Source: Candidatus Pampinifervens sinense (GTDB lineage Bacteria > Aquificota > Aquificia > Aquificales > Aquificaceae). From it: a stretch of DNA of 64,000 nt. The notes beneath the pieces are model-generated. The model did no database searches, was not told where the DNA came from, and saw only the letters and a program-made list of their open reading frames with translations. The translations under genes were made by a program, and so were the position numbers. Positions 1-64,000 of this stretch are shown piece by piece. The DNA is taken from positions 128,001 to 192,000 of the forward strand of contig JAXSPP010000001.1 of NCBI GenBank assembly GCA_037927135.1, written 5' to 3'. Position 1 is the first letter of the stretch. Every line of letters begins with the position of its first letter.

Positions 1-214
1 TTGCCACATCCAAACCGCTGAGGAAAGATTGGCCGAGGAAATAAAATAAGAACCTCGTAAGAGCAAAAAAGTTTATTGGAGGAAGTTTTATATTTAGGAG
101 TTTATGAGTCAACAGTGCAGAAGATACAGCAATAGCGCCAAAAAATAAGGACTTCCACTCAATGCCCGCAACAAAAATCCACAGCAGGCTGTAGAATGCA
201 GCAAGTGCAATCAT
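1..214 (-). CDS. Na+/H+ antiporter subunit E (MrpE/MnhE-like), partial; runs off the window edge
   Basis: Manual translation of the minus strand from ATG 214: MIALAAFYSLLWIFVAGIEWKSLFFGAIAV...FLFYFLGQSFLSGLDVA. It is hydrophobic with an MrpE-like 'S.lDVA' motif and is absent from the ORF track because it is incomplete. Confidence 0.65.
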   Translation of the reverse strand, partial: MIALAAFYSLLWIFVAGIEWKSLFFGAIAVSSALLTHKLLNIKLPPINFFALTRFLFYFLGQSFLSGLDVA

Positions 215-241
215 GGTTATATTTTATCCTAGGAGGTGGTC

Positions 242-490
242 ATGAAAAAGTTAGTTATTTTTACGGTTTTAATAAACTTATCCTTTGCCAGTGATGGCGA
301 GATGATATTCAAAAACTCCTGCATGAGATGCCACACGGAAAAAGACAAAAAACCACTTAGCTACCTAAAGGAAAAGTATAAGGGCAGGCCGGAGGCCGTT
401 ATGGAGCTTGCTAAAAGGTGTCCATGGGGTAGAGGCCTTTCAAACATGGAGATAGAGATCGTAAGCAAGTGGTTGGCAGGTAAGGAATAA
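242..490 (+). CDS. Small periplasmic monoheme cytochrome c
   Basis: Signal peptide and CxxCH (CMRCH). AGGAGG precedes ATG 242, which is preferred over GTG 236. Confidence 0.85.
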   Translation: MKKLVIFTVLINLSFASDGEMIFKNSCMRCHTEKDKKPLSYLKEKYKGRPEAVMELAKRCPWGRGLSNMEIEIVSKWLAGKE

Positions 491-508
491 AAAGTTATAA
501 TTACTCTC

Positions 509-1714
509 ATGCTTACACCTTATGAGGAGGCCTTTGAACTACTTATCCAGAGGGTGGAAAGGCTTCCCACAGAAAAGATTCTACTGTGGAATGCCTTGGG
601 AAGGGTCCTTGCGGAAGATGTATATGCGGACAGGGACAATCCGGCCTTTGACAACTCTGCAATGGACGGCTATGCCATAAGGTCGGAGGACCTAGAAAAC
701 TTGCCTGCAAGGCTTAAGGTTGTGGGCGAGGTGCCAGCTGGTGGCGAGTGGAAGGGCGTGGTAGAAAGGGGCTGTGCCATAAAGATATTTACCGGCGCAC
801 CCATACCAAATGGTGCGGATGCGGTGGTGCCAGTGGAGTTTGTAAGGGAGGAAGGGGAGTATATAATCGTTGAAAAGCCCTTTAAAAAGGGTGCCAACGT
901 AAGATACAAGGGCGAGGAGATAAAGGCTGGAGACATATTACTAAAAGCTGGAACAAGGATAAGGGGGTATGAAATAGGTCTTTTGGCCTTTGCCAACAAG
1001 GTTTTTGTGGAAGTTTATCAGAGGCCAAGGGTGGCCATACTCTCCACGGGAGATGAGATAAAAGAGCCAGGGGAGACGATAGAAAAGCCTTCACAGATAA
1101 GAAGCACAAACAACCACCTTTTGTATGCCAAGGCCTTGGAGCTTGGCTGTGAGGTCCACCAGCTTGGCATTGTTCCAGACAATCCAGAGCTTATAGCCAA
1201 AGCCCTTGAAAGGGTGGAAGATTATCATGTTTTTATAACCACCGGTGGTGTCTCCGCTGGTGATAAGGACTTTGTGCATAAGCTTGTAAAGGAGATGGGC
1301 TTTGAGGTGGTTTTTCATAAGCTAAGGATAAAGCCTGCCAAGCCCGTGCTTTTTGCAAAAAAGGACAAAACCCTCTTTTTTGGACTTCCGGGAAATCCTG
1401 TATCTTGTGCCATGGCCTTTGACCTTCTTGTTAAACCAGCCTTGTTAAAGATGCAAGGTGTGGAAAACTTCAAACCGCAAGCCTATAAGGCAGAGCTTTT
1501 AAGGGACTTCTCACGAAGGGATGCGGAGCGTAGGGAGTTTGTGAGGGCAAGGTTCATACAGAAGGATGGGAAATTATACTGCGATTATTCACCAAAGACC
1601 CAGTCCCATATGCTGACTTCCTATGTGGATGCCAACTGTTATATGGTGGTTTATGAAGGGGTAAAGGAGATAAGGGCTGGGCAGGAGGTGGATATCCTGC
1701 CATTTGATTGGTAA
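509..1714 (+). CDS. moeA: Molybdopterin molybdotransferase MoeA
   Basis: SAMDGYA, IFTGAPIP, STGDE, TGGVSAG and GLPGNPVS motifs. Confidence 0.97.
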   Translation: MLTPYEEAFELLIQRVERLPTEKILLWNALGRVLAEDVYADRDNPAFDNSAMDGYAIRSEDLENLPARLKVVGEVPAGGEWKGVVERGCAIKIFTGAPIPNGADAVVPVEFVREEGEYIIVEKPFKKGANVRYKGEEIKAGDILLKAGTRIRGYEIGLLAFANKVFVEVYQRPRVAILSTGDEIKEPGETIEKPSQIRSTNNHLLYAKALELGCEVHQLGIVPDNPELIAKALERVEDYHVFITTGGVSAGDKDFVHKLVKEMGFEVVFHKLRIKPAKPVLFAKKDKTLFFGLPGNPVSCAMAFDLLVKPALLKMQGVENFKPQAYKAELLRDFSRRDAERREFVRARFIQKDGKLYCDYSPKTQSHMLTSYVDANCYMVVYEGVKEIRAGQEVDILPFDW

Positions 1715-2725
1715 TCAGAACCTTATAACAGTCCTTTTCCTTTCCATATAGCCCTTCCTTAGCTTGTAGCCTTCCTCTGGATATAGGCCATAGAAGAGGT
1801 TTTGCACGTGGTTTCCTTCAACAAAGAAGCACCACCTTTCCAAAAGGCTACCTATTACAAGGCTTGCAAAGGTTATGGTATAAAAGACATAGTTGTGATT
1901 GCCCGTGATCCAAGAGTATAGCACAAGGAATAGGGGGACCACAAAGGTCAAAATATAAGCCACTGGAAGCACAGACCCAAGAATATCCTTACCCTTTTTG
2001 TAATAAAACTCTGTGGTGCAGTAGTTGTTGGTGGTAGTGCCCGTATCCAGAACCCTTATGGGTCTGTTGTGGGGAAGGTTTAGGGCTTCATTTATGGTGG
2101 GCCTTGAAATGATAAACTGTCTTATGTTAAAAGCTATTCTAAAGGCAAGCCCAAGGGAGACAAAGAGGAAGGTAAGGAAAAGATAGTTGGGTATGAACTC
2201 TGGCTTGTAATGGTATGTTAGGGCCAAAAAGGCGGAAGAGCCAAGCATAAGGTACATGTTAAGGTAGTATAGGACGGTGAGGGGTGTGTGCCACTCAAGG
2301 ACGAACCTGTTGCTTGCATATATCATGGCTGTGGAAAAGGCGGAAAGCCAACCAAGTATGTAGGCTATTATTCCAAAGGTGTGTTGCACAAAAGGTGAAG
2401 CGTTCAAGTAGTAGCTTATACCATAAAGGAGGAGCATGAATCCATAGGCACCACTAAAGACGGCCTCACGGGAAAGCCAAGAGGTATGGAAGCGCTTTAT
2501 GGCCTTCCAAGCCCTAAGCTTGTGTCCAAGGTGGAAGCTTGCACCTATGGCACCAAGTCCTATTAGCACCAAAGAAATTATAAGGGCGGTTAGCACAGCC
2601 TCCCTTGGCATGGCCGTGTTTTTACCAAAGAGGGTCAAAAATTCCATAAAGTAAACAAAGTTAAAAAGGCCTATGGATGTGCCAGCCGTTAAAAAGAACC
2701 ATATGAGGGACAGGGGTGGATGCAT
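1715..2725 (-). CDS. DmsC/SoeC-type membrane anchor subunit of a molybdoenzyme
   Basis: MHPPLSLIWF start, SFHLGHKLRAW..SWLSRE motif, multiple TM helices, ERWCFF..G near the C-terminus. Confidence 0.85.
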   Translation of the reverse strand: MHPPLSLIWFFLTAGTSIGLFNFVYFMEFLTLFGKNTAMPREAVLTALIISLVLIGLGAIGASFHLGHKLRAWKAIKRFHTSWLSREAVFSGAYGFMLLLYGISYYLNASPFVQHTFGIIAYILGWLSAFSTAMIYASNRFVLEWHTPLTVLYYLNMYLMLGSSAFLALTYHYKPEFIPNYLFLTFLFVSLGLAFRIAFNIRQFIISRPTINEALNLPHNRPIRVLDTGTTTNNYCTTEFYYKKGKDILGSVLPVAYILTFVVPLFLVLYSWITGNHNYVFYTITFASLVIGSLLERWCFFVEGNHVQNLFYGLYPEEGYKLRKGYMERKRTVIRF

Positions 2726-2746
2726 CCTTCTACCTCCTTTAGAATA

Positions 2747-3715
2747 TTATAGCTTTACATCCTTTATCCAGTCCCAGTTTTCTATGGTCCACTCCACAGT
2801 CCTTTTTATACCTTCCTCAAGGCTCACCCTTGGTTCCCAGCCAAGAAGGCTTTTAGCCTTGCTTATATCAGCCCAAGTGGCCTTCATATCAGCCTTGTGA
2901 AAGTCCCTCATTTCAAGCTTTGCCTTCTTGCCCGTGTATTTTTCTATAAGGCCTATCATCTCTAAGAGGCTGTGAGGCCTGTTGTTGCCAAGGTTTATGA
3001 TCTCATAGCCCAAGGGCCTTGTGGCCAGGATGGTGCCTTCTGCAATATCATCTATGTAGGTAAAGTCCCTGCTCTGAGATCCATCGCCAAAGACTTCTAA
3101 AGGTTTATCTTCCAATATCCACTTTATGAACCTAAAGACGCTCATGTCTGGCCTTCCCGCTGGGCCATAGACGGTAAAATATCGGACTACAGAAACATCA
3201 ATACCATAAAGGTAATGGTAGGTATAGCAAAGCACTTCTGCAGACTTTTTGGAGGCTGCATAGGGTGATATAGGTGTGTTTACAGGTAGGTCTTCACTAA
3301 AAGGCATATTTTGGCCAGCGTAGATGGAGGAGGTGGAGGCAAGTACAAACTTCTTTACCCCAAAATCCTTACACAATTCAAGAAGGTTAAGGGTGCCAAT
3401 AACGTTGGTCGTAAAGTATACATAAGGGTTCTCCATAGAATATCTCACACCCGCCCTTGCAGCCTCGTTTATAACACAGTCAAAGGAGTGCTTTTTAAAG
3501 ATATCCTTTAGCTCCTCTCTACTCTCTATGTCAACCTTATAAAACACAAAGTTGGGATATTCTTTTAGCCTTTCCAGCCTGTAGGCCTTTACTCTAATAT
3601 CGTAGTAATCGTTAAGGTTGTCTACACCTACTACCTTATGACCCCTTTCTAAAAGCTTTTCGGAAACCTTCCAGCCTATAAAGCCAGCACAACCTGTAAC
3701 AAGAAAGGATTGCAT
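2747..3715 (-). CDS. NAD-dependent nucleotide-sugar epimerase (UDP-glucuronate 4-epimerase-like)
   Basis: TGCAGFIG, GVRYS, YAASKK and VYGPAGRPDM motifs. Confidence 0.92.
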   Translation of the reverse strand: MQSFLVTGCAGFIGWKVSEKLLERGHKVVGVDNLNDYYDIRVKAYRLERLKEYPNFVFYKVDIESREELKDIFKKHSFDCVINEAARAGVRYSMENPYVYFTTNVIGTLNLLELCKDFGVKKFVLASTSSIYAGQNMPFSEDLPVNTPISPYAASKKSAEVLCYTYHYLYGIDVSVVRYFTVYGPAGRPDMSVFRFIKWILEDKPLEVFGDGSQSRDFTYIDDIAEGTILATRPLGYEIINLGNNRPHSLLEMIGLIEKYTGKKAKLEMRDFHKADMKATWADISKAKSLLGWEPRVSLEEGIKRTVEWTIENWDWIKDVKL

Positions 3716-3744
3716 AAATGGAATTTTATCACAGCCTTAGGAGT

Positions 3745-4008
3745 TTAAAAGCCAAAGGTCATTGGAATATCCATATTAACGTCCTTCACTTCCTTTATTT
3801 CAGGAAACTTGCTTTTTAGTGCCCTTTCTATGCCCGCCTTTAGCGTGAGCACAGACATACCACAGCCAGAACAAGCTCCTATCATCCTCACTAGAACGGT
3901 GCCATCCTCCTTTACATCCACAAGCTCTACATCGCCACCGTCAAACCTCAAGGCTGGCCTAATCTCATCAAGCACAGCTTCAATCTCTTCCCTTGTTGGC
4001 ATAGCCAT
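3745..4008 (-). CDS. NifU-C/Nfu-type Fe-S carrier protein
   Basis: IRPAL..DGGDVEL and GACSGC motifs. Confidence 0.92.
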   Translation of the reverse strand: MAMPTREEIEAVLDEIRPALRFDGGDVELVDVKEDGTVLVRMIGACSGCGMSVLTLKAGIERALKSKFPEIKEVKDVNMDIPMTFGF

Positions 4009-4051
4009 TTTTGCTCCTCCTTACAAAGTTTTTTAACTAAACTATTAGTAT

Positions 4052-4579
4052 ATGGAGAGAAAGGATGTAAGCAATGAGGAAAATCAGTATGTGGTTATAG
4101 GAAAGGTAGTTGATACTTACGGTCTTAAAGGAGATTTAAAGGTAGAGCCCTACCTTAAGCCAAAGCATTGGCAGAAGATAAAAAGGGTATTTTTAAAACA
4201 CAGGCAAAAAGGTTATATAGCTTTTGACCTTGTTATGGTAAAACCCCATGGAACAAGGTACCTGCTTTTACACTTTGAAGGCTATGATAGCTTGAGTCAA
4301 GTGGAAAGGTTTAAAGGAGCGAAGATCTTCTTACCAAGAGATGAGATACCACCAAGGGAAGAGGATGAGTATTATTACTTTGAGCTTGAAGGTCTTGAGG
4401 TGTTCACCGAAAGTGGGAAGTCTATGGGAAAGATCACAGGCATTTTAGAACAGAGACCTTACGATCTTTTAGAGATAGACAACGGAAGGCTTTACATACC
4501 CTTCGTGAAGGCCTTGGTAAAAGAGGTAAAATTAGAAGAGGGAAAGGTGGTGGTTGATGAGAGCCTTTCAGACCTTTAG
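4052..4579 (+). CDS. rimM: 16S rRNA processing protein RimM
   Basis: IGKV...GLKG, EYY..ELEGL and IPFV motifs. Confidence 0.93.
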   Translation: MERKDVSNEENQYVVIGKVVDTYGLKGDLKVEPYLKPKHWQKIKRVFLKHRQKGYIAFDLVMVKPHGTRYLLLHFEGYDSLSQVERFKGAKIFLPRDEIPPREEDEYYYFELEGLEVFTESGKSMGKITGILEQRPYDLLEIDNGRLYIPFVKALVKEVKLEEGKVVVDESLSDL

Positions 4580-5967
4580 TGTCTTTTTGCCCATGTTATG
4601 GACCCAAAATGTATCTCCATACTAGCCTGACCTATTGCCTCCGATAAGGAAGGATGGGAATACATGGCCTTGGAAAGAAAATCTACTTTTAGGCCAGCCT
4701 TCATTACGTGTAGAAACTGGTGCAGTAGTTCCCCAGCATGAGGACCGACTATATGACAACCTAAAAGTCTTCCTTCATTGTCGGCCACTATTCTTACAAA
4801 ACCTTCATTTTCTCCATCATCCATAGCCTTTGGATTGGACACAAAAGAGACCACACCAACTTTTACATCGTAGCCTTCTTCCTCAGCTTGGTCTTCCGTA
4901 AGTCCTACACTTGCAACTTCATAAGCAGAGTAGATGATCTTCGGCACTATCCTTTCATCCCTTTTTAGTTCTTCCTCACCAAGCATGTGGCTTATGGCCA
5001 CCTTTGCCTCATACATAGATTTGTGGGCAAGCATCAAGGGAGAGGTTATATCGCCGCAGGCGTAGATGTTTGGAATGCTCGTTTGACAAAATTCGTTTAC
5101 CTTTATAAAGCCTTTAGCATCTCTTTCTACCCCCACCTCCTCAAGGCCTATGCCTTCTGTGTTTGGTTTCCTTCCTACACCAAGAAGGATAATATCAACC
5201 CTTACTTCAGAGCCATCGGAGAGTAAGGCCTCTACACCACCTTCGCAAACTTCCCAGTTTTGCACCGTTGTCTTTAGCCTCACATCTACTCCCAACTTTT
5301 TAAGCTTTCTTGCAAGATATCTAGAGGACTCCTCTGGAATGTCTGCAGAAGGAAGGAGTCTCTCCTTTATCTCTACAAGGATTACCTCAGATCCATACAT
5401 CCTGAATATGTAAGCAAACTCCACACCAACCGCTCCCCCACCCACTATTAGAATCCTTTTAGGAAACCCTTCCAAATTCCATATCTGGTCTGTATCATAA
5501 ACATGTTTACCGTCTGGTATAAGATTTCCTAGGGCTGTAGTAGAAGAGCCAGTGGCCAAAAGTATATACCTACCTTTTAACTCTTCTCCGGAAGGTTCTA
5601 CAACCACCGTGTTTTTATCCTTTAGTACACCTTTGCCGTAAAATATGGGGATCTTCAGGTGTTGAGCAAACTTTTTAAAGTTTTCTCTTATGGTAATAAC
5701 AACCCTATCCCTACCTTCTTTTAGCTTTGACATATCAAGGTCGTAGCCCTTTAGAAATATGCCATATTCCTTTAGCCTTTCAAACTTTTCTAACATATAT
5801 GCTCCATATCTCATATACTTTGACGGTATACATCCTCTATTTAGACAGTTTCCACCCACAGTATCTGGGCTTAGCTCCACAAGGGCTACCTTCATACCCC
5901 TTCTATGGGCATACAATGCTCCTTCGTAGCCCCCACTTCCCGCACCTACTATGATAAGGTCATACAT
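4576..5967 (-). CDS. lpdA: Dihydrolipoamide dehydrogenase
   Basis: GAGSGG FAD site, GGNCLNRGCIPSK redox disulfide, HPSLSE. Confidence 0.93.
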   Translation of the reverse strand: MYDLIIVGAGSGGYEGALYAHRRGMKVALVELSPDTVGGNCLNRGCIPSKYMRYGAYMLEKFERLKEYGIFLKGYDLDMSKLKEGRDRVVITIRENFKKFAQHLKIPIFYGKGVLKDKNTVVVEPSGEELKGRYILLATGSSTTALGNLIPDGKHVYDTDQIWNLEGFPKRILIVGGGAVGVEFAYIFRMYGSEVILVEIKERLLPSADIPEESSRYLARKLKKLGVDVRLKTTVQNWEVCEGGVEALLSDGSEVRVDIILLGVGRKPNTEGIGLEEVGVERDAKGFIKVNEFCQTSIPNIYACGDITSPLMLAHKSMYEAKVAISHMLGEEELKRDERIVPKIIYSAYEVASVGLTEDQAEEEGYDVKVGVVSFVSNPKAMDDGENEGFVRIVADNEGRLLGCHIVGPHAGELLHQFLHVMKAGLKVDFLSKAMYSHPSLSEAIGQASMEIHFGSITWAKRH

Positions 5968-6160
5968 TCTTCTTCCTCCTTTCCTTATAGACCGATTGCC
6001 TACAGCTTTTGATGATCTTTTTATACTTGTAATAAACCGATGGTATGTTTATAGGAAGTTTATAGTATCTCTCGAGCATGATCATAATCTCCTCAGTGGT
6101 CATGTATTTGTGGTTCCTTATTAAACTTTTTATATACTTTACTATACGCGTCTCACGCAT
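5960..6160 (-). CDS. Small basic hypothetical protein
   Basis: 66-aa ORF overlapping the lpdA start on the same strand; Lys/Arg/Tyr rich. Confidence 0.6.
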   Translation of the reverse strand: MRETRIVKYIKSLIRNHKYMTTEEIMIMLERYYKLPINIPSVYYKYKKIIKSCRQSVYKERRKKNV

Positions 6161-6257
6161 AACAGGCTTTAACTATTTTACACTAAAACTACAGATTTTC
6201 AAAGATTTCTGATATTTGTCATTGAAGTTGAAAAAAGACAAGTATAAAGTGTGAAAA

Positions 6258-6803
6258 ATGCAACAGGAGCATTGGGATTTTATAAATATTCTGGTCATAG
6301 TGGCAAGGTTCATTCAAGTATTAGGCTTCTTTTTTGCTATCCTTATGCTTATAAAGGAGTTTCCATTGACCTACACCTTTGCAGTTTTTTCTATAAACCT
6401 TGTAGGCTTTTTCTTAATACTAGCTGGAATTTTGGCAAAGATATTTACTCTTAAGGAAGTCCTTTTAGCGGATGCTATTATTATAGGTGCTAGTATGGCT
6501 CTTTTCATAAAGGCATATAAGGTAAAGAAGGAAAAAGAAAAGTTTCCTGCACCACCAAAGAAGGGAACACGCTGTCCTGTATGTGGAGCATATATACACC
6601 CCCATATGGATTACTGTGTGCTCATGGATAGCAAAACACTCCTTTACTTTGACAGTAAGGACCACCTTTTGGCCTTTTTACAAGAGCCACACAGATACAA
6701 AATTTCAAAGGAGATTAACTATGATGGAGTAAAAAGGATTTGTTTTGATAAAAAGGAAGGTTGGATAGAGTGGGGGCAAAGCCCCCAAGAGCTTACTTTA
6801 TAA
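6258..6803 (+). CDS. Membrane protein with C-terminal TRASH/YHS-like metal-binding domain
   Basis: Three hydrophobic N-terminal helices, then CPVCG...YFDS..HL..F...P..Y. Confidence 0.7.
   Translation: MQQEHWDFINILVIVARFIQVLGFFFAILMLIKEFPLTYTFAVFSINLVGFFLILAGILAKIFTLKEVLLADAIIIGASMALFIKAYKVKKEKEKFPAPPKKGTRCPVCGAYIHPHMDYCVLMDSKTLLYFDSKDHLLAFLQEPHRYKISKEINYDGVKRICFDKKEGWIEWGQSPQELTL
6771..6787 (-). terminator. GC hairpin at the convergent ends of sod and the TRASH-domain gene
   Basis: TGGGGGC-AAA-GCCCCCA, 5 nt past the sod stop; no clear U tract. Confidence 0.4.
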
Positions 6804-7428
6804 AATCCTTTAGAGCTTCGTAGGCTTTCATAGCCTTTTCAAACCTTTCGTTTATCACATCCCAGTTTAGGTTTTGTAAAAAGGCATCTATATAAGGGGG
6901 TCTTTTGTTCTTGTAATCTACATAATAGGCATGCTCGTAAGTATCTAAGACTATTATAGGTATAAGGCCGGTGTAGTTATAAACGTTGTGAGCATCAAGA
7001 CCGTTTACTACAAGCCTTCCAGAGAATATGTCAAGACCCAATATGGCCCATCCCCTAAAAGCCACACCCGCTGCTTTTATCTCTTGAACACAGGCATCCC
7101 AAGAACCAAAATCCTCCTCCACCTTCTTCTTGAAGGCCTCCGATGGCTGTCCCTTTGCTCCAAGGTGTCCAAAATATAGCTCATGGAGCACCACACCCAT
7201 GTAATTGAAGGTCTCTTCTACCTTTAGTTCTCTGTACTCAGAATAATTTTGATTTGCCTTGCTCCTGTCGGAGAAGTTAAGGTCTGCAAGCTTCTCTTGG
7301 ATTTCGTTATACTTAGCCACATAGCCCTTATAATGAGCTTCAAAATGAGGCTCTATTTGCTCGTTAGAGATGCCGTTGAGGTTGGAAGGCTTTAGATGGT
7401 CCTTTGGCTGCAGCTTATGAACTGGCAT
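6793..7428 (-). CDS. sod: Fe/Mn superoxide dismutase
   Basis: H...HY, LHELYF and DTYEHAYY metal ligands. Confidence 0.95.
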   Translation of the reverse strand: MPVHKLQPKDHLKPSNLNGISNEQIEPHFEAHYKGYVAKYNEIQEKLADLNFSDRSKANQNYSEYRELKVEETFNYMGVVLHELYFGHLGAKGQPSEAFKKKVEEDFGSWDACVQEIKAAGVAFRGWAILGLDIFSGRLVVNGLDAHNVYNYTGLIPIIVLDTYEHAYYVDYKNKRPPYIDAFLQNLNWDVINERFEKAMKAYEALKDFIK

Positions 7429-7506
7429 GGTTCCACCTCCTTGCAGTTTTATAGCACATTATAAACCTTCTCAAAATACACAAAATATGAGAAAGCTCAA
7501 TATAGC

Positions 7507-7938
7507 TTAGTGGTGATTGTGCATATGTCCACCCATGCCCTTCTTTACAGGAGCTTGCACCTTTATCTCTCCAGACTTTTCAAACTTGAGGGTCATCTCC
7601 ACCTTATCCCCTTCCTTCAAAGGTCTGTTTAAGTTTATGAGCATAATGTGGTAGCCTCCAGGCTTTAGTTCTACCTTTCCCCCTGCTGGCACTTCAATGG
7701 CCTTCACCCTTCTCATTTTCCCTTCTATGGTTTCATGTATCTCTGTTATCTTAGATGCATTGCTTATGGCATCCAAAAGTCTGTCCGCTTCTTTACCCTT
7801 GTTCTCTATCACCATGTAAGCTGCCGACATTTTAGACGTGGGTGGCACTTCTCTTACCCAAGCATCTTTTACTTCAATCCTTGGTTGTGCAAAGACAAAG
7901 GCTGTCATAAGAAGACTGCCAAGCATAAACCTCTTCAT
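7507..7938 (-). CDS. Copper chaperone PCu(A)C
   Basis: Signal peptide, AAYM, EIHET...MR and LKPGGYHIML motifs, His/Met-rich tail; GGAGGTG precedes ATG 7938. Confidence 0.92.
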   Translation of the reverse strand: MKRFMLGSLLMTAFVFAQPRIEVKDAWVREVPPTSKMSAAYMVIENKGKEADRLLDAISNASKITEIHETIEGKMRRVKAIEVPAGGKVELKPGGYHIMLINLNRPLKEGDKVEMTLKFEKSGEIKVQAPVKKGMGGHMHNHH

Positions 7939-8003
7939 CCCTTTCACCTCCTGGTGAATTTAAAGATAATTTTATGGGATATTTTGTGAATATTCAATTA
8001 AAG

Positions 8004-8077
8004 CCAGCCCGGCGGGATTCGAACCCGCAACCTTGGGATCCGTAGTCCCACGCTCTATCCAGTTGAGCTACGGGCCG
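8004..8077 (-). tRNA. tRNA-Arg(ACG); CCA not encoded
   Basis: Acceptor CGGCCCG/CGGGCTG, D-arm TAGCTCAACTGGATAGAGC, anticodon arm TGGGA-CTACGGA-TCCCA, T-loop GGTTCGAATCC. Confidence 0.97.
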
Positions 8078-8100
8078 TTTGGTATATATTATATGCCATA

Positions 8101-9273
8101 ATGGTAAAGGATACCATAGACCCACTGGCCCTTCAATACGACTTTGCCAAGAGATACTTCAAAGAATTCTTATCACAAAGACATTACCTACTACCTTACC
8201 TGCACCCATCCAAAACACCCCTCTTGCTTGTAGATCTTCATGGTGTTAAAAGTCGGTATTTGGAAATTAAGTACCATTTTCCACAGTTTAAGGTTTATTA
8301 CGCGGTTAAAGCCAACGATCACATAGACATACTCAGAACGCTTGCAGAATTAGGCTGTGGTTTTGAAGTGGCTTCTATTCAAGAACTTGAAAGGGTTTTG
8401 AGCCTGGGTGTAAAGGGGGACAGGATCATATCCAGCAATCCAGTTAAACCACCAGATTTTATAGATTTCTGCTATAGGTCTGGTGTAAACAGGTTTGCCA
8501 TAGATTCCTTTACAGAGGTGGATAAGATAGCGAAGATAGCTCCAAGATCAAGGGTTTACGTTAGGCTTGAGGTTCCCAATGAGGGAAGCGATTGGCCCCT
8601 TTCAAAGAAGTTTGGCGTAGATGTGGATGTGGCTCTTGACTTACTTGAGTACGCACAGGAAAGAGGTCTTATTCCTTACGGTATTACTTTCCATGTTGGA
8701 TCACAGTGCAACAACTTTAGAAACTGGCTTATAGGTATAAAAAGGGCAAGCGAACTTTGGCAGAAGGCAAAGCTTAAAGGCTTAAGGTTGCAGATGCTTA
8801 ATATTGGCGGCGGAATTCCCGTCAAATATACCTACGAAGCTCTAAAGGTGGAAGACATAGCCTACTATGTAAAAGGTCTTATACAGAAGTTTATGCCTAA
8901 TGTGCCTCATGAACTTCAGATGGAGCCAGGTAGAGGTATGGTGGGGGACCAGGGGATAATGGTATGTAGGGTAATAGGGAAGGCAAAAAGAGGGGGAGAG
9001 AACTGGCTTTATATAGACACGGGTGTATTCAACGGCTTGGCAGAAGCTTTGGGTGGTATAAGATATCCCTTTTACATGGAAAGGGAGGGAGAGTTAAAAG
9101 AGTGGACCATAGGCGGTATCTCATGTGATAGTATGGATGTGATAGCACGCATGGTACCACTACCAGAGCCAGAAGTAGGAGACTACATATACATCCTTTC
9201 CGCTGGGGCTTACACAACTGTATATGCAGCAGAGTTTAACGGCTTTCCTAAGCCTGAGGTTCTATGTGTTTAA
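8101..9273 (+). CDS. Fold-type III PLP ornithine/lysine decarboxylase
   Basis: YAVKAN, FHVGSQC, NIGGG, EPGR, CDSMD and AGAYT motifs. Confidence 0.92.
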   Translation: MVKDTIDPLALQYDFAKRYFKEFLSQRHYLLPYLHPSKTPLLLVDLHGVKSRYLEIKYHFPQFKVYYAVKANDHIDILRTLAELGCGFEVASIQELERVLSLGVKGDRIISSNPVKPPDFIDFCYRSGVNRFAIDSFTEVDKIAKIAPRSRVYVRLEVPNEGSDWPLSKKFGVDVDVALDLLEYAQERGLIPYGITFHVGSQCNNFRNWLIGIKRASELWQKAKLKGLRLQMLNIGGGIPVKYTYEALKVEDIAYYVKGLIQKFMPNVPHELQMEPGRGMVGDQGIMVCRVIGKAKRGGENWLYIDTGVFNGLAEALGGIRYPFYMEREGELKEWTIGGISCDSMDVIARMVPLPEPEVGDYIYILSAGAYTTVYAAEFNGFPKPEVLCV

Positions 9274-10081
9274 AATCAATGATAAAAAGCCCTTTTTCGT
9301 CTTTTTGTAAACTAACCAAAGCCCTTAGATATTTTTCAACTTCCTTTAGAAAAGCATCCTCCACAAAGGGTGCATTCAGAAGTATGAACGTTCCCTCCTC
9401 TAATAGCCTTTTAAGATATTCCATTTCTCTACTAGCTGATACTTCTCTTTGCGATATGAAAATTATATCTGGATTTATATAAAACGCATCCTTTAACCCT
9501 TCTTCAAAGCTTTCCACGTCTGTTCCAATCTCCCTTTGTATCACAAGAGATTGCCCGTGTTTCAAAAGGAAGTTCAAAGGACTTTCAAGTATATATATCA
9601 CTTTACTGTTCAATTCACAATAGTTTTGCAAAAAGGAATAAATGAAAGTACTTGACATAACTTGATTTTTACATTGAAAGACTATTATACCAGAGTTATA
9701 AAGTCTCATAATTTCTTCCAACTTTTCAACCTTACCTTTATCTTGGCATATATGTTGAATACTAGGTATATGGAAAGGAGTCTTTATTATATGAACCACA
9801 TAACTCCCTCTTTGGGTCATATAACTTACCCTAAACCTTCCCACATTCTGAATACCAAAAGAGAACATACCTTCCCTTCCTAAAGGACCAAGGGTCAAAG
9901 GAGAATGACTTCTTAACGCTACCAGTGTATCCCTTATATCCTCAGGGCTAAGCAGATCATCCGAAAGCTTGACAAGCTTTCCTCCCCTTCTTTCCATTAT
10001 AAAAGCTCTAGGAACTAGATATATTTCTGTTACGTCCTCCCTACTTCCAAGGTAGCTTATTATCTGCGGTGCATAATTCAT
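9248..10081 (-). CDS. PilT-like protein with degenerate ATPase motifs
   Basis: GRFRV, ILESPLNF, QREIGTD..SFEEGL..A...NPDII resemble PilT, but there is no Walker A. Confidence 0.75.
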   Translation of the reverse strand: MNYAPQIISYLGSREDVTEIYLVPRAFIMERRGGKLVKLSDDLLSPEDIRDTLVALRSHSPLTLGPLGREGMFSFGIQNVGRFRVSYMTQRGSYVVHIIKTPFHIPSIQHICQDKGKVEKLEEIMRLYNSGIIVFQCKNQVMSSTFIYSFLQNYCELNSKVIYILESPLNFLLKHGQSLVIQREIGTDVESFEEGLKDAFYINPDIIFISQREVSASREMEYLKRLLEEGTFILLNAPFVEDAFLKEVEKYLRALVSLQKDEKGLFIIDFKHIEPQA

Positions 10082-10161
10082 CCCTCAACCTCGTTTCTTT
10101 GATACTGCTCATACAACCTCTTTGGAATAATAATTATATTGAAAAATCAAAGGAGGATAGG

Positions 10162-11196
10162 ATGGCTGTAAAGGACATAATGGATGCTTTAAGGGATATG
10201 GTTGTAGAAAATTCACGTCTATCGGAGCTTGTAAAGGATATTAAGCTTATAGGAACAACTCTTGAAATAGTTTATAGACTCCCTAAAAAAGGTATAGAGG
10301 AGGATATTGTAGAAAAGACGCGTTTGGCCCTTGAAAAGGTGCCGGATGTGGAAGATGTGAAGGTGAGGTTTGTAGAAGATATTCCAGCTCAACAAGTTAT
10401 GGCTTCTCCTATCTTCACAAGAAGAAAGGTGCCAGGGATAAAGCATTTGGTGGCTGTGGGAAGCGGAAAAGGTGGAGTAGGTAAATCTACCGTATCTGCC
10501 AATTTGGCCCTTGCCTTATCAAAGCTGGGCTATAGAGTAGGCCTGCTTGATGCGGATATATATGGTCCAAGCATTCCCACCATAATGGGTGTAAAGGGAC
10601 AAAGGGTATATGTGGACGAGGATAACAAGATTATACCTTTGGAAAAGTATGGAATAAAGCTTCTTTCTATAGGCTTTTTGCTTCCTTCGGAAGATACACC
10701 AGTCATATGGCGAGGCCCTATGCTTATGAAAGCCCTCACTCAATTCCTTTTTGATGTAAAGTGGGGAGATTTGGACTATCTTATCCTTGACCTACCACCT
10801 GGCACAGGAGACGTTCAGCTTACCCTTGCTCAGAATGTGCAGATGAGTGGTGCTGTGGTAGTTACCACTCCCCAGGATGTGGCCTTGGCAGATGTGAAAA
10901 AGGCCGTTGCCATGTTTAGAGAGGTTCAAATACCTGTTTTAGGTGTTATAGAAAACATGGCTTACTTTATCTGTCCAGACAGTGGTAAAAAGTACTATAT
11001 CTTTGGGAAAGGTAGGGTGGCAGAGTTTGCCGCAGCCTATGGCCTAAAGATACTTGGATCCATACCCATAGACCCAGAGCTCTCAGAGACCTCAGACAAG
11101 GGCATACCGGTAGTAGAGAGCCATCCAGATTCGGATACGGCAAGGGCCTTTATAGGTATAGCAAAGTTATTGAGCGATCTTACAGAAAGGAGGTGA
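10162..11196 (+). CDS. mrp: Mrp/ApbC/NBP35 Fe-S carrier ATPase
   Basis: SGKGGVGKST, DADIYGPS, WRGPM, DLPPGTGD and ENMAYFICP motifs; AGGAGG precedes ATG 10162. Confidence 0.95.
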   Translation: MAVKDIMDALRDMVVENSRLSELVKDIKLIGTTLEIVYRLPKKGIEEDIVEKTRLALEKVPDVEDVKVRFVEDIPAQQVMASPIFTRRKVPGIKHLVAVGSGKGGVGKSTVSANLALALSKLGYRVGLLDADIYGPSIPTIMGVKGQRVYVDEDNKIIPLEKYGIKLLSIGFLLPSEDTPVIWRGPMLMKALTQFLFDVKWGDLDYLILDLPPGTGDVQLTLAQNVQMSGAVVVTTPQDVALADVKKAVAMFREVQIPVLGVIENMAYFICPDSGKKYYIFGKGRVAEFAAAYGLKILGSIPIDPELSETSDKGIPVVESHPDSDTARAFIGIAKLLSDLTERR

Positions 11197-11199
11197 AAC

Positions 11200-12420
11200 A
11201 TGTTTATACAAAAGGCTGGTAAAAGGGTGGTCTATTTGGACCACATAGCCACAACGCCTGTAGCGCAGGAAGTGATTGAAGCTATGCTCCCATACTTTAG
11301 AGAGCACTTTGGAAACCCCACATCTCTTCATAGCTTTGGGCAAGTTGCCAAAAAGGCTATAAATGGTGCAAGAGAAAAGCTGGCTGCTTTAATAAATGCC
11401 AACTCTCCGGAGGAGATAATTTTTACCTCTGGTGGTATAGAAGCGAACAATCTGGCCATTAAAGGTATAGCAGAGGCCTATGAAAAGAGGGGAAGGCATA
11501 TAATTACCACGGAGATAGAGCATCACTCCATACTCCATCCTGTTAAAAGCTTAGAAAGAAAAGGTTGGGAAGTGACATACTTGAAGCCAGACAAATATGG
11601 CCTTATACATCCAGACCAGCTTGCAGAGGCCATAAGGCCAGATACAGTATTAATTAGCATAGGGCACTCCAACAGAGAGATAGGAACCATTCAGAACATC
11701 AAAGAGTTGGTAAGGGTAGCAAAGGAGAAGAATCCAAAGGTCATATTCCATACAGATGCTTGTCCAACACTTGGACACTATCCTGTAGATGTAAAAGATT
11801 GGGGTGTGGATGCTGCTTCCTTTACAGCCCATCTTATGTATGGTCCAAAAGGCGTGGGAGCCCTTTGGACAAGGAAGGGAGTGAAGATAAGGCCTCTTAT
11901 AGAAGGTGGAACTCAAGAGAGGGGTGTGAGAGCTGGTACAGAAAACGTGCCCGGCATAGTGGGCTTTGGTGCGGCATGCGAGCTTGCTATGAAAGAACTT
12001 CCAGACAGGATGGAAAGGCTCTCTCGCTACAGAGACAGGCTAAGAAAAGGCCTTGAGGAAAAACTTGACATGATTGAATTCACAGGACATCCTACTCAAA
12101 GACTTCCCCACCACCTTTCTTTGATAGTTCACCTTATAGAAGGTGAAGCTATGCTTTTGAGGCTTGACCTTATGGGTATTGAAACGGCCTCTGGCTCCGC
12201 CTGCGTATCCTTGGCCTTAAAGCAATCCCACGTCCTCTTTGCCATTGGAGTGCCAAAGGAAGTGGCAAATGGTTCCATAGTCTTTAGTTTTGGAAGGGAC
12301 AACACAGATGAAGATGTGGATTACGTATTGGAAGAGTTTCCAAAGACGGTAAAGCTGCTCAGAGAACTCTCTCCCTTTACACCAGAAAACTGGGAGCAGT
12401 ATGTAAAGGGCAAAAAATGA
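11200..12420 (+). CDS. IscS/NifS-family cysteine desulfurase homolog (PLP Lys replaced by Leu)
   Basis: YLD..ATTP, GNPTSLH, RAGTENV and SGSAC motifs; TAHLMYGPKG in place of SxHKxYGPKG. Confidence 0.9.
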   Translation: MFIQKAGKRVVYLDHIATTPVAQEVIEAMLPYFREHFGNPTSLHSFGQVAKKAINGAREKLAALINANSPEEIIFTSGGIEANNLAIKGIAEAYEKRGRHIITTEIEHHSILHPVKSLERKGWEVTYLKPDKYGLIHPDQLAEAIRPDTVLISIGHSNREIGTIQNIKELVRVAKEKNPKVIFHTDACPTLGHYPVDVKDWGVDAASFTAHLMYGPKGVGALWTRKGVKIRPLIEGGTQERGVRAGTENVPGIVGFGAACELAMKELPDRMERLSRYRDRLRKGLEEKLDMIEFTGHPTQRLPHHLSLIVHLIEGEAMLLRLDLMGIETASGSACVSLALKQSHVLFAIGVPKEVANGSIVFSFGRDNTDEDVDYVLEEFPKTVKLLRELSPFTPENWEQYVKGKK

Positions 12421-13661
12421 AGATATTGGTGCATATCTGCTGCGCGCCTGATGCGGTCTATTTCCTAAAGAGGCTTAGGGAAGACTATCCCAGGGCCCAT
12501 ATAGTGGGCTTTTTCTATGACCCAAACATTCACCCTTATGAGGAGTACAAACTCAGGCTTATAGAGACTCAAAGAATATGCAAAGAGTTAAACATAGAAC
12601 TGCACGAAGGTGAATACGATGTGGAGAACTGGCTTTCTTATGTGAAAGGCTATGAAGATGAGCCAGAAAGGGGCAAAAGGTGTGCCCTTTGCTTTGACTA
12701 TAGGCTTTTGAGGAGCTTGGAATTTGCTAAAGAAATAGGGGCCACCCACCTTACCACCACCCTACTTATGAGCCCAAAGAAGGAGTTTTTGATGCTAAAA
12801 GAGAGCGGAGAAAAGGTGTGCGAAGGCTCGGGCATTGAGTTTCTTGCATTGGATTACAGAAAAGGTGGCGGCACGCAAGAGATGTTTAGCCTTTCCAAAA
12901 AACTGGAACTATACCATCAGGACTACTGTGGCTGTATATACGGACTTTTCAAACAGAAAAAGGAAAAGGCTCAATGGGACCTTTTGACCTTTGGAGGAAG
13001 AAGGCCCGGAAGCAAGGAGGAGATGATATTCATAAAAGAAATAAGGCTCTTTGCGGAAGAGGAGCTTTCTCTTTCATGTAAAGAGTGGGAGTTTGGCTTC
13101 TTAAACTGGAAAGTGGTTATGGGTAAGATAGAGGTACAAGGCCAGACCATTCCATCTTTGGTAAGACCTTTCTCTTCTTCTATTAGAGGCCTCTTGAAGG
13201 CAGACCCTGTGGAAAAGGTAGGGAATGTTATCTACTACAACAAGGGGGGTTTGAGAGTAATCCTAAAAGAAAGGCTGGAAGACGAACCCATAGAAAGGAT
13301 AGATGGCCTTTGCAATCCCACCTTTATTGTTTCCAAAGAGTATGAGGAGATTCTCTTGAAAAACAGAGTCAGTGCCATGTTGCAGACGGAGATAACACCG
13401 GATAAATCCTTGGTGCTTTTGGTAGGAAGCCAAGAGGCGGAGGAAATTTTTAAGGTTCCTGCGGATACTTTGCAGGACGGAAGAGGAATAAGCTTGGAAG
13501 AGGTAAAAGATCTTCTTTTAAGAGATGCAAAGGATATAGCCATAGGCAAAAGGGCCTATCTTTTAGTGGGTGCAAGCAGCCTTGGAGACCCCGGCACAAA
13601 GTTTTTTGAAGAAAGAACGGGAAGAAAGGTTAGCCCTCTTCTTTGTAGTCAAACTCCTTAG
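12417..13661 (+). CDS. queH: Epoxyqueuosine reductase QueH (DUF208) with C-terminal extension
   Basis: HICCAPD, PNIHP..EY, RC..CF and QDYCGC motifs. Confidence 0.88.
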   Translation: MKILVHICCAPDAVYFLKRLREDYPRAHIVGFFYDPNIHPYEEYKLRLIETQRICKELNIELHEGEYDVENWLSYVKGYEDEPERGKRCALCFDYRLLRSLEFAKEIGATHLTTTLLMSPKKEFLMLKESGEKVCEGSGIEFLALDYRKGGGTQEMFSLSKKLELYHQDYCGCIYGLFKQKKEKAQWDLLTFGGRRPGSKEEMIFIKEIRLFAEEELSLSCKEWEFGFLNWKVVMGKIEVQGQTIPSLVRPFSSSIRGLLKADPVEKVGNVIYYNKGGLRVILKERLEDEPIERIDGLCNPTFIVSKEYEEILLKNRVSAMLQTEITPDKSLVLLVGSQEAEEIFKVPADTLQDGRGISLEEVKDLLLRDAKDIAIGKRAYLLVGASSLGDPGTKFFEERTGRKVSPLLCSQTP

Positions 13662-14388
13662 CCTCCATCCAAAGCTTTTCCATCTCCTCAAGGCTCATAT
13701 CTTTTAGATTTTTGCCAAGTTCCTTTGCCCTTTTTTCCATATACCTAAACCTCTTTTCAAACCTGTCGTTGGCCTTTTGAAGACAAAGCTCTGCATCAAG
13801 ACCCAAAAGTCTACCAAGCTCTACCACCGCTGTTAGAATGTCCCCAAGCTCATGCTCAAGCTCTCTCCTGTCTTTTAAAGTCATAGCACCTTTTAACTCC
13901 TCTATCTCTTCCATAAGCTTTTCCAAGACTTGCTCTGGCCTTTCAAAATCAAAGCCCACAAGGCTTGCCCTGTCTTGTAGCTTTTGGGACCTCATAAGAG
14001 CAGGAAGGCTCTTTGGCACACCGTCCAACACACTCTCCCTCTCTTTTAGCTTCCTCTCCTCCCAATTTTTGAGAACTTCCTCCGGGCTTTCACATCCAAA
14101 AACATGTGGGTGTCTTTCTATTAGCTTTTTGTTTAACTCCTTTATCACATCCCATATATCAAAGGCTCCCCTTTCTTTGGCAATCTGAGAGTGGAAAACC
14201 ACCTGCAAAAGAAGGTCTCCAAGCTCTTCTTTTAGCTTTTTATCGTCTTTAGAGTCTATAGCATCCAAAAGCTCGTAAGCTTCTTCTATGAGGTACTTTT
14301 TCAAACTCTCATGGGTTTGGCTTTTGTCCCAAGGACATTTTGCCCTCAGTTCTTCCATTATTTTGAGGAGCTCTTCAAAAGGTTGCAT
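13630..14388 (-). CDS. mazG: Nucleoside triphosphate pyrophosphohydrolase MazG
   Basis: CPWD..QTH, EEAYE, EELGDLLLQ and RHPHVF motifs; tandem MazG domains. Confidence 0.95.
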   Translation of the reverse strand: MQPFEELLKIMEELRAKCPWDKSQTHESLKKYLIEEAYELLDAIDSKDDKKLKEELGDLLLQVVFHSQIAKERGAFDIWDVIKELNKKLIERHPHVFGCESPEEVLKNWEERKLKERESVLDGVPKSLPALMRSQKLQDRASLVGFDFERPEQVLEKLMEEIEELKGAMTLKDRRELEHELGDILTAVVELGRLLGLDAELCLQKANDRFEKRFRYMEKRAKELGKNLKDMSLEEMEKLWMEAKEFDYKEEG

Positions 14389-14406
14389 GGAAGTATATTA
14401 TAGTCT

Positions 14407-15612
14407 ATGGTCAGAGAAGCACTAAAACTGCTCTTTCTTATAACAGCCTATAACTTCATATTGCATTACCTATCAGACTTTTTGCCCTTTGACCTGTTTC
14501 CCAAAAATTTGGAAGACATATTAATAGTCCTATCCATTGTGTCCGCCTTATACCTCGCTTGGCTTTTTGGATATAGGGAAAAGACAGTCATATGGCTGGC
14601 CTATGTGTCCTTTTTTCAAGTATTAGGCCTTTCTTTAGTAAGACAGGATTATACGGTTATAACCCAGTTTGTTCCTTCACTGCTTATAACACTTTTGCTC
14701 CTTTGGCTTTTTGAATCACCAGTAGAAAAAAGAACTAAAGAGCTTGAAGAAAGTAGGAAAAAACTTGAGGATGAACTGTTAAAGAATGAGGAAGAATTGA
14801 GGAAGCTTACAGAGCAAATAAACCTTTTAAAAGAGCTTACAAAAAGGCTTTATAGAGAAAAAAGATTTATAGAAGAACAGCTAGAAAGGTTAAAAGAAGA
14901 GGAAAGTGCAGAAAGAAAAGCCTTAGAGAGGGAAAGGGAAGAGCTTAGTGAAAAGCTTACTTATACTCAAAAAAAGCTTCAAGATTACATGGAGAGGCTT
15001 GAGAGGTTGACCAAAGTTAACAGAGAACTCTTTGAAATGCTTGAAGCTATACAAGATACAAGACACAATGATGGAAAGGAAGAGCTTTCAAGATTGAGAC
15101 AGGAGAGAAAGAGGTTGTCAAAGGAGCTTATACAACTCCAAGAACTTCTTGAAACTTTGTCTAAAGAAAACATGGAGCTAAGTAAAAAATATGATGAGCT
15201 AAAACAGGCTTTTGAAAAAGAGAGGAAAGAAAAAGAGCTTTTGAAATTAGAGATTGAGGATCTGAAAAGCACGCAAAAGAAAACTAAAGAAGTCTATGAA
15301 GATATACTTGAAATAATCTTTGATAATTTAGAGTTTGAGGAAAGGGCTATTAAGGAGTTTACAGAGCTAAGCTATGAAGCAAAGAAGGAGTTTATAAAAG
15401 AGCTCCTTCTTTTAGATATGAAGAGCTATGAGGAAAGATTTGAAAGCGTGAGGGGCTATAAGAATGTTTTTAAATTGAAGCCAGCGGGTGGAAGGATATA
15501 CTTCACCTTTGGAGAAAGAAAAAGGTGGAAGATTTTAGGTATGCTGTGGGGTGAAGATACAAAGACAAAGAATAGATATATTAGGGATCTTTTGGTAAAA
15601 TATAAAGACTAA
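14407..15612 (+). CDS. Membrane-anchored coiled-coil protein with C-terminal RelE/ParE-like domain
   Basis: About 4 N-terminal TM helices, a ~190-aa heptad E/K/L coiled coil, and a C-terminal LEFEERAIKEF...VFKLKPAGGRIYF...KILGMLWGED. Confidence 0.7.
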   Translation: MVREALKLLFLITAYNFILHYLSDFLPFDLFPKNLEDILIVLSIVSALYLAWLFGYREKTVIWLAYVSFFQVLGLSLVRQDYTVITQFVPSLLITLLLLWLFESPVEKRTKELEESRKKLEDELLKNEEELRKLTEQINLLKELTKRLYREKRFIEEQLERLKEEESAERKALEREREELSEKLTYTQKKLQDYMERLERLTKVNRELFEMLEAIQDTRHNDGKEELSRLRQERKRLSKELIQLQELLETLSKENMELSKKYDELKQAFEKERKEKELLKLEIEDLKSTQKKTKEVYEDILEIIFDNLEFEERAIKEFTELSYEAKKEFIKELLLLDMKSYEERFESVRGYKNVFKLKPAGGRIYFTFGERKRWKILGMLWGEDTKTKNRYIRDLLVKYKD

Positions 15613-15635
15613 AGGCTGTAAGAGGAGGAAAGGAG

Positions 15636-16853
15636 ATGAGAAGTCTGAAAGAGGCCATTGAGACCCTTCTGTCTTTCAAGCCAAACGATTATATGATCAC
15701 AAATCTTTACCTTAGGCTTGATGTAGAAGACAGAGAAAATAGAAAGTATCTTAAGAACTTTAAGGATCTTGTAAAGGTTCATAAAGAATACTTGGAAAGG
15801 CGAAACTTAAGGAAGGAAGTTCTAGAGTCAATAGAGGAGGATTTTAAAAAGATGGAAGAGTTCTTATCGGAACCTGATAATCTAAAGGGTTGTAGAGGTA
15901 TAGCTATATTTTCATCTTCCGCAAGGGGTATATTTGAGGTGATAAAACTACCTTATGTATACAGAAACAGGTTAATGCTTTCTCACGATCCACTTTTGAG
16001 AGAAATAGCTTCTATAGATGAGGAGTTGGGAAGAGTAGGTATACTTCTGGTGGATAGAAAACATGTTAGGTTCTTCCTTATGGATCTTGAGGGTTTGGTG
16101 GAGGTAGTTGATTTTGTTGAGCCTATAGCCACAAGAGCTCATAAGTTTCACTCTGGTGGTGGCCTTTTGAAAGGAGCGGAAGGTATGATGAGGTTCTCTA
16201 TGCCTCAGAGGATAGGTGGTCCAAATATGGTACAGCATTCCTTTGGTGAGTATAGGTTTCATATGAGGATAAGAGAGGAAAAGCATAGGCTTTTTAAAAT
16301 AGCATGCGATGCTCTCATGGAAGCGTGGAAAGAAAGCAAATTTGACAAATTGGTAATAGGTTCAGACAGGGAGGATATAGAGGAGATAGAAAACCATCTT
16401 CACACATACCTAAAGGAAAGGCTTATTGGCTACATAAGGGTCAATCCATCTTATGTAGAGGAAAATGATTTGAGAGAGAAGGTCTTTGACCTTCTTATTC
16501 AAAAAAGCAGGGAGGAAGAAAGGGAGTTGATAAAGGAGCTTGAAGAGCTTCAGGGAAAAGGTTTAGCAGTCAATGGAACTTCAAAGGTAGTAGAACAGCT
16601 ATATATGGGCAATGTTAGGGTATTACTTGTACCAGAAGATTTTCATAAACCTGGTTATGTATGTGAAAATTCTCATCTACCACTCCTTACTTCAAACTGT
16701 CCTACCGATGAAAAGGTTTATGAGGTACCGGATGTGGTAGAAGAGATTATTGAGATGGCTCTAGAAGAGAGGGCAAGGGTAAAGGTGCTCTTTTTAGAGG
16801 AAACTAAGAGGAAGATAGATGGACTTGCTTGTCTCATGCGGTTCGCTCTATGA
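15636..16853 (+). CDS. Bacterial archaeo-eukaryotic release factor (eRF1/aRF1-like, baeRF) homolog
   Basis: NLYL.LD and GIAIFS N-domain; LLVDRKHVRFF middle domain; GLAVNG...V..L..G.V..LLV eRF1 domain-3 pattern with a Cys mini-domain. Confidence 0.8.
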   Translation: MRSLKEAIETLLSFKPNDYMITNLYLRLDVEDRENRKYLKNFKDLVKVHKEYLERRNLRKEVLESIEEDFKKMEEFLSEPDNLKGCRGIAIFSSSARGIFEVIKLPYVYRNRLMLSHDPLLREIASIDEELGRVGILLVDRKHVRFFLMDLEGLVEVVDFVEPIATRAHKFHSGGGLLKGAEGMMRFSMPQRIGGPNMVQHSFGEYRFHMRIREEKHRLFKIACDALMEAWKESKFDKLVIGSDREDIEEIENHLHTYLKERLIGYIRVNPSYVEENDLREKVFDLLIQKSREEERELIKELEELQGKGLAVNGTSKVVEQLYMGNVRVLLVPEDFHKPGYVCENSHLPLLTSNCPTDEKVYEVPDVVEEIIEMALEERARVKVLFLEETKRKIDGLACLMRFAL

Positions 16854-17446
16854 GCTATGAGAGGGTAGTGATTTTTATTGATGGGTCTAACCTTTTTCAT
16901 GCTATAAGGTATTTGAATGTAAGGATAGATTATCAAAAGCTTATTGCCTTTTTGGCAGAGGACAGAAAGCTCATAAGGGCTTACTTTTATGGAGCTGTTC
17001 CACAGGAAAAGGATCTGAAGAAGAACTCTCCTGAATGGGAAAGTTATCTAAGGCAGAGAAGGTTCCTTGAAGAACTTTCGCTCCAGGGTATAAAGGTAAA
17101 GTTGGCAAAATTGAGGAGGCTTCCTTCTGGTGAGTATGTAGAAAAGGAAGTGGATATCATGCTTGCCACAGATATGTTAAGCATGGCCTATATGAATGTT
17201 TTTGATACGGCTGTGCTTGTGAGCGGAGATAGCGACTTTTCTTACACTGTGGAGGAGGTGCAGAGGATAGGTAAAAGGGTTGAGAATGCTTCTTTTAAAA
17301 GGACAAGTTCTTACCATCTTAGGAAGGTGTGCGATAGGTTTGTGCTTTTGGATGATTATTTGGATAGGTTTGTGATAGAAGAGAGGCTGGAAATTACACA
17401 GGAGGTTAGCTTTTGGGAAAAGATAAAAAGGCTATGGAAAAGGTAA
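16850..17446 (+). CDS. NYN-domain (LabA/DUF88, PIN-like) ribonuclease
   Basis: FIDGSN, EKEVDIMLATD and LVSGDSDF motifs; ATGA overlap with the upstream stop. Confidence 0.92.
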   Translation: MSYERVVIFIDGSNLFHAIRYLNVRIDYQKLIAFLAEDRKLIRAYFYGAVPQEKDLKKNSPEWESYLRQRRFLEELSLQGIKVKLAKLRRLPSGEYVEKEVDIMLATDMLSMAYMNVFDTAVLVSGDSDFSYTVEEVQRIGKRVENASFKRTSSYHLRKVCDRFVLLDDYLDRFVIEERLEITQEVSFWEKIKRLWKR

Positions 17447-18378
17447 AATCCTTAAGGACAAGCAGGAGTGGATGTATAAAGGGTTTAGTTTGTATAGAAG
17501 GTGAGGAGAGCGATACGGTTATCACCGTAGGCAACTTTGATGGGGTTCATCTTGGACATAGATCCCTATTAAATAGGGTTAAAAAGATAGCTGAAGAGAA
17601 GGGTCTAAAAAGTGTAGTTCTTTCCTTTTATCCACATCCCATTAAGGTACTTAGTCCTTCTCAAGCTCCCTGCGAGCTTACAAACCTTTATGAGAAGGCA
17701 GAGCTTATACTTCAAGAGGGTATTGAAAGCGTAGTCTTTATAAAGTTTGACAAAAGCTTTGCTACTCTTAGTGCAGAGGATTTTATAAGGGAGGTTATAG
17801 TTCAAAGGCTAAAATGTAAACACCTTGTAGTAGGATACGATTGGAGGTTTGGCTACAGACGTGAGGGGGAAATAGAGCTGGCAAGGGAGATGGGAAGGGA
17901 GCTAGGCTTTGAGGTGGAGGAGGTACAGCCTTTTAGAATCAACGGCCATATAGTGAGTAGCACATTGATAAGAAGGCTTTTACATATGGGTAGGCTTGAA
18001 GAGGCCTCTTTGTATCTTGGGAGAAATTACTCAATAAGGAGGCGTGTGGTAAAAGGAGATGGGAGAGGTTCTTCTCTTGGCTTTCCCACAGCAAACCTTG
18101 AAAACACGGAAGATCTTTGCCTAAAGGAAGGTGTTTATGTGGTAAAAGTGGAGGGGAATCTGTTAGGCGTGGCAAATTACGGTAGAAGGCCTACTTTTGA
18201 TGGCCACAGAAAGGTGCTTGAAGTGCATATACTTGATTTTGATGGAGACCTAAGAGGGAAGCATATAAAGGTGGAGTTTTTAAAGTTCTTAAGGGAGGAG
18301 AAGAAGTTTAGCTCGGTGGAAGAACTTGTAAAACAGATACAGGAAGATATATCAAGAGCTAGATTGTTCTTCCGTTAA
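17434..18378 (+). CDS. ribF: Bifunctional riboflavin kinase/FAD synthetase
   Basis: GNFDGVHLGH, SSTLIR, GFPTAN and EVHILDF motifs; start codon uncertain. Confidence 0.95.
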   Translation: MEKVKSLRTSRSGCIKGLVCIEGEESDTVITVGNFDGVHLGHRSLLNRVKKIAEEKGLKSVVLSFYPHPIKVLSPSQAPCELTNLYEKAELILQEGIESVVFIKFDKSFATLSAEDFIREVIVQRLKCKHLVVGYDWRFGYRREGEIELAREMGRELGFEVEEVQPFRINGHIVSSTLIRRLLHMGRLEEASLYLGRNYSIRRRVVKGDGRGSSLGFPTANLENTEDLCLKEGVYVVKVEGNLLGVANYGRRPTFDGHRKVLEVHILDFDGDLRGKHIKVEFLKFLREEKKFSSVEELVKQIQEDISRARLFFR

Positions 18379-18636
18379 GTATCCTATGTAAAGAACTTTT
18401 CCGTCTTCCGAAAGTCCAAAGGCCTTTTCCATCTTGTCCTTCAAACCCTTCTTATTCTCCAGAAAATCCTTCAAGGTTTTTGGTTCTCCATGGGCTCTTA
18501 GCATATACTCCCTTACCTCTCCATTGTCAAAGTAGATTTTTACAGGGAGGCAATAAAACTTGGCATTTTCTCCATCATGGCACCTATTTATCTCTCCGAT
18601 CACCTCAATACTCACACTCCTTGCTACAATTCTCAT
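18352..18636 (-). CDS. Hypothetical protein
   Basis: 94-aa ORF with host-like codon style and a -10-like box 7 nt before ATG. Confidence 0.7.
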   Translation of the reverse strand: MRIVARSVSIEVIGEINRCHDGENAKFYCLPVKIYFDNGEVREYMLRAHGEPKTLKDFLENKKGLKDKMEKAFGLSEDGKVLYIGYLTEEQSSS

Positions 18637-18646
18637 AGCTTATATT

Positions 18647-20215
18647 TTAACTCATCCCTAGCTCTTTAAGTTTCCTCCACAATGTGGTCCTATGGATGCC
18701 TAACATTCTAGCCGCTAAGCTTTTGTTTCCACCGGCCTCTTCAAGGGCCTTTTTAATCTTCTCCCTTTCATCTACCACGTTCACAGAAAGGCTTTCCACC
18801 TCAATCTGAAGGTCTTCGGGTTTTATAAGGGCACCTCTACAGGTTATGACCGCATGTTCTATAATGTTTTCAAGCTCCCTTACATTTCCAGGGAAGCTAT
18901 GGGAGAGGAGGATCTTCATAGCTTCTGAGGTAATACCCCTTATTCCTCTTGAGTATTTCCTTGAGTATTTTTCTATAAAATGGCTTACAAGGGGAGGAAT
19001 GTCTTCTTTTCTTTCTCTTAATGGTGGGATATGGAGCTTTACAACGCTAAGTCTATAGTATAGGTCCTCCCTGAACAAACCTTGTTTTATAAGGTCTTTT
19101 AAATTTTTGTTTGTGGAGGCTATGATACGAACGTTAGCCCTTCTAGTCCTTGTATCTCCAAGCCTTTCAAACTCCTTTTCCTGAACCAAATGTAGTATTT
19201 TTGCCTGCAGGTGCAAAGGCATATCCCCTATCTCGTCCAGAAATAGCGTTCCTCCTTCCGCCAGCTCCACCTTTCCCGGTTTATCCCTCATGGCACCGGT
19301 GAAGGCACCTTTGACATAACCAAAAAGCTCTGCCTCCAATAGGCTCTCAGGTATGGCTGCACAGTTCACCTTTACAAAGGGACCATCCCTCCTCGGAGAA
19401 AGGTAATGTATATACTTGGCAAGGAGGCTTTTCCCTGTGCCAGTCTCACCCTCTATAAGCACGTTAACATCGTACTCGGCAACCACCTTTGCCGTATCTA
19501 AAACCTTTTGGAAATTGGGGTTTCTAGTTATTATCTTTTCTTCGCTTTCAAACTCGCATATATCTATATCTTTTACAACGTAAAGAGAAACTACATAGCC
19601 AAATCCAGAGGTCATAGGAGAGACAAGGAGGGAAGCCTTTTGTCTTCCACAAGGAGTTTCCACAAAAATGTCTGCCCTTTCCCCTTCTGGAGGAAGATCC
19701 TCCAAGGAAAGGTTTATAAGGTCCTGTATATGCCTACCCACCAAGACCTCATCCTCCTCTCTGCATAGCATCCTACTTGCCACTTTGTTATGCTCCACCA
19801 CCTTCCCTTCTGGGTCAAGCACAAGTATGGCTTCCACTATGGAGTTTAGTATGGTCTCCTTGTAGGTCCTTTGGCGCTCCGCTTCCACTATACAATGAAC
19901 CACATTGCTAACATCCTTAAAAACCTCTATTACACCCACAAACTCACCCTCTTCATAGAGGGGAGACATACTCCAACATACATGCTTAGAGTTCCTTAGA
20001 GTGGTGTCATAGACCTGGACTCCTTCCCTTTCCTCTTTCACATACTCAAAGGGACAATGTTCACATATAGAGAATAGCCCTCTACAGCTTTTCCCTTCTA
20101 AAGCTTCTCCCAGAAGCTCCTTCGCAGATCTATTAGCATAAACAACTTTAAAATCTTTGTCTATGATCAAGACACCATCAAAGAGACTTTCAAAAGGGAG
20201 GAAGTTTAACTTCAC
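18647..20215 (-). CDS. Sigma54-dependent transcriptional activator (2 PAS + AAA+ + Fis-type HTH)
   Basis: [46 protein letters not shown] motifs and a C-terminal HTH. Confidence 0.96.
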
Positions 20216-20463
20216 TCCTTTTTACCGTAGTGCTTATAGAGATACTCCACAATGGGTCCTATATCCTCCTGTTTTATAGGGGCTCCAAAGACCTTTATCA
20301 TCTTATTTACGCTCGCTTCCCACCCCTTTTTATCAAGGAAAGGTGAGTTCATCTGGATGTAGTCAAGACTGTGGCAGACTGAGCAGTTGGCTTCAACCAG
20401 CTCTTTACCTACAGCTACAAACCCCCCTAAACCACTTTTAATAAGATCCCTTCTACTTAGCAT
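20212..20463 (-). CDS. SorB-like cytochrome c with a Tat-type N-terminus (probable sorA::sorB deletion remnant)
   Basis: SRRDLIK twin-Arg motif, then NCSVCHSLDYI...W...V.KM...FGAPI (SorB-like). Confidence 0.7.
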   Translation of the reverse strand: MLSRRDLIKSGLGGFVAVGKELVEANCSVCHSLDYIQMNSPFLDKKGWEASVNKMIKVFGAPIKQEDIGPIVEYLYKHYGKKE

Positions 20464-20564
20464 TTCTTAACCTCCCTCTAAATATACACAGGTTTAATCA
20501 TAGATTCAGGTTTTAGGCTTTTGCAATAAAAAAATATTATCTAATCCATAAGCCTACCTTATAA

Positions 20565-20951
20565 TCATACACTCCAATCCGTTGGCACTCTAGACATCAT
20601 ACGTAGGCTTTCTTCAAAGGCAGACATATACTTCATGGCTGTTATCATAGACCCCTTAAACTTTAACCTTTTGGTTAGCATGGCGGCGCGTGGCCCCATT
20701 TCTCCAGTGGCAAGCCTTTTCCAGTTTTCTAGGCTTGCCCAAAGTTCAAAGTCATATTTATGAGAGTTGGCCCTTCCTGCAGACTTGGCTATGCCTTTAT
20801 CCACGATTAGCTCCACCGCATCTTCTTCCCTTCCTTCCACATAGTACTTTATGCTGGCGGAAAAGTCTTTGAGCTCTGATTTCAATTTTTCGTTTTTGTT
20901 CCACTCTTCCGCATAGGCCTTTATCCATTCTTCAGAAAGGAATCTGTACAT
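20565..20951 (-). CDS. SCP2 sterol/lipid-binding domain protein
   Basis: F.SEEW..AY....N and W..L..G......AML..RLKFKG motifs. Confidence 0.85.
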   Translation of the reverse strand: MYRFLSEEWIKAYAEEWNKNEKLKSELKDFSASIKYYVEGREEDAVELIVDKGIAKSAGRANSHKYDFELWASLENWKRLATGEMGPRAAMLTKRLKFKGSMITAMKYMSAFEESLRMMSRVPTDWSV

Positions 20952-20976
20952 GATAAGCCTCCCTATAAAAAGTAAG

Positions 20977-20999
20977 AGGGGAGGCTCAGGACCTCCCCT
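20977..20999 (-). terminator. Intra-operon hairpin/terminator after the DUF2173 genes
   Basis: Minus strand AGGGGAGG-TCCTGAG-CCTCCCCT followed by CTTACTTTTT. Confidence 0.65.
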
Positions 21000-21005
21000 T
21001 TGCCC

Positions 21006-21341
21006 TTACTTCCCAGCCTCCTCCCTCAAAGCCTTAAATATCTCGTTAAAAGACACCTCATCGTTGTTTACAAAAACACCCACATTGCCCACTACACATA
21101 CGGAGTATTTGGGACCAGTAACAGCCCATCCTATGAGGGGTGTCCACTCTTGACCAGAAAAGGCTGTATACCCATCGCATTCCATCCTTGCCATCATGTT
21201 GTTTGCTGCACACATCATGGCAGCCATGGCTGCATGCTCTTCAGAAAGCGGACCTTTGTAAGCTACAAGCTTTCCATCATCGGTAAATTCACCCGCAGCC
21301 CAAACGCCTTTAATTTGCATTAGCCTGTCAAGGTTTGCCAT
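21006..21341 (-). CDS. DUF2173-family protein (paralog 2)
   Basis: L..LM...G..AAGEF..DG.L..Y.G...A.MCAAN...W.P..GWAV pattern; GGAGGTG precedes ATG 21341. Confidence 0.8.
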   Translation of the reverse strand: MANLDRLMQIKGVWAAGEFTDDGKLVAYKGPLSEEHAAMAAMMCAANNMMARMECDGYTAFSGQEWTPLIGWAVTGPKYSVCVVGNVGVFVNNDEVSFNEIFKALREEAGK

Positions 21342-21356
21342 GGTTCTCACCTCCTT

Positions 21357-21698
21357 TTAGATGTATTTGGAAAGGATTTCAAAGGTTTTGTCAAAGTCTG
21401 CCTTATCAAGCTCTACAAAGACTCCTACATTGCCCATTATGCATGCAGCATACTTACCACCGGCTACAGCAAAGCCATACACGGGATAAAAGCCACCCTG
21501 CCCTGTGTAGGCACTCCAACCCTTTGCTTGCATGTTGGCCATAAGCTTATTAGCAGCACACATCAGGGCGGCTATCTCTGCCGCTTTTTCATCAATGTTG
21601 CCATAGTAAGCAAGGAGCCTCCCATCATCGGAAAACTCTCCCGCCGCAATAGCTCCCGGTATAGACATAAGCTCTTTTAGCTTGCTAAGTGTTGCCAT
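21357..21698 (-). CDS. DUF2173-family protein (paralog 1)
   Basis: Clear paralog of the downstream gene (AAGEFSDDG, MCAAN, GNVGVFV); GGAGGTG precedes ATG 21698. Confidence 0.8.
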   Translation of the reverse strand: MATLSKLKELMSIPGAIAAGEFSDDGRLLAYYGNIDEKAAEIAALMCAANKLMANMQAKGWSAYTGQGGFYPVYGFAVAGGKYAACIMGNVGVFVELDKADFDKTFEILSKYI

Positions 21699-21735
21699 GG
21701 TTGCACCTCCTTCAAAGGTTTTCACCCATTTATTT

Positions 21736-21751
21736 TGCAAAGAAGATGCCA
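21736..21751 (-). promoter_or_regulatory. Sigma54 -24/-12 promoter
   Basis: Minus strand TGGCATCTTCTTTGCA = GG-N10-GC, near consensus TGGCAC-N5-TTGCA, 37 nt upstream of the DUF2173 start. Confidence 0.85.
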
Positions 21752-21812
21752 TTTTTACCTTTTTGAAAATGGCTTAAATCAAGGCTTTTAGTAGAGTAGA
21801 GGAAGATAAGAG

Positions 21813-21839
21813 TGTTTCATGTTGCAACAGTGTTGCAAC
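21813..21839. promoter_or_regulatory. Putative upstream activator sequence for a sigma54 bEBP
   Basis: TGTTTCATGTTGCAACAGTGTTGCAAC contains tandem GTTGCAAC palindromes ~60-90 bp upstream of the -24 element. Confidence 0.6.
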
Positions 21840-21887
21840 GCTTTAGGGTCTTGAAAGGCAAGGGAAAAGGAATAAACTTTTATCCTT

Positions 21888-22394
21888 ATGGTAAGGGAAA
21901 TAATAAAGTACCCACATCCCATACTTAAGGCGCCTACGCAAAAAGTGGATGTTATAGATAGGGAAGTAAGGGAGATAATAAGGGATATGTTTGAGACCAT
22001 GTATCATGCTGAAGGGGTGGGACTTGCCGCAAATCAGATAGGCATCAGCCTAAGGATCATGGTAATAGATACTTCCCCTAAGAAGGAAAGTCCACCTTTA
22101 AAGCTTGTCCTTATAAATCCAGAGGTTATAGAGAAGGAGGGAAGCATAAAGTATAAGGAAGGGTGTCTTTCTTTTCCAGGCCTTACGGTAGAGGTAGAAC
22201 GCTACAAAAGTGTAAAGGTTAAAGCTCTTAATGAACATGGGGAGGAGGTGTTTTACCATTTTGAAGGCTTTCCCGCCATAGTTTTCCAGCACGAGATGGA
22301 CCACCTTGAAGGGATCACCTTTATAGATAGGGTAAATGGGTTGAGAAGAAGGCTAGCCCTTGAAAAGTATGCTAAGCTTCAAAGGCAAAGGTGA
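21888..22394 (+). CDS. def: Peptide deformylase
   Basis: GVGLAANQ, EGCLS and QHEMDH motifs. Confidence 0.97.
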   Translation: MVREIIKYPHPILKAPTQKVDVIDREVREIIRDMFETMYHAEGVGLAANQIGISLRIMVIDTSPKKESPPLKLVLINPEVIEKEGSIKYKEGCLSFPGLTVEVERYKSVKVKALNEHGEEVFYHFEGFPAIVFQHEMDHLEGITFIDRVNGLRRRLALEKYAKLQRQR

Positions 22395-22654
22395 AGGTAG
22401 AGCTGGTAAATTTTTACCCTTTTGAGTTCTCTACAAGAAGACCAAGGCTGCTGGCCTATGCGGATGTAAGGCTTGATGGCAAAATACTTATAAGGGGTAT
22501 AAGGCTATATGAAGCCAAAAACGGAGGGCTTTTTATAGTTATGCCTGAGTTTAGCCCAGAGAGTAGAAGGGCTATAGTGGAGATAGAGGATAGGGAGCTT
22601 TTGGAAAAGATAAGGAGGGTGGTGGTGGACCGTTATAAAGAGAGTCTTTCATGA
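22391..22654 (+). CDS. SpoVG-family nucleic-acid-binding protein
   Basis: LAYADV.LD....IRGIRL......GLFIVMP pattern. Confidence 0.75.
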   Translation: MKVELVNFYPFEFSTRRPRLLAYADVRLDGKILIRGIRLYEAKNGGLFIVMPEFSPESRRAIVEIEDRELLEKIRRVVVDRYKESLS

Positions 22655-22857
22655 CTAAGGAGGAAAAGCTTTCAAAAGCTAAAACTCTTCTATTAGAGCA
22701 TATGGATTACATAAAGAAAAACTTTAGTGTTTCAAACGTGGGAGTGGTCATTGTGGATGATGAAATAATCGTGGTAGTGGATGGGAAATTTGATCCTGAG
22801 GGTTTAAAAAGCTTAAAGGCTTATCTTGAAGAAGTTTTGAAGGAAGTAGAGGAATAA
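22651..22857 (+). CDS. Hypothetical protein
   Basis: 68-aa ORF coupled by an ATGA overlap to the spoVG-like gene. Confidence 0.65.
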   Translation: MTKEEKLSKAKTLLLEHMDYIKKNFSVSNVGVVIVDDEIIVVVDGKFDPEGLKSLKAYLEEVLKEVEE

Positions 22858-22914
22858 GAAATCAATCACTCTAACACAAGAGGCTCTAATATGCCCCCAT
22901 CTTTTTATCCATAA

Positions 22915-22942
22915 TGTTAATATAATTGCTATTATATTAACA
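22915..22942. other. dif-like tyrosine recombinase site (11-6-11 perfect inverted repeat)
   Basis: TGTTAATATAA-TTGCTA-TTATATTAACA; the right arm resembles the XerD arm TTATGTTAAAT; lies upstream of a Xer-like gene. Confidence 0.75.
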
Positions 22943-22958
22943 CCTACTTCCCCTATCC

Positions 22959-23007
22959 TTTGACAGTCATTGACACTTAATAGTAGATGATATAAAATAC
23001 TGTCAAA
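22959..23007 (+). promoter_or_regulatory. Sigma70 promoter bracketed by a TTTGACAGT/ACTGTCAAA inverted repeat
   Basis: TTGACA (22970) -17 nt- TAAAAT (22993); IR arms at 22959-22967 and 22999-23007. Confidence 0.7.
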
Positions 23008-23026
23008 AGCTTGAAAGGAGGCTATC

Positions 23027-23659
23027 ATGGAAAGTGGCAAAAATGTTGTCAAAGTGAAGGCATCCGAGTACGCTATGCTAACAGACCTATCTCTAAACAC
23101 GGTTAAGAACCGTATAAGGGCCGGTGTGCTAAAGGGTGGTAAGGAGGAAGACGGTATATGGTATGTTTATCTCACTCAGGAAGAATTGGACCACCTAAGA
23201 AATCTAAAGGAGGCTCAAGAGGAAAAGGATAAAAAGCTACAGTCAAACCTTGAGGGTCTCAAATCTACCTTGGAAGGAAGCCTTATCGCTACCTACATGT
23301 CTGCACTTATGCAAAAGGAACAACAAAAGGAACAGCTCCTGCATGAGCTTTCCAGTCTTTACACTCTGCTTGCTATAAGAGAAAAGGAGATGGAGTTCCT
23401 TGTAAAGGAGTTAGCAAACGTAAAGGAAAAGTGTTTAGAAAAAGAAAGAGAGTGCGAAAAATTAAAAGAAAGCCTTGGTGAAAAAGAAAAGAGGATAAGG
23501 GAGCTTGAAGAAGCCCTAAGGGAAAAGGACTATATACTTAACCAAAAAGAGCTTGAAATTCAAAGGGTTATACTGGATAAGGACAAGGAGCTTTTGAGTA
23601 AAGAGATGGAATTATCAGCTCTTAGGATGGAGTTAGAGAAAAGGAAGAAGAAGGAATAA
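23027..23659 (+). CDS. HTH DNA-binding protein with long C-terminal coiled coil
   Basis: SEYA....LSLNTVKNRIRAG.L...(W)YV MerR/excisionase-like HTH, then ~150 aa of heptad repeats. Confidence 0.8.
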   Translation: MESGKNVVKVKASEYAMLTDLSLNTVKNRIRAGVLKGGKEEDGIWYVYLTQEELDHLRNLKEAQEEKDKKLQSNLEGLKSTLEGSLIATYMSALMQKEQQKEQLLHELSSLYTLLAIREKEMEFLVKELANVKEKCLEKERECEKLKESLGEKEKRIRELEEALREKDYILNQKELEIQRVILDKDKELLSKEMELSALRMELEKRKKKE

Positions 23660-23669
23660 AATTTTAAGT

Positions 23670-24533
23670 ATGGATAGGCTTTTGGACCTGTGGCTTAAAA
23701 GTCTAAGCAGGGCAAAAAGCCAGAGGACCATAATAACTTACAAAACGTGCCTTAGCACCTTTCAAAAGCATTTGGGAGAGGGTAAAAGCCTGCTTGAGGC
23801 GGAACAAGGAGATATATACTCTTACATAGACTCCACAAACCTTTCTGTGTCTTCCATACTTACACATCTATCTGCCATAAAGCACTTTTACAGGTTTGCC
23901 TTTAGAAGGGGTTGGCTTGATAAAGAACGCTATTCGGATATAGAGTCTGTAATAGAGGATATTAGGGATGAGTTTTCTACTTCAAGGCTCCAAAGGAGCC
24001 CAAGGGCGCTTACAAAGGAAGAACTCCAAAGAATATTTCAATCTGTAAAGAACACAAAATACGAACGGGTTTATACACTCTTCCTGTATAGTGGTATTAG
24101 GCTATCCGAGTATGCAAAGCTCAGTAGTGAGTTCTTCCGTAAAGATTCAGAAGGTATATACTGGTTGAGGCTTCCCGCGGAAATCACCAAAAGGAAGAAG
24201 GAAAGGATGGTACCTTTGATTGGCCCCACAAAGGAAGAAAGCTTAGAGATAAGCCAAAAGCTTGACCTTTGGCTTGAAGACTACGAAAAATACATAAAAG
24301 TAAACACAGGGTCCTTACAAGTTTTTACCAACAGGCTATCTCAAAGGCTTGGTATTCCTTTCTCAGTTCATAGCTTCCGGCATACCTACATAACAAACCT
24401 TGTTAATGCTGGCTTTCCTGCGGAGGTGGTAAAGGAGTTCGCCGGCCACTCTAACGTAAAGACCACCATAGACATATACTATAGGTTTAGCCAAGACAGG
24501 GCAAAAAACCTTGTAAAGAGCTTTCTTAGATGA
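23670..24533 (+). CDS. Xer-like tyrosine recombinase
   Basis: SAM-like N-domain (RTI.TY) and intact catalytic R (SGIRLSE), K (TKRKKER), HSFRH, GH and Y. Confidence 0.92.
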   Translation: MDRLLDLWLKSLSRAKSQRTIITYKTCLSTFQKHLGEGKSLLEAEQGDIYSYIDSTNLSVSSILTHLSAIKHFYRFAFRRGWLDKERYSDIESVIEDIRDEFSTSRLQRSPRALTKEELQRIFQSVKNTKYERVYTLFLYSGIRLSEYAKLSSEFFRKDSEGIYWLRLPAEITKRKKERMVPLIGPTKEESLEISQKLDLWLEDYEKYIKVNTGSLQVFTNRLSQRLGIPFSVHSFRHTYITNLVNAGFPAEVVKEFAGHSNVKTTIDIYYRFSQDRAKNLVKSFLR

Positions 24534-25306
24534 AGTTCTTTGTGCTTACCATTTTCCCTCAGGTGATAAATTGTTATGCAGAGTATGGTATAGTAAAGCA
24601 AGCCATAAAAAAAGGATCGCTTGAGCTTTATACCGTAGACATAAGAAGGTATGCCCATAAGGGACAAGTGGACGATACGGCCTACGGTGGTCATCCCGGT
24701 ATGGTCATAAAGCCCGAACCAGTCTTTTTTGCCTATGAGGAACTGGTAAAGCTGCATGGAAGACCACATACCATAATTCCACAGCCATGGGGCAAAAGGA
24801 TAGATCAGATGGATTTAGATAGACTTTCAAAGCTTGAAAGTATAGCCGTAATATGTGGAAGGTATGAAGGTTTGGACGAAAGGATAAGCACTCTTGCCGA
24901 TGAAGAGCTGTCTTTGGGAGACTTTGTTTTGGCAGGGGGAGAGCTTTTTGCCCTTGTACTTTTGGAAGGCATTGCAAGGCTTTTGCCAGGCGTTTTAAGT
25001 GAACCAGAAAGTATAAAAAGAGATTCCTTTAGAAGATGGCTTGGCTCTCCAGTTTATACAAGACCTGCGGACTTTAGAGGAATGAAGGTGCCGGATGTTC
25101 TTCTCTCTGGAAACCACCAGCTTATAAGGCTTTGGGAGCTTTGGCATTCTATAGAGAGGACATTAAGGCTAAGGCCGGACCTTGTGCCAAAAGATCTGAC
25201 AGAGTTAGAAAGCTCCATTCTTACAGCCATAAAGGAGGGCCTTACCTTTGAGGGCTGGCTTGAAAGGGTAGGCTATGAGAAGGCAATAAGGATGCTTAAA
25301 GATTAA
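24530..25306 (+). CDS. trmD: tRNA (guanine-N1)-methyltransferase
   Basis: VDD..YGG.PGM, CGRYEG.DER, SLGDFVL.GGE and YTRP motifs. Confidence 0.97.
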   Translation: MKFFVLTIFPQVINCYAEYGIVKQAIKKGSLELYTVDIRRYAHKGQVDDTAYGGHPGMVIKPEPVFFAYEELVKLHGRPHTIIPQPWGKRIDQMDLDRLSKLESIAVICGRYEGLDERISTLADEELSLGDFVLAGGELFALVLLEGIARLLPGVLSEPESIKRDSFRRWLGSPVYTRPADFRGMKVPDVLLSGNHQLIRLWELWHSIERTLRLRPDLVPKDLTELESSILTAIKEGLTFEGWLERVGYEKAIRMLKD

Positions 25307-26378
25307 CATATTCTAAGGCCACATCTTCTTCAAACCTTTTTATTTCCCTGAGGCGTAGCCTTTTGGCCTCCTGCAAAGCTTCTACATTAAGCTCTCCTAT
25401 CCTTTTGCCTTCTCCTATCAAAAGGGGTGCCACAAAGACCCAAAGCCTGTCAAAAAGTCCCTCTCTTATAAAAGTGGTATGGGTAATAGAACCCCCTTCC
25501 ACCAAAAGGTGCATAACCTCCATAAAGTAAAGCTCCCTTAAAACTTCCTTCAAATCCAATCTCCCATCCTTTGAAGGTGCCAAAAGGACCCTTATACCCA
25601 TCTCTTCCAGCCTTTGTATTTTTTCCCTGTTTTCACTGGCCGTTATTATTATGGTAGGTGCCTTGCCATCCCTTATCAGTTTTAAGTCTTCCCTTATCCT
25701 GAGCTGTGGGTCAAGGACTATCCTTATAGGCTGTCTTTCCCAAGGGAAGGCCCTTATGGTTAGCTCAGGGTCATCTCTCAAAGCTGTGTTTATACCCACA
25801 AGCACGGCCGTTGCTTCCGCCCTTAGCCTGTGAGCAAAGACTCTTGACTCTTGAGAACTTATCCATTTGCTTTCCCCTGTCTTTGTAGCCATAGACCCAT
25901 CTATGCTCTGGGCCCACTTTAGGGTTATGTAAGGCCTCTTTTGCGTTATGTAGATAAAAAAGTCTTCGTTTAGCCTTTTTGCCTCTTCTTCCAACACACC
26001 CACAGACACCTCAATGCCAGCCCTTTTTAGCCTCTCTACACCTTTGCCAGAAACAAGGGGGTTTGGGTCCAATGTGGCAATAACTACCCTCTTTAGCCCA
26101 GCTTTTATTATGGCATCGGTGCAAGGAGGAGTCCTACCATAGTGGGTGCAAGGCTCAAGGGTTACATAAAGGGTAGCTCCTCTGGCCATCTCTCCAGCTT
26201 GCTGTAGGGCTACCACTTCTGCATGAGGCATACCAGCCCTTTCGTGATAGCCTTCACCCACCACCTTTCCATCCTTTACTATTACACAACCCACCGTTGG
26301 ATTTGGATGAGTAAGACCCTTGCGCTTTTGGGCAAGCTCAAGGGCTCTTTTCATAAACTCAAGATCTTTATCTTTCAT
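25296..26378 (-). CDS. ribD: Riboflavin biosynthesis deaminase/reductase RibD
   Basis: PNP.VGC, HAE, TLEPC...TPPC and VEGG motifs. Confidence 0.97.
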   Translation of the reverse strand: MKDKDLEFMKRALELAQKRKGLTHPNPTVGCVIVKDGKVVGEGYHERAGMPHAEVVALQQAGEMARGATLYVTLEPCTHYGRTPPCTDAIIKAGLKRVVIATLDPNPLVSGKGVERLKRAGIEVSVGVLEEEAKRLNEDFFIYITQKRPYITLKWAQSIDGSMATKTGESKWISSQESRVFAHRLRAEATAVLVGINTALRDDPELTIRAFPWERQPIRIVLDPQLRIREDLKLIRDGKAPTIIITASENREKIQRLEEMGIRVLLAPSKDGRLDLKEVLRELYFMEVMHLLVEGGSITHTTFIREGLFDRLWVFVAPLLIGEGKRIGELNVEALQEAKRLRLREIKRFEEDVALEYVNL

Positions 26379-26650
26379 CAGTCAAATATATCAAAAAGCT
26401 CATCAAAGATGGATTTTCTCTTCTTCTTGTATTTGTATTCCTCATACTTTCTGTAAACATCAGGGTAATCCTTAGTTATTAATCTTAGCTCTTCATCCAA
26501 GCTATTTTCTGCCCTGCGTATGGCCTCTATTATCTTTGACAGTTCTCCCTTATCAAGCCACATGCCACCGCAAGAGGGACAAACATCCACCAGCACACCA
26601 TACCTGTTTACTTCCAAAAGGTCTACATCCACGCATCTAGGACACTTCAT
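26378..26650 (-). CDS. TFIIB-type zinc-ribbon protein
   Basis: MKCPRC...VDVCPSCGGMWLDKGEL and a C-terminal KK.SIF.ELFD. Confidence 0.85.
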   Translation of the reverse strand: MKCPRCVDVDLLEVNRYGVLVDVCPSCGGMWLDKGELSKIIEAIRRAENSLDEELRLITKDYPDVYRKYEEYKYKKKRKSIFDELFDIFD

Positions 26651-26654
26651 ACTG

Positions 26655-27080
26655 CTACCTCCTTAAAAACTCCAGCATATCAACGTAGATTATTTTAAAA
26701 GCTTCATCCACAGCCTGCCTTCTGGGCAAATCTCCCAAGGCACCACTGGCTTGTGTGTATGGCACCACCACATGAAAGCTCCTACTTTTCTCATCAATAG
26801 ATAGGCTTACTTTAAGCTCTAAGTTGTAAGCACTTACTCTCTGTTGGGGTGTATAGGCAATAGGCATATCCTTTAAAGCTTCTACTCTTAACCTCACCTC
26901 CTTTGAACCATCATAGCAGCCTATCGTATATCCATCTTCCAAAAGAGCTCTTTCTACAACCTTTCTGAAGGCATAGCTAACGTAGGGCTCACCATACGGA
27001 TTTTGAACTTCTTTTATACAAATGGGTTGCGAGAAAGCAAAGGAAATAAAAGCACACATTGAAAGAAGAAGACCGCGCAT
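26655..27080 (-). CDS. Exported protein, possibly LptE-like
   Basis: Signal peptide; I.I..V.N...EP start and size resemble LptE; weak assignment. Confidence 0.5.
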   Translation of the reverse strand: MRGLLLSMCAFISFAFSQPICIKEVQNPYGEPYVSYAFRKVVERALLEDGYTIGCYDGSKEVRLRVEALKDMPIAYTPQQRVSAYNLELKVSLSIDEKSRSFHVVVPYTQASGALGDLPRRQAVDEAFKIIYVDMLEFLRR

Positions 27081-27100
27081 AATTTAAATATGTGGTATAA

Positions 27101-28664
<1,564 letters not shown>

Positions 28665-28679
28665 GTTATAATAGACACT

Positions 28680-29381
28680 ATGGGAAAAAAGATAGGTTTA
28701 GCGCTCTTGTTCGGATCTGTTTTCATCTTTTCCTGTGGTGGTATAACAAAGGAAGAGTTTGATAAAAGAATGCAAGGCGTGGAGGGAAGACTTGCACAGA
28801 TTGAAGAAAGGCAGAGACTACTTGAAGAAAGGAGTCTAAAGACGGAAAGTAGAATAGATACACTATCGGAAAGCATAGCAAGTATAAGGTTAGAGATTGA
28901 AAGGTTAAAGGTAAACAGGGTGCAAGCTCCTACAAAACTTCCCGAACCAAAAAGGGAAGAAGCAAAGCTTCCTCAAGAAAATAAGCCTGCCGTGCAAGAG
29001 GACTATCAGAAGGAGTACGATGAGGCTTACAGGCTTTACAACCTAAGACAGCTCAACCAGGCCAGGGATAAGTTTATAGAGTTTATAAAGAAATATCCCA
29101 AAACGCCTCTGACAGACAATGCCTATCTGTGGCTTGGTGTAATATACAGGGACCTAGGAGAGTTAAACAAGGCTGAAGCCGTGTGGCTTACCCTTGTGGA
29201 AAGATGTCAAAGAAGGGAGATGGTAGACTGCAATAAGGCACCTTCCGCTTTGCTACAATTGGCAAGGCTTTATGAACAAAGGGGAGATGAGAAAAAGGCA
29301 AAGGAGTTTTATGAAGCTATATTAAAGGATTATCCTCTTTCTGAAGAGGCAAGCATAGCAAAGACAAAGCTTGGAAGGTAA
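28680..29381 (+). CDS. Tol-Pal-associated TPR lipoprotein (YbgF/CpoB-like)
   Basis: Lipobox FSC, coiled coil, F..FIKKYP..P...NA..WLG TPR repeats. Confidence 0.8.
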   Translation: MGKKIGLALLFGSVFIFSCGGITKEEFDKRMQGVEGRLAQIEERQRLLEERSLKTESRIDTLSESIASIRLEIERLKVNRVQAPTKLPEPKREEAKLPQENKPAVQEDYQKEYDEAYRLYNLRQLNQARDKFIEFIKKYPKTPLTDNAYLWLGVIYRDLGELNKAEAVWLTLVERCQRREMVDCNKAPSALLQLARLYEQRGDEKKAKEFYEAILKDYPLSEEASIAKTKLGR

Positions 29382-29382
29382 T

Positions 29383-30063
29383 ATGAAAATACCAAGGCAT
29401 TTGGCCGTTATAATGGATGGAAATGGAAGATGGGCAAGGGAGAGAGGCTTGCCAAGGATAGCTGGACATTACCAAGGTGTAAAGAGGGCAGAGGAGCTGG
29501 TTGATGCCTGTTTAGAGTTAGGTATAAGGTGGCTCACCTTCTTTGCCTTTTCTACTGAAAACTGGAAAAGGCCTGAGGCTGAAGTTAGAGCCTTGATGAG
29601 GTTGTTGGAAGTCTATCTGCGGGAAAACTCTCACAAGCTTCTAGAAAAGGGTATAAAGCTTTCTTTCATAGGAAGGAGGGATAGGTTGCCAAAGAGTCTT
29701 GTGGAGGAAATGGAAAAGGCAGAAAGGCTTACTCCCAAACAGGAAAGATTACACGTCCTTCTTGCCGTTGATTATGGTGGAAGGGATGAGATAATAAGAA
29801 CGGCTAAAAAGTTGGTGGAGGCCGGAGTAGATATTAAAGAAGAAACCTTTAAAAACTTTTCAGACCTTGCCAACGTACCAGATCCAGACCTTCTTATAAG
29901 GACCGGTGGAGAAAAGAGAATATCCAACTTCCTTTTGTGGCATTTGGCTTACACTGAACTGTACTTTACCGATGTCTATTGGCCGGACTTTACAAAAGAA
30001 GAACTTCTTAAGGCTATAGAAGACTTTTCAAAGAGGGCAAGGAAGTTTGGTGCAGTTCTCTAA
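29383..30063 (+). CDS. uppS: Undecaprenyl diphosphate synthase
   Basis: IMDGNGRWA, FSTENWKRP and RTGGEKRISNF motifs. Confidence 0.97.
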   Translation: MKIPRHLAVIMDGNGRWARERGLPRIAGHYQGVKRAEELVDACLELGIRWLTFFAFSTENWKRPEAEVRALMRLLEVYLRENSHKLLEKGIKLSFIGRRDRLPKSLVEEMEKAERLTPKQERLHVLLAVDYGGRDEIIRTAKKLVEAGVDIKEETFKNFSDLANVPDPDLLIRTGGEKRISNFLLWHLAYTELYFTDVYWPDFTKEELLKAIEDFSKRARKFGAVL

Positions 30064-30763
30064 AGGTAGGGAAGGTATAGGCATACTTATAGGAGTGGTG
30101 ACTATTTTAATCAGTCTGTCTCCTTATGCTATATTTTACCTCGCCTTGCTACTCCTTTCCTCTCTTATAGGATACGAAATTTCAAAAGCTATAGGTTTAA
30201 GGCACTTTTATATAGCACCAACCATCTTTATAGTCTATTCCTTCTCCAAAGAGCTAGCAATATCATTTCTCTTACTTGTATCCCTCTACGTAGGTTGGAA
30301 GTCATGGGATTTTCAAAAGTTTTTAAAATCCATACTGGTAGCTGTGTATGCTGGCCTTCTTCCATCTATTCTGTTGGATATCAAGTCTGCAGAAGACTTT
30401 AACCTTGTAAAACTACTACTTTTTGTTTGGGCTGTGGATATCTTTTCATACTATACAGGCAAGAGGTATGGGAAAAGGCAACTTGCACCTAGGCTTTCTC
30501 CAAAGAAAACATGGGAAGGTTTGTTGGGTGGAGCCTTAGCTGGAAGCCTTATCCTTATGCTTTTTTATGGGCTTGATGGACTTCTCTGGTCTCCTCTAAT
30601 GGTAGCTTCCGCAGTAATGGGGGACCTTTTTAAAAGCTATATTAAAAGAAGCGTTGGTATAAAGGATTTTTCCCATATACTGGGAGAGCATGGTGGTTTT
30701 ACCGATAGGTTTGACTCCCTTATATTTACAGCACCCATCTACCTTTTTCTCTTAAAATTTTAG
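30047..30763 (+). CDS. cdsA: Phosphatidate cytidylyltransferase
   Basis: SPKKTWEG and GDLF.S..KR..GIKDF...L..HGG..DRFDS motifs; start uncertain. Confidence 0.95.
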   Translation: MVQFSKGREGIGILIGVVTILISLSPYAIFYLALLLLSSLIGYEISKAIGLRHFYIAPTIFIVYSFSKELAISFLLLVSLYVGWKSWDFQKFLKSILVAVYAGLLPSILLDIKSAEDFNLVKLLLFVWAVDIFSYYTGKRYGKRQLAPRLSPKKTWEGLLGGALAGSLILMLFYGLDGLLWSPLMVASAVMGDLFKSYIKRSVGIKDFSHILGEHGGFTDRFDSLIFTAPIYLFLLKF

Positions 30764-30765
30764 AC

Positions 30766-32079
30766 ATGGACATTAAGGCGTGGGTTGAGGAAGGGTTAAA
30801 AGGCGGTTATGAATACGAGGTGTATTTGGAGAGAAAGAAGAAGACCGTTATAGAAAGTTCGGAAGAAAAACTTGAAAACCTTATAAGATCTCAGGAGGTA
30901 GGCATAGGTATAAGAGTTTTCAAGGAAAATAAGATGGGCTTTGCCTATACTACAGACCTCAGAAGGGAATCGGTAATAGAGTGTGTTAGAATAGCCATGG
31001 ATATCTGTAATATAACACCTAAGGATGAAGGCTTTGCCCTTGGGGCATGTCAGGCTCTTGGTAAGCTGGAAAGTTATTATGATAAGGAAGGACTTGATAT
31101 TCCCCTTGAAGAGAAGATAGAAACAGTTATCGGTCTAGAAAGGAGAGCAAAGAGTATAGACAAAAGAATAAAGGGTGTGAGAAAAGTTAGCCTGAAGGAA
31201 GTGGAGCTTGAAGTGTCCTGCTTTAACTCCTGCGGGCTCTTCTACGACTATAGGGGGACATGGTATAGCTCTATGATAGCCGTTCTTGCGGAAGAGGATG
31301 GAGATCAGTCCATCTCCTATCACTTTGTAGGTGCCAGAAGTCTTTCTGACCTTCCCATAGAAGACATGGTAGAAGAGGCGGTTTTTAAAGCCACTTCAAC
31401 CCTTAAACCTTCACCCTTTGAAACAAAAAGGATGCCTGTAGTTCTCTATAGGGATGCTTCCGCTATGATATTGGAGGCTTTTAGCCCAATCTTTCTCGGT
31501 GATTCTTTGGTGAAGGATAGGACATTTCTAAAGGGAATGGAAGGAGAGAGGGTTTTCTCTGAAAAGCTCAGCATAGTTGATGATGGTACATTAAAAGGAG
31601 GTTTTATGAGCCTTCCGGTGGATGCGGAAGGGTACCTGACCCAGAAGAAGTTTGTAGTAGAAAAGGGAGTATTTAAAGAGTTTTTACACAGTACCTATAC
31701 TGCCCTTAAGGCAAAAAAAGCCCCAACGGGTAACTCGGTGAGGGAAAGTTTTAAAAACTTACCAACTTCTGGCATAACAAACCTTTACATCCAACCGGGA
31801 GATACAAGCCTTGAGGATATGCTTCAGGAAGAGGTCTTTTTAATAACGGACCTTATGGGCTTGCATACAGTAGATCCCGTTTCAGGTGATTTTTCTCTAG
31901 GAGCTTCTGGTATAATATACAAGGGAGGAAAGAAGAAGCAGAGTGTGAGGGGTGTAGTGATAGGGGGGAATATTAAGGAACTCTGGAATCAGATAAAAGC
32001 GGTAGGCAACGATCTTAGATTTTATGGAAATGTGGGTTCGCCTTCATTATACATAGAAAGCATTACGGTAGGAGGCTGA
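30766..32079 (+). CDS. TldD/PmbA family protein (PmbA-like)
   Basis: GIGIRV, DAEG, TGN, SGDFS.G..G and SPS motifs; no HExxxH. Confidence 0.9.
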   Translation: MDIKAWVEEGLKGGYEYEVYLERKKKTVIESSEEKLENLIRSQEVGIGIRVFKENKMGFAYTTDLRRESVIECVRIAMDICNITPKDEGFALGACQALGKLESYYDKEGLDIPLEEKIETVIGLERRAKSIDKRIKGVRKVSLKEVELEVSCFNSCGLFYDYRGTWYSSMIAVLAEEDGDQSISYHFVGARSLSDLPIEDMVEEAVFKATSTLKPSPFETKRMPVVLYRDASAMILEAFSPIFLGDSLVKDRTFLKGMEGERVFSEKLSIVDDGTLKGGFMSLPVDAEGYLTQKKFVVEKGVFKEFLHSTYTALKAKKAPTGNSVRESFKNLPTSGITNLYIQPGDTSLEDMLQEEVFLITDLMGLHTVDPVSGDFSLGASGIIYKGGKKKQSVRGVVIGGNIKELWNQIKAVGNDLRFYGNVGSPSLYIESITVGG

Positions 32080-32080
32080 T

Positions 32081-32683
32081 ATGAATAGATTTTTGGGGGC
32101 TATCTTTCTACTTTCTGGAATAATTGTGCTTTTTATAGGTCAGTGGATGGCTTTTGAAATTTATGCTAACGAAAAATTGAAGCATATAAGTCAGAATATG
32201 GCAAGATTTACCTATGGCCTATACAGTGGTGAAAGCTTCATAAGTATTCCAAAATCTTCGGAAAACATATTCATAATTAGAGCTAACGATGGTAGAATTG
32301 TGACAACTAATAATGTTGTAAGCCCAGTGAATGTTGAAGGTTTTACCTTCAGTGATTACGCTGGTAAAGGTACATACGTATACGTGTATTCAAAGAAAAT
32401 TACTTTAAGCGATTACATTATGCAAGCTATTGAAAAGCCCATTGTTTTAGGAACTTCCTTTTCTGGTTTAATATTAACCTTGTTTGGATTAGTCTTATCG
32501 TTAAAATACAAACAGCCAGGCAAGGTTGATCAAAAGGCTTTAATAGATACTGAAAGCTTAATAAAGAGTTTGAAAGCAGTAAGGGTAGCTTTAGCTATGG
32601 GAGAACTTATACCGCGAGAAAGTTTGCAGGAGGCAAAAAAGATCGTGGAGGATATAATAAAGAAGATGGAGGGTAGAGGATGA
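32081..32683 (+). CDS. Hypothetical two-TM membrane protein
   Basis: Two TM helices flanking a periplasmic region; coupled to the next gene. Confidence 0.7.
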   Translation: MNRFLGAIFLLSGIIVLFIGQWMAFEIYANEKLKHISQNMARFTYGLYSGESFISIPKSSENIFIIRANDGRIVTTNNVVSPVNVEGFTFSDYAGKGTYVYVYSKKITLSDYIMQAIEKPIVLGTSFSGLILTLFGLVLSLKYKQPGKVDQKALIDTESLIKSLKAVRVALAMGELIPRESLQEAKKIVEDIIKKMEGRG

Positions 32684-33984
32684 ATGTGCTTATAGTTTCC
32701 TTTGACAAAAACCTCGTAAAAAAGCTTAAGGATGCCTTAAAAGATTACAACGTAGTAGATGTAAAGAATGGAGAGGAAGCCATAAACACTGTTTCCTCCT
32801 ATATAGATGTGGTCATATACGATGCTGTCTCTGGATCCATCTCTGAAGAGGATATAAACAACATGTACAAGCAGAAGTTCAAAGACTCTAAGTATATCAT
32901 CCTTGTAGATGACCTCTTTCCTGTAGATATGAACAATATAATTCCACCTAAAAAAGTAAAGCTTATGAGAGAAGAAGCTGTGGAAAGGATAAAAGAGGTT
33001 ATAGCTCAGGAAACAACGGAATTCACCTTTACAGAACCTTCTATTATAGAAGTTTTTGAGGGATCCCCCACAGCTACATTGCCGGAACCCACACCCTTAC
33101 CAGAAGAAGGATCCATCATCCTTGATAAACTTCCTTTTGAAACAACAATGGATATACCTTCTTCTGTAGAGAAGAAAAAGGTTATGATCGTATCCTTTGA
33201 TTCGGAGATTATAAATAGGATAAAAGATGCTTTAGCTTCCTATGCAGAGATAATAGAAGCTAAAAACATAAAACAGGCTATGGAAAGAGCTAAAGAAGCG
33301 GATCTTATAATCTTTGATACCATCTCTGGCATGTTGGCCTATAGGACATTGATGGATATGTCAAAGGATGAAGAACTAAAACAAAAGTACTATATACTTT
33401 TAATTGATGAACTATTTACTATAGACGTAGATAGTATACCTCTTTCGGAGAAGTATGCTTACGCAAGAGAAGCTGAGCTTGGTAAAGCTATACAGAAGGT
33501 AATAGAGTTGTTGGAAAAGGAACCACAACCCACTGTAGCTCCCATAGAGGAGGAAAGGGAAAGTATACTAGATCTCTTTGATGAAATATTAGGTTCGCAG
33601 CTTGAAGAGGTAAAAAAAGAGGAGGAGGTAGTTGAAGAACAAGAACAGAAATCTATATTGCCTCAAGAGCAGGAAGAAGTTATAGCAGAGAAAGAGGAAA
33701 GGCAGGAGCCTATACATATAGAATCAGTTGCAGAAAATTTAGCGCAGGCTATTAAAGATATCATAAAAGATAATCTTTCTAGGGACAATCTATATTCACT
33801 ACTATCACAGATAGTAGATTACGAGGATTTGAAAACATATATGGCGAGAGTGGTAGAAAGTAAAGTAGAAGAGGTGATAAGAATGTACATAGAACAACAG
33901 TTTTCAAAGATAGATATGGCACAGATAGTGAGAGAGGAAGCTTATAAGGTGCTGAAAGAAAGGTTAAGAGAAATCATCACTTAA
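32680..33984 (+). CDS. Protein with two atypical receiver domains, acidic linkers and a helical C-terminus
   Basis: Duplicated V(L/M)IVSFD...(V/I)KN..A......D..I(Y/F)D..SG...ILL(V/I)D.LF units. Confidence 0.7.
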   Translation: MNVLIVSFDKNLVKKLKDALKDYNVVDVKNGEEAINTVSSYIDVVIYDAVSGSISEEDINNMYKQKFKDSKYIILVDDLFPVDMNNIIPPKKVKLMREEAVERIKEVIAQETTEFTFTEPSIIEVFEGSPTATLPEPTPLPEEGSIILDKLPFETTMDIPSSVEKKKVMIVSFDSEIINRIKDALASYAEIIEAKNIKQAMERAKEADLIIFDTISGMLAYRTLMDMSKDEELKQKYYILLIDELFTIDVDSIPLSEKYAYAREAELGKAIQKVIELLEKEPQPTVAPIEEERESILDLFDEILGSQLEEVKKEEEVVEEQEQKSILPQEQEEVIAEKEERQEPIHIESVAENLAQAIKDIIKDNLSRDNLYSLLSQIVDYEDLKTYMARVVESKVEEVIRMYIEQQFSKIDMAQIVREEAYKVLKERLREIIT

Positions 33985-35716
33985 CAAACAGGGCTTCCTC
34001 TTTATACCAACCCCAAACTGTAGGAAATAGATTTCCAAACTTGTTCCTTACAGCAATCATACTTTTGGGAGCTACCAAAAATATCATGGGTTGTTCTTCG
34101 GCTATTATCCTGTAGGCCTCCCTATAGAGCCATACTCTTTTACTTTGATCTGTTTCCACTGAAGCCTTATCAAAGAGCTCATCTATCCTTCTTTCCCACT
34201 CGGTGGCAGGTTTTTCTTGCCTTGGATTCCACATATGAAGCGTGCCAGAAGAGTGCCACACGTTTCTACCAAAGTGTGGATCCATAGAACCTGTAAGACC
34301 TATTATGACAGCTTCCCAATCGTAGGGTGGTGAAGTAAGCTTGTTTACAAGGGTGTTAAAATCTATAGTTCTAAAGATGACCTTTATGCCTATTTTTTCA
34401 AGATCCTCTTTTATCATATTTCCCATAGCTTCCCTTTCCTTGTTTCCCGCATTGGTAAGCAAGACTATCTCCACCTTGTTACCTTGCGGATCCTCCAACC
34501 ATCCATCACCATCCCTATCCTTAAAGCCCAAACCTTCTAGAATACTCCTTGCCTTTCTAAGATCATACTCATACACAGGGAATAGACCTTCTTCGTAATA
34601 TGGCCTGTTGGCTGGTGTGATAGGTCCATAAAGGGGCTCTGCAAGACCGTTGTAAACTAAATAGCAAATACCCAACCTGTCTATGGCGTGGGATATGGCT
34701 CTTCTAAACTCCCTGTTTTGAAACCATTGAAGCTTATATTTAGGAATGTTTGACCGAGGGTTCATGTTGAAAACCAAGAAGGTGGTAGAGGGTGTGGGCC
34801 CAAGGTCAAAGAGGGATATACCCTTCATTTTACTTACATAGAGAACATCTTGCGGTCTTATACCTATGTAGTCCACCTCCCCTAGGGAGAACTTCAGTAA
34901 GGCAGTGTCTGGATCTTGCAATATATAGCCTACTTTGCCCTTTATGTATGGTAGCCTTCTACCCTTTTGGTCCTTTTCATAGTAATAAGGATTGGCAGAG
35001 TATTCAACCAGCACACCTTTTATGTATCTTTTTAATATATATGGGCCTGTTCCAACTATCTCTTTAGGGTCTGTGTTTACATTCCAAGCGGTCATAAAGG
35101 TACCTTTTTTGACGTATTCCTCAAGCTTGTGCTTGGGAAGTATGGGTGCAGAGAGGGCATTCAAGAAGGGTGCAAAGGGCTTAGGAAGTCTAAACTCCAC
35201 CGTATACTGATCTAATTTTCTCACAAAGTTCTTTATATCCTCTGGAGTTCTAAGCACGCCTCTGAACATATCACCTGTAGAGTTTGGGATGTTAGGATTT
35301 AGATAAATATCCCTGTAAGTAAAGACCACATCATCTGCACTAAAGGGCTTTCCATCACTCCAGCGCACATCCCTCCGCAGATGGAATACATATACCTTGC
35401 CCCCTTCTCTTTCTTCCCATCTTTCGGCCAAATCCGGTAAAACTTTCATAGTTTTCAAATCTACCTTTGTGAGACCTGTAAATAGGTCTGAAAGAACGAC
35501 AGTGGAAGAAGTCTCCTGGGCTAGGGCAGGGTTTAGAGTCTTAGGGTCTGAACTAAGTACAAAGCTTATCCTTCCACCTTCTTTTCCTTCTTCTAAGTGG
35601 AATTGCTCTGGACTTAATCTAAGAAAGGATACATAACCACCTTTAGGAGAGGAGGAAAGATAGAAGGGGAGGAAGGCAAGGAAGCAAAAAATTAAAGCTG
35701 TTATAAATTGCCTCAT
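33977..35716 (-). CDS. ABC transporter peptide-binding protein (family 5)
   Basis: DPKTLNP, PDLAERW, WSDG.PF.ADDV.FT and GTGPY motifs. Confidence 0.93.
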   Translation of the reverse strand: MRQFITALIFCFLAFLPFYLSSSPKGGYVSFLRLSPEQFHLEEGKEGGRISFVLSSDPKTLNPALAQETSSTVVLSDLFTGLTKVDLKTMKVLPDLAERWEEREGGKVYVFHLRRDVRWSDGKPFSADDVVFTYRDIYLNPNIPNSTGDMFRGVLRTPEDIKNFVRKLDQYTVEFRLPKPFAPFLNALSAPILPKHKLEEYVKKGTFMTAWNVNTDPKEIVGTGPYILKRYIKGVLVEYSANPYYYEKDQKGRRLPYIKGKVGYILQDPDTALLKFSLGEVDYIGIRPQDVLYVSKMKGISLFDLGPTPSTTFLVFNMNPRSNIPKYKLQWFQNREFRRAISHAIDRLGICYLVYNGLAEPLYGPITPANRPYYEEGLFPVYEYDLRKARSILEGLGFKDRDGDGWLEDPQGNKVEIVLLTNAGNKEREAMGNMIKEDLEKIGIKVIFRTIDFNTLVNKLTSPPYDWEAVIIGLTGSMDPHFGRNVWHSSGTLHMWNPRQEKPATEWERRIDELFDKASVETDQSKRVWLYREAYRIIAEEQPMIFLVAPKSMIAVRNKFGNLFPTVWGWYKEEALFVK

Positions 35717-36846
35717 CTTTTTGCCTCTACAAGTTCTTTACCCTTCTTATAAGCCCATCTTATGGCATCCATGATCTCTTCGATGCTTTTGGGCTCTCCA
35801 AAGTTTACAAGGCTTAGTATGTCCTCTACAAGGTCCACAATATCTAAGAAGCCTATCTTACCTTCAAGGAAGAGTTCTACAGCTACCTGATCTGCACCAA
35901 CTAACACTATAGGGTATACACCCCCCATGTGGGCAACCCATTTACAAAGGGGTATGCTTTTGAACTTTTCCGTATCAACCCTTTCAAAATGTATCGGTGA
36001 AAGTTCAAAAAGGCTTTTTCTTTCAAAGGGATAAGGCCTTCTTTCTGGATAGTATAAACTGTACATTATGGGAATTCTCATATCTGTCTGAGATGTATGA
36101 AAGAGAAAAGTGCCATCTATTAGCTCCACTATTCCATGCACTACGCTTTGAGGATGGATCAAAATGTCTAAACTTTCTACAGTGAGGTCAAAAAGGTTAA
36201 TAGCTTCCAAAAGCTCCATACCTTTGTTCATAAGGGTAGCGGAATCTATAGTGATCTTTGCACCCATCTTCCACGTGGGATGGTTTAAGGCCTCTTCCAC
36301 CGATACATACTTTAGCTCCTCAAGGTTTTTGTTTCTGAAGGGCCCTCCAGAGGCCGTAAGGTATACCTTCTTCAAATCCTTCTGGTTTACCATGCTGAGC
36401 AACTGAAATAGGGCATTGTGTTCGCTGTCTACAGGAACTATCAACTTTCTTTTTTCCTTTACAAGCCTCCCAAGGCATATGAGAGATTCCTTATTAGAAG
36501 CTAGAAGCCTTTTCCCTTTTTCAAGTATAAGATAGGTTGGAAATATACCGTCCGTGCCTGATATGGCGTTCATGAGCATGTCCGACTCTTCCACCATGGC
36601 ATAAAGGCCTTCTTCTCCTTTTAAAAACTTTGTTCCTTTTGGAAGGCTGTTTAACCACTCCTTTGAAGGTTCTTCATAGCAGGCTACGTATTTCGGATGA
36701 AACTCTCTTGCTTGCAAAAGGAGCTTTTCTGAGGCCCTGCGGGCCAAAAGGCCTATAAGTTCAAAATCCTCCCTGTTTTCCCTTATCACATCCAAGGTTT
36801 GGCTACCAACAGATCCTGTAGAACCAAGCACACTAAGCCTTCTCAT
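35713..36846 (-). CDS. dxr: 1-deoxy-D-xylulose 5-phosphate reductoisomerase
   Basis: [22 protein letters not shown] and [14 protein letters not shown] motifs. Confidence 0.97.
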
Positions 36847-37805
36847 ACTATACCCGCCCTTAAAATGTCATGCATGTGTATGATGCCTATAGGCCTTTTC
36901 TCTTCATCCACCACCAAAAGAACAGTTATCTTATAATCTTCCATCCTTCTTAAGGCTTCAACGGCCAGTTCATCCATACGAGCCGTTTTAGGGTTGTTGG
37001 TCATAACATCCTTTGCAACGCTTTCATCAAACTTTCCCCCTCTGTTGACAAACCTCCTTAGGTCTCCATCCGTTATTATTCCTACAAGCCTTCCTTCTTC
37101 ATCCACCACCGCAGTGGCACCAAAGCCCTTACTCGTCATCTCTATTATCACTTCCTTCATAGGAGTGTCTTCTTTGACTATAGGCACTTCAGAACCGGTA
37201 TGACAGAGGTCTGCAACACGCCTTAGCCTCCTTCCAAGGGAGCCACCAGGATGGCGTAAGGCAAAGTCCTTTTCTGTAAAGCCGTTTAGTTCAAGAAGCA
37301 CCATAGCAAGGGCATCTCCTAAAACTAAAGAAGCTGTAGAAGAGCTTGTAGGAGCAAGCTGAAGGGGACAAGCTTCCCTTTCCACAGCTAAGAATATATG
37401 CACATCAGCATGCTTTGCTAGGGTAGACTGAGGGTTGTTGGTGATGGCTATAAGGGGCACCCCTAAAAGCTTTATGTAGGGTATAAGGGATATAACCTCT
37501 GGAGACTCTCCACTGTTAGAAAAGGCTATTACCACATCCTTTGCATCTATCATACCAAGGTCTCCGTGAAGAGCCTCTGCAGGGTGAAGGTAGTGGGCTG
37601 GAGTGCCTGTGCTGGAAAGGGTAGAAGCTACCTTCCTAGCTATATGTCCCGACTTTCCCACTCCTGTGGTAATTACTTTACCTTTACAATTCCTCAACAG
37701 TTCTATAGCTTTAACAAAGTTCTCATCCAGACTGTCTCTAAGCTTCTTTAGGGATTCTATCTCTATATCAAAGACCCTTCTTGCCTTCTGTAGAACATGT
37801 TCCAT
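36843..37805 (-). CDS. kdsD: Arabinose-5-phosphate isomerase KdsD/KpsF (SIS + CBS)
   Basis: [18 protein letters not shown] and HPGGSLG motifs, CBS pair. Confidence 0.93.
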
Positions 37806-38332
37806 CACTTTTTATAGTTATTTATACCCTTCATGATCTCCTCGTAGGCAAACTCTACACCCTTGAACTCCTCCACCTTTACCCACTTTCCAGGTTCAAG
37901 TTCTTTGTAGTGTTCAAAGAAGTGTTTTATCTTGTCTAGTAGCACTTTTGGTAGGTCCTCATAAGACTTTACATTTTCATAGGTTGGATCCACTTTACTG
38001 TGAGGCACAGCCAAAAGCTTTGTATCTACACCTTCCTCATCTCTCATCTGTAGAGCACCTATAGGCCTGCATCTTATAACAGTACCGGGAGCCACAGGAT
38101 ACCTTGATATGATAAGCACATCTACAGGGTCTCCATCATCCGCAAGGGTTTGGGGTATAAAACCATAATTAAAAGGGTAATGCATGGCGGTAAAGAGAAA
38201 TCTATCAACAAAGATGGCACCACTCTCCTTATCAATCTCATACTTTATAGAGCTGTCCTGCGGTATCTCTACTATCACATAAATGTCCTCTGGTGGATTC
38301 TTTCCAGGTGGTATTTTCCTCACATCCACCAT
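37805..38332 (-). CDS. ppa: Inorganic pyrophosphatase
   Basis: KYEIDK, YP.NYG, DGDPVD and FFEHYK motifs. Confidence 0.97.
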
Positions 38333-38354
38333 ATTCCACCTCCAAAGTTTTATT

Positions 38355-38924
38355 TTACAACTGCACGTTGCAAAAGTTCATGCTTTCTTCCACACCAAAC
38401 TCCACACACCTTATCAAACATTCGCTAGCCCTATCTATGACCCTATAAAGCACAGCCTCCTCTTCCTCACTGAAGGGAGATAGGACATATTCTACCACTT
38501 TATTCTTGTCCTTTGGCCTTCCTATACCAATCCTCAACCTTGGAAACTTCTCACTCTTTATCTCCCTTATTATGGATTCTACACCGTGATGTCCCCCACT
38601 ACTACCTTCCAGTCTTAGCCTCAGCTTCCCCAAAGGTAGGTCTAGATCGTCGTAAACCACCAACATCTCCTCAGGCTTTATATCATACTCCTCCAACAGG
38701 TTGATCACAGCCAATCCAGAATTGTTCATATAAGTTTGAGGTTTGGCCAATATTATGGTCCTCCCGTTTACATTAGCCTTATACACGTGTGAAAGGCACT
38801 CCTCCGAAGGCTTTGAAACTTTGAGTTTTCTTAACAGTTCATCTACTACCATAAAGCCTACATTATGGCGCGTCTTCTCATACTTTTTACCAGGGTTGCC
38901 AAGCCCTACTATAAGCTTTATCAT
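38355..38924 (-). CDS. pth: Peptidyl-tRNA hydrolase
   Basis: GLGNPG..Y..TRHNVGF, KPQTYMN.SG and GGH.G motifs. Confidence 0.97.
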
Positions 38925-39490
38925 TCAGAAGGGGTGCTTTCTTCTACTTCAGGCTCTAGCACTACAGCTACCGTCTCTTCTGGAGAGTCAACTATTATGC
39001 ACCCTTCCGGTGGCACAATATCCCTCACGTGCAAAGCATCTCCCAAACCTAGATGGCTCACATCAACGACTATTTTTTCTGGTATTTTGTCAACTTTTGC
39101 CTTTACCGTAAGACTGTGCATGAGAGGCTCAAAGGTTCCACCTAGGCCTACACCGGCTGGTGTTCCCACAAACTCTATAGGCACTTCCACTTCAATCTCT
39201 TGAGTATAGGTTATATCCTGAAGGTCTACGTGGATAGGGTTGTCGCCTAGCCAACCCATCTGTATATCCTTTAGAAGACACAACCTTTTCTCCCCTTCAA
39301 GTTCCGCTTCAATGAGGAAAGTCTCCCCATGAGGGAAGGAGTAGAGGTCCTTTAGGCTCATGTAAGCATGTCTATTTTCCACACCCTTACCATAGATCTC
39401 CACAGGTATATAACCCTGCTTTCTAAACCTTTTTAACTCGCTCTTTTTGCCCACCGTCCTTGGTATCAGCTTAACATAAACCCTTCGCAT
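38921..39490 (-). CDS. rplY: 50S ribosomal protein L25/Ctc
   Basis: R..G.IP..IYG, HVD and G...GV..GG motifs; prs-rplY-pth synteny. Confidence 0.93.
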   Translation of the reverse strand: MRRVYVKLIPRTVGKKSELKRFRKQGYIPVEIYGKGVENRHAYMSLKDLYSFPHGETFLIEAELEGEKRLCLLKDIQMGWLGDNPIHVDLQDITYTQEIEVEVPIEFVGTPAGVGLGGTFEPLMHSLTVKAKVDKIPEKIVVDVSHLGLGDALHVRDIVPPEGCIIVDSPEETVAVVLEPEVEESTPSE

Positions 39491-39502
39491 CTTTTACCTC
39501 CT

Positions 39503-40438
39503 TTATATAAACAATGAGCTAATAGATTCACCTTCGTGTGCCCTCCTTATGGCCTCTGCTATAAGCGGTGCAATTGAGACCACCCTTAGCTTTTCAAGCC
39601 CCTTATTCTCTACATTCAATGTATTAGTTACAATCACCTCTTCTATGGGTGATTCTCTCAGCCTTTCTATGGCAGGCCCAGAAAATATTCCATGTGTGGC
39701 AGCCACATATACACTTTTGGCACCTTTTGAGAGGAGCATGTTGGTGGCAGCCACTACAGTACCAGCAGTATCTATAATATCATCAACTATGATAGCCTTC
39801 TTCCCTTTTACATCTCCTATCAGATCCAAAACTTCCGCCACGTTGGGCTCAGGCCTCCTTTTGTAAATTATGGCTATACTGCAACCAAGCTTGTTGGCCA
39901 AAAGCCTAGCCCTTTCTACCCCACCAGCATCTGGAGAGACAACAACCAAATCCCCTTCTATCCTTTCCTTTATATACTCATAGATCACATTTAGCGCGTA
40001 AAGGTTGTCTACTGGTATATTGAAAAAGCCTTGGATCTGTGGAGAGTGAAGATCAACCACTATGAGCCTCTGAGCTCCTGCAACGGTAATAAGATCTGCC
40101 AAAAGCCTTGCGCTTATAGGCACCCTTGGTTTATCCTTTCTGTCCTGCCTGGCATAGGCATAGTAGGGTATTACGGCCGTTATCCTTCCCGCAGAAGCCC
40201 TCTTTAGAGCATCCAATATTAAAAGGAGCTCCATAATGCTATCGTTAACAGGATGTCCAAGGGACTGAATGACAAACACATCCTCGCCTCTCATGGATTC
40301 GTTTATCTTTACCCTGACCTCCCCATCGCTGAATCTACCCACTACTGCATCGGATAATGGTATACCTAGATGTTCTGAAACTTCCTGAGCCAACTTGGGA
40401 TTGCTAGTACCGGTAAGGAGCTTTATAGAGCCAAACAT
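39503..40438 (-). CDS. prs: Ribose-phosphate pyrophosphokinase
   Basis: FSDGE, YARQDRK, VSPDAGG and DDIIDTAGT motifs. Confidence 0.98.
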   Translation of the reverse strand: MFGSIKLLTGTSNPKLAQEVSEHLGIPLSDAVVGRFSDGEVRVKINESMRGEDVFVIQSLGHPVNDSIMELLLILDALKRASAGRITAVIPYYAYARQDRKDKPRVPISARLLADLITVAGAQRLIVVDLHSPQIQGFFNIPVDNLYALNVIYEYIKERIEGDLVVVSPDAGGVERARLLANKLGCSIAIIYKRRPEPNVAEVLDLIGDVKGKKAIIVDDIIDTAGTVVAATNMLLSKGAKSVYVAATHGIFSGPAIERLRESPIEEVIVTNTLNVENKGLEKLRVVSIAPLIAEAIRRAHEGESISSLFI

Positions 40439-40467
40439 TTTTCACCTCATCTTTATTTTGTGGAAAG

Positions 40468-40540
40468 CTGGGGTGCCTGGACTCGAACCAGGAGCCCCCG
40501 GATCCAAAGTCCGGTGCTCTGCCAGTTGAGCTACACCCCA
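40468..40540 (-). tRNA. tRNA-Gln(TTG); CCA not encoded; overlaps the ispE 3' end
   Basis: Acceptor TGGGGTG/CACCCCA, anticodon arm CCGGA-CTTTGGA-TCCGG, T-loop GGTTCGAGTCC. Confidence 0.97.
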
Positions 40541-41340
40541 TAGCTTTCCACTCTATACAATTTCCAATTCCTCAACCTACAAGCAATCTCCACTTCTGGC
40601 AATGGTTCACCCACATAAAATACACAGGAACCACTACCACTTACCAAGGGCCTAAGACCCAAGCTCCTCAAATACCTCAACACCTCACCCACTTCCGGAT
40701 AAAGCTCTCCAGCCAACTCACCCAACCTATTCTCCAACAAGCTAAAATCTCCCGTCTTAAGACTATCTATTATTTTATCACCTTCCAGTCCTCTTGTCAA
40801 CATATCTTCCCTTACCATACTGTATACATAAGCTGTTGAGCACTTAACACCCGGGTATATAAGTGTAAATACCATCCTAGGCAATTCTATTCTCTCAAGC
40901 CTTTCTCCCCTTCCTCTTCCAACGGCAGAACCTCCAAGGAGGAAAAAGGGTGCATCGGAAGACACTTGCAAGGCTATATCTTTTAGAGCCTCCATGCTTA
41001 GAGGATCCCCCAAAAGGCGGTTTATGGCAACCAAGACCGAAGCCACATTAGAAGATCCTCCTCCTAGTCCTGCACCCTCCGGTATCCTTTTATCTATATA
41101 GATGTGAAAGTTTATCTCCTTTCCCATCACCCTTTCCATAAGTCTTATAGCCTTGTATACAAGGTTTTCCTCCATAGGTATACCAGTGCTTGTCTCCACC
41201 TTCAGTGGTCCCTCTTCAATGTATATCTCATCGCAAAGGTCTATGGCATGATAGATGGTAAAGATCTCATGGTAGCCATCTTGCCTTTTGCCCAAAAGCC
41301 ACAAACCTAAGTTTATCTTTGCTGGGGAAAGCAACCTCAT
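40531..41340 (-). CDS. ispE: 4-diphosphocytidyl-2-C-methyl-D-erythritol kinase
   Basis: PAKINL, DGYHEI, IP.GAGLGGGSS and SGSGS motifs. Confidence 0.96.
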   Translation of the reverse strand: MRLLSPAKINLGLWLLGKRQDGYHEIFTIYHAIDLCDEIYIEEGPLKVETSTGIPMEENLVYKAIRLMERVMGKEINFHIYIDKRIPEGAGLGGGSSNVASVLVAINRLLGDPLSMEALKDIALQVSSDAPFFLLGGSAVGRGRGERLERIELPRMVFTLIYPGVKCSTAYVYSMVREDMLTRGLEGDKIIDSLKTGDFSLLENRLGELAGELYPEVGEVLRYLRSLGLRPLVSGSGSCVFYVGEPLPEVEIACRLRNWKLYRVESYGV

Positions 41341-41426
41341 GGTTTATTATTTTAACCCTCACAGTATTATATGTGTAGGACTAATAAAATCTTAGTTTAA
41401 TACACTAAAATTTTTCTACAAACCTC

Positions 41427-41455
41427 TTGACAAAATAGGGGGATGTTAATATAAT
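41427..41455 (+). promoter_or_regulatory. Consensus sigma70 promoter of groESL
   Basis: TTGACA -17 nt- TATAAT. Confidence 0.85.
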
Positions 41456-41488
41456 ATCTAATGGAAAAACCTATAAAGGAGGTGGAAC

Positions 41489-43446
<1,958 letters not shown>

Positions 43447-43455
43447 GAAGCCCCC

Positions 43456-43476
43456 AGGCCCCCTCTGGGGCCTTTT
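43456..43476 (+). terminator. Rho-independent terminator of groESL
   Basis: AGGCCCC-CTCT-GGGGCCT followed by TTT. Confidence 0.75.
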
Positions 43477-43522
43477 ATTGACAATTTTTTTTAAAGGGTT
43501 AAAATATAAGTAAGGATTTACT

Positions 43523-43969
43523 ATGAAAGAGTTGGTTTTATTTTTACACATCCTTTTTGCTACCCTTTGGGTAGGTGGCATGATCTTTTTAGTCTTTGTA
43601 GTGTCTCCCTTTGTAAGAAAACTGCCTATAAGGGATCAGGTCTTTCAAGAGGTGGGAAGACGCTTTAGCTTTTATGGAACCTTCATATCCCTTTTGGCCC
43701 TATTTATCACAGGCCTGATAAACATCCATTACATAGCTGGTCTTTCAAGCCTGTTTGACTTTTCAATCCCCTACACCAAAACTCTGCTTCAAAAGATAGG
43801 GATATTCTTCCTTGTGGTAATAGTTTCCCTTGTGCATGACCTCTACTTTGGGCCAAGGGCTGTATATTCAAGCTTTCACAAGTCTATGGCCAGGCTTTTT
43901 GGTTTTATAAACCTTTTCCTGAGCCTTTTTATAGTTTATTTGGCAGTTAAACTAAGGTTTGGAGGCTAA
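43523..43969 (+). CDS. CopD/DUF4149-like membrane protein
   Basis: LHILFA..WVGGM.F and HD..FGP motifs; 4 TM helices. Confidence 0.75.
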   Translation: MKELVLFLHILFATLWVGGMIFLVFVVSPFVRKLPIRDQVFQEVGRRFSFYGTFISLLALFITGLINIHYIAGLSSLFDFSIPYTKTLLQKIGIFFLVVIVSLVHDLYFGPRAVYSSFHKSMARLFGFINLFLSLFIVYLAVKLRFGG

Positions 43970-43971
43970 AT

Positions 43972-44274
43972 ATGGCACAACTTTTGAAGTTAGAACCAAG
44001 CTTTTCAGATTTTATGCCAGTAAAAAAGGTGTTATGCTCTAAGGAAAACTTAAGGTGCATAGCCTTTTACCTCAAAGCGGGCCAGAAGGTGCCCCTTCAT
44101 ACATCACCCCATAGGGTTATAACCCTTGTGCTTGAGGGTGAAGGAGACTTCTTCGTTGGAAGTGAAGAAAAAAGAGAGAGACTTAAAAAGGGAGAGGCAC
44201 TTCTTTATGAGCCTTCAGAGCCACATGGCTTTGTTGCCGTGCAAGATATGACAGTATTAGCCTTTGTAGTGTGA
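43972..44274 (+). CDS. Cupin domain protein
   Basis: GQKVPLHT...VLEGEG and P.EPHG motifs. Confidence 0.88.
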   Translation: MAQLLKLEPSFSDFMPVKKVLCSKENLRCIAFYLKAGQKVPLHTSPHRVITLVLEGEGDFFVGSEEKRERLKKGEALLYEPSEPHGFVAVQDMTVLAFVV

Positions 44275-45416
44275 TGTTCTACGTATCCAAGGTAAGCATC
44301 CCCTTCTTCTTCCTTGCTGTCTTGGATCTAATTTATTCCCTTTTCCTTAGAACCTTTACGGTGGATGTCAAAAGCTTATGGACCGTTGCAGTCTTTGGCT
44401 TTGTAGCACACACCATAATGGGGGCAATGTATCAAATAGTGCCCAACTCACAAAACAGGCCCTTAAAACTTCCTTTTCTTTCTTATGTAGTCTTTGTCTT
44501 GAGCCTTGCCTCTTCTGTAGCCTTTTACAGCTCTAACCACCTTATTGGTAGCCTTATTCACCTTGTCTCCTGTCTTATTTTCTTTCTCCATGTGCTATCT
44601 TCTATGAGGAACTTTCAGCCCATAACTGTAAAGTTTTTAACCTTGGGAAGCCTATACTTTCTTTTGTCTGGCATATTTTTAGTCCTCTCAGAGCTTGGTT
44701 ATATTCCCTTTGCCTTGGCCGTTCACACCTTAACGGTGGGCTTTATGCTAAAGGTGGTGGTCGGTGTGGAGCTTGCCTGGATTCCTATGCTTTACATGGA
44801 GCCACTTAACCTAACGCTGAGTAAAAGGCTCTTCTACCTTGGCCTTTTTACCACACCACCTTTTCTTATAAGCTTTTACCTTTATTCTTACAAGATCATA
44901 GCCCTTATGAGCTTCTTTGTTTTAGTCTTTGTAGGCTACTATCTTTACCTCATCTACTCCCTCTTTGCCAAAAGGCGCACACCAAAGGAGATCCCTTACG
45001 TTATAAAATACCTCTTGCTTGCCCTCTTTATCCTTCCCTTTGGTTTGTTAATAGGCTCTTTTATGGCTGGGAAAGAACTGGTTTCTCACATGGTTTTTCT
45101 ACACTTTGACCTGCTTATCTACGGCTTTACAGCCATTACCATAATGGGTGGTATGTCCCACCTTTATCCAAGGATAGTTTACAACATGAGGTTTTCCAAA
45201 AAAGAAGGCGTTTATATCTCGGACCTAGTGGATGAAAAGGCCATAAAGAGAATTTTGCCACTTACTGTGGTAGCTTTGGCTTGGATGGTCTTTGCAGAAG
45301 CTCAAGGCAGACCACTATCCTATCTGGCAACCATCCCTTACCTTATCCTATGGCTCTACTTTTCTTATGCTGTGCTTATAAGAGGGCTTTTGTTTAGGCC
45401 AAAGCTATCTTCCTGA
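44274..45416 (+). CDS. Polytopic membrane protein with conserved His (NnrS/heme-copper-oxidase-like repeats)
   Basis: About 12 TM helices; repeated H....GF....IMG.M...P units. Confidence 0.6.
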   Translation: MFYVSKVSIPFFFLAVLDLIYSLFLRTFTVDVKSLWTVAVFGFVAHTIMGAMYQIVPNSQNRPLKLPFLSYVVFVLSLASSVAFYSSNHLIGSLIHLVSCLIFFLHVLSSMRNFQPITVKFLTLGSLYFLLSGIFLVLSELGYIPFALAVHTLTVGFMLKVVVGVELAWIPMLYMEPLNLTLSKRLFYLGLFTTPPFLISFYLYSYKIIALMSFFVLVFVGYYLYLIYSLFAKRRTPKEIPYVIKYLLLALFILPFGLLIGSFMAGKELVSHMVFLHFDLLIYGFTAITIMGGMSHLYPRIVYNMRFSKKEGVYISDLVDEKAIKRILPLTVVALAWMVFAEAQGRPLSYLATIPYLILWLYFSYAVLIRGLLFRPKLSS

Positions 45417-47454
45417 GGTTTTCCACCATCTCTTCCGTTGTGCTACCAAGATAGACAAAACCGTTCTTCATAGCGCAACCTTTTTCCCTACAAAGGCCTC
45501 CAAGGGATACAAGCTCATCCATCCTCTTTACAACCTTGGTGGATGGAATATAAATAGCGGTTCCGTCGGTGTAAAAATCTTGGCTTTTGAGCTCAAGCTC
45601 TACAGTGTCAGCCTTCACTATCAAACTACTGTAGGCTCTTCCCACATAGACCTCCACATCTTCATAATTAGAAAGGCCTTCGTATATAGCCTTTATTGGA
45701 TTTTCTGCAAGCTCAAACTTTACATAATCTTTAACCGTATAGCACTCATTGAAAAGAGCGTAAGGACATACCTCAGCACAGTACTTATGGTCTATGCTTT
45801 TAAACAGATAGCCTAAGGCATAACCTTTAGAAGGTAAGATGTTATCTTTGCCAAGCTCTTCCAAAAAGCCAGAACGAATCATGGCCTCTTTTACAGGTGC
45901 CTTTACATTCACAAAAACAAGGTTTACACCTACGTTCTTAAGGTCCTCATGGAAATCATGTAAGGCCTCAAGGGCAGTCCCATCCACATAGTTTATAGAT
46001 TCACCGTCTATCACCAGATGCTTCAAAGCAGGCTTTCCTTTAACAATATCTTTTATCTCTTCTAGTATGTTCTCCACGTTGGCGTAGTATAAAGAGGCCT
46101 CAGGCCTTATCATCTCAATCTGGGGACAGGTGGGCAAGTTGTTTGCCTCTGCGTTCACAAAGGTGCCACTAATGGGGTCCCTGGACATTCTCACTATTCT
46201 AGGATGAAGGCTTCTCCAAAGGAATAGAGACAAAGATAAGAAAACACCTATTAGTATGGCATAGTCTGGCTTCATTATGAAAGAGAGGGCAAAGGTAGTT
46301 ATGGCGGATATGCCATCATACCTGTTAGTTTTCCACAGGTGAATAAAATAATGTGGTCTTATAAGGCTTAAAACTGCTGTTATCACTATGGCGGAAAGGA
46401 CTGGCCTTGGAAGGTAGTAAAGGAGTGGAGCCACAAACAGGAGGGTAGCTATCACAAAACAGGCGCTTATTATGTTGGACATGCCCGTCTTTGCACCAGC
46501 TTGGAAGTTGACAGCAGAACGGGAAAAGGAACCACTAACCGGATAGCTTTTAAAGAAGGATCCTACCACGTTGGCAAGGCCTTGTCCTATAAGTTCTTGG
46601 TTTACATCAAGCTTTTGCTTTGTTTGGCTTGCTATAAACTTTGCTATAGCGTAGGCCTCCATAAAGCCCACAAGGGCTATGATAAAAGCCTTACCAAGAA
46701 GCCTATCCAAAAGGTCAAGGTCTATATAGGGTATGGAGGGGAAAGGAAGCCCTTGTGGAATATTCCCTACAACCTTTATGCCATAGCTTTCAAAGGAGAA
46801 GTAATAAGAAAGGATCGTAAAGATGATAACGGCCACTAAAGCGGAGGGAATATTTTTGTTTATTCTTCTTAGGCCAATTATTATAGCTATGGAGGCAAGG
46901 CCTACCGCAAGGGTGTAAAGGTTGGTCTTTGGGAGGTTTATGGCTATCTCATAAAGATTTTGAAAGATTAGCTCCTTTTGTTCCACCTTTATACCAAGTA
47001 GGGCTGGGATCTGAGTGGTTATTATGATTATGGCCGCAGCGTTGGTAAAGCCCATGATGACCGAATGGGAAACAAAGTTAACTATAAAGCCCAGCCTAAA
47101 GAGTCCCATGAATAGCTGTATTAGACCTACCAAAAGGGCCATAAGGATTGCAAGTTCAATAAACTTCTCTTCTCCGGGCTTGGCGTAGCTTGTAAGGGAT
47201 GTAAAGGTAAGGAAGGACACTATGGCTACAGGGCCTGTTGCAAGCTGTGGAGAGCTACCAAAGAGGGCAGCTATTATCACAGGGATGGAGGCAGCATACA
47301 AACCATACACGGGAGGAAGCCCTGCAATAAGAGCATAGGCCATGGATTGGGGCACAAGAACTACAGCTACCGTAAGACCTGCAGTAAGGTCTTGTATAAA
47401 AACCTTTCTGTTGTAGTTTTTAAACCATGTTAAGAAAGGCAGAAACTTATCCAT
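45394..47454 (-). CDS. SulP/SLC26 anion transporter with STAS domain and C-terminal extension
   Basis: DLTAGLTV...PQSMAYA, GPVA and SGSFSRSA motifs, STAS domain; AAGGGG precedes ATG 47454. Confidence 0.95.
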   Translation of the reverse strand: MDKFLPFLTWFKNYNRKVFIQDLTAGLTVAVVLVPQSMAYALIAGLPPVYGLYAASIPVIIAALFGSSPQLATGPVAIVSFLTFTSLTSYAKPGEEKFIELAILMALLVGLIQLFMGLFRLGFIVNFVSHSVIMGFTNAAAIIIITTQIPALLGIKVEQKELIFQNLYEIAINLPKTNLYTLAVGLASIAIIIGLRRINKNIPSALVAVIIFTILSYYFSFESYGIKVVGNIPQGLPFPSIPYIDLDLLDRLLGKAFIIALVGFMEAYAIAKFIASQTKQKLDVNQELIGQGLANVVGSFFKSYPVSGSFSRSAVNFQAGAKTGMSNIISACFVIATLLFVAPLLYYLPRPVLSAIVITAVLSLIRPHYFIHLWKTNRYDGISAITTFALSFIMKPDYAILIGVFLSLSLFLWRSLHPRIVRMSRDPISGTFVNAEANNLPTCPQIEMIRPEASLYYANVENILEEIKDIVKGKPALKHLVIDGESINYVDGTALEALHDFHEDLKNVGVNLVFVNVKAPVKEAMIRSGFLEELGKDNILPSKGYALGYLFKSIDHKYCAEVCPYALFNECYTVKDYVKFELAENPIKAIYEGLSNYEDVEVYVGRAYSSLIVKADTVELELKSQDFYTDGTAIYIPSTKVVKRMDELVSLGGLCREKGCAMKNGFVYLGSTTEEMVENLRKIALA

Positions 47455-47497
47455 CCCCTTATGGTGAAATTTTAACATGACTTATATCAAACATAGA

Positions 47498-47526
47498 TTG
47501 ACAAGATTTCGTCCATAATCTATAAT
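47498..47526 (+). promoter_or_regulatory. Consensus sigma70 promoter for the regulator-modABC operon
   Basis: TTGACA -17 nt- TATAAT, ending 9 nt before ATG 47536. Confidence 0.85.
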
Positions 47527-47535
47527 AAATTGACA

Positions 47536-48519
47536 ATGAACAGGGTAAAGGAATATAGACAAAGGCTTGGCCTATCTCAAGAAGAGCTTTCAAAGATAAC
47601 GGGCATACCAAGGACCACCATAAGCTCCATAGAGTCGGGCAATGTTATACCTTCTGTAGATTACGCAATTAGATTGGCAAGGGCCTTGGGCTGTAGCGTG
47701 GAAGAACTGTTTTCACAAGAGGAATGCAAGTTTTTCCCCGGCTTTAAAGAGGGCCTATTTATAAGCTATCTGGTGGGGTCTCAGAGAGTTATGGCACCGG
47801 CACCTATGGAACATGTGGATGCGGATGGCTTTTATAAAGATGAAAAAATAAGCTGGTTTAAAAGGCTAAACATTCCCACCCTTGCCTTTGCCGGATGCGA
47901 CAACTCTTTAAAGCTTTTGACTGGAACACTACTCCAAGAGGGTATAAGGCTTCTTACAATAAATGCTTCAAGCCTTAAGGCCCTTGAGCTTTTGAAGGAA
48001 GGCTATGTGCATATGGCTGGCTTGCATATGGGATGCTTTGAGGAGAACTACAGGCTTGTAAAAGAACATCTCGGAAGGGGCTACAAAGTCCTAAAGGTCT
48101 TCTCCTGGGAGGAGGGCATTCTAACAAGGGAAATGGCAAGCCTAAAGGAGCTAAAAAAGAGGCTTTGGCTTGCAAGGGAGGAAGGAAGCGGTGCAAGGAA
48201 GGTCTTTGAGGAGATAAGAGAGGATATTGGTATTAAAAAATACAAGGTGGTTCATGCGGACCATGAGAAAGTGGCCTTTGCCATAAAGGAAGGCTTGGCG
48301 GAGGCGGGTGTGGCCACAAAAGCCTACGCATACAGTTATGGACTGGAGTTTTTCAGTGTAAAGACGGAAGACTATTGCCTTTGCTACAGGGAAGATTTAG
48401 AAGAGGATAAAAGCTTTCTTAGGCTTTTGAATCTATTGAAGTCAAAAACATACAGAAACCTTATCTCCCAAGTGCCAGGCTATAGGCCAGAAGTTGGTGT
48501 GGAGGAAGCCCTAACATGA
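47536..48519 (+). CDS. XRE-HTH + periplasmic-binding-fold (molybdate-sensing type) regulator
   Basis: N-terminal LSQEELS...IE.G..PSV..A..LA HTH; AGCD, H.AG.H and RE.GSGAR motifs of the PBP domain; first gene before modABC. Confidence 0.88.
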   Translation: MNRVKEYRQRLGLSQEELSKITGIPRTTISSIESGNVIPSVDYAIRLARALGCSVEELFSQEECKFFPGFKEGLFISYLVGSQRVMAPAPMEHVDADGFYKDEKISWFKRLNIPTLAFAGCDNSLKLLTGTLLQEGIRLLTINASSLKALELLKEGYVHMAGLHMGCFEENYRLVKEHLGRGYKVLKVFSWEEGILTREMASLKELKKRLWLAREEGSGARKVFEEIREDIGIKKYKVVHADHEKVAFAIKEGLAEAGVATKAYAYSYGLEFFSVKTEDYCLCYREDLEEDKSFLRLLNLLKSKTYRNLISQVPGYRPEVGVEEALT

Positions 48520-49271
48520 GGTTGCTTATACTTTTTCTTTTTGTTTTCTTTGGCCTTGTCAAGGCAGAGGTCATAAGGGTTTTTGCCGCCGCCGACCTTC
48601 AGTTTGCTCTAAGAGAGCTGGCGGACATTTACATGAAAAAATATCCAGAAGACAAAATAGAGCTTATCTTTGGCTCATCGGGTAAGGGCTTTGCCCAGAT
48701 AAAAGCTGGAGCGCCCTACCACATATTCTTCTCCGCAGACATGAAGTATGTAGAAGAACTATACAGAGAAGGCTATGCCATCACAAAGCCAAAGCCTTAC
48801 GCCATAGGGAGGATAGTGCTTTGGACAAGGAAGGATTCGGGCCTTGACCCTTCCAAGTTCCCAGAGGTTTTACTTGACCCAAGGGTAAAAAGGATAGCCA
48901 TAGCCAACTGGGAGCATGCACCCTACGGGAGGGCTTCAAAGGAGATCCTTGAGGCCTACGGTGTTTTTCAAAAGGTTAAAGATAAGCTTGTAATAGGCGA
49001 AAACATAGCCCAGACTGCCAGCTATATTAGGTCCGGTGCGGCAGACCTTGGCTTTATAGCCCTTTCCTTGGCAAAGGCCCCAGAGCTTGAAAGGGTAGGA
49101 AGATACTGGCTGGTGCCAGAGGACAAACATGAAAGGATACTTCAAGGTTATGTGATCACAAAGGAAGGTCAAAAGGTTGTAGGTGCGCGAAGGTTTTATG
49201 AGTTTGTAGCCTCTACGGAAGCGAGGAAGGTCTTTGTAAAGTATGGCTTTTTACTTCCGGGAGATAGATGA
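48516..49271 (+). CDS. modA: Molybdate ABC transporter substrate-binding protein
   Basis: FAAADL, GSSG, GAP...F.SA, APYG and GENI motifs. Confidence 0.95.
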   Translation: MRLLILFLFVFFGLVKAEVIRVFAAADLQFALRELADIYMKKYPEDKIELIFGSSGKGFAQIKAGAPYHIFFSADMKYVEELYREGYAITKPKPYAIGRIVLWTRKDSGLDPSKFPEVLLDPRVKRIAIANWEHAPYGRASKEILEAYGVFQKVKDKLVIGENIAQTASYIRSGAADLGFIALSLAKAPELERVGRYWLVPEDKHERILQGYVITKEGQKVVGARRFYEFVASTEARKVFVKYGFLLPGDR

Positions 49272-49930
49272 TGGACCTTGGGCCCTTTTGGCTGACGGTA
49301 AAGCTTTCCCTTATCACCTCCTTTATCCTTCTTATTGTAGGCATTCCTCTTGCCTACTACATGGCCTACTCCAAAAGCCCCCTTGCCCTTGTGCTGGAGG
49401 TTATTACCACCTTGCCCCTTGTTTTGCCACCCACCGTGCTTGGCTTTTACCTTTTAATCCTTTTTTCAAAAAATGGCCCCTTGGGCGCCCTTTGGGAGAG
49501 GCTTTTGGGCTACCAGCTTGTCTTTACCTTTGAAGGCCTCGTTATAGCCTCCGTTATATACAGCCTTCCCATGATGACCCATCCCTTGATTTCTGGCTAC
49601 AGGAGCGTTCCCAAAAGTCTGATAGAGGCAAGTTGGACCTTGGGAAAGTCCAAGCTTGAAACCCTTTTTAGAGTTATCCTGCCCAACATGAAGGCTTCCA
49701 TACTTGTGGGCTTTGTGCTTTCCTTTGCCCACACCTTGGGAGAGTTTGGCGTGGTGCTTATGGTAGGTGGAAACATAGAGGGCAAAACGAGGGTGGCCTC
49801 CATAGTCATATACAATGCGGTAGAATCCATAGACTACGTCACAGCCCACCTATATTCTCTTTTACTTCTTTCCTTGTCCTTCCTTAGCCTATTGGCCCTT
49901 TACATGATAAACAGGAGGTGGGTCCTTTGA
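49268..49930 (+). CDS. modB: Molybdate ABC transporter permease
   Basis: LPLVLPPTVLGF and FAHTLGEFG motifs. Confidence 0.95.
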   Translation: MMDLGPFWLTVKLSLITSFILLIVGIPLAYYMAYSKSPLALVLEVITTLPLVLPPTVLGFYLLILFSKNGPLGALWERLLGYQLVFTFEGLVIASVIYSLPMMTHPLISGYRSVPKSLIEASWTLGKSKLETLFRVILPNMKASILVGFVLSFAHTLGEFGVVLMVGGNIEGKTRVASIVIYNAVESIDYVTAHLYSLLLLSLSFLSLLALYMINRRWVL

Positions 49931-50598
49931 TAATCATAAAGGTCAAAAAGAGGCTTCACGGAGCTGAAGGAGACTTTTGGCTTGATGTAGAGCTTGAGCT
50001 AAGGGATGGTGAGTTTTTGGTGCTTTTTGGGCCATCGGGCAGTGGAAAAACAACTCTTTTGAGATGTGTAGCTGGCTTGGAAAGGCCTGAAGAAGGATAC
50101 ATTGAAGTGAATGGAGAGGTTTGGTTTGATTCAAAGAGGGGAATAAACCTTCCACCACAGAAGAGGCATGTGGGCTTTGTATTCCAGGATTATGCCCTAT
50201 TTCCAAACATGAGCCTTTTGGAAAATGTGATGTATGGGATGAAAATAGAAGATAAAGAAAAGGCTCTTGAGCTTTTGAGAAAGGTAAGGCTTGAGGGCCT
50301 AAAGGACAAAAGGCCCAATCAAATATCTGGAGGGCAAAGGCAAAGGGTGGCCCTAATAAGGGCCCTTGCAAGGGAGCCTAAGGTGCTTCTCTTGGATGAA
50401 CCTCTATCGGCCCTTGATGAAGAGCTAAGGGCAGAACTTCAAGAGGAGCTAAAAAGCTTTCAAAGGAGCTATAACATTCCAACCCTTATGGTGACCCATC
50501 ACAAGGAAGAGGCCCTGAGGCTTGCAGACAGGATAGTAAGGATAAAGGAAGGAAGGGTGGTAGAAATCATTAACCAAATTTTAACAAACTCCACTTAA
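49927..50598 (+). CDS. modC: Molybdate ABC transporter ATP-binding protein
   Basis: GPSGSGKT, SGGQRQR and LLDEP motifs; TTG 49927 follows AGGAGG. Confidence 0.93.
   Translation: MIIIKVKKRLHGAEGDFWLDVELELRDGEFLVLFGPSGSGKTTLLRCVAGLERPEEGYIEVNGEVWFDSKRGINLPPQKRHVGFVFQDYALFPNMSLLENVMYGMKIEDKEKALELLRKVRLEGLKDKRPNQISGGQRQRVALIRALAREPKVLLLDEPLSALDEELRAELQEELKSFQRSYNIPTLMVTHHKEEALRLADRIVRIKEGRVVEIINQILTNST
50570..50586 (+). promoter_or_regulatory. Putative Pho box upstream of phoU
   Basis: TTAACC-AAATT-TTAACA direct repeat with 11-bp period. Confidence 0.6.
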
Positions 50599-50622
50599 AA
50601 TACTATATTCAGGAGGAAGAGT

Positions 50623-51291
50623 ATGAAGCTTTTTCAAGAGTTGGAAGAAACAAAAGGATTGGTTCTTAAGATGGCTGGGCTTGTAAAGGAAGCGGTGGAT
50701 AAGGCCATAGAGTCTCTCAACAAACAAGATGTGGGGCTTGCAGAAGAGATTATAAAGGGTGATGACCAGATAGACCAGCTGGAGGTGGAGATAGAAAGAA
50801 GGTGTATAAGGATGATAGCCCTCTACCAGCCGGAGGCTGTAGACCTAAGGCTAATAATGGGTATGTATAAGATAGTCTCGGACCTTGAGAGGATAGGGGA
50901 TGAGGCGGAAAACATAGCAGAAAGGTCCATACTCCTTGCCCAAGAGCCACCCCTAAAGCCCTACGTGAACCTTACCCTTATGGCATCCAACGTAAAGAGC
51001 ATGATAGAGGATGCGGTCCTTTCCTTTTTCCAAAGGGATGTGGAGCTTGCAAAGAAGGTTATAGAAAGGGATGATATGGTGGATGAGCTATACCATCAGG
51101 TCCAAAGGGAGCTTATAACCTACATGCTTGAGGACCCAAGGAACATAAAGAGGTCCATACACCTCTCCTTTGTGGCAAGGCACTTTGAAAGGATGGCGGA
51201 CCACGCGGAGAACATAGCGGAGATGACCATCTACTGGTCCGAGGGCGAAGTGGTAAAGCACCAACACATTAAGGATAAGGAAATGCATTGA
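50623..51291 (+). CDS. phoU: Phosphate signaling protein PhoU
   Basis: QP.A.DLR, DLERIGD.A.NIA and ERMADHA.NIAE motifs. Confidence 0.96.
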   Translation: MKLFQELEETKGLVLKMAGLVKEAVDKAIESLNKQDVGLAEEIIKGDDQIDQLEVEIERRCIRMIALYQPEAVDLRLIMGMYKIVSDLERIGDEAENIAERSILLAQEPPLKPYVNLTLMASNVKSMIEDAVLSFFQRDVELAKKVIERDDMVDELYHQVQRELITYMLEDPRNIKRSIHLSFVARHFERMADHAENIAEMTIYWSEGEVVKHQHIKDKEMH

Positions 51292-53000
51292 GGCTTTATG
51301 TAGCCTTTGCCCTATTCCTTTTAGCCTTTCTTTTAATAAACATAGCCTTCCTTGACAACCTTAGAAAAATCTGGAACATAAGCTACCCCCTTGTCCTTCT
51401 TGTGATAAACCTTGACCTTCTTGTTTTGTTTATTGTCTTTATAATATTCTTTAGAAAGTTTATAAAGGCTTACCTTGCTGGAAAAAGAGAACCTTTAAGA
51501 AAAAAACTTTCCACAAGCCTCATGCTTTATATCATCACACCTCTTATCTTCCTTAACTTGGCCACGGCGGTAATCTTGCTTCAATCTACAAAATCCTTTG
51601 TAAGCGGACAGCTAAAGGAGGTAGCAAAAAAATCCGAAAACCTTAGCATCTTAATTCAAGAGGAGGAGTTAAAGAGAGCACAAGCCTATAGAGATATGTT
51701 TGTTTTGTTAAAAAATAATGGCTTGGTGGAAAGCTTTAAAGGGCTAAAAGGTGTAAAAGGTGTGATTGAGGACCCAAACTGTAAAGAGGCCATAGGAGAA
51801 GATAGCATAAGCCTGTGTGTGGATGGCTATCGCCTTGTGCTTTCAAGGGAACACAGGGCCGTAGGCCTAATAGAGGATATAAAAAGAATATCCACAGAGC
51901 TTAGGAACATGGTCAAGGCAAGGGATATTATAGGTGGCATATATGTGTATTTCCTTGTGCTTGCTGGCTTTCTGTCCTTTTTGTCCGCCGTATGGTTTGG
52001 GAACCTTATAGCAAGGCATATTAGCCTACCCCTTGAAAAGCTAACTCAAAAGGCAAGGGAGATAGCCAAGGGAAACTTTGACGTTAACGTAGAAGTTCCA
52101 CAGACTGGCGATGAGGTCCAAGAGCTTGGCATAGGCTTTTTAACCATGAAGGAAGAGCTAAAGAAACTCTATCAAAGACTCAATAAAGAAAAAGAGATGC
52201 TTGTTCAGCTTTTTAATGCTCTGCCAGTGGGTATTGTTTTCCTTTCAAGGGATGGAGAAAGGTTCCAAAACAGGGCCTATGAGGAGCTTTCAAGAAAGGC
52301 AAGCGTGAGGGAAAGTACCATAGAGTTGGATATAGGCAGGGTGATAGTGTATGAGGATCTTGAGACCCTTATATTGGCAGAGAGGTTCAAAACATGGCAG
52401 ATGGCCGTAAAGAGGATAGCCCATGAGATAAAAAACCCGCTCACACCCATAAGCCTAAACCTGGAAAGGCTAATAAGGTCCTTGGAGAGGGGGCAGTGTG
52501 ATATGGAAAAGGTCGCCCAGATGGCCAGCATCATACTTGAGGAGCTTGAAAGGATAAAGAGAACCATAGACCAGTTTAGAAGCCTTTCGGTGGAGGTAGA
52601 GCCAAACTTCAAAGAGCTTGAGCTTGGAGACCTTATAAGGCAGGTGGCAAGCATATACGAAGGTATAAGGATAGAAGTGGAAGGAAATCTAAGGGTTATG
52701 GGGGATGAGAGGCTTTTAAGGGATATGTTTTTTAACCTTTTTAACAACAGTCTTGAATGGGGTGCAAGGAATGTGTGGGTTGAACTAAGGGAGGATAGCA
52801 TGGTCTACAGGGATGATGGGCCGGGAATAGAGGAGGGCAAAGAGGAGATAATCTTTTTGCCTTACCATTCGGAGAACCCAAAGGGCATGGGCTTGGGCCT
52901 TGCCATAGTAAAACACATAGCCGAACTGCATGGTTGGAGGGTAAAGGCTATGGCCCAAAGGGAAGGCTTTTATTTGCTGTTTGAACTAAGACCAAGGTAG
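51288..53000 (+). CDS. NtrY-like HAMP sensor histidine kinase
   Basis: TM helices, HAMP, W...KRIAHEIKNPLTPI H-box, DDGPGI and GMGLGL motifs. Confidence 0.9.
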   Translation: MRLYVAFALFLLAFLLINIAFLDNLRKIWNISYPLVLLVINLDLLVLFIVFIIFFRKFIKAYLAGKREPLRKKLSTSLMLYIITPLIFLNLATAVILLQSTKSFVSGQLKEVAKKSENLSILIQEEELKRAQAYRDMFVLLKNNGLVESFKGLKGVKGVIEDPNCKEAIGEDSISLCVDGYRLVLSREHRAVGLIEDIKRISTELRNMVKARDIIGGIYVYFLVLAGFLSFLSAVWFGNLIARHISLPLEKLTQKAREIAKGNFDVNVEVPQTGDEVQELGIGFLTMKEELKKLYQRLNKEKEMLVQLFNALPVGIVFLSRDGERFQNRAYEELSRKASVRESTIELDIGRVIVYEDLETLILAERFKTWQMAVKRIAHEIKNPLTPISLNLERLIRSLERGQCDMEKVAQMASIILEELERIKRTIDQFRSLSVEVEPNFKELELGDLIRQVASIYEGIRIEVEGNLRVMGDERLLRDMFFNLFNNSLEWGARNVWVELREDSMVYRDDGPGIEEGKEEIIFLPYHSENPKGMGLGLAIVKHIAELHGWRVKAMAQREGFYLLFELRPR

Positions 53001-53458
53001 GGAAGGATTTGAACGACCCTTATAAGATGGTTTTCCCATATTACTTCTAACTCCTCCATAACGGCCTTCTCCTGTTCCTCTGGAGGAAGCTTTTTAAAAC
53101 TTTCCGACTTTACACCCCTTTCGTGCAAAAGCAAAGGCACAAAAACCTTACCTATGGCATAGAAGGCAAAGGAGAGTTCTATGTCCGAAAGCTGTGGAAA
53201 GCCGTTAAAGGTTTTGTATGTCTTTATACCAGCCCAATTGGTCCAATATCTTACTTCTGGGTCTTCCACCCTTTTCTCATAGCCTCCCACATACATGGAA
53301 AGAAGGGCCTTCAAAAGCCTCTCATCAAGGTCTGTATACTTATCCTTTAAGTCTTCTGCAAGCCTCCTTATCTCCTCCGAGTTTATTTTGTTATAGTCCT
53401 TTAAAAACTGTTCTTTCCAATTTTCGTATCTTAGGAACTCTTTATGAGGAAGGTTCAA
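52970..53458 (-). CDS. Hypothetical protein
   Basis: Likely TTG start 53458 (GGAGG SD, TTGA overlap with the upstream stop); the ORF track's N-terminal extension is probably spurious. Confidence 0.7.
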   Translation of the reverse strand: MNLPHKEFLRYENWKEQFLKDYNKINSEEIRRLAEDLKDKYTDLDERLLKALLSMYVGGYEKRVEDPEVRYWTNWAGIKTYKTFNGFPQLSDIELSFAFYAIGKVFVPLLLHERGVKSESFKKLPPEEQEKAVMEELEVIWENHLIRVVQILPYLGLSSNSK

Positions 53459-54024
53459 CCTGTTTCCTCCGATTTTTCGTACTGAGGACAATCTAAGGTG
53501 GCTGGGTCCACATCCGGTATTATCTCTTTTGTATCCGTATGATAGCCACAGACAAAGCATTCTATGGAAACAGCATAACCCACATGAGCATGGCCTATAT
53601 CCCATCCACAGAGAGGACACTCTCCCTCACCAGCTTTTAAAAGATCCATAAGCCTGTTGCCGTTCTTTAAAGACCTTTGTATGGATTTAATACGGTCTAT
53701 GGCTCTTTGCACCTCATCGCTGTTCCACTCTGAACCACATTCAAGACACCTATACTCTGCATAGCTTCCTTCCTTTATAAGCCTTATGACCTTTGAAGAA
53801 CCACACCTATCATCTATGCATACCTCTCCTATAAGCTTTCTTCCCAGCTTATCCAGTATGTTTTTAAAGTCTTCTGAAGTTAGCCTCATTGGCACATCAT
53901 AAGCCTTATAGCCACAGCATTGGCATTCTGCTTCCACCCTTGGGTATGGCTCATCATACTCGCAGACCATTAGAGCTATCCTTTTACAATAAGGACATAG
54001 TTCAAGGTGTGCAATACATACCAT
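53455..54024 (-). CDS. Cys-rich multi-zinc-ribbon hypothetical protein
   Basis: CPYC, CQCC, CIDDRC, CLEC, CPLC and CFVC pairs; AGGAGG SD. Confidence 0.8.
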   Translation of the reverse strand: MVCIAHLELCPYCKRIALMVCEYDEPYPRVEAECQCCGYKAYDVPMRLTSEDFKNILDKLGRKLIGEVCIDDRCGSSKVIRLIKEGSYAEYRCLECGSEWNSDEVQRAIDRIKSIQRSLKNGNRLMDLLKAGEGECPLCGWDIGHAHVGYAVSIECFVCGYHTDTKEIIPDVDPATLDCPQYEKSEETG

Positions 54025-54026
54025 GC

Positions 54027-54725
54027 CTAACCTCCTTTAAACCTAAAGGTTATTATACCCGTTTGAACAATATTATCCTTTATAGGCTCAAATTTAATAC
54101 CTTTTACAAAGTTAAGCATCATCTGGTCTACTAGAGGAGACCCACTCCTCTGAACTATCTGAGCCTTTGATACCACTCCAGAAGGCTCCACCCATATCCT
54201 AATCTTTAGCACGCTCAAAGGCTCATCTGAAACCACTTTGGGCAACGGTGGAATATATATTGCAGACCTTCCACCTCCAGAAAGACCTATACCGCTTGGA
54301 GAGACAAGGGCCACTATATCACCAAGCTCGGAGGTTTTTATGCCTTCTTCTTTCACTTCCCTTTGCCTTCCTTTTATCCTCCGTTCTATATCCTGAAGCA
54401 AGGAAGGCTCTTCCTTTGGCACACCACTTGGCACCTGCACATCTCCCCTATCTCTATCAACCTGCACAGGCGATGCACTTATCTTTTCCATCCCCTTCTT
54501 TAAAGTTCCTTCACCTTCCTTAAGTCTTTGGCCAACCGATGGCCTTTCACGTACCAGCTTTACTTCTTCTACCTTTGGTATATCCTCCAAATATACCTGT
54601 AATGGTGGCCTTGGTGACCTCTCCGCTTTTACAAAGAGGTAGAGGGAGAGGAGAGTAAAGATTAAAAGGTTTATGGTAAAAGATATACTAAGATAGAGAA
54701 GGTCTTCTAGCCTTTTCTCAATCAT
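54027..54725 (-). CDS. TonB-family C-terminal domain protein
   Basis: N-terminal TM, linker, then V.PSG.V....I..RSG..LVD....V...KFEP. Confidence 0.75.
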   Translation of the reverse strand: MIEKRLEDLLYLSISFTINLLIFTLLSLYLFVKAERSPRPPLQVYLEDIPKVEEVKLVRERPSVGQRLKEGEGTLKKGMEKISASPVQVDRDRGDVQVPSGVPKEEPSLLQDIERRIKGRQREVKEEGIKTSELGDIVALVSPSGIGLSGGGRSAIYIPPLPKVVSDEPLSVLKIRIWVEPSGVVSKAQIVQRSGSPLVDQMMLNFVKGIKFEPIKDNIVQTGIITFRFKGG

Positions 54726-54755
54726 CAATTTTAAATTATAATAGGCCACTGAAGG

Positions 54756-55808
54756 ATGAAAGTCTTTGTATCCAGTGGAGGAACGGGAGGCCATTTCTTT
54801 CCAGCCTTAGCCCTAATAGAATGCCTTCTTCAGCGATCAATAAGCTCCATATTTATAGGTTCAAAAAGGGGTATAGAATACACCCTCAAAGAGAAAATAC
54901 CTGTAGAGAGCTTTTTTGTTCCATCCTATCCCTTTATGGGAAAGGGCATAAAGGAGAAGCTTTTGGCCATACTTAAAAACCTCTCAGGGTCTTGCATGGT
55001 AGCCAAGCTCATAAGTAAAAGGGATATAGGCATCATATTTGGAGGATATGCAAGCGTACCTCTAGGACTCTCCATACTCCTAAAGAGGGCTCTGTTATAC
55101 ATCCATGAGCAAAACTCCATACCTAGCCAAACCAATAGAATCTTTTCAAAGTATGCAAAAAAAGTATTCATAACCTTTGAATATTCAAGAAGGTTCTTTC
55201 CGGCTTATAAAACGGTAAAAACTGGCTTACCTGTAAGGAAAAGCCTTATTGAAGGTTTAAAGCTAAGTAGGGAGGAGGCACTAAGGGCCTTGGGCCTTGA
55301 AAACAAGCCCACTCTTCTTATTATGGGAGGAAGTCAAGGAGCACACTTTTTGAATCAACTGGCAAAGGAGATCTTTTTAAGAACAGGATGGCAAGGTATA
55401 CACATTTCAGGAGATAAGGATTTTGAGCATTTAAAGGAGTTTTATAAGGAAAAGAAACTTAATGTCCTCCTTCTAAGTTTTAGCCACCATATGCACCTTG
55501 TATATAAGGCAAGCACGATAGCTATAAGCAGGAGTGGGGCTAGCTCCATAACGGAGCTCTCTCTCTATGGCATACCTTCCCTCTTTATACCTTTTCCTTA
55601 CGCAGTGCATGACCATCAGTTTTATAACGCAAAGGAGATAGAGGATATGGGGGGAGGTATTACACTAAGGCAGGAGGATGCTTATGTTGATAGAGTTATG
55701 AAGGCATTGGATAAGCTTTTGGAAAACTACGAATACTACTCAAAAAATATATCTCTTTTTGCCAATCCTCTTGCCTGTGATGAGATAGTAAAGTATCTTT
55801 TTATTTAA
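54756..55808 (+). CDS. murG: UDP-GlcNAc:lipid I GlcNAc transferase
   Basis: GGTGGH, GGYAS, HEQN, GGSQGA and HQ.YNA motifs. Confidence 0.96.
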   Translation: MKVFVSSGGTGGHFFPALALIECLLQRSISSIFIGSKRGIEYTLKEKIPVESFFVPSYPFMGKGIKEKLLAILKNLSGSCMVAKLISKRDIGIIFGGYASVPLGLSILLKRALLYIHEQNSIPSQTNRIFSKYAKKVFITFEYSRRFFPAYKTVKTGLPVRKSLIEGLKLSREEALRALGLENKPTLLIMGGSQGAHFLNQLAKEIFLRTGWQGIHISGDKDFEHLKEFYKEKKLNVLLLSFSHHMHLVYKASTIAISRSGASSITELSLYGIPSLFIPFPYAVHDHQFYNAKEIEDMGGGITLRQEDAYVDRVMKALDKLLENYEYYSKNISLFANPLACDEIVKYLFI

Positions 55809-55830
55809 ATTCAAAAAAAGGAGGGAAGAT

Positions 55831-56715
55831 ATGGAGGTTAGAAAGGCTGTGCTACCGGTTGCTGGATGGGGGACTAGGTTTCTACCAGCCACTAAAGCCA
55901 TGCCTAAGGAGATGTTCCCCATAATAGACAAACCTGTTATCCAGTTTATAGTGGAGGAGTGTCTTGATGCAGGTATTGAAAACATAATTTTTGTTACAGG
56001 AAGGCATAAAAGACCTATTGAACATCACTTTGATATTAACACAGATCTGGAAAAGCATCTGGAAAGTTGCGGGAAAATGGACCTTTTGAAGAACATTATG
56101 GAAATAAGCAGGCTTATAAATCCTATATATATAAGGCAAAAGGAACAACTAGGTCTAGGCCATGCAGTTTTAGTAGCAGAGCCTGTGGTAGGCTACGAAC
56201 CATTTATAGTATGCTTAGGTGATGTGATACTTAAAGATGAGGAAAATGTTTTAAATAAAATGATGGAGGTTTATAAAAGGTTTGGCAAGAGTGTGGTGGC
56301 AGTTTTTGAGGTGGAAGAAAAAGATGTTTCCAAATATGGAATAATAAGCGGAAGGTACATAGAAAAGGATATATACATAATTGATGACTTAATTGAAAAG
56401 CCTAAGCCTGAAGAGGCTCCTTCAAGGCTTGCAATAGTAGGAAGGTATCTATTTACACCAAGGATATTTGATAAGCTAAAGATTACACCACCTGGTAAGG
56501 GTGGAGAGATACAGCTTACTGATGCCATAAAGCTACTCCTTGAGGATGAAGCCGTGTATGCAATAAAGATTAATTCAAAGGTCTACGATACGGGAACTCC
56601 CTTAGGCTATATACAAACCATACTTGACTTTGCCCTTCAGAGAGAGGACCTGAGGGAGGACCTTATGAGGTACTTAAGGAGCCTCATCTGGGAAACCTCA
56701 CCTATGCAGGAGTGA
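55831..56715 (+). CDS. galU: UTP-glucose-1-phosphate uridylyltransferase
   Basis: AGWGTRFLPATK..PKEM, LGLGHA and GEIQLTDA motifs. Confidence 0.96.
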   Translation: MEVRKAVLPVAGWGTRFLPATKAMPKEMFPIIDKPVIQFIVEECLDAGIENIIFVTGRHKRPIEHHFDINTDLEKHLESCGKMDLLKNIMEISRLINPIYIRQKEQLGLGHAVLVAEPVVGYEPFIVCLGDVILKDEENVLNKMMEVYKRFGKSVVAVFEVEEKDVSKYGIISGRYIEKDIYIIDDLIEKPKPEEAPSRLAIVGRYLFTPRIFDKLKITPPGKGGEIQLTDAIKLLLEDEAVYAIKINSKVYDTGTPLGYIQTILDFALQREDLREDLMRYLRSLIWETSPMQE

Positions 56716-56734
56716 AAATGGTATAATCTATTCC

Positions 56735-57625
56735 ATGTTTTACGGATCAATAGTGGCCCTCATAACCCCCTTCAAGAATGGAGAGGTAGATTTTAAGGCC
56801 CTTGAAAACCTTATAGACTTCCATGTAAACAACCATACAGATGCCATACTTGTTTGCGGGACCACTGGAGAGGCACCAACCTTGACCTTTGAGGAACATG
56901 AAAAGGTCATTGAACATGCGGTAAACTATGCTAAAGGAAGGATAAAGGTGATTGCAGGAACTGGAGCGAACGCTACCCACGAAGCCATAGAGCTAACATA
57001 CCATGCTAAAAAGGTAGGTGCTGATGCATGCCTTCTTGTAGTTCCCTATTACAATAAACCCACACAGGAAGGCCTTTATCAACACTTCAAAACGGTAGCT
57101 GAAGAGGTTGATATACCAATAATCCTTTACAACATACCTTCCAGAACGGGTGTGGAAATAGCACCAGAAACCATATATAGGCTTGTAAAGGAATGCCCTA
57201 ACATCATAGGATCTAAAGAATCTACTCCAAACATGGACAGAATATCTGAACTAAGGAGACTCTTAGGGGAAAACTTTACCATACTCTCTGGAGACGATTC
57301 TCTCACTTTACCTATGATGGCCTTAGGTGCCAAGGGTGTCATATCTGTGGCAAACAACATAATGCCAAGGGAAGTAAAGACCATGGTGGATTATGCCTTA
57401 AAGGGTGATTTTCAAAAGGCGAGGGAGATGCACTACTACCTTTTTGATCTCTTTAAGATACTTTTTATTGAGACCAATCCTATACCTGTAAAAACAGCCT
57501 GCTGGGCCCTTGGCATGTGTGAAAAGGAGTTTAGACTTCCTCTGTGCCCTATGAAGCCGGAAAATGAGAAAAGGCTTCTTCAGGTGCTAAAGGCATACAA
57601 CCTTCCTGTGGTTAGAGATGGGTAA
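56735..57625 (+). CDS. dapA: 4-hydroxy-tetrahydrodipicolinate synthase
   Basis: GTTGE, PYYNKP, YNIP.RT and NPIPVK motifs. Confidence 0.97.
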   Translation: MFYGSIVALITPFKNGEVDFKALENLIDFHVNNHTDAILVCGTTGEAPTLTFEEHEKVIEHAVNYAKGRIKVIAGTGANATHEAIELTYHAKKVGADACLLVVPYYNKPTQEGLYQHFKTVAEEVDIPIILYNIPSRTGVEIAPETIYRLVKECPNIIGSKESTPNMDRISELRRLLGENFTILSGDDSLTLPMMALGAKGVISVANNIMPREVKTMVDYALKGDFQKAREMHYYLFDLFKILFIETNPIPVKTACWALGMCEKEFRLPLCPMKPENEKRLLQVLKAYNLPVVRDG

Positions 57626-58010
57626 ATTCCTTCTTTTTATAAACTCAGCCTACCTTGGCCTAGGTTCCTTCTTCAGCTTCTTTGTGGCTCCTACCCTTTT
57701 TAGGGTCCTCCAAAAAGATCAAGCCGGTGCAGTAGTAGAAAGGGTCTTTCCCGTGTATTTCAGTATTGGCCTGCTAATCTCCTTTATAACCCTTATCTTA
57801 GGCTATAGGCTTGGAAAGCTTATAGCTCTTTTAGCCTCCCTTAGCCTTCTTCTTCACGCGATCCACATCTTTTATATACTACCAAAAGCCCATACTCTAA
57901 AGCTTGTAGATTATGATGCTTTTATGAAATGGCATGGTGTCTCCATGGGTATAAACCTCCTCAGTCTTCTCTTAATTTTTTTCCTGTGTGTGCTTTTGAT
58001 GAAAAGATGA
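57618..58010 (+). CDS. DUF4149 membrane protein
   Basis: F..AP.LF..L....AG......FP.YF and F..WHG.S...N motifs. Confidence 0.8.
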   Translation: MGKFLLFINSAYLGLGSFFSFFVAPTLFRVLQKDQAGAVVERVFPVYFSIGLLISFITLILGYRLGKLIALLASLSLLLHAIHIFYILPKAHTLKLVDYDAFMKWHGVSMGINLLSLLLIFFLCVLLMKR

Positions 58011-58381
58011 TTGAGCTAAGGCTTTCTTTGCTTCCTGTTCCAAAGAGCAATCGGTATATAAGGAGGAAAGGGGGAAAGGTTTTTAAGCCACCGAGGGTGA
58101 AAAACTGGGAAGTGAGGGCCTTGTGGGAGATAAAGGAACAGTACAAAGGAGAGCCTCTTGAAGGAAAGCTATCTGTTTATGTAGAACTTGTGCTTCCAAA
58201 CCACAGGAGAAGGGACATAGACAATATGTTAAAAAGCCTTTGGGACATTTTGGAGAAGGGTGGAGTTATTAAAAACGACAGCCAAATATATGAAGTAAGA
58301 ACTATAAAAAGGGTTATAAAGGGCCAGCAAGGCACAATCGTGCGTATAGGAGAGTTTAAAGATGCCGTTGAGGGTGCTTGA
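58007..58381 (+). CDS. rusA: RusA-family Holliday junction resolvase
   Basis: P.SN, RRRDIDNMLK.L.D and D.QI motifs; ATGA overlap at 58007. Confidence 0.9.
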   Translation: MIELRLSLLPVPKSNRYIRRKGGKVFKPPRVKNWEVRALWEIKEQYKGEPLEGKLSVYVELVLPNHRRRDIDNMLKSLWDILEKGGVIKNDSQIYEVRTIKRVIKGQQGTIVRIGEFKDAVEGA

Positions 58382-58988
58382 TAATCCACTTTTGAGGCAC
58401 AAGCTAAATACAATAAGGGACAAAAGAACACCACCAGAAAGGCTAAGAAGTCTTGTGGAAGAGCTAACCTTAATGTGTATGCCCTACTTGATGGAAGAGG
58501 CACCCATTAGGAACGAAAGAATAGAAACTCCTTTGGAAGAGAGTATTTTTGAGTTTGTTGAAGAAGAAAAAATTGTGCTTCTGTGCATACTTAGGGCTGG
58601 CATGCCCATGCTAAACGGAGCTTTAAGAGCCTTTCCAAGGGCAAAGGCAGGCTTTTTGGCCATAAGGAGGAATGAAGAAAGCCTAAGGCCCACACTGTAT
58701 TACAAAAGGATTCCAGACATAAAGGACAAATGGATTATAGTGCTTGACCCCATGCTGGCAACGGGCGGCACTTTGAGTATGGCTTTGGAGGAGATAAAAG
58801 CAGAAAGGCCTGAAAGGATATTCTCTTTGAACTTGGTGGCTTCTCCAGAGGGGATAGAAAAGGTGCTTTCTTTACATCCAGATGTGAACCTGTTTGTTGT
58901 AAGCGTAGATAGAGGGCTAAACCAAAAGGGCTACATAGTGCCGGGCGTAGGAGATATGGGCGATAGGCTTTTTACTGAATATCCTTAA
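58362..58988 (+). CDS. upp: Uracil phosphoribosyltransferase
   Basis: ILRAG, DPMLATGG and GYIVPG.GD.GDR motifs. Confidence 0.96.
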   Translation: MPLRVLDNPLLRHKLNTIRDKRTPPERLRSLVEELTLMCMPYLMEEAPIRNERIETPLEESIFEFVEEEKIVLLCILRAGMPMLNGALRAFPRAKAGFLAIRRNEESLRPTLYYKRIPDIKDKWIIVLDPMLATGGTLSMALEEIKAERPERIFSLNLVASPEGIEKVLSLHPDVNLFVVSVDRGLNQKGYIVPGVGDMGDRLFTEYP

Positions 58989-60366
58989 TATACTCCGTTG
59001 GGTCCAAAGGAATACCTTCCTTGTTTCTTATTTCAAACCTTAGCATACACTCATCGGAGTTGTTCTTTTTGCCCACCTTTGCTATGGTTTGCCCTTTGCT
59101 TACCCTTTCTCCCCTTTTGACAAGGTTTGTCTCATTGTAAGCGTACAAGGATATAAAATTATCATGCTCAATTATAACCATATTTCCATAAGCCTGTAGA
59201 TCCCCACCGCTGTATATCACTCTACCATCCTCTACAGCTTTTACCGGTGCAGAACATGGTGCATGTATTTCCACACCTTTTGGCACTCTTGATATCTTAC
59301 CTTCTACTGGCGGTAGTATATTGAAGTTTCTTGGTAAGCTTGCGTTTGTCCTATTATTCTCCTTCTCTAAGTCCTTGACAATATACTTGTCCTCCTTATT
59401 TCTTTCATCCTTTCTGGGCATCTCCCCTTTGGAAGCCACCTCTTGCTTCGGTATTTTTACCTTCGTTCCAGCCTTTAACAATTTGCCTTTTAATTCTGGG
59501 TTAAGCTTTTCAAGTTCCTTTAAAGGCACTCCCGTGGCCCTTGCCACATCCCTTAGCCTTCCGCTACGTTTAACGGTGTAAAAGTCATAATTGCCTTCCT
59601 CCTTTGTCCTTTTTGCCTCTTTGACGGGTATTTTCACCTTGGTCCCTGGAGGGAGCCATTTGTCCTTAAGGTCTGGGTTTAGCCTTTCAAGTTCCTTTAA
59701 AGATGTGCCGGTAGCCTTTGCCACATGTTCAAGCTTAGCACCCTTTTTAACCGTGTAAAAGGTATAGCCTTTTTCCTTTATGTCTTCATCCGATTTTGCT
59801 TCCAAGGAACCCTTTGGCACTTTTACCTTTGTGCCAGCCTTGAGCCATTTATCTTTCAATTCTGGGTTAAGCTTTTCAAGTTCTTTTAAAGGCACTCCCG
59901 TGGCCTTTGCTACATCTTTTAGCCTTCCACCGCGCTTAACTGTATAAAATTCAAAGTTAGACTCTTCTCTCCTTCCCTTTGAAATGGCTCCTCTGGCAGG
60001 TATCTTTATCTTTTGCCCTTCCACAATCCTGTCATCTTTTAAACCGTTAAACTCCTTCAAAGTTTCCACATCCACACCAAAGCTTTCCGCTATCTTTTGA
60101 AGAGTGTCTCCCTTTTTAACCTCATATATAGCATACTTTTCTGATGTGGCCTTTTTTGCGCTTTTGACAGGTATACATAGCTTTTGACCCACTTTAAGCT
60201 GTTTTTCATCTATGTTTTTGTTAGCTTTTTTGAGGCTTTCAAGGCTTACGCCTTCCCTTTTGGCTATCTTCTCTAATGTGTCCCCTTTCTTTACTGTATA
60301 ATCCTTACATTCAAAGGCAAAGGTAAAGCTAAGGCTAATACCTAATAGTAAAATCCCTTTCTTCAT
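58972..60366 (-). CDS. Multi-LysM protein with degenerate M23 domain (NlpD-like)
   Basis: Signal peptide, five LysM repeats, YGN.VIIEH M23 domain lacking HxxxD and HxH. Confidence 0.88.
   Translation of the reverse strand: MKKGILLLGISLSFTFAFECKDYTVKKGDTLEKIAKREGVSLESLKKANKNIDEKQLKVGQKLCIPVKSAKKATSEKYAIYEVKKGDTLQKIAESFGVDVETLKEFNGLKDDRIVEGQKIKIPARGAISKGRREESNFEFYTVKRGGRLKDVAKATGVPLKELEKLNPELKDKWLKAGTKVKVPKGSLEAKSDEDIKEKGYTFYTVKKGAKLEHVAKATGTSLKELERLNPDLKDKWLPPGTKVKIPVKEAKRTKEEGNYDFYTVKRSGRLRDVARATGVPLKELEKLNPELKGKLLKAGTKVKIPKQEVASKGEMPRKDERNKEDKYIVKDLEKENNRTNASLPRNFNILPPVEGKISRVPKGVEIHAPCSAPVKAVEDGRVIYSGGDLQAYGNMVIIEHDNFISLYAYNETNLVKRGERVSKGQTIAKVGKKNNSDECMLRFEIRNKEGIPLDPTEYIKDIQ
59455..59950. 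repeat. Three intragenic DNA repeats encoding LysM modules 3-5
   Basis: TTCTGGGTTAAGCTTTTCAAGTTC..TAAAGGCACTCCCGTGGCC recurs near 59494 and 59860, with a more diverged copy near 59672. Confidence 0.8.
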
Positions 60367-60607
60367 CCCTTGGCACCTCCTTTAGGACCTCCATGCGGTC
60401 TACCCTTCCCGCAGGAGGACCTTTAAAAAGTTCTTTTAAGAAAGCCCACACTACCTCTTCATCCCCCTGAACAAAGACCTCTACCCTACCATCGGGCAAG
60501 TTTTTTACCCAACCTGCAAGGCCATAGCTGTTGGCAAGCCTCTTTGTAAAGGCCCTATAGCCCACCCCCTGTACTATACCACTGACATAGACCCTGTAGG
60601 CTACCAT
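60335..60607 (-). CDS. acyP: Acylphosphatase
   Basis: G.VQGVGYR and GWVKN..DGRVE motifs. Confidence 0.95.
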   Translation of the reverse strand: MVAYRVYVSGIVQGVGYRAFTKRLANSYGLAGWVKNLPDGRVEVFVQGDEEVVWAFLKELFKGPPAGRVDRMEVLKEVPRDEERDFTIRY

Positions 60608-60713
60608 ACCTTAGATTTTACACCACAAGGGTGAAAAGATGAAGCCATAAAAACTTGACAAAAATGTACTAAAGCATATTATAAAAACCAATGTAAAATT
60701 TTGGAGGTGTAGG

Positions 60714-63677
60714 ATGTTTAGTGAAAACTTGATGTCTGCCAAATCATTGGAATACCTAAATAGGGCAAAGGAGCTGGCAAAAAAGAGGGGAGACAGTAAG
60801 GTAGACACAGACCATCTACTTCTGGCTTTCCTCTCCGACGAGAAGTCTGCCTTAGCCAAGTATTTAGAAAAGAGAGGGGTAGATGCAAAAAGTTTATATA
60901 GGAAGGTTTCTGAATACCTTGATAAACTTTCCTCTCAGATAAACAAAGCTGTGGAACAAGAGGCTAAGCATCTCATAGACCTAAGAAGCAAGATAATGCA
61001 AGTAAAGTCGGACATAGGACAGCTTCAGCTGGAGTTTGATAAGGTAAGGAGGGCAAAGGAAAGGATAAGGGAAGAGATAGATAGGGCTAAGCGGTATGGA
61101 GACTATTGGAGCTTGCAAGAACTCCAGATAGAGCTTACAAGGCTTGAAAGGCTAGAAAGCCAGATAAGAAGCCAGCTAGAGAGCGTAGAAAGGAGCCTCT
61201 CAACAGTTTTCAAACAGGAGGATGTGAGGGCTTTCCTTGAAAATAGATTAAGCATAGACGGCCTTATAAAGAGGGCCCTTGAGACATCAAGCCTTGTAGA
61301 GCAGGCAAAGGAAATAGGCCTGTCGCCCGAAAGGGTAAAGGATGCGGTGGGAAAGATAGTCTTTGGCAAGGAGCCTGCCTTTGATTATTCGGAAAACCTT
61401 ATTAAGGTCCTAGAAAAAGCACAGGATAAGGCTGTGGCCGAAGGCCTCTCTCAAGTGGAGCCCTATCATATAGTAGCAAGCCTTTTGGAGGCAAAAGACA
61501 CCATAGCTGGTAAGATTTTAGAAGATATAGCAGGAGGTGAAAAGATGAAGGATGTGGCACAAGAGCTAAGAGAGGAAGAGAAGTCCGCCCTTGAGAGGTT
61601 TGGGGTGGACCTCACTCAAATGGCCAGGGAGGGCAAGCTTGATCCTGTGATAGGAAGGGAGAAGGAGATAAACCAAGTCATTGAAGTGCTTTTGAGAAGG
61701 ACGAAGAATAACCCAGTTCTTGTTGGAGACCCAGGCGTAGGAAAGACGGCCATAGTGGAAGGGCTTGCCCAAAGGATAGTAAACAAGGAGGTGCCAGCAG
61801 AGCTTCAGGACAAATCTATCATAGCCATAGATATAGGTTCCATAATAGCTGGGTCCAAGTATAGGGGAGAGTTTGAAGAGAGGTTCAAAAGCCTTTTGGA
61901 GGAGGCAAAGCAAAGAGGTAATGTAATACTCTTTATAGATGAGATACACACGGTAGTGGGTGCAGGAAAGGCGGAGGGTGCGGTGGATGCGGGCAACATG
62001 CTAAAGCCACCCTTGGCAAGGGGTGAGATAAGGGTCATAGGTGCCACCACGGTGGACGAATACAGAAAGTATATAGAGAAGGACCCAGCCCTTGAAAGGA
62101 GGTTCCAGCCCATATATGTGGAGGAACCTACAGAAGAGGAAACCCTTGAGATACTAAAGGGTCTTAGGCCAAAGCTTGAAAAACACCACAAGGTAAAGAT
62201 ATCCGATGAGGCCTTAGAGGCTGCTGTAAAGCTCACAAAAAGGTATGTGACCTTTAGAAAGCTTCCAGATAAGGCCATAGATGCCCTTGACCAAGCCTCC
62301 GCAAGGAGAAAGCTCTCGGCTGTGGCCGTCCCTCCAGAGGTCCAGGAGATAGAAAGAAAGCTAAAGAGCCTTGAGGAAGAGATCCAGAAGGCTTACCTTG
62401 AGGGCAACTACGAAAAGGAAGCACAGCTAAAGATAAAGAAGGTTCAGCTGGAAAAGGAAAAGCAAGCCTTACTTTCTAAGGCTGGCGGTGTGGATGCGAG
62501 GATAGCAGAGATAAAAAGGAAGATAGAAGAGCTCGACCAAGAGATAATTAAGGCTTCTGAAAAGGGAGACTATGAGAGGGAAGCAAACCTAAAGATTGAA
62601 AAGGTAAAGCTGGAAAAGGAGCTGAAGGAGCTTGAGTCCAAAAAGGCACAGGAGCTGGTAGTGACATGGGATGATGTGGCCCAGGTGGTCTCCGAATGGA
62701 CTGGCATACCGGTATCCAAGCTAAGGGAAGAGGAGGTGGAAAAACTGCTAAAGCTGGAAGAAGAACTTCACAAGAGGGTCATAGACCAAGATCATGCGGT
62801 GGTGGCAGTCTCCGAGGCCATAAGGAGGGCAAGGGCAGGCCTAAAGGATCCAAAAAGGCCCATAGCAAGCTTCCTATTCCTTGGTCCCACAGGCGTGGGT
62901 AAAACGGAGCTTTCAAAGGCTTTGGCCGAGCTACTTTTTGGCGATGAGGATGCCCTAATAAGGCTTGATATGTCCGAGTTCAAGGAAGAGCATAGCGTGG
63001 CAAAGCTCATAGGCGCACCTCCCGGTTATGTGGGCTACGAAGAGGGTGGAAAGCTAACAGAGGCCGTAAGGAGAAAGCCTTACTCTGTCATACTCCTTGA
63101 TGAGGTGGAAAAGGCCCATCCTAGAGTCTTTGACCTCTTCTTGCAGGTTCTTGACGACGGAAGGCTAACGGATTCCCACGGCAGGACAGTGGACTTTAGG
63201 AACACGGTTATCATCATGACATCCAACATAGGCTCACAATACTTGCTTAGCATACCCGTGGATGGAGATGAGGAAAGGGTTCAAAAAGAGTTTGAGAAGG
63301 CAAAGGAGAAGGTTCTTGAAGAGCTTCGCTACTACTTTAGGCCTGAGTTTTTGAACCGTATAGATGAGATCATAGTCTTTAAGCCTCTCACCATGAAGGA
63401 ACTCTTCCAGATCATAGACCTTCTGGTGGCAGGAATAAACAAGAGGCTTGCAGAAAGGAACATAAGCATAGAGCTAACAGAGAAGGCAAAAGAACACCTT
63501 GTAAAGCTTGGCTATGACCCAGCCTACGGCGCAAGGCCACTGAAGAGAACACTCCAAAAACACCTTGAAACTCCGCTGGCAAACCTCATCATAAAGGGCG
63601 AGATAAAGGATGGTCAAAGGGTGTTGGTGGATATCTCCGAAGATGGGGCGTTGAGCTTTAGAGCGTTAGCTTCTTAG
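60714..63677 (+). CDS. clpB: Hsp100 ClpB/ClpC-family chaperone with expanded N-domain and middle domain
   Basis: Two AAA+ modules ([16 protein letters not shown]), Clp-N repeats, coiled-coil middle domain. Confidence 0.9.
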
Positions 63678-63725
63678 GGATGTGAAGCATTAGACATCTT
63701 AAAATATATCCAAGGAGGTTATAAG

Positions 63726-64000
63726 ATGAGGAAGTTTGCTTTTCCACTGGTAGCTTTTCTTTTTATATGTTCCTGTGGAGCACTAGGAGAAAGGGCAAAA
63801 GACGGTGAAAAGCTCCAGCCAACCACTGCTTTAAAGGTTAAAACCATCACTACAACAGTTATAGAAGATGTGGTAAGCTGTAAGCTCTTGCTTGATGAAA
63901 GGTCACCAAGGCCTCAGGCGTGCGGAAAATGTGAAATATCCTTAGAAGGCAATAGCCTTAAGATAGCTCCTGTGGAGAAGTGCTTAAGATATGAGGTTTA
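63726..64000 (+). CDS. Putative lipoprotein, partial; runs off the window edge
   Basis: AGGAGG then ATG 63726; MRKFAFPLVAFLFICSCGALGE lipobox-like start; frame stays open to the window end. Confidence 0.65.
   Translation, partial: MRKFAFPLVAFLFICSCGALGERAKDGEKLQPTTALKVKTITTTVIEDVVSCKLLLDERSPRPQACGKCEISLEGNSLKIAPVEKCLRYEV

Follow-up and report, generated by a model that had tools for sequence, protein, structure and literature searches.

Dom34/Pelota-linked no-go decay in eukaryotes is a precedent for an eRF1-like factor working with endonucleolytic mRNA cleavage, and for the action of a NYN nuclease in the ribosomal A site there is a precedent in Rae1/YacP of Bacillus subtilis, a nuclease of the YacP-type NYN family. 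The catalytic basic residues and tyrosine of the E. coli mRNA interferase RelE are K52, K54, R61, R81 and Y87. Balon, first described in 2024, is a ribosome hibernation factor, as are Msmeg1130 and Rv2629 (Helena-Bueno et al., Nature 2024, PMC10901736); the Fig. 2 legend of that paper lists chaperones, sigma factors, RaiA, RtcB and efflux genes as operon partners, with no nuclease among them, and its main text contains neither NYN nor Aquif-. For the glutamine-less families of bacterial aeRF1 homologues (baeRF), a non-catalytic insertion into the A site has been predicted, and the conserved neighbour of the baeRF-1 clade stressed in the main text of that work is HPF/YfiA (Burroughs and Aravind 2019, PMC6514570); NYN is absent from the same main text, which is the part of the work compared here. 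YqjD, ElaB and YgaM are C-tail-anchored membrane proteins proposed to inactivate ribosomes (bioRxiv 10.1101/2024.08.16.608256). A literature search returned no publication combining baeRF and NYN, none on baeRF12 or PF18856, and none combining Balon and "NYN domain".

The locus described here comes from a hot-spring bacterium; it lies in a 64,000-nucleotide stretch of DNA (the window) and its features are listed in Table 1. It may well be a lineage-specific Aquificaceae operon (gene 1, gene 2, gene 3, ribF) that unites three proteins acting on ribosomes or mRNA, with gene 2 and gene 3 serving one process, a reading that we prefer tentatively and place a little short of an even call. Folds, motifs, gene order and conservation were compared, and from these we infer each biochemical step proposed below.

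Table 1 Features of the locus, with positions counted from the first nucleotide of the window.
Feature	Position	Strand	Length	Description
mazG	13630..14388	-		Pfam MazG 4.4e-40; divergent neighbour of gene 1
Gene 1	14407..15612	+	401 aa	Membrane-anchored coiled-coil protein with C-terminal RelE/ParE-fold domain
Gene 1 N-terminal membrane region (predicted)	14407..14724	+		Residues 1-106; Kyte-Doolittle scan
Gene 1 charged helical stalk	14725..15318	+		About residues 107-304; coiled coil or single helix
Gene 1 C-terminal RelE/ParE-fold domain (head)	15319..15609	+		Residues 305-401
Shine-Dalgarno-like GAGGAGGAAAGGAG	15622..15635	+		Directly before gene 2 ATG at 15636; read from sequence
Gene 2	15636..16853	+	405 aa	Balon-type bacterial aeRF1 homologue, Pfam baeRF family 12
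Gene 2 long low-confidence loop	16122..16238	+		Residues 163-201, pLDDT <50; position of aeRF1 GGQ
Gene 3	16850..17446	+	198 aa from ATG	LabA-like NYN domain RNase (predicted)
ribF	17434..18378	+		FAD synthetase / riboflavin kinase; Pfam FAD_syn 4.3e-55, Flavokinase 3.9e-42

We confirmed from the sequence the junctions described in an earlier note on this DNA: the gap between genes 1 and 2 measures 23 nt and contains GAGGAGGAAAGGAG, and the gene 2 stop and gene 3 start overlap as ATGA at 16850-16853. The divergent mazG has its start codon 18 nt from that of gene 1. That note had counted three co-oriented genes, and the co-orientation of genes 1 to 3 stood; however, ribF (ATG at 17434) overlaps the end of gene 3 by 13 nt, so that the run comprises four genes, with ribF probably at the 3' end of a common transcript. 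The order gene 1-gene 2-gene 3 was found in all 20 loci of the genus, followed by ribF in 19 of them, the twentieth ending at a contig edge. mazG lay upstream of gene 1 in 15/20 of these loci and was absent there in the other sampled genera; its context is genus-restricted, and mazG is outside the unit. A promoter-like site (TTCAAA-16-TATTAT) was predicted to end 5 nt before the gene 1 ATG, at a frequency of such sites not above that of shuffled sequence (8 found vs 9.0 expected). The terminator scan gave no terminator-like site convincingly separating the four genes, and Rfam gave no match within 12000-20500. Three hot-spring metatranscriptome runs of a related study yielded 0 reads for the stretch, which counts neither for nor against expression or co-transcription.

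Gene 2 matched the Pfam model PF18856 (baeRF_family12) with 82.9 bits (cut-off 27.7; E 4.1e-23), and its listed close homologues all carry a precomputed PF18856 assignment. A search with its AF2 model (pLDDT 82.6) in Foldseek returned Msmeg1130 (Balon) on the 70S ribosome at ranks 1-2 (E 1.3e-19, TM 0.65/0.72), Balon at ranks 4-6 (8rd8, E 1.9e-16) and Rv2629 at rank 8, the ribosome-bound matches spanning E 1.3e-19 to 6.3e-15. The eRF1/aRF1 three-domain pattern noted earlier for this gene was borne out and could be refined to a Balon-type member of baeRF family 12. Scores against the NCBIfam models AOC03_06830, MSMEG_1130 and Rv2629 (69.4, 65.7 and 21 bits) fell below the respective cut-offs (330, 480 and 320), so gene 2 represents a family related to these hibernation factors and not an equivalog. 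Several sources name the gene "peptide chain release factor 1".

The GGQ and NIKS motifs are both absent from the gene 2 sequence which, together with its Balon-type fold, makes a non-catalytic occupant of the A site likelier than a release factor. The score against TIGR03676 (catalytic release factor) was 32 bits, below the cut-off of 234.7. In a rival explanation, which corresponds to the release step suggested in the earlier note, gene 2 would be a catalytic rescue release factor hydrolysing peptidyl-tRNA on ribosomes whose mRNA had been cut by gene 1; this we consider improbable. The aeRF1 three-domain fold speaks for it, as does the V-Q-H that ends the GGQ-equivalent loop in the Aquificaceae sequences, a few baeRF families being described as keeping a glutamine (Burroughs and Aravind 2019, PMC6514570). 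Within that V-Q-H only the H is invariant, however, the Q being replaced by R in the sister family and by P in another phylum. This long loop is modelled at low confidence, and the structure search ranked the non-catalytic Balon proteins highest.

Gene 3 matched Pfam NYN (PF01936) with 112.5 bits (cut-off 24.2; E 3.3e-32), and five aspartates (D11, D102, D108, D127 and D129) were invariant across 18 sequences, in agreement with the NYN RNase with intact acidic motifs recognised before. Sources name it LabA-like NYN/DUF88, and its nearest solved structure was 2qip (1.2e-6). A start at TTG 16829, given in the ORF listing, was rejected, as the matches of relatives begin at the ATG. Judged from its sequence, the LabA-like NYN RNase of gene 3 looks active, and with a presence in 145/148 genomes the gene is core to the whole order.

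Gene 1 is predicted to have 3-4 membrane helices, with strong hydrophobic segments at residues 35-57, 60-79 and 82-106 and a weaker one at 6-24 (Kyte-Doolittle). In alignment A1 the residues F10, L11, Y15, N16, F17, P32, W52, G55 and W63 of this region are invariant, as is E103-S-P-x-E107. The stalk is rich in charge (52% of residues 106-300, with no Pro and one Gly) and matched NCBIfam and PADLOC models only as SMC/JetC-type coiled-coil noise; Pfam and NCBIfam gave nothing beyond such noise for the whole protein. The roughly four transmembrane helices and long coiled coil proposed earlier are hence recovered as three strong segments, one weaker segment and a charged helical stalk of about 200 residues.

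For the head of gene 1, the searches agreed on a RelE fold, as the earlier note had read from its pattern. The best four matches of a profile search against the PDB were all RelE (E 0.004), and the AF2 model (pLDDT 89.6) found E. coli RelE (2kc8) first in Foldseek (E 2.1e-4), the best seven matches being RelE/HigB (E up to 9.7e-4). In VIA-align, the best 24 chains were all RelE/ParE/HigB/YoeB-type toxins (Z 9.5-5.8). The model shows the beta-alpha-alpha-beta-beta-beta-alpha order of the superfamily (b15-17, H19-26, H30-45, b61-64, b69-75, b81-88 and H92-102 in model numbering). When 1.84 billion representatives were searched with the head, only three matches came from outside the family, all of them ParE_toxin or Gp49 proteins; an hhalign comparison of the head with three RelE/ParE proteins gave a probability of 97.7%, but is given little weight because these proteins had been preselected from the head's own search hits. 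Among 23 gene 1 members, Pfam matched ParE_toxin in four (best 2.3e-5) and Gp49 in three, and for the C-terminus of the window's own gene 1 it gave no significant match, with bPH_9 below threshold only. Residues K356, K/R358 and R363 align with RelE K52, K54 and R61; K356 is invariant in alignment A1 and conserved at 90% or more in A2, position 358 is basic (K/R) and R363 is invariant. The C-terminal part of the head runs beyond the alignment with RelE and contains E383 and K388 (both invariant), K386 (invariant in A2, at least 90% in A1) and a Y or F at 391; that E383, K386, K388 and Y/F391 are the equivalents of RelE R81 and Y87 is a guess.

No small ORF that could encode an antitoxin was found up- or downstream of gene 1, whose neighbours are mazG and gene 2. 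This bears on a toxin-antitoxin or anti-phage defence island, in which gene 1 would encode a RelE toxin and gene 3 a nuclease of abortive infection, an explanation that had been offered earlier as an alternative and that we regard as very improbable. The RelE/ParE fold of gene 1 would suit it, gene 3 matched the generic NYN model of PADLOC (7.5e-16) along with HEC-09 models, and fusions of RelE to sensors occur in defence, for instance in Cami1, which is among the fold matches of the gene 1 head (Foldseek rank 28, VIA Z 7.1). On the other hand, PADLOC matched nothing in gene 2 and, in gene 1, coiled-coil noise only (JetC, DndD and LmuB, E 1.7e-5 or weaker), no mobile-element genes were found near the locus, and ordinary metabolic genes surround gene 1 where it occurs on its own. 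Inheritance moreover looks vertical and core-like across the family or order, and the defence alternative is thus unsupported by both PADLOC and the core-genome context.

Homologues of gene 1 came from Aquificaceae-type sources only, and the gene was present in 90/148 genomes of the order. Gene 2 lay directly upstream of gene 3 in all 66 family genomes with a substantial gene 2 match (a hand count), often with a 4-nt overlap, and gene 1 directly upstream of gene 2 in 49 of them. The gene 2-gene 3 pair was kept where its flanks had changed, in one case with an epmA-like gene before it and ribF after it, and in another with acs before it and Ham1 after it. Gene 1, by comparison, was remote from gene 2 in genera g17 and g18 and in most of genus g15, where 914 kb separate them in one complete genome. 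As read from these sequences, the stable evolutionary unit is the translationally coupled gene 2-gene 3 pair, with gene 1 as a looser third partner.

The same survey holds the evidence for plain synteny of unconnected housekeeping or stress genes, encoding a membrane protein, a hibernation factor and a general RNase, that are neighbours by chance and share no pathway, which is a real possibility even if we lean against it. Genes 1, 2 and 3 lay on different contigs wherever present in the sister family (f2), and there the neighbours of gene 2 were unrelated housekeeping genes. Gene 3 was kept in 50/50 genomes of one family and 8/8 of one genus, all lacking genes 1 and 2, and therefore does not need them; elsewhere it neighboured tgt and a deacetylase, secA and pgm, or a ParB-like gene and yidC. 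Losses of gene 2 were repeated and spared the other two: it was cleanly missing in seven genomes, leaving genes 1 and 3 adjoining, broken in four, and cut down to a remnant of about 40 residues in 3-4. The presence of ribF in the same operon means that unrelated genes share the transcript, and the genome has a separate HPF gene. What chance proximity accounts for less readily is the adjacency of genes 2 and 3 in 66/66 family genomes despite changed flanks, often with the 4-nt overlap, and, in another phylum, an unrelated nuclease in the corresponding place behind this factor. The neighbourhood conservation that the earlier note had called for was accordingly found for the gene 2-gene 3 pair within the family, but not in the sister family, where all three genes are dispersed; the unlinking that the note had named as refuting its proposal was therefore observed in part. 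Its proposal of a single pathway gained from this pair and from the analogue in the other phylum, but lost ground with gene 1 unlinked in several genera, gene 2 lost or broken in many genomes beside retained genes 1 and 3, and gene 3 universal in the order regardless.

That analogue was found in one subclade of a Dadabacteria-like phylum, where the closest gene 2 relatives (37-41% identity) were followed by an SNase-fold nuclease in 14/14 genomes, seven of them with a 4-nt ATGA/GTGA overlap at the junction. These SNase-linked relatives formed a basal grade in a quick tree. In another subclade of this phylum (46-52% identity), a nuclease adjoined the factor in 0/13 genomes, and the SNase gene lay elsewhere in 5/5 genomes tested. 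We read gene 2-gene 3 as a putative case of a recurring pair of A-site factor and nuclease, to which gene 1 is the looser partner. A wider joint reading would be that bacteria have a recurrent two-gene cassette in which a Balon-type A-site factor is translationally coupled to an endonuclease, the nuclease being swapped between unrelated folds (NYN in Aquificaceae, SNase-OB in the Dadabacteria-like phylum), as a bacterial equivalent of the Dom34/Pelota-linked decay of mRNA on ribosomes that are stalled or parked, and that in Aquificaceae it would be fed by an antitoxin-free membrane-anchored RelE cutting mRNA on membrane ribosomes; taken as a whole, this is doubtful.

Under the preferred reading of an operon in which genes 2 and 3 serve the same process, gene 2 would most likely sit, like Balon, in the A site of ribosomes that are idle or stalled, and park the ribosome while the gene 3 nuclease clears leftover mRNA; alternatively, gene 2 may shield the ribosome from that nuclease. 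The gene 1 head may enter the A site of membrane-proximal ribosomes and either cut mRNA or hold the ribosome. The pairing of genes 2 and 3 across the family hints that both may take part in the shutdown of translation. A coupled factor-nuclease pair would offer a concrete handle on the fate of mRNA on Balon-bound ribosomes and on hibernating ribosomes facing RNases. Such a pair is seen in two phyla, with a different and unrelated nuclease in each, and in cultivable thermophiles whose ribosomes are suited to structural work. Gene 1 could point to translation quality control at the membrane and, if true, an antitoxin-free, membrane-tethered and vertically inherited RelE fold would represent a new control of an mRNA interferase, by location. 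Should the arrangement be mere synteny, three genes so far "hypothetical" or mis-named would still gain a clean annotation.

Compared with the described systems, gene 2 resembles Balon, Msmeg1130 and Rv2629 in its three-domain aeRF1-like fold without GGQ/NIKS (TM up to 0.72), but differs from them in sequence (14-16% similarity in structural alignment) and belongs to Pfam family 12, passing the model for this family of the baeRF-1 clade (Burroughs and Aravind 2019, PMC6514570). Gene 3 is of the LabA-like PF01936 family, unlike the YacP-type Rae1. Similar to YqjD, ElaB and YgaM, gene 1 is membrane-anchored with a proposed action on ribosomes, whereas those proteins are unrelated in sequence, have a C-terminal anchor and lack a RelE fold. 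Cami1 (CARF-RelE, type III CRISPR, PDB 8phb) likewise fuses a RelE fold to a regulatory module and has no antitoxin. Gene 1 differs from it in that Cami1 has a cyclic-oligoadenylate sensor, lacks a membrane anchor and stalk, and sits in CRISPR loci. The gene 1 head shares fold and secondary-structure order with the E. coli RelE, HigB and YoeB mRNA interferases, but in contrast to these toxins gene 1 has no antitoxin gene, carries its head on a stalk of about 200 residues and a conserved membrane region of 3-4 predicted helices, and is inherited vertically, in single copy, within one bacterial family.

Sequence reading bore out the junctions described in the earlier note: genes 1 and 2 are separated by a 23-nt gap, with GAGGAGGAAAGGAG immediately 5' of the gene 2 ATG, and genes 2 and 3 are joined by an ATGA stop/start overlap. 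The three co-oriented genes were also found as described, but a fourth gene in the same orientation, ribF, had been overlooked. On the other side, mazG diverges from gene 1, with a spacer of 18 nt in all from one start codon to the other. The promoter-like sequence near the gene 1 start and the absence of a Shine-Dalgarno sequence there suggest that the gene 1 mRNA may be leaderless; promoter-like and terminator-like sites at the locus were no commoner than in shuffled sequence. An Rfam search of the locus region gave no matches. queH converges on mazG, which it overlaps by 32 nt at its 3' end, and the C-terminal extension of the queH product (~235 residues), which had no Pfam match, is kept full-length in relatives with 74-88% identity.

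Features of the locus and loci elsewhere that are mentioned in the text (plain coordinates are those of the window; G000 is the window's own genome, other G and L handles are genomes and loci of the comparison set)
Feature	Position	Strand	Remark
queH	12417-13661	+	414 aa; Pfam QueH domain in residues 3-176 only
Promoter-like TTCAAA-16-TATTAT	14374-14407		ends 5 nt 5' of gene 1 ATG
Gene 1	14407-15612	+	ORF, 401 aa
Gene 2	15636-16853	+	ORF, 405 aa
Gene 3	16850-17446	+	ORF, 198 aa from ATG
ribF	ATG at 17434	+	13-nt overlap with gene 3 end
Second NYN-domain paralogue	G000:C1:233687-234133		outside the window; Pfam 1.1e-29
HPF/RaiA-type gene	G000:C5:65682-66008		Pfam Ribosomal_S30AE, 56.8 bits
PIN_5 ribonuclease gene, genus g11	L127:5054-5611		Pfam 1.4e-53
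Synthetase-like gene, genus g15	L137:3105-4001		299 aa
Third-family gene 2 match	L083 (G146:C63)		contig of 3793 nt

Overall, the domain identities of the three genes are secure. Whole-protein domain scans of gene 1 returned coiled-coil noise only, while a hydropathy scan placed strong membrane segments at residues 35-57, 60-79 and 82-106 and a weaker one at 6-24, followed by 195 residues that are 52% charged and contain no proline. The membrane part is strongly conserved, polar positions included, and has an E-S-P-x-E motif at its end. The last ~100 residues are a RelE/ParE-fold domain, as the earlier note had proposed; the evidence comes from profile and Pfam searches, an AlphaFold model and two structure comparisons. 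The top four PDB matches of a profile built from 23 sequences were E. coli RelE (E 0.004), and Pfam ParE_toxin and Gp49 were matched by 4/23 and 3/23 members, respectively, the window's own copy having no significant Pfam match. Searched against 1.84 billion representative proteins, the same profile gave 27 matches at E <= 0.001, namely 24 members of the gene 1 family and three small proteins passing Pfam ParE_toxin or Gp49. The AlphaFold model of the domain (pLDDT 89.6, pTM 0.83) has the secondary-structure order of RelE; Foldseek ranked RelE first (E 2.1e-4, TM 0.57/0.63, 23% identity) and included 70S ribosome-bound RelE among its matches, and the top 24 chains of an aligner independent of Foldseek were of RelE/ParE/HigB/YoeB/YafQ type (Z 9.5 to 5.8). 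Residues K356, K/R358 and the invariant R363 of gene 1 align with K52, K54 and R61 of RelE, which have catalytic roles. No antitoxin gene for gene 1 is present at the locus and, standing alone in a genome, gene 1 has ordinary metabolic genes as neighbours.

Gene 2 passed the Pfam baeRF_family12 cut-off (82.9 bits against 27.7) and matched the NCBIfam models of Balon-type hibernation factors far under their cut-offs. Neither a GGQ nor a NIKS motif was found in its sequence; in the loop corresponding to the GGQ loop, the terminal glutamine is replaced by R in the sister family and by P in another phylum, and residues 163-201 of this loop were modelled with pLDDT < 50. The best structural match of the whole model (pLDDT 82.6) was ribosome-bound Msmeg1130 (E 1.3e-19, TM 0.65/0.72), followed by Balon and Rv2629 and then, at lower global TM, by aRF1, eRF1 and Pelota. 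Taken together, the Pfam match, the missing motifs, the unconserved glutamine and the structural ranking identify gene 2 as a predicted Balon-type A-site factor, which is probably non-catalytic. The name 'release factor 1', given in several sources, was rejected since GGQ and NIKS are missing and the best matches are Balon-type. The window's genome also carries a canonical HPF/RaiA-type gene, unlinked to gene 2. Gene 3 encodes a LabA-like NYN protein (Pfam NYN 3.3e-32; names in sources agree) with five aspartates invariant in 18 sequences, so that the initial reading of a NYN domain with intact acidic motifs stands; the solved structure closest to it, 2qip, is of a protein whose function is unknown. 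A second NYN-domain paralogue, ~35% identical to gene 3, occurs in the window's genome and in many relatives.

Presence of the three genes among 148 genomes of the order Aquificales (order counts include the window's genome, family columns exclude it)
Gene	Order	Aquificaceae	Sister family	Third family
Gene 1	90/148	79/89	6/8	4/50, weak coiled-coil matches only
Gene 2	77/148	69/89	6/8	1/50
Gene 3	145/148	86/89	8/8	50/50

From gene order we infer a functional link between the factor (gene 2) and the nuclease (gene 3). Adjacency was tallied by hand from the match coordinates, and gene 2 was directly 5' of gene 3 in 66/66 Aquificaceae genomes where the match to gene 2 was substantial, although it is broken in four of them. 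The pair stays joined despite changing flanks, with an epmA-like gene upstream and ribF downstream in one case and acs upstream and Ham1 downstream in another. Linkage of the whole trio held in the window's own genus (20/20 loci, with ribF next in 19 and mazG upstream in 15) but was not general beyond it: gene 1 is directly 5' of gene 2 in 49 of the 66 genomes, with contig breaks possible among the other 17, one complete genome has the two genes 914 kb apart, and in the sister family the three lie on separate contigs in all genomes carrying them, gene 2 being surrounded by unrelated housekeeping genes. The link between factor and nuclease is weakened by such sister groups, and likewise by ribF in the same operon, by the universality of gene 3 (95/95 high-quality genomes of the order, and 8/8 in genus g11, where neither gene 1 nor gene 2 occurs) and by repeated loss of gene 2. 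Seven genomes carry genes 1 and 3 side by side with no gene 2 between them, and in 3-4 genomes all that is left of gene 2 5' of gene 3 is a ~40-residue remnant. One genome lacking gene 2, G017, is 99% complete. Where gene 2 is absent, gene 3 is found next to tgt and a deacetylase gene, secA and pgm, or a ParB-like gene and yidC. The link of gene 1 to the gene 2-gene 3 pair is weaker still.

Three further loci of the order were recorded. The sole gene 2 match in the third family, in Sulfurihydrogenibium yellowstonense SS-5, shares 61-62% identity with gene 2 of the window and sits on a short contig with neither gene 1 nor gene 3 beside it; it could reflect horizontal transfer or assembly contamination. 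In genus g15, where gene 1 sits elsewhere in the genome, a class II aminoacyl-tRNA-synthetase-like gene lies 5' of gene 2 and shares a boundary base with it. This gene looks EpmA/PoxA-like by its size and Pfam tRNA-synt_2 match, and would then be a further translation-related neighbour of gene 2. In genus g11, the gene 3 orthologue is followed ~0.5 kb further downstream by a PIN_5 ribonuclease gene.

A gene 2 scan limited to a single genome for each species gave 50 loci, nine of them non-Aquificales, and relatives of gene 1 or gene 3 were near none of these nine. The gene 2 relative of a Dadabacteria-like phylum shows 37-41% identity and is found in the order trmI-truD-factor-SNase-gidB (loci L047-L053 and L097-L110), that is, amid RNA-modification genes (GCD14-type trmI, truD) and followed by an SNase-OB gene and gidB/rsmG. 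The downstream gene encodes a staphylococcal-nuclease homologue, with a sub-threshold OB-fold match in 1/3 copies scanned. Strong factor matches were obtained in 27/101 sampled genomes of this phylum. In the subclade with identities of >=62%, the SNase gene directly follows the factor in 14/14 genomes, compared to 0/13 in the subclade at 46-52%, where the neighbours are YbaK-like, PCMT and ICMT genes and the SNase gene was elsewhere in the genome in 5/5 genomes tested. Among the 13 of 14 linked genomes with a classified junction, seven have a 4-nt ATGA/GTGA overlap, one a 1-nt overlap, one a 10-nt gap and four a gap of 253-1255 nt. In a quick tree, SNase-linked rows formed a basal grade within the phylum's clade and rows without the link one nested clade. 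The same picture is therefore seen twice, in the Aquificales families and in these subclades: a widely conserved nuclease gene has the factor directly 5' in a large subclade and is unlinked in the sister subclade. The two nucleases, NYN and SNase, have unrelated folds. This independent parallel strengthens the case for a link between factor and nuclease.

Our literature search found no paper joining baeRF or Balon with NYN, and none naming baeRF12 or PF18856. The main texts of the baeRF paper (PMC6514570) and the Balon paper (PMC10901736) do not mention NYN; the supplementary neighbourhood tables of either may list such neighbours. Compared to Balon, Msmeg1130 and Rv2629, the gene 2 model resembles their fold, whereas its NCBIfam scores remain under the family cut-offs. 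Gene 1 homologues came from Aquificaceae-type sources only, and by profile search the architecture is confined to its own group. It is unusual in its own right: compared to RelE toxins, gene 1 adds a membrane anchor and a stalk to the RelE fold, and does so without an antitoxin.

Follow-up and report, generated by a model that had tools for sequence, protein, structure and literature searches.

Nearly all bacteria are considered to resolve chromosome dimers at dif sites, under the control of FtsK. In a 64,000-nt stretch of an Aquificaceae genome (the window, from whose first letter coordinates are counted; the genome itself is G000), a 28-bp palindrome stands just upstream of a gene for a winged-helix (HTH) and coiled-coil protein, followed by genes for a tyrosine recombinase and TrmD, which raises the question of whether this palindrome is the site of such a system or serves some other purpose. 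The features of the locus are as follows.

20581..22937, + strand: copy A of a 2.4-kb segment, with an SCP2-like gene, two roadblock-like genes, def, a spoVG-like gene and orf68
22915..22942, no strand assigned (.): putative dif-like core site of 28 bp, with 11-bp arms in perfect symmetry on either side of the 6-bp centre TTGCTA
22961..23051, + strand: array of six TGAYA/TRTCA pentamers, spanning the promoter, start codon and first codons of the HTH gene
22970..22998, + strand: predicted sigma-70-like promoter TTGACA-17-TAAAAT of the HTH/coiled-coil gene, 11/12 consensus positions
23027..23659, + strand: 210-aa protein with a winged helix (residues 7-50) and a long coiled coil; second conserved block at residues 84-121
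23670..24533, + strand: Xer-type tyrosine recombinase of 287 aa, its catalytic residues all in place (Pfam/NCBIfam profiles, orthologue alignment)
24530..25306, + strand: trmD, a profile-confirmed housekeeping neighbour given for context only, overlapping the recombinase stop by 4 bp

We propose, with a probability of roughly 0.6, that the palindrome is the dif-like core recombination site of the single Xer-type tyrosine recombinase of Aquificaceae and serves dimer resolution; in this reading one recombinase works on a dif-like site independently of FtsK, and the known system whose logic it most resembles is archaeal XerA/dif. A literature search found no published description of such a system in Aquificaceae. 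If this reading is true, the one XerA-like recombinase of a whole bacterial family acts at a symmetric site with no FtsK found, giving a bacterial example of FtsK-independent dimer resolution, and one or other of two nonhomologous genes for DNA-binding coiled-coil proteins stands next to that site, giving a concrete candidate for what replaces FtsK.

The core palindrome and its conservation

The core site reads TGTTAATATAA-TTGCTA-TTATATTAACA, with arms that are perfect reverse complements, and the 28-bp 11-6-11 inverted repeat described in the initial annotation is as perfect as claimed (window 22915-22942). Counting the flanking T/A, its symmetry is really 12-4-12, and only the second and fifth bases of the centre are asymmetric; a centre that flips between species was ruled out, as these two positions simply vary freely. 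Inverted 11-bp arms around a 6-bp centre, 28 bp in all, are the layout of Xer/dif sites. The core site equals the E. coli K-12 28-mer (NC_000913.3) that we take to be dif from its arm motif, dif being unannotated in that record, at 17 of 28 positions, and the matches cluster at the inner ATAAT/ATTAT and outer TTAA positions; archaeal dif and the bacterial consensus have 14-18 of 28 positions in common, according to excerpts of PMC2958812. As a single strand the site folds at -7.9 kcal/mol, and a role as transcription terminator was ruled out, there being no T-run and the neighbouring genes being variable.

Within the window the core site is the sole place found at ≤3 mismatches, and none of 100 dinucleotide shuffles contained a match. 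A position matrix built from 19 genus sites, for which the reversed-sequence control reached a maximum of 8.2 bits, scored the core site at 47 bits. Only three other places in this genome lie well above that control, namely a second site copy truncated by an insertion sequence (IS; 32 bits) and the two members of an inverted pair of degenerate copies on contig C5 (22 and 14 bits), and two further places just exceed it (10.7 and 10.4 bits). The genome thus has a single intact copy besides the IS-truncated one and the weak inverted pair; the 28-mer is essentially unique, in keeping with the one copy per chromosome of Xer/dif systems, and 18 of the 21 site-positive genomes of the genus likewise carry the site pattern at one place only.

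Conservation is sharply confined to the core, which shows 92% mean pairwise identity over 18 genus loci, compared to 33% in one and 32% in the other of its 28-bp flanks. All 20 genus loci with enough upstream sequence have the site, at 0-4 mismatches, and the site pattern matches 21 of 25 genus genomes; three of the four misses (L011, L012 and L016) are cut off by the end of a contig, either at the HTH gene or ahead of it, and the fourth also lacks the recombinase. Across the family, a pattern search allowing ≤2 mismatches, whose reversed-pattern control matched 1 of 90 genomes, found the core site in 71 of the 90 Aquificaceae genomes, which represent 11 of the 12 genera, usually once per genome. 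Of the 90 genomes, 84 encode a strong orthologue of the recombinase, among them 70 of the 71 that are site-positive (the exception is a 69% complete genome), and five of the six genomes without an orthologue are also without the site. The core site is thus real, near-single copy and kept family-wide, and the suggested conservation across Aquificaceae extends to co-occurrence with the recombinase, as is the case for Xer/dif pairs.

The association has exceptions. No site at ≤2 mismatches was found by pattern search in 14 of the 84 recombinase-positive genomes, including four (G048, G069, G077 and G089) that are 98-99% complete and for which no contig end was noted as an excuse. In G017, 99% complete by marker genes, we found neither a tyrosine recombinase nor the site nor the HTH gene, so that either the system is dispensable or the assembly lost the region. 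Among the matches listed outside Aquificaceae there were only noise-level ones at 2 mismatches, with the control pattern matching the same genomes, and six loci beside distant recombinases of other families held no comparable palindrome (best matrix score ≤1.8).

A single recombinase and the question of FtsK

The 287-aa protein matches Phage_integrase (PF00589, 65 bits) and the SAM-like N-terminal domain (PF02899, 46 bits), with no arm-binding domain found in Pfam, and so has the simple Xer-type architecture of a core-binding and a catalytic domain with the R-K-H-R-H/W-Y set. All 19 aligned orthologues share its catalytic residues R144, K174, H234, R237, H260 and Y270, and the gene was rightly described as encoding a catalytically intact tyrosine recombinase that overlaps trmD, by 4 bp. 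Speaking against the proposal, it scores far below every Xer cut-off of the NCBIfam equivalog models, at 88.8 bits for XerD (cut-off 329.6), 88.4 for XerA (220), 84.3 for XerC (335) and 40.6 for XerS (267), the XerD, XerA and XerC models scoring it about equally. Its best solved relative is 4A8E (E = 2.6e-11), which we take to be Pyrococcus abyssi XerA. The genome has only two PF00589 matches, this recombinase and a 366-aa integrase with weak, sub-threshold matches to the arm-binding domains that are typical of mobile-element integrases, leaving the 287-aa protein as the only Xer-type enzyme and the proposal of a single recombinase intact. Orthologues share 67-78% identity within the genus and 46-63% in other genera, and trmD is the next gene in 22 of 24 genus loci, the other two being cut by contig ends.

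In the proposed mechanism, two recombinase monomers would bind the two near-identical 11-bp arms, two sites would synapse, and strand exchange across the 6-bp centre would convert a chromosome dimer to monomers; we infer binding and catalysis at the site, and with them the role in dimer resolution, from the comparisons presented here. Since no FtsK was found, we further propose that control of recombination must be FtsK-independent, as is reported of archaeal XerA. None of the 58 family genomes that are at least 90% complete contains a full-length FtsK (PF01580) match, which sets the system apart from the FtsK-controlled XerCD, XerS and XerH. The PF01580 matches in the family are mostly Walker-A stretches, the best chromosomal ones scoring 20-35 bits at about positions 15-80 of 221; the match in this genome falls in a PLD+HerA ORF, and two stronger partial matches (63 and 42 bits) belong to ORFs of 382 and 282 aa on small contigs.

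A point against the dif-like reading is that the distance of the site from dnaA is variable, with values of 1.6, 11.6, 15, 18, 22, 30, 44 and 45% of the genome in eight complete genomes, and no skew marks the terminus. GC, AT, keto and purine skews gave no replichore signal on contigs C1-C3 or in the complete genome G090 and track gene strand only in both cases; neither did 4-8-mer polarity, nor 5-7-mer polarity after regressing out purine skew (3.05 versus 2.72 in a bin-permuted control). For Aquificaceae genomes without usable skew, the site would itself provide a fixed cis-acting landmark.

The initial annotation had named XerS, XerH and archaeal XerA as single-recombinase systems. The streptococcal and lactococcal XerS/difSL and the epsilon-proteobacterial XerH/difH resemble the present locus in their single recombinase and in a site that lies near its gene as one module, and site-recombinase gene proximity is raised as a possible hallmark of single-recombinase Xer systems (PMC5357621). 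Yet XerS and XerH are reported to be FtsK-dependent, and they differ in size, at 354-362 aa compared to 287 aa here, with a difSL of 31 bp compared to our 28-bp site (PMC1914069; PMC5357621); the low score of the Aquificaceae recombinase with the XerS model is a further difference. Given that no full-length FtsK match was found, we draw the analogy with archaeal XerA and not with XerS or XerH. As excerpted from PMC2958812, the XerA/dif systems of Thermococcales and Sulfolobales also combine one recombinase with a 28-bp 11-6-11 site of near-identical arms, and no FtsK is involved; Cortez et al. 2010 also raised a partner protein that binds flanking repeats (PMC2958812). The resemblance extends to the recombinase, given 4A8E as its best solved relative and an XerA model that scores it as high as XerD. 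Differences remain, in that the host here is bacterial, the XerA score of 88 bits compares with an equivalog cut-off of 220, and a DNA-binding coiled-coil gene is attached to the Aquificaceae site. According to the same excerpts, Thermococcales dif lies in the termination region, away from xerA, whereas the Aquificaceae site is often beside the recombinase gene (PMC2958812).

The coiled-coil gene beside the site

The HTH/coiled-coil gene begins with an ATG at 23027, confirming the described gap of 84 bp from the site. Neither Pfam nor NCBIfam holds a family for its 210-aa product, whose relatives occur in Aquificaceae only and are all named hypothetical. An AF2 model (mean pLDDT 89) predicts a strand-helix-helix-strand-strand head at residues 7-50, followed by helices 51-78 and 82-209. 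Foldseek matched this head locally to BldC, RacA, Xis and MerR heads with probabilities of 0.94-0.99 but E-values of only about 0.1 (0.94 and a weak E = 0.12 for the RacA-DNA complex 5I44), and a search with the whole model gave no match at E ≤0.001, because the long helix dominates it. The predicted fold is compatible with the RacA-like architecture suggested earlier, a putative MerR/RacA/Xis-like head before a long coiled coil. RacA likewise has a coiled coil behind its winged-helix head, and the small MerR/excisionase-like winged helix may be shared with RacA of Bacillus subtilis (5I44), BldC of Streptomyces (6AMA) and phage Xis (4J2N); in contrast to these, the 210-aa protein has no Pfam match, reaches Foldseek E-values of about 0.1 and probably recognizes TGAYA repeats, and in contrast to RacA and BldC it has no link to sporulation, DivIVA or development. 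Both this protein and the recombinase are thermostable and suited to biochemistry.

Fifty of the 90 family genomes were found to carry the gene. In each of the 20 genus loci, and in 11 of the 13 from other genera, the site precedes it by about 85-130 bp. The expectation that the site is kept beside the gene pair holds for its conservation but not for constant linkage to the recombinase, which lies 185-674 kb from the site in four complete genomes and is absent from 6 of the 13 other-genus HTH loci. The pentamers TGAYA/TRTCA occur at a mean of 6.6 per roughly 120 bp over 29 loci (minimum 3, maximum 9), an enrichment of about 9-fold over the 0.69 of mononucleotide shuffles. We consider the array a candidate operator of the HTH protein and a possible accessory sequence of the core site. 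The protein would bind this array, whose near end is about 18 bp from the core site, over its own promoter, and such binding suggests that it autoregulates; it may also serve the site as an accessory, either architectural or activating, a role of which we are less certain than of binding at the promoter.

This arrangement could also arise if the palindrome were a plain protein-binding site, for transcription control or chromosome organisation (for instance centromere-like, or anchoring the coiled-coil protein as RacA is anchored), at which no recombination occurs and beside which the recombinase is an incidental neighbour. The near-constant position upstream of the HTH gene, the unlinked or absent recombinases, the resemblance of the head to RacA, BldC and MerR DNA-binding domains and a site that is not antipodal to dnaA would all fit such a role, which we nonetheless consider unlikely. 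The site is kept where the HTH gene was not found (g9, 16 of 19 genomes; g18, 2 of 2; g8, 3 of 8), and since it persists without the gene, at near-single copy in such genera, it is not simply an operator of that gene's product. One would expect a regulator to have operators at several promoters and not once a genome, and the enrichment around the HTH promoter makes TGAYA a likelier operator than the palindrome. Moreover, Xer sites have this same 11-6-11 layout and inner ATAA/TTAT, and the presence of the site tracks that of the recombinase.

Under the preferred dif-like reading, the neighbouring coiled-coil protein might be an accessory. In one genus and some genomes of another, a ribbon-helix-helix and coiled-coil gene lies beside the site instead, and in a third genus no DNA-binding gene was found there at the single locus read. 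Homology of the ribbon-helix-helix protein to the HTH protein was ruled out by profile comparison (probability 1.4%), and by their sequences the two appear to be analogues, not homologues. Some plasmid Xer sites need accessory proteins, cer with ArgR/PepA and psi with ArcA/PepA. XafT of the TLC satellite phage is reported to activate Xer catalysis and to aid synaptic complexes (PMC9226527). In all these cases a small protein of the element or the host, or accessory DNA by the core, replaces FtsK control. The Aquificaceae locus is alike in having a repeat array and a DNA-binding gene directly beside the core, with a role that is here entirely conjectural, and differs in that its site is chromosomal and family-wide, compared to plasmid-borne cer/psi and phage-borne XafT. 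We tentatively raise the possibility, on balance a doubtful one, that without FtsK the control of Xer recombination has passed to site-linked coiled-coil DNA-binding proteins that pair sister sites or activate the recombinase. These would be of the winged-helix type in most genera and of the unrelated ribbon-helix-helix type in others; the protein would coat the repeat array beside the dif-like core and act through its coiled coil, giving the resolution selectivity that FtsK gives elsewhere, as a chromosomal counterpart of the cer/psi filter or of XafT. A complex prediction for the recombinase with the HTH/coiled-coil protein, both supplied as alignments, scored 0.00, which is evidence neither way.

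Signs of exchange and a candidate invertible promoter

A second copy of the 2.4-kb segment lies inverted at G000:C1:79977-82341, its homology stopping within the right arm of the site; this truncated site copy is 71 kb off, outside the window, and is abutted by an IS remnant. No copy of that IS occurs in the window, in agreement with the claimed absence of IS cargo. The region at window 22481-24560 is about 100% identical in another species with a background identity of about 80-85%, and the block of site, HTH gene and recombinase is 100% identical between the two; six further runs (X5-X10) likewise contain 0.69 of the sampled words (about 2.07 kb of a 3,001-bp query), and four more (X11-X14) contain 0.68 of them. 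G071, from another genus, has a genus-1-like site and HTH gene (78% identity) adjoining a broken recombinase, with its own intact recombinase 10 kb from that site. To the left of the site, gene content differs between species of one genus, and a 4.4-kb contig with identical ends bears a related 26-mer.

The module thus bears signs of horizontal exchange, recent in the case of these two species, and identity of a block across diverged species is behaviour also expected of a mobile module. Together with the Xis-like head of the HTH protein, these observations could mean that site, HTH gene and recombinase form a domesticated or mobile integration module rather than a dimer-resolution system. We think this quite improbable, given that no direct-orientation second site bracketing cargo, as in an integrative element, was found in the genomes searched, that the recombinase lacks an arm-binding domain, that its translation is coupled to that of trmD in 22 of the 24 genus loci, and that the module occurs in 11 of 12 genera with recombinase identities falling with taxonomic distance, which argues for mainly vertical descent. 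A strain-specific element remnant, one of the outcomes that the initial annotation had named as fatal to its proposal, is clearly not what is seen.

On contig C5, degenerate full copies of the site lie in inverted orientation at G000:C5:12786-12813 and 13038-13065 (22 and 14 bits), and the 224 bp between them hold TTGACA-17-TAATAT ahead of a variable lipoprotein gene. The inverted pair is conserved in G015, and by its sequence the 224-bp segment is a candidate invertible promoter. A recombinase that is chiefly a phase-variation DNA invertase, with the palindrome by the HTH gene as a strong binding or titration site, would account for this conserved, promoter-bearing pair, but seems highly improbable: the segment is oriented alike in the G000 and G015 assemblies, among the second sites inspected at pattern level, which do not include that of G011, one belonging to an inverted pair was found in G015 only, the G000 pair having come from the matrix scan, and the main site is near-single copy family-wide, when inversion needs two sites. 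No strand-changing joint at the segment was found in contigs of four public runs, assembled contigs being prone to lose rare flipped forms. A relative in runs X2 and X3 is without L086 1010-2075, and with it lacks both the lipoprotein gene and the segment, and contigs of runs X1 and X4 span the segment in the reference orientation.

Site, gene neighbours and copies in the genome

The initial annotation had correctly described the site, the HTH/coiled-coil gene, the recombinase and its overlap with trmD, as judged from the window sequence, the ORFs and the domain matches. A pattern search found the site at a single place in the window at up to three mismatches, and nowhere in dinucleotide shuffles.

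22915–22942: dif-like site, TGTTAATATAA-TTGCTA-TTATATTAACA, read from the window sequence
23027–23659: ORF of the 210-aa HTH protein, its ATG 84 bp past the end of the site
23670–24533: ORF of the 287-aa recombinase, with a 4-bp overlap with trmD
24530–25306: trmD, 3' of the recombinase
Upstream of the site: def, a spoVG-like gene and a 68-aa ORF

Upstream of def (window 20565–21752) lie an SCP2-like and two roadblock/LC7-like small genes, named from reading their translations, which also occur in a duplicated segment at about 80.9–82.3 kb of contig C1 of this genome (G000).

The site is unique as an intact copy in the G000 assembly (1.546 Mb in 12 contigs; the window is C1:128001–192000), where the other occurrences are a truncated remnant and a degenerate pair on contig C5. 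The first, found by pattern search 71 kb upstream of the main site (C1:79972–79999), has three mismatches, all in one outer arm, and forms the end of a 2.37-kb inverted repeat of window 20581–22937 (84.5% identity), whose homology ends within the right arm of the site. Adjoining it is an insertion sequence (IS) of ~990 bp, here in an internally deleted form (remnant and IS together, C1:79451–79999). The end of the duplicate together with this IS therefore marks the occurrence as an IS-truncated remnant, neither a chance match nor an intact site. The inverted duplicate hardly differs from the one copy of the segment in a related genome, G015, which retains the undivided arrangement; the window's own copy of the segment is only ~80% identical to that of G015, except over its last 450 bp. 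The IS carries defined terminal inverted repeats and a 282-aa transposase that matched no Pfam family, and is inserted in AT-rich DNA. Copies occupy 19 of 24 contig ends in G000, with at least one such end on every contig, so that the IS accounts for the breakage of the assembly into 12 contigs; G015 holds at least 24 copies (e.g., L047 320–1305).

Matrix scan of G000 (position matrix from 19 genus sites; control, reversed sequence)
Intact site: 47 bits
IS-truncated remnant: 32 bits
C5:12786: 22 bits
C5:13038: 14 bits
Two further places: 10.7 and 10.4 bits
Maximum in reversed-sequence control: 8.2 bits

On C5, two full but degenerate sites form an inverted pair (G000:C5:12786–12813 and 13038–13065; L086 1786–1813 and 2038–2065), with a homologous pair in G015 (L045 7752–7777 and about 7997–8024). 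They flank 224 bp with a TTGACA-17-TAATAT promoter, the −10 element of which falls within the repeat; a variable lipoprotein gene, which contains an InlB B-repeat, lies downstream. We regard this segment, from its sequence, as a candidate invertible, phase-variable promoter, a lead and not a finding; no flipped segment was seen in the two assemblies (G000 and G015, same orientation) or in the contigs of four runs.

Conservation of site, recombinase and neighbours in Aquificaceae

Within the genus, 22 of the 24 other species have the recombinase at 67–78% identity and one more has it at 100%, and the order HTH gene–recombinase–trmD is kept in 22 of 24 loci, the remaining two being cut by contig ends; genes farther left of the site vary among species. 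The 28-mer is present, with 0–4 mismatches, in all 20 genus loci with enough upstream sequence. Across 18 loci its mean pairwise identity is 92% versus 33% and 32% in the 28-bp flanks, and only positions 7, 13 and 16 vary freely. By pattern search the site occurs in 21 of 25 genus genomes, at a single place in 18 of those. In three of the four misses the contig breaks off at the HTH gene or before it; the fourth, G017 (70 contigs, 99% complete by markers), lacks a PF00589 match as well as the site and the HTH/coiled-coil gene, and either the system is dispensable as a whole or the region was lost from the assembly.

The anticipated conservation of the site in Aquificaceae was borne out by the family sample.

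Occurrence in the family sample of 90 genomes and 12 genera (counts describe the data and are not a test of it; kin are not independent)
Strong recombinase orthologue: 84/90 genomes, 11/12 genera; identity 41–100%, at least 46% save in one incomplete genome
Site, at most 2 mismatches: 71/90 genomes, 11/12 genera
HTH/coiled-coil gene: 50/90 genomes, 8/12 genera

A reversed-pattern control matched one of the 90 genomes. The orthologue accompanies the site in 70 of 71 site-positive genomes (the exception is 69% complete), and the site is also missing in five of the six genomes without an orthologue; 14 recombinase-positive genomes had no site at up to two mismatches, four of them 98–99% complete. 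Outside the family, the matches listed were all two-mismatch matches in genomes also matched by the control pattern. The main inference of the initial annotation, a one-recombinase dif system, is well supported by comparative evidence, though unproven.

The expectation that the site would be conserved beside the gene pair held in part: the HTH gene–recombinase order stands within the genus, but elsewhere the recombinase adjoins the HTH gene in only 6 of 13 loci, and in four complete genomes it lies 185–674 kb from the site. In 11 of the 13 non-genus loci with the HTH gene the site is about 85–130 bp upstream of that gene; of the other two, L076 has it on the opposite side of the gene, at a distance of 1.5 kb, and L084 stops at the HTH gene. 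This linkage pattern across loci identifies the site as the constant element and the recombinase as its genomic companion. An unrelated ~100-aa gene flanks the site in three loci of another genus, g9, and in at least one of the genomes G068 and G070; the gene comes with repeats of its own, and its product, which has a CopG-type ribbon-helix-helix domain and a short coiled coil, showed no relation to the HTH family by hhalign (probability 1.4%). Attached to the site there is thus usually, not always, a gene for a DNA-binding coiled-coil protein, which comes in two unrelated kinds; G041 (genus g8) has a candidate peroxiredoxin gene as neighbour, by the look of its product.

Recombinase, FtsK and site-linked DNA-binding proteins

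The 287-aa protein matches the Phage_integrase and SAM-like N domains in Pfam. Its NCBIfam scores are near-equal for XerD (88.8 bits), XerA (88.4) and XerC (84.3), all far under the equivalog cut-offs, so that membership in any named Xer equivalog fails on score. Its best solved sequence relative is 4A8E (E = 2.6e-11), which we take to be Pyrococcus abyssi XerA, followed by IntI4, an entry titled XerA and Escherichia coli XerD, and none of the catalytic residues (R, K, H, R, H and Y) varies among 19 orthologues. The assumption of a single recombinase was sustained, as the sole other PF00589 match in G000 is a 366-aa integrase (G000:C3:188722–189822, minus strand; L003 1438–2538) with weak, sub-threshold arm-binding domain matches, probably part of a mobile element. 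It lies near a contig end and adjoins a 438-aa ORF taken as rtcB-like by reading.

On the question of ftsK, a PF01580 search, which matched 10 of 14 control genomes, found no full-length FtsK in any of 58 family genomes with a completeness of 90% or more. Its matches in most of these (20–35 bits) cover the Walker-A stretch of 615–660-aa ORFs, the only FtsK-resembling thing there. The domains of this ORF were read from G000 alone, where it encodes a 615-aa PLD nuclease fused to HerA (DUF87).

G000:C1:120711–122558 (L035 619–2466), minus strand: PLD + HerA ORF, just upstream of the window

The terminus could not be located from sequence signals in G000 or the complete genome G090, in both of which skews track gene strand, and word polarity was not above a permuted control. 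Of the site's position relative to oriC and terminus, only the distance to dnaA could be fixed, at 1.6–45% of the genome in eight complete genomes. Either the origin of these scrambled genomes is not marked by dnaA, or no tie exists between site and terminus; without FtsK, such a tie may be mechanistically needless.

The HTH protein had no Pfam or NCBIfam match, and its relatives are all unnamed Aquificaceae proteins. Their alignment shows a highly conserved head (residues 9–47), a second conserved block (84–121) and a variable coiled coil, and an AF2 model (mean pLDDT 89) shows the head as strand-helix-helix-strand-strand, followed by two long helices. Foldseek returned nothing for this model at E ≤ 0.001; local matches with probability 0.94–0.99 were BldC, DNA-bound RacA and a mycobacteriophage Xis, with MerR-family heads nearby. 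TGAYA/TRTCA pentamers occur 3–9 times per locus from the core site to about the tenth HTH codon (mean 6.6 versus 0.69 in shuffles; 29 loci, with L076 and L084 left out beforehand and L083 as not oriented) and overlap a TTGACA-17-TAAAAT promoter. We infer that the HTH protein binds this array and would autoregulate. Its candidate role as an accessory factor in recombination is the most interesting part of the idea. Plasmid accessory systems would be functional analogues of such site-linked DNA-binding genes, and so would XafT (PMC9226527).

In layout and logic the module matches single-recombinase Xer systems. Archaeal XerA/dif is nearest by its missing FtsK, symmetric arms and sequence relations (PMC2958812); these traits point away from XerS and XerH, both reported as FtsK-dependent (PMC1914069, PMC5357621). 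Open full-text literature, which covers few subscription papers, yielded no account of a dif site, an Xer system or the HTH protein in Aquificae. Words in 'Aquif' are absent from the main texts of Kono 2011 (PMC3025954), Castillo 2017 (PMC5357621), Cortez 2010 (PMC2958812) and Smyshlyaev 2021 (PMC8138268), whose supplementary tables could list Aquificae genomes.

Horizontal exchange and mobile-looking elements

Window 22481–24560, a ~2.1-kb block with the 3' end of the spoVG-like gene, the 68-aa ORF, the site, the HTH gene and the recombinase, matches G015 at about 100% identity, and the next 1.6 kb (trmD–ribD, to window 26180) does so at about 95%, against a background of about 80–85%. Ten further public runs contain 0.68–0.69 of the sampled words, about 2.05–2.07 kb of the query. 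G071, from another genus, has a site and HTH gene (78% identity) like those of our genus (G071:C6:59577–60690; L055), with broken recombinase fragments beside the site and its own intact recombinase 10 kb away; the locus looks like an imported module with a decayed recombinase. The G015 identity block, the G015-like duplicate and the G071 locus together indicate that the module has been swapped between species by recombination. Such exchange weighs less than the presence of the module throughout the family at identities that diverge by degrees.

A 4.4-kb contig of another relative (G047:C20; L134, 4394 bases) is probably circular, because near both ends (2–27 and 4369–4394) it has an identical 26-mer, which is related to the site. 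Its neighbours are three repeats of TGTAATCA and an ORF of 727 aa without a Pfam match, and the contig may be a small plasmid relying on the host recombinase.
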